Source: Tricharina praecox
Taxonomy: Eukaryota
DNA length: 64,000 nucleotides
Assembly: GCF_024521635.1 (NCBI RefSeq)
Contig: NW_026250403.1
Coordinates: forward strand, 434,001 to 498,000
Reading direction: 5' to 3'
Part shown: positions 1 through 64,000 of the stretch, piece after piece
Layout of the letters: the number at the start of each line of letters is the position of its first letter
Numbering within the stretch: the stretch's first letter is position 1
Notes under the pieces: model-generated
Databases searched by the model: none
What the model saw: the letters and a program-made list of their open reading frames with translations, nothing else
What the model was told of the DNA's origin: nothing
Program-made: the position numbers and the translations under genes

Positions 1-1651
1 CTCACCGACGCTGAGCTCTCGAAACAGGCACAGCTGCTGCTCATCAACTACCTCTACAAGGTTCCGGCATCCAGTCTCGCGACCGGTATTAGCGGAACGA
101 ACCTACTAGATCTTCTAAATCCCGCAATAAACAGCTTACCATATGTTTTCGTGCTGTGAGTTTCCTTTGCTCGCAAGAAAGTACCGGGATAGCTCTGACT
201 GGGCCTTCTAGAGCTGCGAAGCTTGATATGGGAGGCCGATCTGCGCTGGAAACAAACTGGGGCTATATCGTGGAGTTCCTCGCAGTTCATGATGGGAGGC
301 AGATGAAGCATACATCCAGGGAGTTCCGACGAGTGGTGGAGGTGTTTTGCAAATATGCGGCGGACATGGACAGAGTGCGTGCTTTGTTGCCGCCTTGGAC
401 TCACACTCGTACTGATGCTTTTATAGACCCTATTAGCCGTCAAGCCGCTGAAGAAAGCCCTCCTCCGATCGAACCCGTCGCAATTCTCCTTCATGCACCC
501 CATCTTCACCCGTCTTTGCTTGCAGGCCAAGTGCTACAGAGATGCTATTCCCGTCCTAGACATAGACGTTTTCGATTTCCCATCTTCGAAGGGCAGCCGG
601 GACGATAATGGAAAAGGTCCCGAAGTGAGCCACAGAGACGTGCTGGAATACTACTTGTATGGCGCCATGCTGTATATGGGTGTCAAGAGATGGAGGAGGG
701 CCATGGACTATCTCTGCCATGTACGATGCCCTCTAGCTGTGGTGGGTGACTCGGTGCTGATTATACTAGGCCATTGCTGCGCCCGGCAATGCTTGCTCTA
801 CTATCCAGGTGGAAGCTTACAAGAAGTTCATCTTGGTTGGACTGCTGCTAGATGGAAAAGTAATTTCCTCATAGTCCCTAGGAATCCTACCAGCTGACAA
901 GAGATCAGATTCCCCTAGCACCTAAGTCAACCACAGGCTCTACATTTCGCATCCTCAAGGCCCTAACGAAACCCTACGAAATTTTTGCCCTCGCCTTCAT
1001 ATCTGGGGAAGCCGGCCAGTTCCGCCAGGAGATTGAATCGACGGCGGACTACTTCAGCAACGATGGAAACGCAGGATTGGCGTCACAGTGCATAGAAGCG
1101 TTCCGGCGGATGCAGATCGTCGCACTAAGGGACACCTATGTCACCCTCGGAGTCTCCGAAATCGCACAGAAGAAGCTCGACGTGACAGGACGAGGTGGTG
1201 ATGTCGGAGGAGACGAGGAGACCGAGCGAATAATCCTGGGAATGGTCAATCCCAGTTACTCCCAGCTATAAGAAACCCCAGCTGACCCGTACTCCAGATT
1301 GAACGAGACGAGATCTGTGCCACACTCTTGCAATCAGGAGCAGATGCGTCGGCGTCTCAAACTACCGTTCACTTTGACAGCATCCCCGTCGAAGAAGATC
1401 GCAACCTCGCCGCCCTGGAGGAACAAATTGCCAGAATCGTAACTCTCAACAAACAAGTGAAGCAGATGGACAGAAAGCTTGGTCTCTCCAAGGAGTACAT
1501 ACAGTTCATTTCCAAGCAGAACAAAGGTTCTAGTGGTGGTAATGCCACTCAGATGTCCATGGATTCGGAAATAATGGAAATGGACTATGTCGCGTCGTGG
1601 GGTGACGAGGATATGGAGGAGACCATGCACGACTTTGACGATAACCTGTAG
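1..1651 (+). CDS. CSN3: COP9 signalosome subunit 3 (5'-partial, at least 6 exons)
   Basis: Spliced translation gives HPIFTRLCLQAKCY...DVLEYYLYGAMLYMGVKRW...AYKKFILVGLLLDGK, a PCI-type helical region and a C-terminal coiled coil; GT-AG introns with CTGAC/CTGAT branch points; stop TAG at 1649-1651. Confidence 0.85.
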
Positions 1652-1890
1652 ACATCAAGTATGGCGTGGATAATTACTGCTTTACAACAAGGAGTTTCTA
1701 CTTCGGGTTTCTACAAGTTACATAGTGGTTTTCTTTCCGTTTCTACTCTTTTCTTTTTGCTGCTGGGAAGCTTCAGAGCTTTTGATGTTTTTTTTTTAAC
1801 AATAGCGAGTGACATTTCATGATACATTGACTGGCCCCGTGTCGCATCCCCGTGTCGCGAGCCCCTTGTCAAAATCACTACTCTTCAACA

Positions 1891-3568
1891 ATGATGTCCA
1901 CAAAGCCACCACCACCGCTACCATCACCGTCAACGCCACCGCAGAAATCCCTCCTTTCCCGCTCCGCCGAAGGCGCCAAATTCCTAATCCTATTACAAGT
2001 CTCCTCGCGCCTCCTCACCTTCGGTGTGAACCAGCTCCTCCTACGCTACCTCTCCCCGTCGCTCCTAGGAATCTCGGTACAACTCGAGCTCCTCACCATC
2101 AGCATCCTCTACTTCTCTCGGGAGTCTCTAAGGAATGCGCTACAACGGCAGTCGGGCGGCTCGGGGAAGAGTGTACAGGCGGTGATCAATATCGCGCTCT
2201 TAACGCTGCCTCTGGGCGTGCTCTTCTCTGCGCTGCTAGGCAGTGGCTACATCCTACGTGCCGGCGAGGCCGGGAGCGTCCGCTACTGGCGCGAAAGCGT
2301 GCTGCTGTATGTCCTCGCTACACTGCTGGAGCTCGCCGCAGAACCGGCGTTTGCGGTTGCCCAGATGAATCTGTGGTATAAGCTCCGTGCGGCGGCGGAG
2401 AGTGCGGCGGCCGCGGCGAGGTGTGCTGTTACATGTGGTGTGACAATTTGGGGGGTGAATACGGGGAGGGAATTGGGCGCATTGCCGTTTGCTATGGGTC
2501 AATTGGCGTATGGAGGAGTGTTGCTGGCGGTTTACATGCAGCGCATGTGGAGGGAGGGGGTGACGGTGGGGTTGGAGAGGATTGATGATTCTGGGAAGAA
2601 GGAGGAGTAGGTTGTCTGCTTCCTAGTACACAGGATATCACTGACGATATTACAGAAATGACCGCGAGACCTACCACCTCCACCTCTTCTCCGCCCCCAT
2701 CTCCTCCCTAGCCGGCACGATGTGGCTTCAATGCGCCATCAAGCACGTTCTGACGCAAGGCGACAGCCTGCTGATAACGTATCTCGCCTCACTACCCGCA
2801 CAAGGCTCCTACGCGCTTGCCAGTAACTACGGCAGCCTGATAGCACGGATGCTATTCCAGCCGCTCGAGGAGACCAGCCGTACCCTCTTCAGCGGACTCC
2901 TCCCGTCGAGCCCTCCTCCCACGCCTAAAAACACGACCCAGGCGCTCCACGTCCTCAAGACGATATCAAAACTCTACCTCCTCCTCAGCCTGTTCTTCTG
3001 TGCCCTCGGCGCCCCATTCGCGCCAATCCTCCTCCGCCTCGTCGCCGGCCGGCGCTGGAGCGATTCCGCCGCAGGCGAAACCCTTACCGCATACTGCTAC
3101 TACATACCGCTCCTGGCTATCAACGGCGTCAGCGAAGCATTCGTGCAAGCCGTTGCGACGCCGAGCCAGTTGCACTCGCAATCACTCGCCATGATCGGGT
3201 TCTCGGTGTGCTTTGCCACCTCGGGCTACATCTTCGTGCACACACTCGCCCTGGGCGCGGAGGGACTGGTGTGGGCGAATGTCGCGAATATGCTCCTCAG
3301 AATCACGTGGAGCTCGAGGTTTATTGCGAGCTACTTTGGGCAGCGGGGTGTGCGCGTGGCGTGGACGGCGGTATTGCCGGGTGCGGCGGTGGTGGCTACC
3401 GCGGTCGCCGTGGGTGCTGCGGTGAGGGGCGCGGTGGTGGAGGAGTTTGGGCTACTGAGGCAAGGGGCTTGGGCGGTGGGTGCGGGAGTGGTGCTGCTGG
3501 GCGCGGTTGTGGGTGCTGAGAGACGGTTTTTGACCGAGTGTTGGGGGACGGTTAGAGCCGGGCGGTAG
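1891..3568 (+). CDS. RFT1: Rft1 oligosaccharide (Man5GlcNAc2-PP-dolichol) translocation protein
   Basis: GAKFLILLQVSSRLLTFGVNQ, SILYFSRESLR, KHVLTQGD, YALASNYGSLIARMLFQPLEE, YIPLLAINGVSEAF motifs; one intron 2607-2655. Confidence 0.93.
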
Positions 3569-4396
3569 TTGGCCATGTCACATGGCGGAACGTTTTTCCG
3601 AGGCTGGGGTATCCCTCTGCATGGTACTTTAGATTATAGAAACAGAAGATGATTTTTTGATTGCTCGGCATAGAAAGATAGAATAAAGTGCTATCCGACT
3701 AATTAATCTCCCTCAAGAAGTTAAGGCCACAAGTACCGGTAGCCGTAGGTATCAATTCCATAACGGGTAGACCAGCGTGGTGAAATCATAAGCAAGCAAG
3801 AGCGAATGTCTCCAAGACATTCATTGGACCCCGAGGGATAAATCGATGATCGATCGAACCGTCTCACAGGATTAGGTTTCGACGACAAAAAGGTTCCGGT
3901 TCGAGGTCGTCGGGAACGAAACGGACGTGCGAACGGAACTACCACCAGATAAACATACCAAATTCCCCATGAGACAAAAGACAACAGCAATCGTGGAGGC
4001 TAAGAGATACTGATAGCAATGCAATCAAACAGACACAAAGCAAACTGCATCATCGGTGATCCGTATCTCTCAGCCCATCGAACAGTACACAACTCGCAAA
4101 CACAACACACACCATACCTGAGCACACACATGAGACAAAGAAATGAAAGTTCAAAAAACAAGAATGCTCTCCGTGCAAAGTAATTTTTTCGGTAGGAGAA
4201 CGAACTCAGATGTGAAGAAAGTGAACTACTATGTAGGAGCCCACCCTGTAGAAGGGGCTAAAACACGTCGCCGAGGCGGCAGACTGTAATGAAAGCGAAA
4301 TTGATCCGACCGAAACTTTTTCCATCCAAACGAGTCACAGGAAACTTCTGCCGCATTCATACAACCGCACTAACGCCGTGTTTTCTTGTGAGTGAT

Positions 4397-5605
4397 CTAG
4401 TCTGCGAGGTCCGCAGTATCCAAGTCATCCTCATGGTGGGGAGGAGGAGGGGAGTCTAGCATCACATGTTAGGACCGTGTTCTTTACTCCTAGATAAATG
4501 GACGGCATAGAAGACATACCCTTGCGCATCTCACGATCTTCTCCGTTAGCAGGAAGAGGGCTACGGCTCCTGTCCCTGTCAACAGACCTGTCACGGCGGA
4601 CACCACGGTCGAGATCATCGTCCTTGCGGGCGACCGGGCTTCTAGAACGGTCGCGGCTGTCACGACGATCAACCGACCTCCGGCGAGGCGACTCGCGACC
4701 TCCGCGCGAGCGAGACCGGCCACGACGAGGGGGAGAACCAGCACGGCTACGACGAGGGGGCTCGCGACCGCCGTCGAACCTCCAGCTAGCAGATGGGGGG
4801 GTACGGGCCCACTACATGAAAGTTAGCAAACTAGCTCAGACACCAACAAGGCAAAGCTTCGAATGAAGCTTGATTGTAGACTTACTTCGATCTTCAAGTA
4901 GTCATCACGACCGATGCGACGACCGTGCATCTCATAGTAAGCATCATCAGCATCGCGACGAGATTCATACTCCACAAACGCAAATCTATTTTGCCAGCAG
5001 GTCGAACGGAATAAGCTGAATCCTTATACAACGATGGGTCCTCGGAAGGAGGAGGAGAGGAGGAGAGAGGGGTTATCTAGAGACTCACAAGCGAGATGAG
5101 GCAGTCCTCGGCGCTGGGATATCGCAGCGGACAAGACGGCCATACCTGTTGACTCCGAAAAGCGCGTCGGCCACACGTTAGACTGGATAAACGAAAGATA
5201 TTGTGGCGTAACGGAACGAAGGATGCACGGTCGCCGGCGACGCGAGATGGACGGAAGACGACGGCGAGAACGAACGAACGCGAACGTGGCAGGCGAAGTT
5301 AGAGGGGAGGAAGGGGAATAATTGATCGATCTTTTTCTTTCTTTCTCTCTTTCTGTCGTACGCACGCGAGGGGAGAGCGTGTTGATAACGGATGATCGCT
5401 TCGACGAACGTCGGGGGGGTATAGGATTCATCGCGAGCGAGCTGTGTGCGAGGGTAGGTAGGCTGTGGGAGGAGGAATCGAACGATCGTAAGGGGAGGAG
5501 GATGGTTGGTATTCAGTACCTCTCGAACTCGTAGGCAAGGTCGCGAGCACGGGTTCCGTGAGAAAAGCCCGTGACGTAGAGAGTGGTGCCTCCGCGGGAA
5601 GACAT
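4397..5605 (-). CDS. SR-family pre-mRNA splicing factor (single RRM plus RS domain, Srp1-like)
   Basis: Spliced: [93 protein letters not shown] followed by an RS/RD-rich tail; 4 introns, the first 374 nt (5519-5146). Confidence 0.9.
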
Positions 5606-6144
5606 GCTGGTGTTGCTGATGATTGTTGTCGCGATGTAGTGGTGGTATTAAGGAAGGGGAGGCGTTGGTGTGTTAGAGCTGAGGTTGTGGTTGAAGAAAG
5701 AAGTTTGTCAGGTGAAAGGATTTGGGGGTTGGAATGAGATGGTTGGAGTGATTTGGGGCGATGAGAAGAAATGCTCTGGAATGAACGGCGCCAAGCTTTA
5801 AATTGACGGGGAGGGTTCTGCCGAGACATCCACGATCGGAACAGGTATTTCTTCCGAATTTAGCATCAGAATTGCCCGGAGAGGCAATATATGACCGGCC
5901 ACGGATGCACGTTCATGAAGCTTCGCCAGCCTTCCTTCTTTTGTCCCAATATTCAAAGCATTCCCACCTATCATAACTCGGGCCACGTTGCAAAGAAGTT
6001 ATCATGCACTTGGAAAAAATGACATTTGATGATGATTTGCAGTTCATTGAAGTCCCAAACCCTTTCGCCTAGAGAACGCAAACCCAGATGTCGAACAGAA
6101 GACATTACGACTACCGAAGCTTAACTCGGCCTTGATCGTGAAAC

Positions 6145-8260
6145 CTAACCGGAAGTTCCCTTCTGAGCCTCCTCGCCAGCCTCGTCCTCCGCGTGCAATC
6201 CACGGATAGCTGGGCCCATCACACACTTTCCGGTTAAGCCGTCGAAGCGGGATCCATGGATTGGGCAGTCCCAACTCATCTCGCTCGCATTCCAGGCAAC
6301 AACTCCCTTCATATGTGGACAGATAGCACTAAAGGTGGAAACTTTACCGTCACCCTATCATTCCTTCAGTTTAGTTCCTCTTCCGTTTACGTGTTTGCGG
6401 GGATAAGCATAACTTACGTCTTTGTAAACTGCGACAGGCTTTCCAAGTTTTTTGAGTCCGCCATGCATGACAGCACCAGAGCAGCGTGGGATGCTCTCGA
6501 TATCAGAAACATCGGTCTTTAGGAACCGCATGTATTGGAGGTTCTGGTCGACGTTCTCCCTGATATCCTCGGGAATTGTGCGAGGCTTTGGCTTGCGTGA
6601 GGGACTGTACAAGCTCGCCCAAGGGTTCTCGACGCCAATCATCAGGTCAGTCAACAGACGGCCAGCGATTACGCCGTGTGTGAGACCATTGCCAGAATCT
6701 CCAGTGCAGATGTACACGTTGTTCTCGCTCATTCCTGCGTTTTTACCAATAAAGGCCATGTAATCGTTCGGCTCGACGATCTGACCAGACCAGCGGAACT
6801 AGAAAACTTCATCAGGACAGGCCACGCTTTTATGGAAATGGGAGATAATCACCTCAGTCTCTTCCACGAAAGGGTAGTGTTCCCGAGTCCAGGCCTCGAG
6901 ACGCTGGTAGTGCTTTCCGTACCCCTCCTGTGTCTCCTGTCCCACCTTGTGATCCTCTCCACCAATAACGAGGTATTCGAAGTTAGGATCCGGATGAGCC
7001 GTTTTGCGAACGTAGATGTATGGATCACCGTTGTCATAGAGAAGCTGGTCCGGGAAAGCCCCCTTGGGAGCACGCATGGCGATGCAGTAGGTGCGGTAGT
7101 AGGCTTCCTTTACCACGACAGCGACTTTTTCTGATGGGATGTTAGAATGAGTGACAACCTATGAAGGTGTTACTTACGAAGAGGGACATTCGTGGTCATC
7201 ACCATGTGCTTTCCCTGGAGTGTCTGGCCACCTTCAGTGCTGACGGTCACACCGGCACTGCTACCATGGTCCTTGTGAGATACATAACGCGTGTGGGTGT
7301 AGGCCTGGAACTTGTCGGCATGCTTCTCCTTGAGGACCTTGAGGAGCCCATTGAGGTATCTGAACAAGCCCGCAACGTTAGCACGGCGATTCCAAAACTC
7401 GAAACGTTTGCAAAAGTACTTCGTTGGATGGAAAACACCCTGTTGCTCGTACTCCAACACCGCACCAGTATAGGCCTTTCCGATACTTCCGTTAGGATAG
7501 AACTTGTGTGGGATTCCCAGCCTCTTCAACGCATCGACTTCGTCTGGAAGATTGTTCTTCTTGTTGTACGTGGGATCGGTGTCTGGAACTTCGACCATCA
7601 TGATGCCCGGTAGGTTACGGTATTCGCAATCGATCCCTTCATTCATGGAGATGGTACCGACTCGTTCCAGAGCCCATTGGTGGCTCTCGTACGCATACTT
7701 CGCGCCCTGCTCGCCGAAGGCTACAAAAAAACATAAGTGCGGGTCCAATTGCAAAACATCTGATAGAAGATGGGTACCATACTATTGATCAACTCGTAGT
7801 AGTGATCGTCCAGCGAACTCGCAAGATGTCCACTAGTCCTTCCCGTCTCACCCGACAATGCCTCTCTGGCCTCAATCAACGCAACGCTCAATCCCTTCTG
7901 CACACACTCGTAGGCAACCGAGATACCCGCGATGCCGCCGCCAACGATCACAACATCTACTTGGACATCTCGGCTCAGCTTGGGGAAATCGGGACGGTTG
8001 GAGTACGGTTCCGTCGAGATCCACACTGGCTGCTTGTAGCCCGAGGTGCGGTTCATGCCGAAGTCTTCGGCAGTGGAGTGTTCCATTGCCGGCGAGATTG
8101 TGGAAGAAGCCATCTGTGCGAGTCCTCGACGGTGGATATCTGTGTATACGATCGGTAGAGTGGGTTTGGAGAACTGTGAAATTATCGGTCTGGGTCGAAT
8201 GGTTCTTGAGAACTGTGAGAGCCTGCGAAGGGTGGTGGAGGCGGTGGTGGGGGAGAACAT
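6145..8260 (-). CDS. FAD-dependent oxidoreductase (DAO family) with C-terminal Rieske [2Fe-2S] domain, YhfW-like architecture
   Basis: Rossmann motif DVVIVGGGIAG, GETGRTSGHL, TGDSGNGLTHG; last exon encodes Rieske ligands SAICPHMKG...WDCPIHGSRF; 5 GT-AG introns; Arg/Ser-rich N-terminus. Confidence 0.88.
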
Positions 8261-8771
8261 GATTTGTAGTAGAGGGAATTACAGTCTCACAGAACGAAGA
8301 GCGGGTCTAAAATACGGCGCAGCGACTGGGCCAATTGGCAAAAAGTATATCATCATCAACTCGTGTTTGTGGGCATCGCGAGCGGTCCGCGGCGGTGATA
8401 CAACCATGACGTCGTTGTTGACGGACGATTTGTCCGTGAGGTACTAATACCTTCCGACAAAGAGCCACGCTGACGATCTTCACCTGAACTGCGGTACAAG
8501 AAGCCGCAGAGATCCGCGGCTTTAAGATGTCCAAGATTGCTTGACACAACGACAGAAGAGTCTCGATCGCATCTCCAGATGTGTCTACGCGAGTGACATC
8601 AAACGGCATTGTAGTGCGATGTTTTAGAGGGTAACACAGGTCTAACCGGCAAATCATGACGTAGGATCCCTGACCTTTCAATTTCAACGACAGCTCTCCA
8701 CGCCTCGAGTATCATCCCAGATAGATCGATACCCTCCGCACTCCCCCAGATCTAAGAGTAACAGCCACGAT

Positions 8772-9407
8772 ATGGGGGGAAAGTCGTCCAAGATTGCTGG
8801 CGCCGCTGGCTCAACCGTCGTCCGGAAGTACCCCACACGGACACCGACGCAATTCCCCTCATCTCAAACCACCAATGCCTCCGGCCCCTCGGGCTCCGAA
8901 TCGATATCACCGGAGACAACCGCACGCTCCGAGGCCCAGGCCGAGTTCTCGAAGACCGAAGGTATCATCCATCGCGTCGCGCAATCGAAGAAGCACCAGC
9001 TGACCATTGCAGCCATAAAACAAGATGCCGCAGATCCGGACTTTGCCAGCATGTTGAGGAGCGTGGGCGTAGCCCAGATTCCTGATGCTGCCAGGAACTA
9101 TGATCTCGCTGGCGTGGTACGGGTTCACAACGCTCCATAGTGATCCGGCGGTAATTGCTGATCAGAATGACAGGAGAATCCACAATTACGAACACTCACC
9201 CGTCGGCAGGCGCTTGAAGACGAGCAGTTGGAGGAGGCTAATAACCCGGCAACGAGGATGAAGCGCTCATGGATCGATGCTCCGACACTTCGCGAGGTCT
9301 TGAAAATGAGGGATGACCAAAAGTGGTCGGCTGAAAAGATCGAGAAGGAAATGGGATTGGCGAGTGGAGTGATGGCCAGGTTAGGGAAACGGGTCAAAGG
9401 CTTTTAG
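8772..9407 (+). CDS. Small conserved fungal hypothetical protein with a putative C-terminal helix-turn-helix
   Basis: MGGKSSK...RKYPTR N-terminus, DAADPDFASMLRSVG, last exon WIDAPTLREVLKMRDDQKWSAEKIEKEMGLASGVMARLG; two GT-AG introns. Confidence 0.7.
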
Positions 9408-9548
9408 ATTGGAGGCGTAATTGTTCGTGTATAACAAGCACTTCACATGGGAAAACCGTACTATAGGCATTCGCGACCCTCTCTCACTAGATTACCATAT
9501 ATTCACTCAACATCAATTGTCGTCTTCCGCCTCTGTTATGAGTAGCTC

Positions 9549-10637
9549 TCAAATAAACCAATCCCATACAAAAACGACTCCACAAAACACCACAGTGCCG
9601 AAGAAAGCCGACCGGGCCATCGAGGTTTTTTCGGCGGCTTTCTTGAGTTCCTTATTTCCTCGATTTACGTCCTCGGCAGTCTGCATGGAATCCATCAGGA
9701 GATTATCGATGTGGCTGTTCTGCGTCGCGAGATTTGTGGCAAGTTGTGTTTGCAGGGAGGATATCTCGAGGAGGGAGTTCTCGGCGGTGCTGTAGGAGTG
9801 AAGATCAGTTTCGCTGTGCTTGAGAAGGGGAGAAAGAGTTGACCGCTGGGGACTCACCGGACTTGCTCAAGGGTGTCTTCATAGTGTTTCAACATCCCCT
9901 CGTTCTCCTTCTCGAAGATCCGAAGTTGATCGGGACTCAATTCCTCGACAGCCCTCCTAGTCTCCTCCTCTTCCTCCTGCATGACTACACTCCTACTGGC
10001 CGGCGGCACTCCGCCGGCGGACACAGGTGCCTTGTGCAGCAGACTTTTCCCGCGCTCAATCTGCCTCTGCAGCCTAATCTCTTGCCGTTCCCTTTGCTCC
10101 TCACTCGCCTTCTCGAGCCGATTCTTCAAGAACCATATCACGCCCTCTCTATGCGCGGTAACTACACGCATCCCAGCCTCCTCCCTCTCCTTCTTGCTCT
10201 CGTCCTCGAACAGGCTTTTCAGCGTCGAGTGTCGCTGCCGGAACAATCGTGTCTCGGTTTGCACCCGGACCTTTTCCGCAGACTCCAGTCGACCGATGAG
10301 TGCCAGCGTCGACCGGATTATCGTCTTGGTCTCTGCGTCGAGCCCATCGCGATGGGCGTCGGTCAAGTGATTACTGCTCGGCGAACGCGCGGTAGAGAGG
10401 TACGATTGCCGGGTTGTTTGTAGGTGCGATAGGAGCGAGGAGATATGTGTTGCCTATGAAGCTCGCCCCATGTTAGCTGTTTCCCTCTCGTCCGTCGCAG
10501 TGCCTGGGCGGGCTAACTATTCGGTAGGCTTCTTTGAGGAATTCGTCGGCCGGTGGGGGCGGTGAGCGCTTTGGTGGTATTGCCGGTGCATGTTTTTGTG
10601 TCAGAAGCGTGGAGAAGAGGGGCGTTATGTCGGTCAT
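9549..10637 (-). CDS. UFE1: ER Qa-SNARE syntaxin (Ufe1/syntaxin-18 family)
   Basis: N-terminus MTDITPLF...DEFLKEAYRI, SNARE helix ENSLLEISSLQTQLATNLATQNSHID...GNKELKKA, C-terminal TM ending WDWFI; 2 introns. Confidence 0.88.
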
Positions 10638-12348
10638 CTTTTTTTTCGTGGTTGAGCTGGTGGGCTGGGAGACGCGAAGATGATAGCTGTCGTCAGGATG
10701 GAAGCTATTCCTTGAAAAGCCGCAGGTGCTTGGCGCCACTGATCTCGACCCACGTCAATGTCGAATTGGCCATACTCTAGAACATGATCAGTGAGTCGTA
10801 TTGTCATGACGAAGACGGTGAGTTAATAAATCAGCTCTATATAAAGCATCTCTGGTTTGTTTCATCGCAGTGCTTTTTTGGTTTAATCGTTAATTGCTTG
10901 CGAAAACCATTATTTTTCGATATCACGATACATCTGAACCGATAAAACGAGTGAGACCGTGTGAATCAGAATTACCACGAATCGTCCGTATCCAGGTAGA
11001 AGTACTCATAGAAGTGTACATACCTAGGCCAGACCGCCGGGGTAGCTGCAAAGGATTTCAATCGCTTGAAAGAAGAAGGGTTTTCTTAGATCGAGCACTT
11101 GTAGTCTTGTACATACAGGTCGAACTCAAGGCTTAAGCAGCATCAAGATTCAAGAATGTCATGTACACAATACCTAGATTCCGACGGGTGGTATCAACAA
11201 CAGAACTGTGTCCTCTCAGCATAAGTCTATAATAGAAGAGAGAGTGCGTGAAATTTGAATGTATTTTATGGTCGATGTCCGAGTGGGAGGGTAGTGTTAT
11301 AGCAGCTGCTGTCGAAACCTAAACAAGAACGACACGAATACTGACCAAATGAACCTTCCTTTTGACACTGCATGTTTATATATTTGTAGCAATTCGTCCT
11401 CTCCGATAGGGATCATCGTCACTATTTGCTCGAGCTAGCCAGCGGCTGAGTGTCTACCTTCGCGGTCAATGAGATTTCCTAGCCTGAACCGTGTAGGTAG
11501 GTAAGCAGGCCAGGCCAGGCCAAACACGACAAGTGCCCGTTCACACAATACCATTCGCAGCGATCAAAGATACAGGAGAAAAGTAGCCGGTTGTTGTGAA
11601 AGCATGGGTCTTCAGCGGGAGAGGAATTACGAATATGAAGTGCAAACTACCTAGGCATGATGAGAAAGTAGATGCATAGTCGGTTTTTGTCCCGCTGTAG
11701 GTACATACATACCTCAGCCCAACGTCTGCACAGGAAACCCTCGATCAGTGTTCAGACCCACGCTACATACCCGAACAGCTCCCAACCTGGTGTGTTCTTT
11801 CTAGCTACCGGTATTCGTCGAGATAGCCGAGAGTTTCAGCTCCAAGACTACACGGGAAGTACGCAGGATTCAAGCTTTCGGACCGTCTCAGTGCCGACCA
11901 CAGTACTGAACGCGTGTAGTTAACCTACATATCCGCGTACTGCCAATACTCTACGTCCTTTCCTAACCCTCTCTGTATCCACCGTACTTTACACTGCCAT
12001 TTCCCCCCTACGCTTCCCCCACTATTCAGTGTTCAATTCAAGAAGTTTACTGCTCACACGCCTGATCATTCGCTTAAATACCAACTAGGCCAATCGCGAA
12101 ATCCTCGTCGCGAACACGGTCCAGATACCCCGCGAGAGACGTGCCATGGATTCGGCGTTACGCCGGAGGAGGCCGTAGGGCTCCAGAGCATGTCAACAGC
12201 TGCCGTAGGCGGTGACCTCGGTCCGCAGGGATCCCACACCACTCTGTAAGCAGATGGCATCATACCCCTCATCCCCATCAACTCAATACTCCCGGCCTCA
12301 TCCTCTGCACTGTTCGCTCGGATACGCATCGAAACTTCAAAACTGAAG

Positions 12349-13667
12349 ATGCGCGCTGTAGGTATGTATTTCTTTGAGTTCTATTTCTTTGGGATTTCCA
12401 GAAAGTGACGTGAACCCCAGATATCAAAAACGACGTCGGCGATGCCGATGCCCTCTTCATAAACGACGACGTTCCGACGCCAATTGCTCGGGAGGGCGAG
12501 CTGCTGGTTAGAGTCAGGGTAGGATGAGCTGTTCTGCTTCCAAGATTCATGTGCTGATTTAGGGGGAAGGCTTTTGGATTGAACCGCATGGGTAACTCAC
12601 CACACGACCCGCGGAATTTTAAAACATTCACCGACGCGATTCGCAGATCTCATGCAAAGGGAGGGGAGGTACATGCTTCCTCCCCAGGCACCCAAGACAC
12701 TCGGTGTCGAGTTCTCGGGAACTGTCGAGTCGCTTGGAGACGGGGTCACCGACTTCAAGGAGGGCGATGCAGTCTTCGGTCTCGCATATGGCGGTGTTTG
12801 TGTCCTTCTCTCCCGGCCCGTACTTTTCAAGCGCTGAGGACTGTATCAGGCCTATGCCGAGTTTATCAATGTCTCCGCGAAGATGTGCATCCACAAGCCG
12901 GATATCCTCTCGTGGGAGACAGCTGCTGGTATTCCCGAAACATGGATCACCGCCACCCAAGCCCTTTGGACTGTTGGTGGTTTCAAGGAGGGCGATAGGG
13001 TGAGCACGTCAGCCTGGCCATAGTCGGGGCGAAGCTGAAGAAGCAGGTTCTCATCCACGCTGGTGCGTCTGGTGTTGGCATTGCTGCCATGCAGCTTGCA
13101 CGAGCCCACGGCGCGGCTGCGGTCTACACTACAACCTCCAGCCAGGAGAAGATAAACTTCTGCACTGAAAACCTTGGGGCAACGGCTGGGTTCAACTATA
13201 AGACTCAGGATTTTGCTGAGGAGATCATGAAGGCCACGGACGGGAAGGGTGTGGATCTGATCATCGATCCAGTTGGGCAAACCCATCTCCAGAAGGACAT
13301 CAATTGCGCTTCTAGGGATGGCCGGATTGTGATTCTCGCCATGATGTCTGGTGCTATCGCCAAAGAGATCAACATCGCACCCATCCTGTTCAAGAGGTTG
13401 CGGATCGAGGGCACCACGCTCAGAAGTAGGGAGGTGGAGTACCAGCGGGTATTGAGAGACAAAGTCGTGGAGGAAGCGTTGCCTGGGCTCACCGATGGCG
13501 GTTTCAAAGTTTTTATCGAGAAAGTCTTCAGCTGGAAGGATGTAAGTACATCCCGTCACAACTTCTCGATTCCCGGCGAGGTCGCTGACAGCTACAAGAT
13601 TAGGGATGCGCACAAGTTGATGGAGAGCAACCAAACGCAGGGGAAGATCATCTGTCTTGTCGATTAG
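12349..13667 (+). CDS. NADPH:quinone oxidoreductase, PIG3/zeta-crystallin (MDR) family
   Basis: Spliced MRAVDIKND...AFGLNRMDLMQREGRY...LGVEFSG...AAGIPETWITATQAL...VLIHAGASGVGIAAMQLA...AHKLMESNQTQGKII; 6 introns. Confidence 0.9.
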
Positions 13668-14213
13668 GCCGTGGCAGTTAGATGATATATACGAGCATCT
13701 TTCAGCCTATTTACTGCACTTGATAGGATATTATACTTCCATGATGTCGGAGTGTGATCGTGGGCTTGTCTCACACCAGACCCTCGCTTTACTCATCGTC
13801 ACTCGCTGTGCAGAACCGCGAACATCCAAGGCACGGCGCGGCTGGTACGAGACAAATATTGGGCGAATACTAATAGGTATGTGCGATGCGGCTCCAAAAC
13901 ACCGCCACACGCCACGCCGCACCCCACGTTAAGCCCCAAAGTAGGGTATTGGGATTTATACCCTTTCACAACTCATCACTCTCGATGTTTTCGAGAGAAT
14001 CCACACTAGCGTCAACGTTCATCACCTCCCGGACTTCCTACAAAACCCATCTCTCGATATTCCTACAACCTCCCTCAACTTTAGCCTGCAACATTTCCCT
14101 AATTCCTCGACAGATCGACCCCTCCACCGACAAACTCAAGACATTCCTTCACCCACTACATAGACATCCTCTCTAGTAATACCTAATACGGACAACAACC
14201 AGCTCCAATCCAG

Positions 14214-14362
14214 CAGGTTTTCCTTGACCGACAGTCGCCCTTCCAACAACTTTCCCTTTACCGACCGTCTTCGAAAGTCACTCTCTCAGCTCCGATCCAG
14301 CAGCTTTCCCTTTACCGACCGTCGCCCTCCCAACAACTTTCCCTTTACCGATCATCTTCGAC
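14214..14362 (+). repeat. Degenerate direct repeats with core TTTCCCTTTACCGACCGTC (about 4 copies)
   Basis: Core visible at about 14219, 14251, 14305 and 14338; translated as repeated FPFTDR. Confidence 0.75.
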
Positions 14363-14421
14363 AAGTCCCAACCAACTCTCCCCTCCTCCAAATTTCTCAT
14401 TACTATCAACAAGTCGACAAC

Positions 14422-15207
14422 ATGCCTACAATGCCTACTCCTTTGACTAGCCGGGTCTTTGGACTTAAGAGGAATCGGCGCCTGCTAGCCAATTCCCCGA
14501 AGGTCATCTCAAAGAGGCCTTCTGGTCCGAAGCACATCTACAGACATGGAGTGAAGTTAACTCTCATCGAAGCTGTCGAGATGGGTACCACGAGAATTTA
14601 CATGAAGCCGGGAGCTGGATATCTAGAACTTCCTAAGAAGGAACAGATTGCTTTGTTCCCTCTCCAGAGAAAGTTCGATCAAGGAAACTCGATGGTCCCT
14701 ACCAACTACGAAGTTGTTCGGAGAGACAACAACCAGGTCGAGAATGGAGATCTAATGATCAACATTCGGCATGTCACCCGTGCTCCGGGAAAGGAGAATG
14801 CGTCGTTTTTGCCTGCGTTACGTCTCCAGGACGCTTCCACTACATTCAAGTTGCGCTTTACCGCCTCGACATGGGATGCGGACAACTTCGATATCGACCG
14901 TTTTGACTTTGCTAACGGAGGCAAGCTCGTGGGAGGTGAGATGGTAGAGTGCAACGAATCTTGTCTCTGCAAGAATAAGTGCCACTGTGCGAACCCTCAG
15001 TGGATTGAGACTCGTCTTAACTGCGATGGGACACTCAAACAATATCTTCACCATGGAGATTTCGACGACGAAGCTGCGATCCATAAATCGCACAACCACA
15101 ACATTTTTCTACGACCTTGTGGAGTCTCGACCTGCACTAGGTGCGAGGCTAATGTGTTAGACAACACCTCTCAATTCCCGTTGGATGATTCTGATTTGAT
15201 ATTCTAG
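14422..15207 (+). CDS. Orphan hypothetical protein with Cys/His-rich C-terminal region
   Basis: Uninterrupted ORF (open from 14224, first ATG 14422), basic N-terminus, ECNESCLCKNKCHCAN and HNHNIFLRPCGVSTCTRC clusters; no family recognised. Confidence 0.5.
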   Translation: MPTMPTPLTSRVFGLKRNRRLLANSPKVISKRPSGPKHIYRHGVKLTLIEAVEMGTTRIYMKPGAGYLELPKKEQIALFPLQRKFDQGNSMVPTNYEVVRRDNNQVENGDLMINIRHVTRAPGKENASFLPALRLQDASTTFKLRFTASTWDADNFDIDRFDFANGGKLVGGEMVECNESCLCKNKCHCANPQWIETRLNCDGTLKQYLHHGDFDDEAAIHKSHNHNIFLRPCGVSTCTRCEANVLDNTSQFPLDDSDLIF

Positions 15208-17071
15208 ACTTTCGAGGTTAGTCTTCCCCTCGTGTCTTGTTACTCATGATCATCTACTAATCTATACAGAATGACCACCGAAACCGACATAACGATCGAC
15301 TGACTACGGCTTTCGACGTTTCAACTTTGCGCTTTTCTTTCGACACCATTTCCACTTTGCCTTTTTTTCTTTTTCTTGGCCAACCTACGAAGCTTCGTCA
15401 ACTCAACATGATGGTCTGCGGCACGATTACCATCTCCGACAACTTCCGAGTTTCAGTGACGGCCATTTACAACCTTTTAATACCTTCGACACCTTACTGC
15501 CCTAATACTCCTTCCGTTCCGCATTTCGGTTTTTTTTCTTCCACGGTCGATTTTCTTTTCGACTTTTCTCGGCGTCTTTTTACGACCTACGACTTTCTTA
15601 CGACGCACGCCGATAGCCTCAACTAGGGCTTTTTTTTTACGACGACGACTTTTTCGGAATCCTCTTGCATGTCTAACGACGCAAACGCCTGGTCTTATGG
15701 AGAGTTCTGGGTGCTTCTGATTTCCACTTTCTTGTTTCTGGTCATTCGTGTTAGCTTAGTGATTTTCTACATCTTACCAGGGCATGTCTGTACGGTTGCG
15801 GTGGTGGTGGAGGAAGTGTTTGCGCTGATTCAATGGCATATGGTTTCTGGATTTTCGTTTTTTTTCTTTTTTTTTGCGTTTATTTTGGTCTTTTGGGGCC
15901 TTTTGGTTCTTATTTCTGGAGTTTTGGGTCTTTGGGTTTATTTTGGGTGCTGTGAGCGAGTGAGTAAGGTGTATGGTGTTTATGGTTGCTTTTTGAGGGC
16001 GTAATGGTGTACGGAGTATATAGATGGCTGCTTATATGGTCGGGTCTCGAGTGGATGGGGAGTTCAAGGAGCATCACGGTATAGGTATATGGTGGTATGG
16101 ATGGGGAGTTCGAGGAGTATCACGGTATGTATACGGTGCTGTGGAGGCAATGGTTGATTTTTAGGCGTTACAGGATTGGTTATATTGATTGTATGACTAG
16201 AAGTATGTACATAATAGTATAGAATTTGGTGTGAACGGGGGCTCAACGGGGGGCATCGCCGCGCAACCAGTGAAGGACATTATAATTAAGCCTGTTGAAG
16301 TGGTGATTTCTTTCCCCGTGCGCCCTACAGCTTGTCCACCTTGCTACCATCCATTGCACCCCCGCCGTCTCCGCCTCCCACTCACCTATGCGAGATTCAT
16401 TGGAGATAGCCCGAACTGGTGGGAAGCCAATCTACCTACCGGACGCCGTGTGGAGGCGACACGGTTCTGCTCTCGTACATACGGTGGTGAAACTCCGGTC
16501 CGTCAGCTTCGATGCATGATCCGGTAGCCACTCGCTTAGTTAACCAGCCACGGTCCGCTATTCAGCCACGGTTACAGTAGGATTCACGGTTCCTTGCTTG
16601 AACAGCTCCTCCTCACAGGCTCAGCCGCGCCCCCGGAAGAACTCTGTTCTTGATTGTTAGTCCCTAGACTTTCGTTTGGATAAGAACTTTCGGCGATTGC
16701 TTGAATTGACGACAACAGCAATTTGCAATATAAAAAATCCTCATCCCCATCACCCTACTTCCTATCAGAATCCATCCCCGCAGATAACCACCCGCTTCAT
16801 CTAGACTCCCCCGCGAATCGCTCGATCTGTCGGACCCCACTGAAAGTCGCGTTGGATGGAACCTGAAGAGCCGCTCTTTTTCGTTCGACCTCGGTGTTCT
16901 CCAACGCAGTTCTCTTCCGCAACAACAGCACCCATCTCCCCAGTCGCAGCATCGCCGCTCTTCCGCCGCCGGTCTACTTGAGGATTTTAACACCTCGGAT
17001 ATCCGACAGCCCTAATTCCAACCCCTTTGCACCTCCCCTCCCCCCCAGAAACCAAACGCAACCCAATCGTC

Positions 17072-18561
17072 ATGAGCCTCGACGGGAAATCCCCCACGAA
17101 GAGCGGGGAGTCGGCAACCACCTCTACCTTGGCGGATAATGCTCCGTCGAACCAGGTACTTGCAAAACTTCTTGCGTTGCTGGAATTGGGGTCGGCAATT
17201 CGTGGTTGCTGACTGACCTTCCTGGGTTCGTCGCGGTGTTAGTCCTCCGCCGCCGTGAAAGCTCAGCTCCCCGCCCCAATGGGCTCCTCCGCCGCCATCT
17301 ATCCGCCGCCGCCGACGACCCCAAGTTCCATGAACGTGGTTAAGCACTACCTCAAGCAACCACTGACGGCCTCTTTCATTGCCGGAGGTGTCGCCGGAGC
17401 CGTGAGTCGTACGGTGGTGAGTCCATTAGAGCGATTAAAGATCATCTTCCAAGTGCAAGGACCCGGCAATTCTTCTTACCAGGGAGTCGGCCCAGCATTG
17501 CGAAAGATCTGGATGGAGGAGGGATGGAGGGGTCTTATGAGGTGTGCCCTCTAGCCTTGATTTTACGCGGTTGCCCTCGGATCGGCGAGAGGAGGAGTTT
17601 TGAGAACAGGTCTTATTTGCTGGGACGAGGGGTTACGTGTGAGCAACTAGAAGCTAATGTGTGATGATTCTACGTCTAGGGGTAATGGCACGAATTGCAT
17701 CCGAATTGTCCCATACTCGGCCGTGCAATTCTCAAGCTACACCATCTACAAGAAGGTCAAACGAAAGCCCACAATCCCGCATCCCCCGACATACCCACGC
17801 TGACTCCGCCGTCCAGATGCTTGCCGGAGAAAGTAGCGATATGGGCACTCTTCGAAGGTTGTGTGCGGGAGCTATGGCAGGAGTAACATCCGTTGGCACG
17901 TCTATCTTCGTTTCGGGAGAGAGAGCTTGAGGAGTGGCTGCTAATGGCATACACACAGTTGCAACTTATCCACTAGATATCGTCCGGACCCGTCTGTCCA
18001 TTCAGTCGGCGTCGTTCGAAACATTGGGCAAGCGACATGTGAAGCTTCCGGGAATGTTCGCCACCATGGGGACCATGTATAGGACCGAAGGTGGCATGGT
18101 CGCGCTCTACCGTGGACTCGGCCCGACACTTGCTGGCGTGGCACCGTACGTCGGAATCAACTTTGCTACCTACGAAGCCATGAGGAAATTCATGACGCCG
18201 GAAGGCGCCGAAAACCCGTCGGCCATTGGAAAATTGGTTGCTGGAGGAGTCAGCGGAGCCGTTGCACAGAGTATCACATACCCTTTTGAGTGGGTACCCT
18301 GTGACTGCCGGTGGTGCCAGCCGACTGACTCTGGATAGTGTTTTGCGACGACGGTTCCAGGTCAACACAATGAACGGCATCGGATACAAGTACAAGGGTC
18401 TGGGGGATGCCATTACAATCATCCTCAAGGCCGAGGGAATCCGGGGTCTCTACAAGGGCTTGCTCCCCAACCTCTTAAAAGTGGCGCCGAGCATTGGCAG
18501 TAGCTTCCTGAGTTATGAAATCACCAGAGACCTGCTCACGGGTCTGGTCGGTGGCATATGA
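17072..18561 (+). CDS. Mitochondrial carrier (SLC25; YPR011C / SLC25A42-like subgroup)
   Basis: Three carrier repeats: SRTVVSPLERLKI, TYPLDIVRTRL, TYPFDVLRRRFQ; GNGTNCIRIVPYSAVQF; 5 introns, one GC-AG (17896-17958). Confidence 0.9.
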
Positions 18562-19539
18562 CGGGTTCCTGCTACTCGAAATGACCGGGCACAATACTAC
18601 AGCTTTCCTTGTTCTTTCTTTTTCATGGTTGGATAGAGGCGCGCGGGGGAGAAACGGATCACCCAGCCGAGGGGGATGGCACATGGCTGCAGTGTAAAGA
18701 TGGGTTTGGTGAACGTCCACAGATAGTTTGCATTTTTAAATACGCCGTTTTCATGACTTTTTACAGTGTTTATCTTTTTTAGTTCATGCATCTCTTGCTT
18801 ATAAATGTATTTATTGATTCCCCCATATTGTGTTGCAGAATAGTGTTAGCGAGCGGACGATATTATCGCAGCTTGATGAGGCTTCTTTGTTCTTGTTCTT
18901 TCTTTCTTTCTTTCTTTCTTTTTAGGTTTCGCATATTTGGTATATGTTGGGGCAGAGAGAGTCGATCTGATCGGAAGTAGCAAATCTAGACGGAATATCT
19001 TCAACTTTGCCTGATTCAAACTGTCAGAGACGTGGTGGTGATGTTTCGAAGGTCATCTGCAGTGACCCAGTATGACTGGCCTGGTTACAAGGAAGGTGCC
19101 TGGAGTTTGGATGTGATGTGGGCGCACCACCGGGAGTTTATCTACGTTACATGGGCTGCAGGTTGTCCACCGGTGCCTTAGCTCCTGTATCCGATCCCCT
19201 CCTCATCCCCCACCTTACAAACCAAACCCCCGCTCCGAGCTCTTCTCGTGGATCCTCCCTCTGCTTAGATATCTTGCTACAACGGGTTCTTCTCTTTTGC
19301 TCTCACCAGTGAACTCCAGCCATCGCTCTCCTATCTCGGCCCACCTACGTACATACTTCTTGCCAGAGTTCGAAACTACTACCTACCTACTCGATCTACG
19401 TAGTTCGCTTGTCAGATCCAAGTGCAACTCGAAGCTCAGGTATATACGACCCAGGGTCCGGCGCAATAGAGGCAGCCACAAACCCCCATGACTTCAACCA
19501 GCCAGCTAACCAGGCATACAGACAGACCAGACCGCCATC

Positions 19540-21804
19540 ATGTCCGTGAAGTTCGCGCCGTTCGAGTCGGCGATCGACCTACCATTCTACTACTCCCTTG
19601 CATCGCATAAGATAGACCACGACAAGCTGGATGACTCACCACGCCGGGTGCTGGGACAATATGCTCCTTGGGAGAAACAACGGATGCAGATCCAGGGAGA
19701 TGCCCTTGAGGTGGATGAGTACGTTATCTACCTGATGCGAGGGGGAAAGGGGCCGAGGGGCGAGGAATGTGGTTTCTAACAGCTGTGCGCAGTGTTCCGA
19801 CGGGCATGTGTAGAGCGGAGGGCATGATCAAGAACTTCAATACCATCGAGGAGTTCAAGAAGGCCGACCGCCCAGCGATGCTGAAGAAGTCGGCGACTAC
19901 GGTATGGGATACGTCTACCCTTTGCACTCTCGCGGGGTTGCTGATGATGATGGGGTTAGCTCTGGGAGGCGATACTCGACGGTACAATCTATGAGTGTCC
20001 ATCGTTCCTCGCTTCGTTCCTCGTCTTGTCGTATGCGGACCTCAAGAAGTACAAGTTCCATCACCTATTCGCATTCCCGGCCTTCGTCTCGTCGCCGACA
20101 TGGTCCATGTCCGGTCCAATCTCGCGCTTCGACGCGCAACAGACTGGTATACTTGTCGAGGCGGTCACTACGTGGCGATACCGCAGCGACTCGCGACAGC
20201 GGGGATTCTTCCTGGTCAAGCGTGTGGCTGGAGAGTTCGTGATCGGTGCGTTGGGAGAGTTTGACCGGGGCTTCTTTGAAGATGTGGACCCGCTCGATCG
20301 TTTTGCGGCCTTTGTTGATCCGAGTGAATATGAGGATAACCCTGGGTGGCCCCTGAGGAACCTGTTGGTGCTTGTACGCAAGCGGTGGGGCTGGAGGGAA
20401 GTTAAGGTTCTCTGCTTCCGTGATTCCCACGCGGGACGATCTCAGCCACGAAGCTTGATTTTGGATTTGAAACTAGACGGTGATGACATCGAACAGTTGT
20501 CTCTAAGCGACGAGATCCCTAAGGTCGTCGGGTGGGAGAAGAATGAGGACAACCAGATCCGCCCTAGGATTGCAAATCTCAGCGCACAGATGGACCCAAA
20601 GATTCAAGCCGATATGAGCGTCGATCTCAACTTGAAGCTGATGAAGTGGAGGGTTGCGCCAAACCTCGACCTCAAGAAGATCAAGGACACCAAGTGTTTG
20701 CTCTTGGGTGCGGGTACACTGGGATCCTACGTCGCCCGTGTTCTGATGGGATGGGGAGTAAAGACGATCTCGTTCGTGGACTCCGGAACGGTGTCGTTTT
20801 CCAACCCGGTTCGACAACCTCTGTTTACCTTCCAAGACTGCATCGGTGGCAAAACAATGAAAGCTACAGCCGCTGCCCAAGCATTGAAAGATATCTATCC
20901 AGGGGTCAACGCCACTGGCTACGACATGACTGTGCCTATGGCTGCGCATCCTTTCAGCGAAGCACAGGAGCCCGTGGTGAAGCGCGATTACGAGAAGCTG
21001 AAGGAGCTCTTTACGACGCATGATGCCATCTTTCTACTGATGGATACTAGGGAGAGCAGATGGCTACCGACTGTCATAGGGAAGAGCATGGGAAAGATCG
21101 TTATGAATGCTGCACTGGGGTTCGACACCTATGTGGTGATGAGGCATGGTGTCAAGCCAGCCAAGTTTGAGGCTGCCGTAAAACAGAATGGGGAGAAGGT
21201 AGAGAAGGGCGTCGAGCTTGGTTGTTACTACTGCAACGATGTTGTGGTTCCTGGAGATGTCGGTTTTCCCCGGCCCCATAATCTTACCCTGGCAAATGCT
21301 GATTGACTGGGTGACAGAGCTTAACTGGAGCCACACTCGACCAGCAATGCACCGTTACTCGACCAGGTGTTGCGCCTCTTGCGAGTGCTTATTTGGCCGA
21401 ACTGCTTGTGTCGGTTGTGCAGCATCCTCTTGGGTTCGTAGTCCTTGCTGGAGCACCGCGATCGCTCGCTGACAAATTTTAGACCTGCCGCACCCGCACC
21501 AGCTAACACCCACGATGCCGACCGCGGTTCTCACCCTCTCGGGCACGTACCCCACACCCTGCGCGGAATACTCCATAGCTTCGGCAACATCAATGTCCGA
21601 GGCTTTGCCTACGATTGCTGCTCCGCATGCTCGGACAAGATCGTCAACGCTTACGAAGAGGGCGGATGGGATTTCGTCAAGCGTGCGTTGTGCGAGCGTG
21701 GCTACGTAGATGAAGTGAGCGGACTCGCCGAGGTTCAACGGCTCGCTGAGGCTGCCGAAGCTGCCGGCTGGGGAAGTGAGGACGATGATGAGAATTCCAT
21801 GTAG
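19540..21804 (+). CDS. ATG7: Autophagy E1-like activating enzyme Atg7
   Basis: [59 protein letters not shown], catalytic [12 protein letters not shown]; 4 coding introns plus a probable 5'-UTR intron (about 19440-19521). Confidence 0.97.
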
Positions 21805-22437
21805 ATTTGTTCAGCTGTGATTGGGGCTGGGAGTATGGAGTTTTGGAGAGCCTTTTTCTATTCAGCTTTGATTAAGTTTTTCTTTTGTTTATTATAGTAA
21901 TCGAGGCAGTTGGGTTGTTTAGTTGGTTATTCGGTATTTGGGTTGGCTCTGATCAGTGACGGGTTGACGTTGGGGGTCATGTACTTTATGATAACCACCA
22001 CTTTGCTTCTACCGAGTACTTATGCTACATATTCTGACGACTGATGAGTCGTTAACTGGTGGTCTGTTTACGACCGCTTTCGTTTGGTAGCAGCTTGGAG
22101 TAAAGAGGCGATGCTTGGGTGTATTCATTCCGCCCGTTTATATGTAAGTTCACGACAACCGATGGTGTTCAGTCACAAGGTTATCTGCTCCCGGACAGGT
22201 GACCATAATCAGTCCGGACTGCGGAGTATCGCTGTGCCGGAAATAGCCGGTCTTCTCTCGAGGATAAGACGGCCGGCCCATGAGTCATGAGGCAGGCCGG
22301 CTCAGAGTAACGGGGCCATGTCCATTCCACCCAAACCCTTAAATCCGAGGAGACGAGTGAGCGCGGAGATACTGGCCCGAGTAGCCGGTAACTACCGCGC
22401 TTGGCGAAGGGATGTTCTCGGCCATGCAGTTTTTCAA

Positions 22438-22446
22438 ATCAGATAA
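22438..22446 (+). promoter_or_regulatory. SreA/Fep1-type iron-responsive GATA element ATCAGATAA upstream of ISU1
   Basis: Exact match to the ATCWGATAA consensus; further GATAA cores at 22181-22186 (reverse), 22263-22268 and 22471-22476 (reverse). Confidence 0.5.
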
Positions 22447-22792
22447 TTGAAGGGCGACTAGCGTCCTGCATTATCTTGCCTCCATCTTTCTGGCTCTTCC
22501 CTTCCACCCCACACCTCCATCATCGATCACCGTCATAGAACCCAACTTTTGCTTGCTTGGTGAGTTAACTTTCCTTACCCGATCGTAGTTTTGCCACACC
22601 CACCCCACACCCCCAGTTTCAGTTCTCCGTGTATATCAATCCGTCGCTCGCCCCGCCTTACGTTTCTAACTTTGTTGTCGACATATCAGATCCTACATCA
22701 TCAACCACCACCACCATCACCACCACCGCCACCACCACCAAAACTACAAACAGCCACCGAAACTCCAAATCACCAAACTACAAATACACGAA

Positions 22793-23420
22793 ATGTTCCG
22801 TCGGATCATCACCGCCGCCGCCCCGGCCGCCCGTCGTGTCGCTGTCCTCCCGCGCGCCACCCCCGTCATCAATGCCCGTCGTGGCTACCACGAGAAAGAT
22901 ATGTCTTCCATTCCTGCGTAATCCTTCATGCAATTTCTCTGGTGCTGACGGCGCAGAACTGCTCGACCACTACTCGAACCCTCGCAACGTCGGCTCGATG
23001 AACAAGGGCGACCTTGACGTCGGCACCGGACTCGTCGGCGCTCCCGCCTGTGAGTATAATATTCCGCACATCCATTGCTCCTCCCCGCTGCTGCACCTGC
23101 TAACACATTTCTTTCCAGGTGGCGACGTGATGAAGCTACAGATCCGTGTCGACAAGACGACCAACACGATCTCGGACGTGAAATTCAAGACGTTCGGCTG
23201 CGGCTCGGCCATCGCCAGCTCGTCGTACCTGACGGAGCTGGTTCGCGGCATGTCCCTCGACGAGGCCGGAAAGATCAAGAACACAGAGATCGCCAAGGAA
23301 CTGTGCCTGCCCCCCGTAAAGCTCCACTGCTCAATGCTCGCTGAGGACGCTATCAAGAGCGCCATCCGCGATTACCAGAGCAAGTCGAAGCGCGCCCCGA
23401 CAATGGGCGAGAAGTTGTAA
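22793..23420 (+). CDS. ISU1: Mitochondrial Fe-S cluster scaffold protein IscU
   Basis: Arg-rich presequence, YHEK-VLDHYSNPRNVG, GAPACGDVMKLQI, FKTFGCGSAIASSS, LCLPPVKLHCSMLAEDAI; intron 1 non-canonical (22899-22959), intron 2 GT-AG; 5'-UTR intron about 22560-22689. Confidence 0.97.
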
Positions 23421-25207
23421 AGTGTTTCTTGTTTCTTGTCCCGTTGGTAAAGCAGCAAAAGTTTAGCCGTGGGGCGGTGGGATGGGGGATGAGGGGCCAG
23501 GCAGAGGCAATGAGGATGTTTTTTCAACGGCGTTCAACGTAACTGTTTGCTTTTCACCTTTTTTTTCTTATCCTTCTTTTATCGCTTCTTTCCTATTCGT
23601 TTCTCTCTGAGTCTCTTCTTCTTGCTTTCTTTCTGTGCTGGGCCGATACTGCGTGCGCGTTGGGGTGTTGGGAATGCATGGGCTTTACTTCCTTCCTCTT
23701 GATCTCTTGATCTCTTTTTCCGCGGCCAATCTGTCTCGTCCTACCTATATTCATACCCTGCTCTTTCCCACGCAAGGAGTGGGGTATGTATGGTAGGCTG
23801 GATACTCGATACCAGGTATCTGGTTGTGCTCATCATCATTCACCCTCCCTCGCTCGCTGGATAGGATAGGTAGCTGCTTTCTTCCTTTCGTTGTATATGT
23901 ATGTAAATACTTACTTACTTTACTTGGTTGACTTATCTACCTACCGTGTCCATGACTATCTCTTGTTCGGTATTCAGTGTTCACTAGTCCATGAGGAATG
24001 AGGAATGAGGGGGCTGTGTTCGTAACGATACAAACTTTTACGACCTGGAGAAAGGTGATGGACATGACCGCCGGAATATAGTACTACAGTGGGGGTCGGC
24101 CAATCGCGGAGAGCGGGGTTGGGGTTGCTGTCGCCAGCAGCCATGCATGGTAGTGAAATGGGGAGAAGAGTCCCGAATCCCGATCGATGGCGATGATGCT
24201 CGGAAGTGGAAGAGGCACTGGAAGAGGGTCGGCCAGCGAAGGTGATGAGGATGGGTTGGAGGTAGATATAGTAGGTAGTATAGTGGTTGAGTACAATACA
24301 TCTGGCCAGCGAAGATGATGGGGATGGGTTGAAGTATAGTAGGTACACACATCTTCGTGAGCAAACATGAGCTACCTAGTCGAGCTGCCCATCCAGTCCT
24401 TTGATTCGATGATGAAGATAGTTGGACCATCGTCTTGGGCGAACATGAGCTGAGCTACCTATTCGAGCCACATACCAGGGAGGTGCCCAGTCTTCGATTC
24501 GACGATTCGACTTCGAGCCAACTCTCGCTGGCTACCATACATAAACCTAGACTTCCACTCCCGGTGCTTTGGTACCTAGGTACGACTCGACGACCCTCTG
24601 CTCGTCGAAACCGGGACTGATCGATCACGAAGCGGGCACGGAGCGAGCAAGAGGACGGCCAGTGACGCCCACCGCCGAGCGAAGCGCATCGGCCTTACCC
24701 CCCTCCGTCTGCGTCTGCGTGACTGTGCGACTGCATCCCGCCGCCGTCAGCTGGCAGGACGTTTCTACTCTATATACATAGGAGTAGGTAGGTACTATAC
24801 ATCACTCGGGGAACGCCTTGCTTTTTTGGTTTCATGGCCCTACTGTACACGGTATTACACAGTCACTCGGCGAGAGTTGAGAGTTGAGAGTTGAGACATC
24901 AAGAGACGATTGTACATAGGTATATACATTGTATGTGAATGAGCGAGGCATCAGCCGTTGGCGAGGCGAAAGCGGGAGTACCCAGAGTACTGGGCTACAG
25001 TACCTTAGGTAAGACTTACCCAGGTACCTTATCCACCTACCTTACCCACCTACATACCTTGCCTACCTTGCTTACCAGCTCCACCGCGCCCACCCCACCA
25101 CCGTCATCGCGCTCGCGAGCTCAGTCGCAGCTCTCCACCGCCCACCGCGCCCTCCACCGCCCACCCTCACAACCACGACCCGCACCCTCACAACCACAAC
25201 CACAACC

Positions 25208-25916
25208 ATGATCAACGCCGTCCTCGTCTTCAACAACAACGGGCAGCCACGGCTAGCCAAGTTCTACTCCCAAATCGTGCCTCCCCCGCCCTCCTTCCCC
25301 ACCCCCCACCATGGATGGTCTCACTAACCCACCACAGGACCAATCGCTCCAACAGCGCCTCCTCACGCAAATATTCACACTAATCAGCACTCGCCCCTCG
25401 AACTCTTGCAACTTCCTTCCCCTCCCGCCGCTCCTCTCCTCTCCCTCCCAGGGGTCCTCCCCCCACTCCCAGTCCTCCAGCAGCAACGACTGGAACTCCC
25501 CCTCCGCCAGCGAACAAATCACTTTGTTATACCGGCACTACGCAACCCTCTACTTCATAATCATCAGCGACTCTTTGGAATCCCCGCTGGGCCTGCTGGA
25601 CCTGATCCAGGTTTTCGTCCAGGCCCTCGACCAGCTGTTCGAGAACGTGTGCGAGCTCGATCTGATATTCAATTTTGAAACGCTGCATGCGACCCTCGAG
25701 GAAATGGTCGTGGGAGGATGCGTGGTCGAGACGGATCTGAAAAAGGTTGTGGATGCGGTTAGGGGTGCGGAGAAGGGGGGGAAGAAGGGTGCGGGAGGGG
25801 GGGGTGGGGGGATGGGTGGGGGAGGGGGACAAGGTGGGGGGGGAGGGGGGATTGCGGGAGTTGTGGGAGGGCTTGGGAGGGGCGGGTTTATGGGCGAGGG
25901 GTGGGGACATCGGTGA
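25208..25916 (+). CDS. APS3: AP-3 adaptor complex sigma subunit
   Basis: MINAVLVFNNNGQPRLAKFY, YRHYATLYFI, ESPLGLLDLIQVFV, FENVCELDLIFNF; one intron; Gly-rich tail. Confidence 0.92.
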
Positions 25917-26706
25917 GCGGGTGGGAGTGGATGGTGGATTTGATGAGCACAAATGGGACTGCATTGGACTGTATGCTGGATGGATGTGCCGTTGAATACA
26001 GGGCAAGATAACCGTCAAGGTAGAAGGCACGGATAACGAGCACATGGCGATTCTGTACAGCGAGATTCCAAAGCACAAGCATGGGCATGGGCATGGACTG
26101 AACATGACATGGTAGAAATCAAAACTCTATCTCCAGTTCCAGTTGTAGTTCCAGTTCCAGTTCCAGTGTACCAATCATATAGACCCTCATCCTTCCCATC
26201 CTCTCCATCCCCTCCATCCATCACTATCCCTTCCTACCTCTCCAACTATTCCATCCGTTCCATCCATTCCATCCCAAGTAATCCCAAACCAACATGGCCC
26301 CCACAAAAAATATGTGCAAAGAATCAGAGCCACACACAGACACACAGTAAACAGAAAAATCGAGACCGACAGAGAGCGTGAGATGAGTGACCGTCAATGA
26401 TCAAACTCGGATAGGAATGTCGAGTATGTAGACAAAAGGAAGAAAGAGACCCTCGCTTTTTAAGGAAAAAAACGCGTATGTAGAACGAAGAAAACAGTAA
26501 TAAAAAAATCAAAGCATCAACACCAAATCCCAAATGAAACCGAAAGAAAAGATGGAAGAAAAAAAAAGTGCAAAGAAAAAAAGACCGGCAAAGGAACCGT
26601 CTATACCAGAATGAAGGGGTATCAAATCAAGCCAAACATTCCATCCGTAGAATGTGAAGAAGAAAGGGAAAAAGAGAAGAAAAATGAAGAGATCGAAACC
26701 CAGCTG

Positions 26707-27984
26707 TTACCGCTGTTGACATGCCAGGGTTTCCCCGCATCCGCTGCATCCCCACCCTAAAAACCATCCAACAAACATCCACACGATCCCTCCACTCAGC
26801 ATGTATGTCCACACCCAGCGAAACATCATATCTTGCTCTCCGTTCCTCGCCGCCAGCTCCAGGAACTCCGTCAGCATCCCTTCGATGTCCAGTTCCGCAG
26901 CCGTGCTTTCCGTCACGCCGTCCACTCCCGTCGTCGTTTTCCGCCGTATCAATCCCGCCATCGCTGCGAAGCTGCTCGAGGACCGGGGGGATGATGGCAT
27001 CGATGCGGTTACGGGCGAAAACGGAGGCAGCAACGCTTGCTCGGCGTTCGATCTCCGCAAGCCCGATGCCGTTCGCGGGAATTGAATCGCCGTTGGGAGG
27101 CCGGATCCGGTCATCGACAGCATCATGGAGGGTGTCAATCCGGGGGTAATCGGTGCCGATCGCCGTCGATACGAAATCGTCATCGTCGAAGCGAGGGAGT
27201 GGTCACTGGTAGCAGTCGCATTCGTCGCATTCCCGCCGTCGCCCCACAACAAGGGCGTTTCCGGCTCCTCCTCCTCCTCCTCCTCGATGGTCGGCGGCGC
27301 GGACGAGATCACAGCGGCCTCGGCCTGTTGCTGCAGCGACGCAAGGATGGTCGACAACCGCTCGAACGACGCATCCGACATGTCATTCTCATCATCGTCG
27401 TCATCCTCCTCCTCGTCTTCGTGCCCATACTCATCATGGGCCATATCCTGAATATCACCAAACCCGCGGTACCGGCCGGGGTAGGGCGAAGGGCTCTGGA
27501 ACACCGGCGGCGACGACGTCGACCGTCTCGAGTCCCTATGCGACACACTCGTTGCAGCCGTGCTCGCAATGCTCCCCGGCGAGCTCCGCCAACTGCTCCT
27601 CGTCGACGAGCTCTCAGACAACCTCCTTTCACGCTCAGGACTCTGTGGTTCCTCAACCTCAGCGCCAGCCCCAGCCCCAGCCTCGCCGTCAATCCCGAAT
27701 TGGAATCCCTCGATCCCTCCTCCTCCACCCGTCTGCACCGGCGGTGTCCTCGCCGTGTTTATCGCACCCTGCCTCTGCACCGAAGTCGAAAACCGATCCA
27801 AATTCGCCTTGGTTTCCTCGATGACATCGAGCAGGTCGACGGGCTCGCCGATGCCGTCCGCGTCGAGTCGCAACAGACTCTTGAGGGCGGTTAGCTGCTC
27901 GGACAGTTGTTCGCGTTCACGCTGGCGCTCGCGGAAGAGCTGTTGCTGCAGCACGGGGGTGACGTCCTCCATGGTGTTGTCCAT
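26707..27984 (-). CDS. Hypothetical protein: N-terminal coiled coil, disordered Ser/acidic middle, C-terminal transmembrane segment
   Basis: Intronless 425-aa ORF with coding-like composition; hydrophobic WVWTYMLSGGIVWMFVGWFLGWG near the C-terminus. Confidence 0.7.
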   Translation of the reverse strand: MDNTMEDVTPVLQQQLFRERQREREQLSEQLTALKSLLRLDADGIGEPVDLLDVIEETKANLDRFSTSVQRQGAINTARTPPVQTGGGGGIEGFQFGIDGEAGAGAGAEVEEPQSPERERRLSESSSTRSSWRSSPGSIASTAATSVSHRDSRRSTSSPPVFQSPSPYPGRYRGFGDIQDMAHDEYGHEDEEEDDDDDENDMSDASFERLSTILASLQQQAEAAVISSAPPTIEEEEEEEPETPLLWGDGGNATNATATSDHSLASTMTISYRRRSAPITPGLTPSMMLSMTGSGLPTAIQFPRTASGLRRSNAEQALLPPFSPVTASMPSSPRSSSSFAAMAGLIRRKTTTGVDGVTESTAAELDIEGMLTEFLELAARNGEQDMMFRWVWTYMLSGGIVWMFVGWFLGWGCSGCGETLACQQR

Positions 27985-30074
27985 GGTGTGTTGTGTTGGT
28001 TGTGTTGTGTTTGTGGGTGGGCTTCGGCAATCGCTGGATCAAGGCTCGCTTTCGCGAGGGTTGACGACGGTCGCTGAAGCGAAATGTGAATTTGAGAAAG
28101 TCGAGGGGTTTTGAATTGAAGTGGGTGGTGTTGAGCGTCGGGTGTTTGCAGTTGCTAGTTATTCTTCCGATTCAACTGACAGCAGCGGCCGTCATATATT
28201 GCGACGGGGGGGTGGGGGGGTTGGATAGTCTATGTATGTAGTTTGTATGGGGTGTTTCCTGTTTTTTTGTGGGGCGGTGTAGGATCCAGGGAGTAACAGG
28301 CGCCGGGAAGCAGGGAGGCGGCGGCAGGAGAGGAAGCCAAGTAAGGAGGACGAAGGAGGCGGTGGAGAAGAAGAAGAATCGAAGAAGTTTCAAGAGAAAG
28401 GGATGCAACGAAGTAGACGATAGAAGAAGTAGAAGTAGACGAATGGAAGAGACAACAGCCACCAATCAGAAAAAGACAAGACAGAGCAGGTAGAGGGCGT
28501 GTGAGAGTCAATAAAGTAAGGACAGACAGGGCAGGCAAGAGAGTGTGGATGTGATGACGATCACGGTAGGCACGTAGGGTGCGTAGAGAGAGGCAGAGAG
28601 AGAGAGAGAGAAGGAGAGAGTCGAGTGGCGATTGGTGGTATGCTCGCAGCAGCTTCGCGTGGTGGTGGTGCTGTGCTGTGCTGTCGGGCACTCACTGGAG
28701 CAGAGGGTACGACTGGGTAGGTGGGGGAGTACCGGTACCGTAGTCACCCAAGCAGTTATCCAGGAGGTTGTGCAAGTGCAAGTGGTGGTGGTGAGAGGAG
28801 TGTTTCCTCTGGTTGGGTTGGGCCTGGCTGGCTGGCTGGCTGGGACTGGCTGGCTGGGCCCATGGTTACAGTAGTCCCGTCCGTCCTCTGCCTGGTCGAA
28901 AAAAGCACCCGCACCCGCTCCACTCACGTCTCACGTCGCAACTGACAACTCCCCTACCCTTTACCTGTGCGCTCCTCCTCGTGGCTCGCGAAATGACCTC
29001 CCCCCGTAAGCCCCCACTCCACCAACTGACCGACCGGCGACCCCTGGATGGGGGCAGAGCAAGTGCCACCGCCACCTGTAGAGTTGAGTGGAATATCTAC
29101 TTTGATACCTCTGTAAGCACTCGCCCACGTCGCGATGGAGAGTCGAGACGGGTATGCAGATAGATACCAGTATGTAGCTAGAGCACTTGCGTACCTATGA
29201 TATGTAGAAGGAGTACCGCACCTACCGATACCTGCCCACGTATCTACGATACAGCGGATTCAAGCCATGCCGTGCAGGGCAGCGTGCCTCCACCCATCTT
29301 CCTTGTCTGACACGAAAGCTCCTGTGTGTATGATTTGTATTATATACTCCACATATGTAGATAGGTGGATAGGTGGGTGGAGATAGAGTGCCCAGAATGC
29401 AGAATGCAGATACGCGGTCGCTAATGCCGCCGTAACGGACGCTGCATGTAGATACCGGTAGTGGTAGTAAGCTCTACATATACTCTGCCCCCATCCATCT
29501 GGGTACTCTAGAGCTGACGGAGCGAGTGGGAGGGGGAAAACCAGCACACCGCAACGCTGCGAAGAGAGACGACTCACTCTGCGGACTCTGGGGAGTCTGG
29601 GGAGTCTGGGTTCTGGAATCGTCGAGTAGGTGCGTGTGTGGGTGGGTCAGGGTGGGTGGTGGGTGATCACGGCCCCGGTACGGTAAATATGACAACGGGA
29701 AAATCGGGAGCGTGGGAAATGACGTGCCACAGTCTGAGCGCCGCTTGTGGCTAGAGCACTATGGAGAGCGTAGAGAGAGCACGAAGAGCACGAAGAGCGT
29801 AGAGAGAGCACGAAGAGCACGAAGAGCGGGACGAGGGGTCTCGGTTCCCCTCCCCTGCACGGAAAGAAGAAAGAAGAAGAAAAAAAGAAGAAGTTGAATG
29901 TTGAAACCGAGTGACTGCAATGGTGCGGCGAACCTCCTGGAAGGCTGGCACGGAGAGGGCTGGCATCGCCGGAAACGTCTGCTCTGTGCCAGCCACCAGA
30001 TGCATACGGTATCATATCTCCCACAGGGTGGGTACTCTACTCTACCAGGTAGATGAGAAGTATAGTTGTCATAC

Positions 30075-30162
30075 ACTCTCTCTGCATCTGGATGCCAATG
30101 AATGGGGGCTACAGTACTCTCTCTGCATCTGGATGCCAGTGAATGGGGGCCACAGTACTCTC
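30075..30162 (+). repeat. 41-bp tandem duplication
   Basis: ACTCTCTCTGCATCTGGATGCCARTGAATGGGGGCYACAGT twice with 2 mismatches, plus a partial third start. Confidence 0.85.
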
Positions 30163-30335
30163 GTCTACCGGGTTACACAGGTCACGTAGAATATGTAGTC
30201 CACGCATGGTTGGTCACTCGGTTTCGTCATTACTATCGCTATTCTCGACATGGGGTCGCTATGGTCTACCGGTACATAGTAAGGCCGTACACGACGATAC
30301 CTCGATGTTCTCTCCCTCCCACCCCCCTCTATAGA

Positions 30336-31743
30336 TCACATCTCAATACCCATCAAGTACCCCTCCAAGATCCTCATAAACTTCGCCACGAACGCCTCGA
30401 GGTGGAAGATGTGCTTGGTGCCGATATGGATACGGTGCTCGTAGAAAGCGGACCACTTGATGACCTCAGCGCGGAGCTGGTCGTCGATCCGTTCGATCAG
30501 GCGGAAAGTCAGGAGCTATCGACGTCGTCAGTACCCCACATCATGTGATAAGAGAAAGTTATGGAAATAATACCTTGAGGATGGTAGTCGGCGGAATACA
30601 GTGCGTGAGCAGATCGTACATCTTGCCGCGCACCTGCATGATTCTAGCGGGTGTGTGCTCGGCGAGGATCTCGTCCGCAATCTGGCTGATCAACGCCTCA
30701 AAGTCCGGCGGCGGGATGGGCGTCGAGTCCTTAACCATTTCGCTTGACTTTCGGTCAGCACTGCATACAACCTCGTTTACCGGGGACAACGTACTTCTGC
30801 GCATACACCGACTCGAACATCAACAGGGCGCGGCGGAGGTTCCTCCCGCTCTCCTCCGCAATCCGCTCGGCCAGCTTCTCCCGCCACTCGAGCTTCTCCA
30901 GCTCGGCGGTGTACTTCAAGATCTTGACGATCTCGTCCCTAGTCGGCGCCGCGACGCGCACCAGCAGCGTGCGCGACTTGATGGGCGGGATGATGTTCGC
31001 GGTCGAGTTGGCGACGAGGATCAGCCGCAGATTCGGCGAGTACTTTTCCATCGTGCGCCTGAGGGCGGCCTGGGCATCGCGCGTAAGGTACTCGGCCTCG
31101 TTGATGACTACGACCTTGAAGCGCTGCTTCGCGGCTAGGTCTACCTGCTGCGTCTGCGCCGTCTCCTTCAACAGGTTCTGGATCACTACCCGGTCGTAGT
31201 TCCCGACGTCTGACGGAGTGATCTCGAGGTGGTAGTTCGACGATACGATGTTGAATTCGATCTTGCGGTTCGAGCTGGTCTGGAACACCCGCGCGTCGAT
31301 GCGTATCTGTTTGGGCGGCGGTGTCAGCTGATGGTGGTCGTGGTGGTGCTGGTGGTGGCGAAGTTCCCGCCGCAGCAGGAACAACAATTACAACTACAAC
31401 ACACCTTTTCCGCGCCCGGTCCGAACAGCTCCTTCAGCGTCGCCACAATGCGTGTCTTCTTGCCTGCGCCCGAGGGGCCGTATATCAGGAGATGGGGGAA
31501 GTCGCCGCTGTTGGCCTGCGGAATGGAATGTCAGCGCCTGGTCCCCCGTCCACCTTGCGGAGGGCTGTAAGCGGAGACTTACCAAAGACTTCAGCCTTGA
31601 AGAGAGCCCCCCGTGATACTGTATTCAATGCCTCGTTTAGCCGTAATTCGACTTTTGGTTTTTAGGGCTTGGTGCGGGAATGGGGGACGAACGTGCAGTG
31701 CCTCCAACGATCGGGGCCGGTGTTTGTCGACGAGCAGCGGCAT
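30336..31743 (-). CDS. RFC5: Replication factor C subunit 5 (human RFC3 orthologue)
   Basis: [13 protein letters not shown], Walker [59 protein letters not shown]; 5 introns. Confidence 0.95.
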
Positions 31744-32010
31744 ATTTCAGATGGTTCCGGTGGCTATGTAGGATTCGGCAGGACTCGGTGAGGTCGGTTA
31801 CGGTTGGGCGTTGCTGTCGTCGTTGCAGTCGTTGTCGTCGTCGTCGTGGTCGTCGAGAAAATAATCAATCGTCGTAATCAAGTTGATGCGAAAGCGGGAA
31901 GACGCGTGGTGAAGTTCCCCAGCAGCCGGGCCCTCTCCCTGTCCTGTCTCGCGCGTCGAGCGTCGAGTGTGGGCCGGCGGCGGCGTCGGCGGCGTCGCGT
32001 CAAGCACCTT

Positions 32011-32773
32011 GTGGCGCAGCGGATGCCCCGTGCCTTACTTTGTTGCATATGTAGCGGAACGGACTGTGGCTGAAACTGCGCTTGCCGCAGTGCCCCCTCC
32101 CGCCCCTCGCCCTCGCCGTCCCGGGGAAGTCCGACTGCGGCCGGATGGAGCGCAATGCCGAGACTATTACGTCGACGACGGCGCTGGCGTTGGCCCTGGC
32201 CCTGGTGCTGGACCTGACCTGGTGCTGTGCCACGGCGGCGGTGGAGGTAACTTGCTTGCTTGCTTAGTTACCGGTAAGCACTCTACTCCACCTTTGCAGA
32301 TGACACCTTGCGAGGCCATGGAGGCCCCGGAAGAACACCTGTCGGAATGCGCATGTGGATCTGTAATTGTGCATCCCGACACTGTGGCAATTCGTTCCAT
32401 TCGGGTGCGAACGGTGATGAGCATGGCAGACAGACAGACAGACAGATGCAGCACTCCCTCGCGGCGGAAGGAGGAGGCTCATCTTTAGAAAACGGGGCGG
32501 ATGACGGCGCAAGCTCCGAGACACGGCCGGGAGCATGCACTGCAACCCAAACAGGAACGCTGGGAATGGACAAGTACATGGTGGAGCACAACTCCATATG
32601 GACATCGCAGCTCGAGACGAGACGAGATCATATGCGGTTGTTTGCTGCTGCGGACCGGCACAGTTCAAGGTAGAGTTTCGTAGGGTATCCAGAGTACCTA
32701 TGGTATGGGAGTCCGGTGCTGGACGAAAAGAAAGAAAGATAGAGAGAAAGTTCTTCACTTGCTGCTGCGCCTC
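32011..32773. promoter_or_regulatory. Three candidate calcineurin-dependent response elements (Crz1 sites) upstream of calcipressin
   Basis: GTGGCGCA 32011-32018, GAGGCTCA 32474-32481 and TGCGCCTC (reverse GAGGCGCA) 32766-32773 match GNGGC(G/T)CA. Confidence 0.45.
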
Positions 32774-33143
32774 CATAGCGATAGTCACCATACCATCCCA
32801 TCGACAAATTTGCCTTCTGCTTCCGCCACCCCACCGCAGACCAGCAGCAGTAGAGCGGAGCACCCAGAAACCTCGAATCGACGGACCATCTCCGCCGCCC
32901 CCCGGCCTGCATCCACTCCCCCCTCCTGCCTATCCCCGCACAACGAAGCCATACATACCGGAACATACATATAAAAGAACTCCCCCCAGTTTCTCGCATC
33001 GACAGTATCCACACCATAACTACTTCAACTAATACAGACTACTCGGAGACACCTCGACACCTCTCACCTCATCACCTAAACCCATCCCCACATCCCCACA
33101 TCCCCACCTACAGCCCACCAACCAGCACTCCACTACAGAAGCA

Positions 33144-34024
33144 ATGGAGTCCCCCCGCCAGCTCTCACCAGCTGCCTCCCCGGGCCTGCACCCCATCGCC
33201 TCACCCGGGGCCTCACCCGCGCGCTCCCGCGCCTCCTCTCGAGGCTCGCACCTAAGCCTGGACCTATCCTGCCTGCCGCCATTAACGCAGCCCGCAAAGC
33301 CAACCAACACCCTTCTGATCACCGTAAGCCTTCCCTCCCCGCCCACCGACCACGCACTAACCCCGCCTAGAACCTCAACAACCCCACCCTCTTCACGCAG
33401 CCGCACATCACGCAGCTGCGGGACATTATATCCGCGACGTCCCCCCTGGCCAGCTGGTCACCCTTGAAGTCCTTCCGGCGCATCGTCTGTTCCTTTTCCA
33501 GCACGGACGACGCGATCAGTGTCCGCACCGCACTCGACGGCAGCGCGTTGATGGGGGACCGGGTGCGGGTGTACTTCGGCGAGCACACGCCTCTGCAGCC
33601 GATCGACCAGCACCTGCAAGCGCCGGAGGCGTCGAAGCTATTTTTCATTTCGCCGCCGCCGTCGCCGCCGCACGGCTGGGAGTCGCGCAACGAGGAGCCG
33701 CCGAACCAGGTCGTTGTCGCCGAGGACCTGGCGCACGCGCTCGCCCGCCTCTCCTGGGAGCCGAAGCATCAGGATGAAAATAACAATACGGCGGCCGCAG
33801 GGGACGCGAATAGGGAGAGGATTGGGAGGCCGAGGAGCGCGAGCTCGGTACTCTTGTTTGAACCCGAGAAGGGAGACGAGAAGGAGATGCCCGCTATCAG
33901 TGTTGATGATTACACCGACTCAGGTGACGAGAATAGTCCCGTTGAGCCGCCGGCTGCGTTGTTGGCTGGCCTGCCGAAGGTGGAGCAGGTACACACGCAG
34001 AGGCCGCCGGTGGAGTTGATGTGA
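33144..34024 (+). CDS. RCN1: Calcipressin / regulator of calcineurin (RCAN family)
   Basis: PTNTLLIT, LKSFRRIVCSF, KLFFISPPPSPPHGW (FLISPP motif), PAISVD (PxIxIT-like), HTQRPP; one intron. Confidence 0.93.
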
Positions 34025-34255
34025 GCATGTTGGATAATGAGCGGAGCATGGCGTTTGTACAGAGATTTCCTTATTTCTTCCTTTTCTTCGTTTTCCTTGC
34101 GTCTGTGTGTGTGTGTTTGTCTGTCTGGTGTGTCTGTGCGTGTGTGTGAAGGCGTCTGCAAGTGTGCTTTTATCTTTTTCTTCTTTTCTTTCGGGTTTGG
34201 TTCTGGGGATTGGTCTTGGGGATTGGGGGTGGTTTTGATATCATGGGTGTTCGTT

Positions 34256-34289
34256 TTCTTCTTCTTCTTCTTCTTCTTCTTCTTCTTCT
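34256..34289 (+). repeat. (CTT)n microsatellite
   Basis: About 11 consecutive CTT units. Confidence 0.9.
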
Positions 34290-34440
34290 GCTTTTCCTTT
34301 ACTGTTACTTGGTACCGTTACTACTGTTCTTTCGGGAACTACCTCCATACCTCTGCCTGTCTACCTATTACTTTCTACTCATATAAATTGACGGGGGTTA
34401 CCACCAAGCCAGCTGCCAGATCGTTCGTGACCTCAAATTC

Positions 34441-34570
34441 TCCACACCTCTCCTCACCTCTCCTCACCTCTCCTCACCTCTCCTCACCTCTCCTCACCTC
34501 TCCTCACCTCTCCTCACCTCTCCTCACCTCTCCTCACCTCTCCTCACCTCTCCTCACCTCACCTCTCCTC
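34441..34570 (+). repeat. 10-bp minisatellite (TCCTCACCTC)n, about 12 copies
   Basis: Near-perfect tandem array between the convergent RCN1 and Nudix 3' ends. Confidence 0.95.
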
Positions 34571-35180
34571 ATCGACCGAGTACACACAGTGCACACGTCC
34601 TTCCTGCTGTCGAAATCTACTTGCAAACTAGAAACTGCAAACCGGAAACCGAAACTGTAAATGGAAAAAGAAACCACATGCATGTATAACCAAACCAAAA
34701 CCAAAACCGCAAATAGAAAAGAAAGAAAAAAACAACCATGTATCTATAGAGTAACCAAACCAACACCCGCAACACCAATAAAGCAACCATCATCTCCATC
34801 AGACAACTGCCCAAGCCTTCCCAAGTTCCCATCCAATCACCGCACGTCACCCGCAGCCCGCCCACTCATTGCGTTCAATGGACTTCTTTTCGCAGGGAAA
34901 CCGAACGAACGAATGACCAAGCCGTAACGCTATGAAAGTAAAGGAAGCCAGAAGGGAAGGGAGAAAAAACTGAGGATACAACTCATTTTGTATCTATAGA
35001 GGAGCGCATCACCACGCACGAGTATGTATCCATGTTCGTGGTAGTAGAGTAGAGTAAAAAAAAGAAGACACCCATTATTTTCCACCCCATCGTCGTCGTC
35101 GTCGAAAGAAACCAAATAGAACCTTGCCTCCACTCGTTCTATCTTGTCCCTCCCTCCAATCATACAGAATCCCCGCGAGA

Positions 35181-36123
35181 CTACCTGAGCACGCTGCTCC
35201 GATCGATCGCCTCTATGAGTTCGGGCCGATTCATGCTCTGAAAACACGACAACGCCTCTTCGTACGTCATCCACCTCCGTTTCCGCTTGTGCATCTCGGG
35301 CCACCGGTCCTCCTCGCGCTCGACGTGGAACTCGAAGAAGTAATATAGCGTACGTGCCTGACCACCAGCCTTCGGCGGCGCTACCGCGTTTAACGGGCGG
35401 GGGTCTCGGATCTCGCCCAGGGCGCGCGTCACGCGTCCCGTAATTCCGGCTTCTTCCCAGGCTTCACCTGTAAACTCGCAAATTCTCCGTCAGCAAAGGA
35501 TATAAAACTCGAGCCTGGGGAAAAAATAAAAATATGGCGGCGTAGATGGGGTAGAGGTAGGTGGGGAAAACGGATCGAGCGAGGAAGGTGGGTGGCATAC
35601 GAGCTGCGGCGTCTTCCGGTCGTGCCTCATCGGTTTCGTAACCGCCCTTGGGAAGAACCCAATGATTTTGGCGATTTGTCGATTCAACGACCAAAACTTT
35701 TCTCCTGTCGACAGAAACGGCTACGACGCCGGCAACGAGTCGGGATCCGTCCGGTCCATATCCTAGATTGCGGAACAACAGAAAAAAAAGTAAGTCTCTC
35801 TCTTTGTCCCTTCGCGCGTCGGACAATAAAAAACGTGGACTGCAACGGGTGTGGCATGGGAACATAAAAAAAAGTTCTGGCTTCTGGAATTGGATATGTG
35901 GGAGGCAGGTGCAGAAACGACACACGACGGGCGACGATGGCGGGTGGACTGGGACTGGGACTGCGACTGCGCAAAAAAAAACAATTCGGGCGGGTGAACG
36001 TAATGGGATGAACGTACTCTGCTTGACCCTTCCAACACGCGCCTGGAAATGTAGGTTTCAGTACAAGCACAAGGGGGCGACGAAATCGACTACACCGACC
36101 TCCATGGATCGACTCTGCACCAT
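35181..36123 (-). CDS. Nudix hydrolase, diphosphoinositol-polyphosphate / Ap6A hydrolase (Ddp1/Aps1-like)
   Basis: Spliced MVQSRSMEARVGRVKQRYGPDGSRLVAGVVAV...WVLPKGGYETDE...AAAREAWEEAG (Nudix box)...WPEMHKRKRRW; 3 introns. Confidence 0.9.
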
Positions 36124-38756
36124 CTCTCAATTTCTCGCGCTGGCTGTGCTGTCTATGGGAAAAAAAGGTTCGAAAGGGGTGAGAAGTTTATATTGCGAGT
36201 GGTGTGGGAGAGAGTAGACGGAGGGAGGCGGCGGTTGCGGATCAGTGAGATGGTGGAGGAGAATGAGGAGGAGGAGGGTGAGAAGGAGGAGGAGGTAGTG
36301 GTGGTGTTGTTGGTGGGGAGAGAGGTGGATTTTGGCCAAATAAGTAGCGCGGCGACTTGTCGACAGCGGGAACCTTCAACAGGGAGACTGCGGAAGGTGG
36401 TGGAGGAGGGTCCGACGACAAAGGGACTGAGACCAGACAAGACCACAGACGCAGCAGTAGCAGCAGCAGCGGCGGCGGAGGCGGCCAGTTAGCCACAGAA
36501 ATGGTTGGTTGGTCGAAGAGCTGAACAGGCCAGATTCTTGAAACGCTGCACCGACCCGACGCAACGGATTGGAGGGGGATGTATGTATATATATGAGGCT
36601 AGAGTGGGTAGAAAGCAAAGATGACGACGAGACGAAATGTCTCGAGAGAAGCAGTCTAAACCGCGCACGTGTGTACGTAGAGGTGAAAGTGCCGGCGGAT
36701 TGCCTTGTATGAGGTCCGGAACGTGTGATATATTGGGACGCGCGAGTGTCGTGTGAGCGGGCTCGACAGAGGAGTGAGGAGGGGGTAGGAGGGGATATGA
36801 GGAGGAGGATGACGGGGGAGGAGCAGGAGGAGCAAGAGGAGCAGGAGGAGGGAGGAGGAGGAGGGAGGGGGGGAGGAGGATGGGGAGGGAGGAGGGAGGG
36901 GGTTATAATGAGGGCCGATTGACTGACGGAGGCGTGACGGGGACGGGAAGGCCGGTCACTCTTGGGGGGATTAGGAGGAGGGGGAAGGGGAGGCCCTGAG
37001 TGCCAGCGGGGAGAAGGCGAAGAGGTTCATGTTGATAGTGAACTCTCTTTATCGGCGGTCTCACTGCCCGACCCTTTTCCAGTGGCACATGTACATGTAC
37101 TATGCATACCTCTCGGCCTTCTCGGACTCTGTACCCTCTTCTCCGTCTCTCTATCACTCCTCCTCCTCCTCCTCCTCCTTCTCCTCCTTCTCCTCCTCCT
37201 CCTCCTCCTCCTCCTCGTCCTCCTCGATGAGTCGATGTCTTGCACCGTGCTCCGATGATTGAGGCTCGGAAGCATGTCGTCAGAGTAAAGTCCACCCATG
37301 ATCCAGACCTCCTCTGTATAGAGAGAGAGCATTATTGTTCCGCTGCCCGTCCGTCCCGTCCGTCCACATTGAATTGCTTTTGCACCATCCCCACATCGCG
37401 ACAAACATCCTTCCCGATGCTGCGGAATTCCTGGGAAAAGTAATGAGAAAAAAAAGGGTCCACACCGATCAGCACGGTGAGCATGTGGGTAAGTACGAGT
37501 ACATACTTGGTTACTGTACTGTACATCAAACACACACTCGGGCCTTGCCGTGTATGTACGAGAGTATGTACATACCAGGAAGTATGTGGCCTGTGGATAT
37601 GATGAGTGAAGAGCTATCATACTCTAGGTAGGTAATCAGGTGGGATGTAGGTAAGATGATCAGTGTTGCTGTGAGATACATACAGCATGTACTCTCGTAA
37701 CCTACTAGATACATAGGCTGTGTCGTCGTCGGCTCAGCTCGCCCCCAGCTCCATCTTGTATCGATTGGGGATAGAGCCGCGTGAGAACAGCCGCGCTCGC
37801 AGCTATCGATGTGACATGACATGGCATGGCGTGGAGACCGTTCCGCCGTTTGTTGTCGGTCGGTCTGGTCTGGTCTGGTTCCCGAGTCCCGTCTGGTTTC
37901 CCTGGCAGAGCTGAAGGGTACTTGCTTGGTTATGCGTGCAGTGGGTATGCACTGTAGGGGATCCTTTGTCTTTCTCCGTCGCAGTGCTCAGCGCTGTTCA
38001 ACGCTGCTCTTCGGTTCCGCAAACATCCCACGAGCGACCATATATGTTTCGTTTGACGAGCTTGTTTGTTTGTTTGTCTGACCCGAGCCCGCCCTATTCA
38101 CTCTTGTCGTCACGAACGGAATCCGCCAAGCAACGAACGAGTCAATCGAGCAATAATCTCAACGGTGCACAGTGCATACGGTTCCTCACCCCGTGACCAT
38201 CGCTTCAGTCATTCCTCATCCGCTTCCCCTCTCCTCCCCTCCCGTCCCTCTCCCCCGCTCGCATCTCACGGATACAGCGCTTGCTACGGCTTGAATGCGG
38301 ACCACAGACGTACCGTAGCAAGACGTACCGTAGAGTACTTACACTTACGTACACGCAGAATTGCTGTCGACCCGACGGGACATCTGCACGGCACGGGATT
38401 CCGGTACACAGCTGCTCCGTCCCTGTGCTACGCCTCACTGAACACTCTCCATGGAGATGCTGGTGGTGGCGTTGATGTTGACGTTGACGACATCGTCGTC
38501 AGTTAACCATTGTTGCTGTCGTCGTCCGTCGCCGGAGCTGTGGACGAATGATGCGTGCCGTCAGATATGGTTTATGCGGGTTGCGTGCAGGGATGCGGAT
38601 GGAGATCTGGAAGGAAGACCAAAAGAAAGAAGTTGATCTCAGGCGGACCGGAAGTCGAGTTGGGCCCTTCGTATTATTGGACAGAGTCGCGTTCCGGCCC
38701 TTTGGATTGGACGAACCCGCCCACACGCCGGAACTCTCTCACCTGCTGTCTCGCTC

Positions 38757-38787
<31 letters not shown>

Positions 38788-39257
38788 CCCTCCCTCCCCC
38801 TCCCTCCCTCACTCTCACTCTCACTCTCCCACCTCCCCCCGCCTCCACCCCTCAGCTCTCGCATGTGCTACATAACGTTCTCGTACTCGTAGATGCTCCT
38901 CTTCCTCGCACCGCACCGCCCTGTGGCTGCAATTGCAACTGACCAACTGACGATGATGCCTCCATAGTAAATTGCATCCTCCCCTGCCTTGCCCTGCTCT
39001 ACTATACTTTACCCTATAGCTTAGCAAGTACTCTACTCTACCGAAGCCTGAAATACTATACCTATAACCGGTCAATCGATCACTTCGGAATCGCCATCTG
39101 TTCTCTTCCCCCCCTCTGCACAGCTGCTGCTGCTGCTGGTTCTGCTGCCCCGCTGCCACTTCCCCTCCACCTCCACCTCAGCTTCAACCAATCAATCAGC
39201 CAGTGAACCCATCGAAATAGGGTCGCCCTCCACCCCCCCCTCCGGCCATAGCCAACC

Positions 39258-41827
39258 ATGTCCGCCGCAACAGCCGGATCTCAGTCGACCAGCGCATTCT
39301 CGTACCAAGGTTCGTTCCGTACCAGTCATTCCACCTCGTGGCCCGCGGGCGCAGTACGTTTGGTGTCGTGCATCGTTTGGGTCGGCTAGCTAACTCCAAT
39401 TTTTCCCTTGCGTTGTTGTATCGATGTGCAGGTTCCTTCTCAAGCACGCACTGCGGTTACTGCGAAACGGATCCCAAGGAAAATCCTCCATTACGTGAAT
39501 CAAACCCCTCCCTACTCCCCTACTCCCTCCGATCCCCCGCTCCTTTACCCTTATGCCTCCGCCCCTGCATTGCCTGCTTTTTTCTCTTTGGCTTCTCTAG
39601 AGTCTGTCTCGCCCTACTTTGGTTCTGTACCAGATACCCTACCCACTACCCACTACCAAACCACTTCTACCCCACTGCACATGCATGACGTCGGAAGGAA
39701 AGAAAAGGAAAAATGAAAGTTTTTTTTACATACACAATTGCGGATTCCGACAGCCAAACAAACACGTCCACTCGCATTTCTGGGGGAATGAACGATCGCA
39801 GTGGCTGATGCGCAGGTGAATGGTTCCGGAAGAGTAGGCTCGTCGTTCTACCTGCGCACAAAGGTCTTGACAGTAAGGCATTATCAATGTCTCGTCGACC
39901 GTGGATGGAGACGGTGGGTTGCTCTCCGGTTCCCCGCATCCGGTCGGACAGCTGCCTAGCAAGCTCTTTCAGCCAGCCGCGCCAGCACCAGGTCACTATT
40001 ACGATAGGTATATCGTATGTGCCGGGTGATATTCGGTGATGCCGGCGCTGCGTTTGGTCCGTCCGGATGCTCAAAGTACCGTTTCGTCCAGTCGTTGCTG
40101 ACACGCCCTCCGTTCGTTCGCCGTTGCAGGAGTGGAACTACATTGTACAAACCTCACATAACCCTTTCATGTTGCAAGCACTATACCATACGGTGAGTGA
40201 TAACTGCCATGCCACTCCCCTTCTGCTAGTACATTATACTACGTACCGCTGCCCATGCTGCCCATCGCTGCGAATGGGCTGGCTGGCGGACGGGGGGACG
40301 GTAGTGGGGTGTAGTTTATGGGGGGTTCAGTGGTGATGGACGGATGGATGTGGTAGCTTCCGAGAGAGCTGATGATATATCGATATGATTCCTTGCCTCG
40401 AAAAGTCTTCACGCCGACACCTTCAAGGCATCCAGGGACCAGCGGCAGTGTCTGCACAAATGGACTCGCAACGTGCTTGGCGAGGATTATATCCGGGAAG
40501 CTGCAAAGAAATATCCCAAGTCCAAAGAGTAAGTTGGTCCATGTCTGTCGATACATCCATACCCACCTGTGCATCATGCACGTTCGCAGTTATACATACA
40601 CCGGCTTGTGCCGTTCAATATATTGGTTGGTCCGGGTCGCCTGGTCGCTGGGAGGGGGAGAATGCCGGCAATTTTTCGGTCGGACGCCGGGAACTCAATC
40701 AATCGATCATCGGTCCACTCTATATGGTGGGGGGAGGAGGGGTGGCCGCGGAGGTCCTGTTGGAGTGAGTGCTGTATGTAGTGGGGCAATTTGCTGACGA
40801 CAGTGTCTCTCGTGTCCATCGCAGAGAGAAAAAGAAACAGAACAACAGTTTCAACCTGGCGGAGAGTGTTCACGCACCGGAATACTCTACCATTGAATCA
40901 TCCATCCCGCCCGAGCCGGCGCACAAGTTCGAGGTCACTCTTGAGCCCGCATCTTTCTCTGACGAAAAGTAACCTCCGCCCTCCTCCTGCGAATCGGCGA
41001 TTCCATCGACTGACGATGTTTGGTGAGCAGATACGAGGTCTATGAGAACTACCAGCGCAATGTCCACAAGGAGGAACCGCACGAGATCAGCGCCGCAGGC
41101 TTCAAGAGGTTTCTGTGCGAATCACCACTGCCCACGACGACCACGGAATCGGGCAAGCGGTTTGGCTCGTACCACATGTGCTATCGCCTCGACGGACGGC
41201 TGATCGCGATGGGCGTGCTCGACTTGCTCCCCGACGTCGTCAGTGGCGTTTACTTCATCTACCACAATGACTTTGAGAGCTGGCACTTGGGCAAGGTCAG
41301 TGCCTGCCACGAAGCATGTCTGGCGAAGGAGGGAGGATACGGGTGCTACTACATGGGTAACAGTTCCTTCTTGAAACACCTCGACTGTGCATCACTAACG
41401 AAGAGAAGGATACTACATCCCCTCCTGCCAGAAGATGCGCTACAAAGCCACCTACGGTCCCTCGGAGCTGCTGGACCCCTCCACAAACGTCTGGGTCCCG
41501 CTCACGGCAGACCTAAAGTCCTCGCTCGAAGCCGACAGCACCTGGAGCAATCGCTTCTCGGGCCCCCCTCCCGATCTCGATATCGATCCTAGCAACGCAG
41601 GCGCGGGCTTCTCCATCGACTCGCAGATGCCGGGTATAATGTCGCAGGAGGAATTGGACGAGTTCGATCTCGGCGCCGTCAAGGTGGCTGCGAGAACCTT
41701 TCAGACGACGGCCGATAACTTGCAGGGGTTCGAGGATACCGAGGGGATTCTGTATAGGGTCGTTAGGGAGACGGTGGCAACGGTCGGGCCGGAGGTGGCG
41801 AGGGAGATGGTGTTGAGATTGGGGTGA
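39258..41827 (+). CDS. ATE1: Arginyl-tRNA--protein transferase (N-degron pathway)
   Basis: [23 protein letters not shown]...[60 protein letters not shown]; 7 introns, four of them about 210-345 nt. Confidence 0.93.
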
Positions 41828-42784
41828 ACGGAGGGGGTGTGTGGTGTTGCTGTACCTATGTGTGGTAGATGTTTGGAATTCGAACGGAGGCCCATCTCCT
41901 CTCTCTCTCTCTGGATATACTCGCGGAGGCGGTCCTAGTATGTATAGAGTATCTAGGTGCGATGAGGTGAAGAAAAAAAAACTCTATTGGGAGGACATGA
42001 TGCAGGTTGGCATGGCTACTGCGGCAGTCTTCATAAAATCCGTATGTACCTATGGAGGTATTCGGTTTTGTTTCTTCATTTATTAAATCATGGCGATCTG
42101 CGCTTTCCTCGCCAGACTGCAGTGTCTGTATATAAATGAAGAGAGAGAGAGAGAGTTTCCAGACTATGGTGAGTCTGTATATGGAGTACTTGGCTTCATA
42201 ATCAATCCGACCAGCGTGGAGCACGAGTGATGCTCCCACCCGGTTCTTGGGTAGCCAAAAGCCTCCTGGAACTCCGGGACTTGAGGAGTCCTGGTTCCCG
42301 AAAACATCTGTCAGCTGCCTACGGGTCCGAACCGGCGCCGACTTCACAGTCTACAGCGGTTTCGGTGCGGCTCGGGTGCGGATAATGACTGTTCGCATGG
42401 TTTTTTCTTTTGTAAAAGTGGCTGGTAGGCAGCAGCGGCGCAGCAACGGGCCGTGGTGGTATGTATAGTCGAGCTTTCTCTCGACCCCGCGGAGCTGGCT
42501 GGAAATGAAAGGTTAGTTAAGGCCGCATGCGACAAATTGATGTTCTCTCTTCTCTGGCCCTCTGGGAGCTCCGAGCCTCCGGCCTGCGGCAGCCACCGAA
42601 AATACGTATTGTAGAGTAGAGTACAAGCTCATCCCTCCAGTCTTGGCACACGTCGGACCCCTTCCTTCCTCCACATCAGCCTGATGGGAATAAAAAAAGT
42701 GAATTTGTTCTGTTCCTGCAGCAGCATCGTTGATTCCGACGTAACACGCGACAGACACATTTCGAGAACTGCATTGCAACGACG

Positions 42785-44135
42785 ATGGCGAAAACGGTCA
42801 AGAACAAACATCCGCCCTTCTGGTTCGGTGGCAGTGCCAGCTGTATGGCGGCGGTCTGTACGCACCCTCTGTAAGTGAAAGCAACATGTGGCCAACTTGT
42901 AGTAGTAGAGGCCGTGGAACGCTGACATATGTATGATACATGTGATAGGGACCTGTTGAAGGTCCGCCTGCAGACGGCTGGGATGCAGAACTTGGGATTG
43001 GCGAGGACGGCGGTGAACATCGTTAGACACGAAGGTATGATGTGAAGAGCTCCGAGGTCGCAGTTCGGATGGCTAACTCATCGTGGTGGGGACGACCAGG
43101 TGTTTTGGCGATATATAGTGGGGTAAGTCCTATGATGCGATTCTGGTGGAAGCGATTGGTACTAACGGTCGGTCCGCAGCTGTCTGCTAGTTTGTTGCGA
43201 CAAGGTAGGGTGACTCGGAATGGTCGTATGTGAATCTGGAGCATGTAGGAACGAGAACTGATTGATACCACGTTGGTTGGTTAGCGACATATTCAACCAC
43301 CAGGTTCGGTGCGTACGATGCGATGAAGGCCTATGTTACAGTGCCGGGAGGAGAGCCGGCAGGTTTCGGAATGTTGCTGTTCATGTCATTCGGGGCTGGT
43401 TGGTAAGTTCGTCGCGGATGTCCTGAGCCTGAAATTGGCTAACGATGTGATTGCATAGGATGGGCGGACTGGCTGGAAATCCGGCGGGTATGTCATTGAA
43501 TATTCCACTCGGGTCTCAGTTTGTCTGACTGACATCGAACCCCAGATATCATAAATGTGCGTATGCAGCAGGACCTCGCGAATCCGCCGGAGAAGCGTCG
43601 CAACTATAAGCATGCAATCGACGGCCTGGTGCGGATGACTCGTGACGAGGGTCCGCGGGCGCTGTTCCGCGGTGTGTGGCCGAACACTCTCCGTGCAGGA
43701 CTCATGACTTCCTCGCAACTGGCCACCTATGACATCGCCAAGATGCAGTTGTTGAAGCTGTCGTACTTCTCGGACGGCATTGCAACGCACTTCACCGCGA
43801 GCTTGGTCAGCGGCCTCATCGCAACCACCATCTGCAGCCCTGTGGATGTGATCAAAACCAGGGTCATGTCTAGCCATGATTCCCAGGGGCTCATGCATCT
43901 GCTTGCAGACATCACGAATAAGGAGGGGTTGCGCTGGGCATTCAGAGGATGGGTGCCCAGCTTCATGAGATTGGGGTGAGCAACCGGATCGATGTGATAC
44001 GAAGCTTAGATAGGGGACAGGAAGCTAACAGACAGAAACAGGCCGCAGACGATCCTCACCTTCATTGCGCTGGAACAGCACAAAAAAGTTTGGCATTGGT
44101 TGAACGATGAGTCGTCTAGTCGGGTGACAATGTGA
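42785..44135 (+). CDS. DIC1: Mitochondrial dicarboxylate carrier
   Basis: PFWFGGSASCMAAVCTHPLDLLKVRLQ, SASLLRQATYSTTRFG, GNPADIINVRMQQD, RRNYKHAIDGL, CSPVDVIKTRVM; 8 introns with several very short exons. Confidence 0.92.
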
Positions 44136-44584
44136 TAGATAATGATTGATGATGCCCATATTCATAGAGCCGGCCTTTGGGATTGCGTTCAGGTCTTTGC
44201 ATTCCTGTTTTCTTTCTTGCTTTCTCTGCATAGCGGCCGAAAGATACCCAGGTGTCGTGGCGTTTTATCTTTTGTTTCTTTGTTTCTTTATCTCTTTCCA
44301 CACAAATGATAGATGGCCTTTAAACGGTTGATTCTCTGGGTTGCGATGCCGAACGGGTTCGCTAGGAGAGATAGATACCGCCTAATCATGACATGCTGCA
44401 CGACGCCATGCACGCGCCGATGCAAGGGCCCTATAGCAATAACTAAAGCCGGCCCGAATTTGCCTGTGCTGTGGGTAGGAGTCATTGCCATTGATATCTG
44501 AATACTCCGCCATCCATTCCTCCTCCTCCTCTCGCTTCCGTCCAGCTCCAATCATTCAGTCATCCCAAGTTGCGTTGTTTCAAA

Positions 44585-46494
44585 ATGGTCACCCAGGTTC
44601 GTCGAGCGATCTGCACGTTTCTCAACCCCACCACCACCCTGCTTCCCCACCATCCCAACTGTAACCCCGCTAACACTATCCGACAATGAAGATAAAAGTC
44701 TCGCCCGACCTCCCCACAGTCTCGGAGGTCATTTCGAAAGCACGAGCGGAGGATGCTGCCACGGCTCCAAACATTGTTCCGCTCGTCGCCTCGTTCCCCG
44801 CGGAATTTCTGAACCCGTCGAGCGCCTACCTGAAGCTCTCGGCCACGTGAGTCACATGCCCCACGGAGGGGAGGGAAGGGAAGGGATGTCGCGATTGACA
44901 GAGGGTGGATGTGATAGGAGCAAGACGAAGAACTCGTTCCTGTTCGAGAGCGCGTCGAGTAGGGAGACTATCGGACGATACAGTTTCCTCGGATGTGGTG
45001 CGTGCGGCTCGAATACCTACCCGGTCGGTGGTGGTGTCCCATTGAGTTCAGACCCATTGACGATTTTCCAGACCCGCGAAAAATCATCAAGACCGGTACT
45101 GGCCATGGCGAGGAAGTCGACCCCCTCACCGTGTTGCAGAAGGAACTCGCCAACTACCGACTGGCCAAATTCGCGGGTCCAAGTCTTCCGCCCATGACCG
45201 GTGGCGCTTTGGGCTACGTCGCCTACGACTGCGTCAAGTACTTCGAGCCGCGGACGAAGCGCGAGCTGAAGGACCCGCTGCAGATTCCCGAGTCGCTGTT
45301 TATGATCTGCGACACGATCGTGGCCTTCGATCACTTTTTCCAGACCATCAAGGTGATCACGCATATGCACATACGTGAAGAGGAGGATGCGACCGTGGAG
45401 ACGCTGCGAGCGGATTACGAGAAGGCCGAGACGGACATCGCCGAGATCATAAAGATCCTACAGTCGCCCGAGATTCCGCTACCGCACCAGCCACCAATCG
45501 TGAAAGGGCAGGAATATGTGTCGAACATTGGCCGTGAGGGATACGAGCGCCATGTCAACCGTCTGAAGGAGCACATCACCAAAGGAGACATCATCCAGGC
45601 GGTGCCCTCGCAGCGCTTCTCGAGGCCAACGAGCCTCCATCCGTTCAACATCTACCGCCACCTGAGAACCGTCAACCCCTCGCCGTACTTGTTCTACATC
45701 GACTGCGCAGACTTCCAGCTGGTGGGTGCCTCGCCCGAGCTCCTCGTCAAGGCCGAGAACGGCCGCATCATCACTCATCCGATTGCCGGGACCGTCAAGC
45801 GTGGCAAGACCAGCGAGGAGGACGATGCACTCGCGCAGGAGCTGCGGTCCTCGCTCAAGGACCGCGCCGAACACGTCATGCTCGTCGACCTGGCGCGCAA
45901 CGACATCAACCGTGTGTGCGACCCGCTCACGACCACCGTCGACAGACTCATGATCGTTGAGCGCTTTTCGCACGTTATGCATCTCGTCTCGCAGGTCTCG
46001 GGTGAGCTCCGGGAGGGAATGACTCGCTTCGATGCGTTCAGGAGCATCTTCCCGGCCGGAACCGTGAGCGGCGCCCCAAAGGTCAAGGCAATGGAGTTGA
46101 TTGCAGAGCTGGAGGGCGAGCGCCGGGGCGTCTATGCTGGCGCGGTCGGTTACTGGGGCTACGAGAGCGATAGCATGGACACTTGCATCGCGCTGCGCAC
46201 CATGACCGTCAAGGATGGAGTTGCGTATCTGCAAGCTGGCGAGTTCCACCCAACCCGAGTAACTACCCATATCCCCATTAACTAACATCAACAGGTGGTG
46301 GTATCGTCTTCGACTCGGATCCTTACGACGAGTGGATGGAGACCATGAACAAGCTGGCGGCAAATATCCACTGCATTGTCAGTGCCGAGGAGCGGTTTGG
46401 CGGCAGCGAAGCCAATGCCCAGGACCTCGCCATGGTGGGAGAGGAGCCGCAGCGCAACCTCAGCGCTGCCGTGCATCTGGGTGATGGGTCGTAG
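44585..46494 (+). CDS. TRP2: Anthranilate synthase component I
   Basis: SFLFES...[82 protein letters not shown]; last intron is GC-AG (46239-46294). Confidence 0.96.
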
Positions 46495-46511
46495 AAATCA
46501 TGGAGAGCATC

Positions 46512-46512
<1 letters not shown>

Positions 46513-46542
<30 letters not shown>
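46513..46542 (+). repeat. (TG)n microsatellite
   Basis: About 15 TG units just after the TRP2 stop. Confidence 0.9.
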
Positions 46543-46544
<2 letters not shown>

Positions 46545-46824
46545 GTGTGATGCACTCTATCTACTCGTAGCCATAGGAAATCGTAAATGAACATGGCTGA
46601 GCGGCAGTTACTTGTGTTTTTGTCTTTGTTCTCGCCTGATGCTCGTGAAGAGATTTAGTACATTGAACGCCTCCCCCCTCCCTTCCTCCCTTTTTCCCAT
46701 CCCCATCCCCCCATCCTCCCTTCCTCCTTCCTCCTCCTTCCTCCCCTCCCTCCTTCTCCTCCTCTAAACCACGTAATATCATACACCCCCCTTCCCCCCC
46801 AAATCCCCCCAGCCCATCGCGGGT

Positions 46825-47085
46825 TTACGCCTCAACAATGAACCCACTCGGCGGCTGGCGCCTTACATGAATCTCCGCCTTGGTCTCAGCGAAGGGACAC
46901 TCGGAGACGGCCAGGAGCTCCTTGACTTTCATGATCTTTCCGGCGACCTCCTGCGACACGGGGTGGTAGACGATCGACATGCGCTTGCGCAAGCCGAGTG
47001 AGGCCAACACGCCGTTCTGCCGCTTCGTCATGCCGATGCCTGAGCGGAGCAAGATTATTTTGAAGTACATGGTTGGTTGCGACAT
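46825..47085 (-). CDS. MRPL33: Mitochondrial large-subunit ribosomal protein uL30m
   Basis: YFKIILLRSGIG...LASLGLRKRMSIVYHPVSQEVAGKIMKVKELLAVSE...RRQPPSGF. Confidence 0.88.
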   Translation of the reverse strand: MSQPTMYFKIILLRSGIGMTKRQNGVLASLGLRKRMSIVYHPVSQEVAGKIMKVKELLAVSECPFAETKAEIHVRRQPPSGFIVEA

Positions 47086-48138
47086 GGTTTGGTTGGTTTG
47101 GTTTGGCGCCGAGGGCGGGGGCCGAGGGCAGAGGCGATGAGAGGCGGGAGGTGGAGGAGGGGCGGGGAAGGGGCGTGGTGGTCGTGTTGCTTTCGCTGCC
47201 GAGAGTGAAGTCGACGGGAGTGTGTGCACTGTGGATCGGTTCAATGGTGGTTCAATGGTGGTTTCGTTGGTTGGCTGGGTTAACTAGGGCTGAGATTGAG
47301 GCTCTGCGGCGGGGTGGTCGGTGGTCACTGGTCGGTGGTTTCGTCTTCCTCTGACCTCTGGAGTAAAACTAGTGGGATACTTCCCAGCTAACGGCTCGAG
47401 CTAGCTTTTAGATCTTATCTAATCGCTCGGGGAAGCAGCCTCCGCAAACACAATACCCTGCCCAGTGCCGGGCACTCCTGTTCGGCCCTGCCGGAGCTCC
47501 CATATAGATGCACTGTAGGAACTCTACATGTATCGAGTCTCCAACCCGTGAGGCAAATACTTAAAGAGGAATTGGTGGCATGAGTTGTGGAAACGAAGAA
47601 TCGTTGGATAACTGTAATTCTATACGCCAATCAGATTGTTCACGTCTCTAGTCACTACCTATGATACCCCCGTTGACTTTTGACATCAGACTAATAAATA
47701 GGATCCGGCTGCACAAAACTTGGATTAAAGAAGCTGCAAAAAGTAGAAGTCCCGGCGTAGAAGAGCTTTTCTGTATTGTTACAGGCACTTCTGCAGACTG
47801 CGAGATAGAAGAGATGCAGGGCCCCTCCCACAGCTCACATGAAGGATGGTAATAGCGTTAACTTTGAGTACCCTTTGTCGGCAATGTGTTCTGAAGGTCA
47901 ATTGCGCCGAATTTGTAAATCTCCTGCTTTCTACCCTAGAGTAAATGATTTCTTTGATATTCCAAGTACAGGACGCCCATTTCGAACACTGTTGTATTTT
48001 CCCTATCATAATATATCACTCACCTAGCTTACCCGGCATGTCCTGCTATCGAAAAGTCGGGCAGTCCCAAGAATCCACATCCGACCACACCCCCGAATTC
48101 GACATCAATTCCACCCGGGCGTGCGCCCCAGCTCAACC

Positions 48139-49305
48139 ATGTCGACCAAAACGCTATCACCAGCTGCACACCTCCTCCGGAACTCCCGGTTGATGGCTAT
48201 GCCGGCACCGGTGCCTCCCCCACCGTCCCTCAGCATCACTACCCCGCCACCGGCGCCGTATCCCACGCTCCAAGCCATCACGACCCCGCGGTCCTCAGCC
48301 TTCCGCGGCGACTGGGGTCTCAAGCGTGGCCTCCCGCTCTCGACATCGGCAAAGTCGATCTACATGCGCTACGGAGCTCTCGACACGATTGAGCACATGA
48401 CGACGTTCGAGTCGGCGCACGACGATGTGTACACGCTCCGGAAATGGCAGGAGCTCGACGTTGCGCTGTACCCTCCCGTCTCCGAGCACGACTACGATAT
48501 GGACTCCCGCACCTTTGATCCCAGGAATACCGTCTTCGATGAGGTCAAGCCTGAGGCGTATAAGTGGCGGTACGAGGGCCCGTTCGTTAAGGGCATGGCT
48601 CCTAAGGATCTGCGCGAGTATATCAAGAAGGAGATTGTACCGCGAAAGGATGAGTTCTATGACTTTGTCGCCAAGCGACAGAGGGTCGATAAGATCAAGC
48701 GCAAGCACATGATGGCGGGTGAGGTGGTATCGCCGGCGCAGATCGAGAAGGAGGCAGAGGGATTGGAGATTGAGAAGGTGGACATCATGAAGATCCGTGC
48801 CGACCATCCGTACCTCGAGAGACTCGTCATCGACTTCTTAGACATTCCAATCAACAAGCCGCCGTCAACGCATCCTTCAGCCGGATTGCACTACACTCGA
48901 TCCAATGCCTACGCCTACAATGACCCCGAGCTCGGACCGCAACAGGCGAAGAAGGAGGTGCCCGGAAGACGGCTGGGATGGCAGCCTGCGACTGGACAAG
49001 TGGCTGGTATCGCTGGTGTTGTCGCGAAGGTCCAGAGAAATTCGATGCGAACCACACCGAGGAACGAAGACCGATTCCCGGTCCACAAGTACCGACCGGT
49101 CAAGGCGGGTATCGATTCGAAGGGAAAGATCCAACTGGCAGTGGACCAGGTTGTGCCGCCTTCGGAACTCTACGGCTCGACCGGGTTCAGGTTCCTCGCG
49201 AATAGGAGGATAGCGGCGCAGACGGATGCGGCGACTCGGCAGCGGAAGAATGACACGGATGCGATCATGGAGAGGCTGCTGAATCCCTCCATGGCGAGCC
49301 GTTAG
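48139..49305 (+). CDS. MRP51: Mitochondrial small-subunit ribosomal protein bS1m
   Basis: LLRNSRL, PTLQAITTPRSSAFRGDWGLKRGLP, LDTIEHMTTFESA, THPSAGLHY motifs; intronless. Confidence 0.85.
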   Translation: MSTKTLSPAAHLLRNSRLMAMPAPVPPPPSLSITTPPPAPYPTLQAITTPRSSAFRGDWGLKRGLPLSTSAKSIYMRYGALDTIEHMTTFESAHDDVYTLRKWQELDVALYPPVSEHDYDMDSRTFDPRNTVFDEVKPEAYKWRYEGPFVKGMAPKDLREYIKKEIVPRKDEFYDFVAKRQRVDKIKRKHMMAGEVVSPAQIEKEAEGLEIEKVDIMKIRADHPYLERLVIDFLDIPINKPPSTHPSAGLHYTRSNAYAYNDPELGPQQAKKEVPGRRLGWQPATGQVAGIAGVVAKVQRNSMRTTPRNEDRFPVHKYRPVKAGIDSKGKIQLAVDQVVPPSELYGSTGFRFLANRRIAAQTDAATRQRKNDTDAIMERLLNPSMASR

Positions 49306-49678
49306 AATATATGGTGCGATAGGCAGAGAAGACAAACCAAAACTTGTATAGTAGATGAGGAAGGTGGTTGTTTTTGTTCTGTGCAAGTTTTCTCTCTTTG
49401 GGGTATGTTATCGATGGTTATAGAAGAACGAACTGCGCCTGTCTACATCCACATCTCTGCGTGTCACTCGGTATTTGGCCCTGGTCTCTCCCGTTCGTGC
49501 CACCGCGGCATCTTTGAGTCCGGCTTGGCAGTCCGTCAGCGGGGAACGGGGGTGCTTGCAAGAGCAACACAGCTCCAACGATTTCAACAGCTAACTTCGT
49601 ATCCAATTCCCGTTCACAACAGACCCGCTCCATCCATCTCCTTCCCACTGGGTTTGTCATCACCTCAACACCACCACC

Positions 49679-50827
49679 ATGGCAAGCTCCCCAAGCTCCC
49701 ACAGTTTCATTCAATCACCAATCATCATAGCTAACCCCCGTAGCTTCTCCTCGAATACCACAACCTCCTCCTCAAGTCGATTCTCACAGAGCGGTTCGTG
49801 GAGGGCGCCAACCCGGTCTCAATCGACCAGGTGATCTCCGACTTCGACGGCGTAACCTTTCACGTATCGACGCCGGAGACAAAAACCAAGATCCTCATCA
49901 GCATCAGCATAAAGTGCTACGCGGAATTGGTGCAGCATGGGGCTCAGGATGTGCTCCAGCGCGAGTATGGCCAGTACATTACTACCACCGAGTCGGGTTA
50001 TGACTTCAGTCTACTCATTGACTTGGAGGACCTGCCGGCCGAGGCTGGTATGTTCACCTGCCTGCAACGGGGATGTATTTATGTGTGATGCTGATGTAGT
50101 GGATAGAGGCACGAGACGACCTAATCCGCCGCGTATCCCTCCTCCGCCGCAACACCATGGCAGCACCCTTCGAAAAAGCCATTGACACGCACCACGGACT
50201 CGCCGAGCAAGCCAAAGCATCGCTCGACGAGAGCGCGCCTGCCGCCACGCAAAGCGAAGTAATGGTGATCCGCTACCGCGACGAGGAAGCAATGTACATC
50301 CAGGCCTCGCACGACCGAGTGACCGTCATCTTCTCCACCGTCTTCCGCGAGGAGACCGACCGCATCTTCGGGAAGGTGTTCCTGTCCGAGTTTGTGGATG
50401 CACGGCGTCGCGCGTTACAGACGGCTCCGCAGGTCCTGTATATGAATGAGCCGCCGCTCGAGATCCGTGGAGTTCCCGGGGTTCTCGATGCGCAGGGTCA
50501 GGGCGCAGGAGATGTGGGCTACGTGACATTTGTACTCTCGCCGAGACATCTTACCCAGCAGCGGCGAGAGGAGAGTATCAGCCACATCCAGACGTTTAGG
50601 GATTACTTCCACTACCACATCAAGGCTGCTAAGGTGAGTGGATTTTGGGACACCGTCTTGGCAAGGACGGAGAAACTGATGAGAAGCAGGCTTATATGCA
50701 CTCGAGAATGCGCAGGAGGGTCGCAGACTTCTTGAAGGTGCTGAACCGGGCGAAGCCTGAGGCAGATGAGAGTGAGAAGAAGGAGAGGAAGACTGCGACT
50801 GGAAGAAGCTTCCAGGTCCAGGGATAG
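49679..50827 (+). CDS. ARC35: Arp2/3 complex 34-kDa subunit (ARPC2)
   Basis: M|LLLEYHN, SDFDGVTFH, DRVTVIFSTVFREETD, EFVDARRR, TFRDYFHYHIKAAKAYMHSRMR; first intron is GC-AG directly after the ATG. Confidence 0.95.
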
Positions 50828-51095
50828 GAATCTTGAATACTACGGAAGGGAGCAGCGGTTTAGATGGTGCATTGGATTCAGCGTGGCGAGCATCTGTGAT
50901 AGCAATACCTTAGTAGCGCAGTAGCTTATGATTCAAAAAGTGGACGTGGATAATATCGATGATTGTCACTCATCTATCCGTCAAAGTAGCAGTCTAAAAT
51001 GCTATCGCTTGCTTGCTAATGTTGAAAATGTTCAATTCTAAAGTTCCCTATCATCGTCAAGTAAATAGAGGCAACAGAACAATCAACAGCCACCA

Positions 51096-52339
51096 CTACG
51101 ACCAGCCATTGCCAGCACCATATGGCGTGCCCTGACCAAAGCCACCAGCACCCGCACCATACGGCGTCCTACTATCGCCCAAAGCCGCACCGGCACCGTA
51201 GGGCGTCTCGTATCCACCACCCATGCCGCCCATAGCGTAATCCTGTCCGGGACTCCTCACACCGTCGTCACCCTCCTCACGGAAGGTCTTGATGACAGCC
51301 GCCAGCTTCTCCTGTAGGTACTTGATTCCCTGTTGCATGATCTCATCCGGTGGCATGGAACCGACACTCTCGATGTCCATGAAAAAGCGGGTGGGCACAG
51401 CGTCGTAGTTGAATGGTTCACCCTCGAGCGGGGGATCCTCCCACGAGGCAAACTTGGATTTCGGCCTTTCATATTCCATCAGCAAACCCGCCAGGCAAAG
51501 CCATCTTTCCAGGATGGGGATGTATACCATTCGTCCTTCGCGTCTATCTCGTACCAGTAGTCAAGATGCTTCAGCCTGTTGTGTGGATCGTACTCGAAGC
51601 CAAGGGCAGCCACCGGCGACCACTTGGCATGTTCCTTGCTGATGCCCTTCTTCGCAATGCACTTCAACTTCAGCTCCTGGTTCTTTCTGAGCTTGGCGAT
51701 GATTGCTCCCTGGCCCTCGGGATCATTGATAACCGGCGAGCCCAGCTGCGCTCCTTCCGCGACCGCCAGGTCCCGCGCGTACACGGTCATGGGCGAGTCG
51801 GAGGTGCACCGCGCGTTCAGGGTGAGGGTCACGGAACATCGCTCGCAGTATTGGTCGCATGAACAGTCGCGACTGTAGATGAGCTTGTCGTCGATGTTCG
51901 TGCTGTCCAGCGGGATCAGTCCGAGCCTGTGCGAGAGGAATTCGTCCGGGATCACGGAGGTGTTGGTGTCGATTTCCACTAGGTCGATTGCTGCGCGGTG
52001 TTAGTGTGTGCCGATGTTGTTGTCGCTGTTGATAGCAGTGGCGGTGGAGAGAGGAGGGGAGGAATACCGATCGTTGGCACCTCGGCCATCATGACTCGGC
52101 GCCATGAGTTTGCGAAGCTGCGACGGACGGCATGTTAGCCACGAAGGTAGAAGGTCGGTGGATGTGACGCACGCAAGATCACAGTTCGAGAGCGCGATCT
52201 GCGCATGTCGGGAGTCCGCTTCTTTGATTGTGATTTGAGCTGTGCGTGGCAAAGCTAATTAGCTGCGGAAGATGTTGCAGCCAGCGCAGGCAAACTCACG
52301 ACCACGGTCATTGCCGTAAATCTGGTCGTAGTCGTCCAT
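51096..52339 (-). CDS. RPB3: RNA polymerase II subunit Rpb3
   Basis: FANSWRRVMMAEVPTIAID, NTSVIPDEFLSHRLGLIPL, zinc site CSCDQYCERC, AKKGISKEHAKW, FEYDPHNRLKH; 4 introns. Confidence 0.95.
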
Positions 52340-52920
52340 AGTGATCGTGCGATGGGCGATATCGCGGGATGCGGTGGTAGTGGTGATAGGGCGGTAGTGG
52401 TGGCAGTGGTGGAGGATGGGTATTGACAAGTAGGTGGTGGTTGTGAGCTTCTATGAGGTTCTATGGAGAGTTGGGTGTTGGAGTGAGCGTCGCGATTCAC
52501 GATTAAACGTGTCGCCGCTAGTGTTACTGCAGCTAACACAGTCACACCGCGTCACTCGTCGTATGACAACCTTATTCACCCAACAGTTTTAAATTTGTCT
52601 CGGGTGATCATTAGATCAGTCAATCAGCTTGCTAGAACACGGGAGATGCAGGATACGTGTCTACAGCATGGCAGCCGTGGCTAGGAATTGACTCTGCAGC
52701 AGCGGCACGGAGCACTAAAAATGCCACAACGGAGAGACTTCCGAGATGGGTGACCTGCAACCTTGCAGAAATCATGATTGGCATTACTCTATGGAAGAAC
52801 TGCCCGTATACAGTCCTCCTACACAATTATCTAACTGTAATATGATGGTATCTGGTATCCCTAGGAAGCAAACAAAAAAAAAAGTAGAAAACACCCAAAG
52901 ACAAACATTAGGTAGAGCCA

Positions 52921-53991
52921 TTAGAATCCCTCCGCCTTCATGACCGTCTCGCCGCCTCCATACCATAACCGCCCGCCCCTACAATCGATCCCTCTATCTT
53001 CACCGACAAACCACTCTCCCTCCCAGTTCTCGATCTCCTGGTTGATCTCCCACACCTTCTCCATCCAGGCCTGCATCTTCGCCCTGTCCACAGCTCCACT
53101 CTCATCCTCATGATCCTTCGAAGTGACAAACCTCGCAATGGTGATATGCGCGCTAGGCACGATATACCGACTGGTGACACCAACATTGGCGCCCTTACTC
53201 ATAGCATAGAAGTCGCGTCGGAGGTGATGATATGTGTACTCATCGCTCTCCTTACCGGCCGCAGGGACAAAGCTGACCGCCAACGCGGCGGCATCAAAGC
53301 TCAGCATGGGCTTCACCAGCCGCGCGCGGTGAGTTTTCGGATGGTTGACGATCTTCTCCAAGCCTGGCTTCATGCGCTCAATCAGCGTCTCGATGAACTC
53401 CGCCGTCGTGGAGTGCGTAATCTCCAGCACGGTGAGATGCAGGTTCTCGCGTGGCATGATCCAGAGGTCCGGCGCGAGCTCCTTCAGCTTCAGCTGGATG
53501 AGTCCGATCAGGTCCATTACGGGGACTGTTGGCCGCGCCCAGTAGACGAGGCAGTTGCGCGGGTCGATTTCATCTTCTCTGCGTTTCCGAGGCGATCCGG
53601 GGAAGGCGTATTGCACCGCCGGGGAGTCCCGTGTGTACTCTAGCTCCTGTAGGATCGGGTCGATGGTGACGCCTGGGAAATCGGCCGACAGCAGCCGTGT
53701 TCGCTGGTTTGCGTTGCGTGTTGTACGGTGGGTCTGGTAAGCGGCTTGGATTTGTGCCTAGGGGAGGGTTAGGATTGCAGGAGAGCTGGGGAAGCTGTCG
53801 GGACTTACTGGATCGCGCTCGCAAGCTTCGATTAGAGCATCGTACGGGTTCTCGTACTCGGGATTTGGGGTCCCGGTGGGAGATGTTCGCTTAGAAGAGA
53901 TCCCCGAGAGATCCTCGAAACTGTTGACTGCGTCCGTGCCGATTCCGGTCATGATGATGGGCTCCACGGGGGGCGGTGGTGGTGGGGCCAT
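52921..53991 (-). CDS. 2H phosphoesterase (LigT-like RNA ligase / cyclic nucleotide phosphodiesterase fold)
   Basis: Two HxT motifs (LHLTVLE, AHITIARF), DPRNCLVYWARP, YTYHHLRRD, GRLWYGGG; one intron. Confidence 0.75.
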
Positions 53992-54300
53992 GGTTGTTTG
54001 GTCTCGCTTTGATCGCTGTGCGTCGGCGGCTGTTGTGCGGGATTTATATAGGAAGCTTGACCGTAGACGCAGGTATCGATGGATGCCAGGCAGAGACAAA
54101 ACAATGGATAGAGAGAGGAATATATATAAAGTCGCGAACGAGCAGAGAGAGCTCGGAATAAGGACGGATAGGACGGACATGGCAGAATCGGACACAGAAG
54201 ATCTCAATATGGCAGGCAGACAGATTCACAGCCCCTTTCTTTGACGAAGGGCAATTCCTATCCCCTCTTTAAGTATTCTTCAGGACCTCATCCCGCAGGC

Positions 54301-54474
54301 GCTACATACGGGTTGTCTGAAGTTCACGGCACAGAACTGTCTCAACTTCAGCCAGCTCACCCGGGACAGACATGTAGCAAAAAAAAGCGATCGCTTCAAT
54401 GACGACAAGTAGGGACCGGTGTCCGGACGAATCCCACTAGTTGCCTTATCGGCTTCGCAGGCAGCCAACAAGAG
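54301..54474 (+). ncRNA. Candidate structured ncRNA (hairpin - A-rich hinge - hairpin - ACA; H/ACA-like)
   Basis: Stems GCTACAT/ATGTAGC and CTGAAGTT/AACTTCAG, an A8 hinge, second hairpin AGTAGGGA-CCGG/CCGG-TCCCACT, downstream ACA; no target identified. Confidence 0.3.
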
Positions 54475-54811
54475 AAGTGAAATCCGTGCGAACTTGATTA
54501 TTTCTATTCCCTTTCGAGTAACACCCAAAGCTACTGAGACAGGCACCCTCGGAAAAGGTACGAGGACATGCATGCATGTCAGAAAGCCGGAAGCATTATC
54601 ATTTTGGTACAGAATCCGCACGGAAAAACAGCTCAATAAAACTCCAGTTCCGCAATCATCATCGGGCGCCGGTTCCCCCCAACAATGATGCAGCAATTCC
54701 AACCCACGAGCGACACACGGGTTTAGATTCGTTTTATATCCATGACACCGCCTGTCCAGGAGAAAAGTAGAACACGAAAAAAAACGAAGCGGCTTTGAAT
54801 TTCCCACCCAT

Positions 54812-55753
54812 CTAGAAAACAAGAGCAGCACCCTTGGTCTTCTTGTCACCACTATTGAGCAGTTAGCACCTATCTTCAGACGATAGCGGATGTCTGGATC
54901 GACGTACCCAAGCTCGAAGTGCTTGCAACGCTTCAAAGCCAGCTGAGCCTTGGTCTTGCAGACAGTGCACTCCAACCGCAGAACGACCTTCTTTGTAGTC
55001 TTGGCTGTTGTTGTTGTCAGACATGTTCCGACTCATGCGGAGATTCAGCGGATAACGAACCCTTCTTGTGGAAGACAGGCTTGGTCTGACCACCGTAACC
55101 AGACTGCTTGCGATCGTAACGACGCTTTCCCTGAGCGAAAAGCGAAGCCTTTCCAGCCTTGTACTGGGTGACCTTGTGCTGGGTGTGCTTCTTGCAAGAC
55201 TTGCCCTTGCAGTAGGTCTTGCGGGTCTTGGGGACGTTGACCTGTGTACAAGTATTTGGGTTAGCAACCGCAAATATTGACGCAGCATAACTCATGCACA
55301 AAAGATGAAGGCTCCGGGGAGCTTCGTTCTCTTCCTCGTGGCGGGACTGTGGCGTGGGCGGTGGCGGTAGTGACGGCGGATGCGGAGGCAGACGGCAGGG
55401 GGCTATGATCGGTCTCTGAATGTTGATATTCGAGTATTGTTTGTCATCGAAGGTAAAGATAGTCGTGTTCGTGGTCGGCCCAATATGAGCTTCCAGCATC
55501 GAACATCACGTTCAAGCTCCGCCCAGTACCATCCCGTCATCCCCCTGCTAGCCGTTGCTTCCCAAGCCGTCCAGATCGCTCCGCAGCTCATCCGTCCGTC
55601 CGTCCACAATACTCGCAAGTTCTCATTATTGTTGTTGCTGTTGTCCATTTGCCCCGCGCCACAGACGCCAGTGATGTTGTTGCCACATTCGCCATCCCGG
55701 AGCCGAAACATGCGAAAATCCGCAAAAATAATCCGAGAGAGAGGTCTCACCAT
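54812..55753 (-). CDS. RPL44: 60S ribosomal protein eL42 (L44/L36a)
   Basis: ATG alone in exon 1, then [28 protein letters not shown]...[27 protein letters not shown]...GAALVF; intron 1 is 509 nt (55750-55242). Confidence 0.96.
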
Positions 55754-55921
55754 CTTGATGTATCTGGGTGGTGAAGCAGCTGCGAGGTGGTCGTGTCGGT
55801 CGTTTGGCGTCGGCGTCGGCGGGGTGTCGTAGTTGTTCGATTTGTCGTGTAGCTCCCCTCTGCGAAATCCAAATTCTGTGTGGATCTTGTGAGATTTGTG
55901 GGGTCTCGCAGCGTAAACGAG

Positions 55922-55928
55922 TTAGGGC
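55922..55928 (-). promoter_or_regulatory. GCCCTAA motif upstream of RPL44
   Basis: TTAGGGC on the plus strand about 170 nt upstream of the RPL44 ATG; resembles a motif associated with ribosomal-protein promoters in filamentous ascomycetes. Confidence 0.35.
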
Positions 55929-56349
55929 AGGGTTTCGCAGTCCCATCATACATGCTCACTCGGTAAAGCCACCCAGTTATTGAAAAATGATCATACAGTG
56001 TCAAACTGGAAGAAAAAGGATAGCTTACAAAAAACCCCGAACAGAAAATGAGCTTTTTGAAATGTGTTCTGTATTATAAGCTTGGCGTTCTCCAGCCACA
56101 ACATCAGCCACCGCTGCCGTAACTGCTAGAGCTTAACGATCGAGTAAACTGGCCTCTCCGTAACCAGGGTGCTGCTCACTCGCCGGATCTCGAATACAAC
56201 CCACATCCCCTCATTGCATCGCATCTTTCCTATCAACTTTCTCCCAGCATTACCCAAACGACCGTGGCCCAACCGCAAGAACCCCGGCCAAAGTTATCTT
56301 CCAGTCACGACTTTACGACTCCCCCGCAACTGAGTGTACCCTCCAGAGC

Positions 56350-59300
56350 ATGGCCAAAATAAGAGATATCCAACGCACAGCGGCCTTCGCGTGGGCCCCA
56401 GATACGCAACCCTTCATCGCGACAGGTACCCAGGCGGGTGCTGTCTCAGCAGACTTTTCGGACAACACCCAGCTGGAGCTATGGGATCTCGACTTGGGGG
56501 GTAATTCCCAGGCAGAGCTATCACCAGTAGCCGCAGTGAACACAGACTCGAAGTCGGTCGACCCCATGCCACCCCTGATGCTCAACGGAAACTATGAAGC
56601 TGCCTGGAGCTTGAAGAGCTAATCAGTATCTCACCGGTAGGTTCTACGATATCGCTTGGGGCCGGTTGGGCAACGATAAACCTAGGGGCATAATCGCCGG
56701 CGCGCTAGAGAACGGCTCCCTGGACCTCTGGAGTGCCGACGCTCTGCTCAACAACTCCGGAGACTCCTTGATTTCGCAAACGAAAAAGCATAGCGGCGCC
56801 ATCAAGTCGTTGCAATTCAATCCTTTCAAATCAGAACTCCTGGCAACGGCCGGCGAAAAGGGGGAGGTGAGCGACGCCGCTTGATATCCTTACACCTCCG
56901 AAGTTAACCATCTGCTGTAGCTCTACGTATGGGATCTCAACAACACCGACAACCCCTTTATGCTGGGCAATAAGGTGGCTAGAGCGGATGACTTCGACTG
57001 CCTAGACTGGAACAAGAAAGTTCCGCACATTCTGGTTACTGGCGGGAGTGGGGGATTTCTTACGGTGTGGGATGTTAAGCAAAAGAAGGAGTCGCTCACT
57101 CTCAACAACCTCAACCGCAAAGCTGTCAGCGCAGTGGCGTGGCACCCGGAACAGCAGACCAAGCTTATCACCGCCGTTCCAGATGACCAGAATCCCGTCA
57201 TCCTTCTCTGGGATTTGAGGAACTCGAATGCGCCTGAACGAGTGAGAAGCCTTTAGCGTAGTATCCCGATGCACCTGCTAATGATTTATACAGACTCTTA
57301 CTGGACACAGTGCTGGCGTTTTGTCACTCTCCTGGTGCGGACAGGACAGTGACTTGCTCCTATCGTCTGGAAAGGACAACCGGTCTATCTGCTGGAACCC
57401 GCAAACTGGTGAGATGTTGGGTGAATTCCCGGTGGTCACCAATTGGACATTCAAGACAACCTTCCATCCCCGCAACCCCACCTTCATCGCCACTGCATCC
57501 TACGACGGCAAAATTGCCATCCGGACATTACAGAACACCAACCCGCAAGTGGATACCGGCGCACCTGCCACTGCCGATGATGATGATTTCTTCAGTAGGG
57601 CCAGCAACGCGCAGACTTCGTCGTTTACCCTAGGACAGACTCCTAAGTGGTTGAAGCGTCCCGCCGGTGCGACTTTTGCCTTTGGCGGTAAGCTGGTTAG
57701 CTTTGCCAGCTCGGCGCCGCACCAGTCGACGGTTAAAATTTCCACTGTCGCGATCGACTCCGGCGTGAGTGATGCGACGGAGCGTTTCGAAAAGGCGATT
57801 CAGGAGGGAAATCTTGCTGCTATCTGTGACGAGAAGGCCCAAGATGCAAAGTCGGAGGAGGAGAAGTCGGAGTGGCAGGTGTTGAAGGCGTTGTTTGACG
57901 TCAATACCAAGGAGAAGTTAGTAGAACACCTTGGATTCAAGGCGGAAGACATATCGACGCCAAAACTGGAGAAGTCAGAAGGCGAGACCGAGGAGAAGGC
58001 AGAAGATGAAGATAAGGCGCATGCTCGGAAAGAGAGCAGACTGTCTTCTTTCTTTGCCGATGGAGATGACTCGGAGAACTTTTTGGCCGGCTTGTCCATC
58101 CAGTCGACTCAGACGGCCAGGACGAACAACCCGTTCCGGATATTCACTGGTGACGAAACCGACGCCGACAAGGCCATCACCAAGGCTGTAGTTTTGGGAG
58201 AATATGACAGGGCTGTCGATATGTGTCTGAAGGAAGACCGGATCTCGGATGCATTCATGCTTGCTATTTGCGGCGGGGACAAGTGCATTGACAAAGTTAA
58301 GGCTGCGTACTTCACCAAGAGGCACGATGGTCCTAACTACCTCCGTCTGCTGGCTTCCGTCGTTGGTAAGAACATGTGGGATATTGTTCACAACGCGGAC
58401 ATTGCGAACTGGAAGGAGGTTATTGTTGCACTCTGCACCCATGCCGACGAGAAGGAGTTCAATGATCTCTGTGAGGCGCTGGGTGACCGCCTGGAAGATG
58501 AATATCGGGCCAAGAACGAGGCTGAGCTCCGTGCGGCTGCTTCGCTCTGCTACCTGGCTGGATCGAAGCTCCACAAGCTCATCAACATCTGGATTAGTGA
58601 GTTTCAGGAAGGGGAGCGGGCTGGCTTACAAGAGGAATCCGAGGACTCCACGTTCTCGGTCCACGCGAAATCGTTGCAGAATTTCATTGAAAAGGTTACT
58701 GTTTTCCGGGAGGCTGTCAAGTTCGTCGACGAGGAGAAGTCCCTTCCGTCTGGGTGGAAGCTCAACTCACTTTACGAGAAATACTGCGAGTATGCCGACA
58801 TTGTCGCCTCTCACGGTCAGTTGAGCATCGCCGGGAAATACCTGGATCTTTTGCCTCAAGATTATCCTGCCGCTATGGTTGCAAGAAACCGCATTAAGCA
58901 GGCTACTACAACTAAAGCTACTGCCACCACCGCCACCACCACCGCCGCCACCACCACCACCACTACTGCTGCTGCTGCTGCTGCTGCTGCGGCTCGCAAG
59001 CAACCAGTACCTGCTACAACTGGATACAGACCGACACAACCCTTCATGTCCACACAGCAGTCGACCATGCAAAATGCATACGCTCCGCCAACTACAGCTC
59101 CTGCTGCAACGAACCAGTACATGCCACCCGCCTCAAACCCAGCCCAATCCAACATGTATGCCCCGGCCGGCCAGCAGTCCGCCTACAAGAGTCCTTACCA
59201 GCCCACCATAACTGCCCCCACTGGACCGTACACTCCTCAATACCCAGGGTCCACATTCACCCCAGCCGGAATGGCCCCTCCACCCAAGCAGTTCGCCCCG

Positions 59301-60397
59301 CCTCCCTCGGCTCCACCCAAGCAAGGAGCTACCGCCAACTGGAACGACACCCCCGAGGTCATCAGACCGGCTAGGAGAGCTGTCACACCTGCGGCACCCC
59401 CGGCGCCCAGCACGTCGCCGTTCCCGGGAGCTCCGCCAGTCTACACCCCGCCCCAGCCTGGCGCGCCATGGGGTGCTCCTCCTCCAAGGGCGACTCCTCC
59501 ACCACCCCCTAAGGGTGCTGCTCCTCCCAACCGAGTGCAATCTCCTGCCGGGCAGATTAGATCCGCATCACCTGCGCTCGCCGGCACCGGTTATCAAGCA
59601 GCACCACCCCACAATCCCTATGCCCCTCCTCCCGCACAGCCATCCACCTCTGGCCGATACACTCCCCAGCCGGTTGCCCAATCCCCATTAGCAGGTCCTT
59701 CCGGTGGACGTGCGGGCCCGCCCCAGGGTAACGTCATTCCAGGACTACCTGCATCCGGCCCACGGTATGCTCCCCCACCCACAGCATTTGGACAGCCCTC
59801 TACGACTTTGCCGTATGGATCGCAGCCGCCGCCACCGATGGCGCCCCAGTACGCTCCGCAAGTGCCGCAGCTACCCCCACAGAGTCAGTACGGACCTCCC
59901 CCGGGCGCCCAGGGACCCCCGCCTCCTCGGTCTGGCCCTCCACCTGCCGCGGCACCTCCGCCAAAGCCCGCAACGCCTACCCCTCAACCGATCAAGCATC
60001 GTAAGCTCTCCCCTACTTCCCGTAGCCATGTACCGTACTCACAATGCCAATAGCCAAGGGCGATCGTTCACATATCCCGCCCCAGCACATGCCGATCTTC
60101 GAGCTATTGTCTGCGGACATGGAACGAGTTAAGGCACGTGCGCCTCCGGATTTCTCTCGCCAGGTCACGGATACCGAAAAGCGGTTGAACATTCTGTTTG
60201 ACCATCTCAATAACGAGGATCTGCTGTCAGCGGAGACTCTGGAGAGTATGGCCACCCTTGCCAAGGCTCTTGCTGCTAAAGACTACAACACCGCGCGTAA
60301 CATCCAGGTGAATTTGTTGACCAACAAGACCGCTGAGTGCACACAGTGGATGACGGGAGTCAAGAGGTTGATCGACATGAGTCCTGTGGCGGAGTAG
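56350..60397 (+). CDS. SEC31: COPII outer coat protein Sec31
   Basis: N-terminal WD40 ([30 protein letters not shown]), [22 protein letters not shown]1 helical region, Pro-rich region, C-terminal [15 protein letters not shown]...WMTGVKRLI; 4 introns. Confidence 0.97.
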
Positions 60398-61010
60398 GCT
60401 AGATAGACGGACGAACGGGCTTAATGAGAAGGTGCTAGGGATGGGCGGCGATGTTTCTGTTTCGTTGTTTCATTTTTCATGTCGTTTGAATGTTGTCTCT
60501 GATAAAAGCGCGGCTGTTTCTGTGACGATGATGAGTGCTTTCGGTTGAAGTGCTTGTGGATATGGATTCTAGGCACCCTAGATACTGCGTGCTTGTAATA
60601 ACTTCTATCTGTTCATCTTGGCTGCCTCTAATGGTTTGTGTGTATCCGTGGCTATTCAGGACCACATTTGGTAGTTATGGCGTCTGGAAAGCGGTAGACG
60701 GCCGTACAGCCTGGCCACGGGTGATGTATCATATCTGTCCTAAAGTATCAGCCCCAGCCGGACATGGATCCTCCTTGGCGACCATCGAGCTTTGGATGCC
60801 ACATGCAGAGCACATGTGATCTGCCAAGTGACCGTTGGTGTTGGAATTTATCTAGAAGGTTAAGCACTTACATACGTCGAGAATTCACATCTTATATCTG
60901 CACCCTCCATACGAACAAACTTTATCGTCATCACGAAGCTCTAACACGTATACCGGCGCGCGTATAATCCTTCACGAACACCCTAGCAACGAAACACCAT
61001 CGACAACGCC

Positions 61011-63238
61011 ATGGCTACGGCTTCCCCCCTCACCCAGGACGTGCGACCAAGCTTCCAACCCAAGATAGTCTCGCTGTACTCAGGCTTGTTTAAGGTACCC
61101 CCACGCACGCGTCGGATGACGACAAACATGGCTCATGGAGTAGTAGGACGAAGACGAGACGGAGAAGACCGAGGGGTTCTGGACAGAGTTCTTCCTGCTG
61201 CGACCACATGCGCCGGGATTAGTCGCTGAGATCGCGCCGCTGAGCCCCGACGATCTGCTACACCTGCAGCCGGTTACGAGACAGCTTTTTGAGAAGAGTG
61301 TGGCGACGTTTAAGGCTGGGAGAAGTCCACAGGATGAGATTGCGCTGGATGTGGGTGTTACTTTCCCCTTATGTGGACGGACGGAGGCAGGCAGGCTGAC
61401 GGAGGGTGTGGGAACAGACGTTACAGATCTTCCTTCGGGAGGTGCTGAAGAAACGGTTTACGAACTTCTCGTCGGATGTGATCAGCCTGCTCACGGGATT
61501 GTCGAACGTCGATGCGGTGTTTACCGACTTTGTCGCTGCGCTGGAAACACACATTAGGAATGGCAAGAGCGTGAGCATCCGGAGGAAGGCGATACAGGTT
61601 GCGCTCGGGATTGCGTGCGGCGCGTTTCAGACCGGACTGTTGAGCTACTTCACACATAGGGATTTGTTCCCTGCGCTCATGAAGGTATGGAGAAGGGAAT
61701 GAGGGCTGCTGTGGGAAGGCGATTGCTGATCAAACGTGGCCGGAGTGGATAGTTCATCAACGATGTCGACACCGCTGGGTTGACGTACGAACCGTTCCTA
61801 CTGCTCGGGATACTCGCCAACTACAATAAGTTCGAGTTCCAGAACCCGTACCAGCTACGGCTCGACGATTTTGTCAACGAGGCTACGATAAAACGGGTAA
61901 TCCATGAGATCGGGATGACCTGTATCCTGTGTCGGGCGGACTACGTGGCTATTCAAGATGACCTACCGGAAGGGTGGTCGCTGAACAGTATGCTATCGTA
62001 TGTCGGACTCACGATACTTGCTGGCGCTGGACCGAAGCCGAAGACACCTCCGCCGTCGGCGGCAAACGGCGATATCTCAAAACTGAACTTTGCGGAGCTT
62101 CCAAATGCAAGGGCTGCTATACTGCTTGCCACCTACGACTTCGTTAATGCGAATAAGCTGTTTTGCTTTAACTTCGTCAACTACCAGGAGGCCGACCCGA
62201 CAGGTAATGGCTCCTGCTTGTACCCACATATTAATCTGGGTGTCTTACTGATGTGACAAGCGACAACAGTTGAGCCTCCCATCTGCGCCTACTTCTCCCT
62301 GACATCATACCTTCTCCACCACGCACATCGGTCCAGCCGATCCTCCCTCTACGCGCGCCTAAACCTCCTCGTTCTACGGATATTCCTCGAAGACCAAGCT
62401 CTGTGCAAACGACTCGTCAGCGACGACACTAAGGGCTTCGTGCGGCTATGTCGACAGAAACCACCACATCTGCCCATCGTCCGTGGGAAAAGAATCCTTC
62501 TCACGGCTGTGCTTGATATGGTGGCAGATGGGATCAATCACAATCTGCGGAAGAAAATGGACGTCGATCTCTACGTTGCGCTCGTAGATGCGCTGGTACG
62601 GTCGGTATCGTTTTTGATACGGACACGCTACAGGCTGGGTGAGCTCTTATCACTCACTCCGCTCATCACATTGTTCCTGACTGACATCCCCAGCCTACCA
62701 CTGGTCCGAACTCTGGCGCTGTCTCCTCACGCTGATGCGCTTCATGGCCTCCTATGCGACCGATCTCAAAGATCTCCCCAACATTTCAACGCTCCTTGAC
62801 ATGGTGGTAAACCTCGTTGCCCTCTCCCTCTCCTCAGGCGATTCCTTCCTCCCAGGCGCCAGCGAATACGACGACCTATTCTACAAGCTCGTCGAAGCGG
62901 GCGACGTCCTCGTCAAGTTCCGTGACGCTTACGATCTCTCCAAGCGGCCCTCGAACTCTATTGCTACGCTGATCAAGGTATCGGAGCATTACTACCAACT
63001 CATCGAGCAAAAGAGCGGTCGCGGGAAGAATCTTACCCCCCAACAGGTCGCCGAGGTCATCAAGAGCGGCTATGATTCGCTCGCCATGGATGGCGGGAGT
63101 GAGAAGAGCTTGGATCGGTGGGAGAAGTATAGAGAGGCGGATGAGAGAGGGTTCCTCAAGAAGGTGGCTCGAATGGTCGTCGAGGATTTGAGGAGCATTG
63201 AGGTCGGCGATGAACCTGTCGTTGCGGGAGTTAGGTAG
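61011..63238 (+). CDS. DUF1741 / ARMH3 (C10orf76)-like armadillo-helical protein
   Basis: SFQPKIVSLYSGLF, FWTEFFLLRP, LANYNKFEFQNPYQLRL, RLCRQKPP, YHWSELWRCLL, YDDLFYKLVE; 5 introns. Confidence 0.82.
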
Positions 63239-64000
63239 TCTCTTCATCTATGCGTATCTGGCCACGCTGGAGGTGTGCAATTGATATTTAGCGTTCATGG
63301 CTTTCTCTTTTTGGAGTTGTTCCTGTTGCTTGCTGTTGATTTTGGGAGTTGCATTGGGGGAGTTGGGGCTGGGGCTGGGCTGGGCTGTAGCACTACATCC
63401 ACGGATTTCGTGCCAGGTGCTTGGGGAAGATCGGAGTAATATGTGAAGCCTGCTGGATGGATGAATGGCTTGAATAGTGTGCGAAATAGTAATAGAAAAC
63501 AGTTATCGAGATCTAGGCAGATACCTAGTGAATCTTACGGTTGTTGAGTCCATGGCATGATGACAGAGGAACAGCTGGACAACTCACATGTGCCTCCGTT
63601 TAGGCAGGCACATATCCAACCTGGGGATTGTCAATGGGAGCTGAAACCACTATGTATGCCAATTCTTTACAGCTGTTCATCGGGTCTCCACTTAATTCTG
63701 CGGCCTTGCTGGCCGACCCGGCGTTTCCGGGTCAATTGCAACCATCGAGAGGACATCCGCCGTGACACCAGCCCAGTGGGTAACCGCAATTGATCCTTCG
63801 CTATTCGGGGGCAGGGAGTCTTACAGGCACAATCCAGGTCGTGTCGTGATGTCATGGAAAATGGCTATATCAGAAACCTGCACACTTACCCCCGGCCTGT
63901 GGCCTTCGGAAAGTAAACACATTCGGTACCTTTGCCATGGTCGTTCGTTCCACATGGAACTGGCTCCGGATCTTCGGGCCATCTAGAGTTTGTACTCTAA

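Follow-up and report, generated by a model that had tools for sequence, protein, structure and literature searches.

The window analysed here, a 64,000-nucleotide stretch of Tricharina praecox DNA, contains on its + strand the mitochondrial Fe-S scaffold gene ISU1/IscU, which reading of the sequence resolves into three coding exons between an ATG at 22793 and a TAA stop at 23418-23420. Excision of 22899-22959 together with an ordinary intron at 23050-23118 leaves an open frame of 165 amino acids reading ...RRGYHEKVLDHYSNPRNVG... This product is letter-for-letter identical to P0243, a T. praecox entry of 165 aa with PF01592 that is publicly named 'NifU-like N terminal domain-containing protein'; the public annotation therefore already uses the 22898/22960 junction, and the novelty of the intron is lower than the preliminary description of the locus had assumed. 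A 165-aa relative, P0244, is 97% identical and likewise reads YHEKVLDHY. Identity as an IscU/ISU1 scaffold follows from the PF01592 (NifU_N) domain on P0243 and from exon 3, which shares 85-91% identity with ISU1/IscU proteins of named fungi. Contigs from four of ten listed sequencing runs (X2, X3, X4 and X6) were compared with the window, yielding the following features:

22510..22559, + strand: upstream exon of the 5' UTR (at least this part), from a piece of the X2 contig corresponding to positions 1-50 of the record
22560..22689, + strand: 5' UTR intron of 130 nt, GTGAGT...TCTAAC...CAG, from the spacing of the X2 contig and the termini in the sequence
22690..22792, + strand: second part of the 5' UTR, with a CAC/CCA-rich simple repeat at 22690-22750; contigs cover 22751 onward
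22793..22898, + strand: ISU1 coding exon 1, from a presequence-like N-terminus to YHEK and the G of a Val codon (sequence, contigs, public protein)
22899..22959, + strand: AT-AC intron of 61 nt, phase 1, ATATGT...GCTGAC...CAGAAC (contig joints in X2, X3 and X4; identity to P0243)
22899..22904, + strand: 5' splice site ATATGT, the U2-type GTATGT with A at +1 (sequence; six nearby introns)
22944..22949, + strand: branch site GCTGAC, with branch A 22948, 11 nt before C22959, the 3' end (sequence)
22954..22956, + strand: CAG passed over as 3' splice site (no 22898->22957 joint in the contigs of X2, X3, X4 and X6)
22958..22959, + strand: AC 3' terminus (sequence and contigs)
22960..23049, + strand: coding exon 2, (..V)LDHYSNPRNVG...GAPA(C) (sequence and contigs)
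23050..23118, + strand: intron 2 of 69 nt, GTGAGT...GCTAAC...CAG, in frame and stop-free (joint 23049->23119 in X2, X3, X4 and X6)
23119..23420, + strand: coding exon 3 through the stop TAA at 23418-23420 (sequence and contigs; PF01592 precomputed for the whole of P0243)
23421..23566, + strand: 3' UTR (at least); the contigs of X3 and X4 end at 23566 and 23455, and that of X2 continues

The neighbouring gene ATG7 supplies both a taxonomic anchor and a set of local introns for comparison:

19540-21801: ATG7 (autophagy E1-like enzyme), its translation matching the public T. praecox protein P0122
19719-19792, 19902-19959, 21259-21317 and 21434-21482: short GT-AG introns of ATG7, from the protein mapped on the window, the last boundary having been moved one base by eye to GT..AG

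A 448-aa exon of ATG7 is 100% identical to the Tricharina praecox protein, and the next named matches are to Pyronema, Ascodesmis, Rhizina and Tuber, all of them Pezizomycetes. Judged on these identities, the host is an ascomycete and a Pezizomycete, either T. praecox itself or a strain nearly identical to it. Elsewhere in the window, long exons at 1831-3568, 44963-46285, 48028-49305 and 57285-60053 match, in turn, Rft1, anthranilate synthase component I, Mrp51 and a WD40 / Sec16-like protein; the Rft1 family is annotated as a lipid-linked oligosaccharide flippase, and Mrp51 is a mitochondrial ribosomal protein.

The joint 22898->22960 is present in contigs of X2, X3 and X4, which belong to studies P2, P3 and P4, respectively. 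It is recorded as 'skips 61, AT..AC' and has in each run the same qualifiers (both=0, hence a position free of ambiguity, a shorter side of 90 letters and 0 other letters). The GT..AG joint 23049->23119 occurs likewise in the contigs of these three runs and in X6, whose exon 1 contig reaches no further than 22865 and which confirms intron 2 only, being silent on the AT-AC joint. The X2 contig also lacks the 130-nt segment 22560-22689, the length of which was obtained from the contig spacing (record position 50, then 61 letters, then window position 22751, across a genomic gap of 191 nt; 191 - 61 = 130); the row for this joint was dropped, the adjacent simple repeat at 22690-22750 being masked. 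X6 is the only one of the four runs on record as RNA, the status of X2 being given as 'DNA?' and that of X3 and X4 as 'RNA?'. We infer that the X2, X3 and X4 contigs are transcript assemblies, because they lack introns, because those of X3 and X4 end in UTRs, and because their depths are unlike those of neighbouring contigs. In these three presumed RNA runs, the element, which has AT at its start and AC at its end, is excised exactly. The coordinates that the preliminary description had given for the start codon (22793), the end of exon 1 (G22898), the 61-nt intron and the start of exon 2 (T22960) are all correct, and its proposal of an AT-AC intron, made from the letters of the window, is borne out by spliced contigs.

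Several observations on the transcribed region stand apart from the AT-AC intron. The CAC/CCA-rich simple repeat at 22690-22750 lies in the 5' UTR shortly before the ISU1 start codon. Over the CT-rich 3' UTR at 23512-23687, X3 reaches a word depth of about 4,500, as against 783 for ISU1; this signal consists of 60-nt contigs on the minus strand and could stem either from k-mers of low complexity or from a short or antisense RNA that is abundant. P0242, a 140-aa ORF called on a close strain's Logan contig, reads through intron 2 and differs by one residue from the corresponding read-through of the window. Retention of intron 2 would add 23 residues beside a cluster-ligand cysteine.

The alternative outcomes at the first coding intron differ sharply in their consequences. 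Excision of 22899-22956, ending at the upstream AG, gives the in-frame sequence YHEKELLDHY, with the extra residue that had been predicted for an AT-AG event, and retention of 22899-22959 leads to the frameshift that had also been anticipated, and to a stop TAA at 22919-22921 after ...YHEKDMSSIPA (42 codons). These outcomes are the basis for a regulatory reading, put forward in the preliminary description. On this reading the intron would be inefficient by design, and the level of ISU1 would be set, for instance in response to iron, by how often the intron is retained or the upstream AG is used. A non-canonical intron right behind the presequence is a plausible control point, with retention producing a premature stop and the AG variant staying in frame, but we find no support for such control and regard it as improbable. 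The AT-AC-joined form, with word depths of 22, 783 and 1086 in X2, X3 and X4, is the only one assembled in the transcript-like runs, so that splicing of the intron looks constitutive. Neither the intron interior (22899-22959) nor a joint to 22957 is present in the contigs of X2, X3, X4 and X6, a type of assembly that hides minor isoforms. No special RNA fold of the intron region was detected against 200 shuffles either (z 0.41), 133 of the 200 folding as well as the native sequence.

Enumeration of all GT/GC...AG and AT...AC/AG pairs around the site revealed seven canonical in-frame pairs. The earlier assertion that no in-frame GT-AG solution exists thus holds for the two donors on which it was based, 22903 and 22918, both of which are out of phase, and fails as a general statement, although every one of the seven pairs damages the protein. 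Joining GT 22878, GT 22881 or GC 22884 to AG 22956 removes the conserved GYHEK, and the remaining pairs delete part of exon 2; no contig of X2, X3, X4 or X6 uses any of them.

Comparison with local introns indicates which spliceosome is likely to process the element. The donors of six nearby introns of ISU1 and ATG7 read GTGAGT (twice), GTACGT, GTATGG, GTCGGT and GTTCGT, and by eye the ATATGT of the AT-AC intron is a major-type 5' splice site among them except at +1. The two canonical ISU1 introns combine GTGAGT donors with CTAAC branch sites, and the four ATG7 introns carry CTAAC, GCTGAT, GCTGAT and GCTGAC at 10-15 nt from their 3' ends (hand count), a range that includes the GCTGAC found here at 11 nt. 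On these signals, the AT-AC intron is a local-consensus intron in all but its first and last base, in agreement with the earlier assignment of U2-type rather than U12-type features.

U12-type introns have a short distance between branch site and 3' end. The 11 nt observed here, together with the AT-AC termini and phase 1, would suit a U12-type intron handled by a residual minor spliceosome, an explanation that we nonetheless consider very improbable. The sole branch motif, CTGAC, does not resemble that of U12-type introns and is the local major-type motif, GCTGAC being shared with adjacent GT-AG introns. The donor is ATATGT (ATATGTCT), not the /ATATCCTT consensus as quoted in PMC5029451. An Rfam scan of the 64-kb window gave 0 matches, snRNAs included, a weak point against a minor spliceosome that says little for the whole genome. 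Larue and Roy 2023 (PMC10639083) report that neither Ascomycota nor Basidiomycota yield convincing minor introns and that these are fully absent from Dikarya, and Bartschat and Samuelsson 2010 (PMC2846911) describe U12 splicing as absent in Ascomycota and Pezizomycotina, the two papers together leaving Ascomycota without convincing minor snRNAs as well. This agrees with what had been asserted of ascomycetes in general; the host is placed among them by the identity of its ATG7 exon. From the ascomycete host, these papers and the local signals, we infer that the ISU1 AT-AC intron uses the major spliceosome.

The distribution of the intron in other fungi was read from proteins. Searches with exon 3 provided 240 listed homologs (120 of 4,166 matches and 120 of 8,000 matches), which were classified at the junction as follows, all counts being among the 240 matches listed:

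Intact YHxKV(L/I)DHY: 109
First Met inside exon 2: 74
First residues MKLQI, in exon 3: 16
Reading beyond exon 1, with YHEK-D in 15/15: 15
Bacterial-type N-terminus: 9
Entering exon 2 from upstream, with L for V: 6
Otherwise odd: 11

The faulty models are informative about the intron termini. Because the Val codon is split as G|TN, a read-through D (GAY) implies A as the first intron base and T or C as the second. Read-through of a GT intron would instead yield G (GGT), and YHEK-G was found in 0 of the 240 matches listed. At the other end, L replaces V in 9/9 of the models among the matches listed that read into exon 2, three of which are also YHEK-D read-throughs. L (CTN or TTR) implies a last intron base of C or T; V would result from an intron ending in AG. 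The same pattern holds when the window itself is read through (YHEKDMS...) or read in (...GAELLDHY). The residue after D is M in six of the 15 read-through models, K in four, I in three and N in two, residues that fit ATATG or ATAAG starts, or else predicted donors at an internal GT. Three models (P0012, P0096 and P0120) translate the whole intron in frame, with implied lengths of 51, 69 and 66 nt, and in each an A-D or L-T codon pair, 11-12 nt before the end, is compatible with a branch motif of the CTNAC type. The residues preceding LDHY or IDHY in the relatives' read-ins (RAL, KAL, LAL, SAL, FPL, SVL, RIL and DAL) imply no skipped CAG, a further point against regulation through the upstream AG. 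Another group of models (P0026, P0073, P0085, P0090, P0094 and P0251) shows ..HHY or ..NHY in place of DHY on re-entry into exon 2; here the predictors seem to have substituted as acceptor a chance AG that the Leu and Asp codons create.

Named species with disrupted models span six classes of Pezizomycotina. They comprise Aspergillus brasiliensis (two models), A. ellipticus, A. melleus and A. terreus; Coccidioides immitis, Blastomyces percursus, B. gilchristii and Emmonsia crescens (two models); Arthroderma sp., Polytolypa and Myotisia; and Drechslerella dactyloides (Orbiliomycetes), Xylographa (Lecanoromycetes), Trichoglossum (Geoglossomycetes), Candelina (Candelariomycetes) and Maublancomyces (Pezizomycetes). 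By hand count, 34 of the 74 models starting in exon 2 are named genome annotations, distributed over Eurotiomycetes, Lecanoromycetes, Orbiliomycetes, Pezizomycetes and Geoglossomycetes, plus one Leotiomycete and one Dothideomycete. Intact and read-through models stand side by side in A. melleus and C. immitis, and intact and truncated ones in Histoplasma capsulatum; given this coexistence, the intact models of these three species must use the odd junction. No disrupted model from a named Sordariomycete is among the 240 matches listed, and in that class the intron may be canonical or absent. Taken together, these patterns make it probable that the same A...C phase-1 intron is common to Pezizomycotina, on a sample that is skewed towards species with failed gene prediction, that consists of translations of faulty models rather than DNA, and in which the 109 intact models fit AT-AC, GT-AG or absence of an intron alike.

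The same comparison bears on the possibility that the termini are assembly errors, the true intron being GT-AG or the gene containing an indel. The genomic letters at the intron termini do come from the window assembly alone, and X1, the DNA run with the best share (1.00), may be the source of the window, but an error would have to occur twice and exactly at both terminal bases, the exon letters agree with three independent contigs with 0 mismatches, and at least ten other named fungi, in independent assemblies, carry the same A-start/C-end signature. We hold an assembly artefact to be the least probable of the explanations weighed here, and the preliminary argument against a sequencing error gains from independent annotations of other fungi.

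Orthologous genomic loci were also sought in metagenomes, prokaryote genomes and viral contigs, without success. With exon 3, 80 metagenome loci were recovered, of which only four look eukaryotic: L001-L003 are contigs of about 1 kb with unbroken, mRNA-like ORFs, and L004 lacks an intron at this site. The other loci are 63-74% identical and look bacterial by identity. A Pezizomycotina-specific peptide pattern matched four loci in prokaryote genomes, judged by record titles only to be chance matches, and two on viral contigs, which on translation are not IscU.

The reading that we favour, with a probability of 0.87 to about 0.9, is that 22899-22959 is a genuine spliceosomal AT-AC intron of U2 type ('type II') in ISU1/IscU, and otherwise an ordinary short fungal intron. 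[quoted passage not shown] In the ISU1 intron, AAG|AUAUGU would be recognised by U1 and then by U6 despite the A at +1, and GCUGAC would pair with U2, A22948 serving as the branch nucleotide. For the second step, the terminal bases of the intron would have to pair as A-C in place of the normal G-G. The AC at 22958-22959 would then be chosen, and the CAG three bases upstream passed over, because an A at +1 would need an A-C pair. The product is the canonical ...YHEKVLDHY... protein, and an A...C intron shared at the same phase-1 site would account for the truncated or garbled public ISU1 models in Pezizomycotina.

A more ambitious extension, that the intron is at least as old as the Pezizomycotina ancestor and represents a U12-type fossil taken over by the major spliceosome upon loss of the minor one in Dikarya, appears unlikely; of its parts, only the Pezizomycotina-wide conservation has indirect support, from the protein models. 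Under such a history, the AT-AC ends, the ATAT start, phase 1 and the short branch spacing would have been retained for hundreds of millions of years, the ends persisting because a change at a single end would block the second step.

Fungal literature on an AT-AC or U12-type intron in Isu1/IscU was not found in searches conducted in part at the level of titles and abstracts. A match for an AT-AC and IscU intron concerned human pseudoexons rather than fungi, and PMC3091305, which matched AT-AC with Pezizomycotina/Neurospora, contains the polyketide-synthase domain string KS-AT-ACP; several further titles matched in this way deal with polyketide-synthase or secondary-metabolite genes. Discussion of the ISU1 AT-AC junction was not found in that literature, the junction itself being already public.

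The consequences are, in the first place, for annotation: among the 240 matches listed, the 74 models starting in exon 2 lack the mitochondrial presequence and a further 15 contain translated intron, and a rule permitting AT-AC at this one position would mend the model of an essential gene in many fungal genomes. For splicing research, the intron offers a natural and apparently constitutive case for the major spliceosome in which a CAG is skipped and an AC three bases on is used; with relatives among tractable fungi (Aspergillus) involved, it provides a handy test of first-last base pairing in 3' splice site choice. If the conservation holds in DNA, a doubly non-canonical intron persists across fungal classes that have no minor spliceosome, and a U12 origin becomes a testable question.

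Set against known systems, the ISU1 intron shares with U12-type AT-AC introns the terminal dinucleotides and the short branch-to-3' distance; it differs from them in having neither an ATATCC donor nor a U12-type branch motif, and in belonging to a host group from which that machinery is reported missing.

The closest counterparts are the type II AT-AC introns of animals. U2-type AT-AC introns numbered 24 among 610,067 introns of five species in the data quoted from Sheth et al. 2006 (PMC1557818), and those of human SCN4A and SCN5A, described in parts of the same paper, resemble the ISU1 intron in being very rare and in combining AT-AC with an otherwise major-type 5' splice site. Their borders are kept from human to pufferfish (PMC1557818, same extract), and those of the ISU1 intron would, on the evidence of protein models, be kept over several fungal classes. 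The animal consensus quoted in PMC5029451 is /ATAAGT as against /ATATGT in ISU1, and the relatives of ISU1 seem to have both, as suggested by their DK and DM read-throughs. Further differences from the animal introns are the ISU1 host lineage, which is reported to lack a minor spliceosome, the length of 61 nt, and a use of the major spliceosome that is presumed rather than biochemically shown.

In Saccharomyces cerevisiae, the AT-AC intron nested in the RPL30 intron and the engineered AT-AC intron parallel the ISU1 case, in that an ascomycete without a minor spliceosome accommodates A-C in place of G-G (PMC5029451 and PMC11585973, each in part). The RPL30-nested intron, the sole endogenous AT-AC case reported in S. 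cerevisiae by the portion of PMC5029451 cited here, is a minor by-product, accounting for about 1-2% of the RPL30 mRNAs, with a 5' splice site like neither consensus. In contrast, the ISU1 intron has a near-consensus donor, looks constitutively spliced and is the sole route to a functional protein.

Evidence from filamentous fungi is more general. Some xylanase genes were once hypothesised to have U2-type AT-AC introns (PMC1557818, in a brief mention), and Frey and Pucker regard AT-AC as a minor non-canonical combination in fungi. In excerpts of the respective reports, SnowyOwl models of A. niger, P. chrysosporium and T. lanuginosus put AT-AC at 0.03% of the introns predicted, Trichoderma longibrachiatum RNA-seq has it at 69 of 14,305 junctions, and an AT-AC case is given among 28 non-canonical genes of Fusarium graminearum. 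The ascomycete RNA-seq surveys thus agree with the ISU1 case in placing the AT-AC class at a low level in filamentous ascomycetes; the portions of their main texts that were available give counts, without gene names or conservation, and their supplements might list ISU1. Within this class, the ISU1 intron is a clean, apparently constitutive and probably old member, residing in an essential gene.
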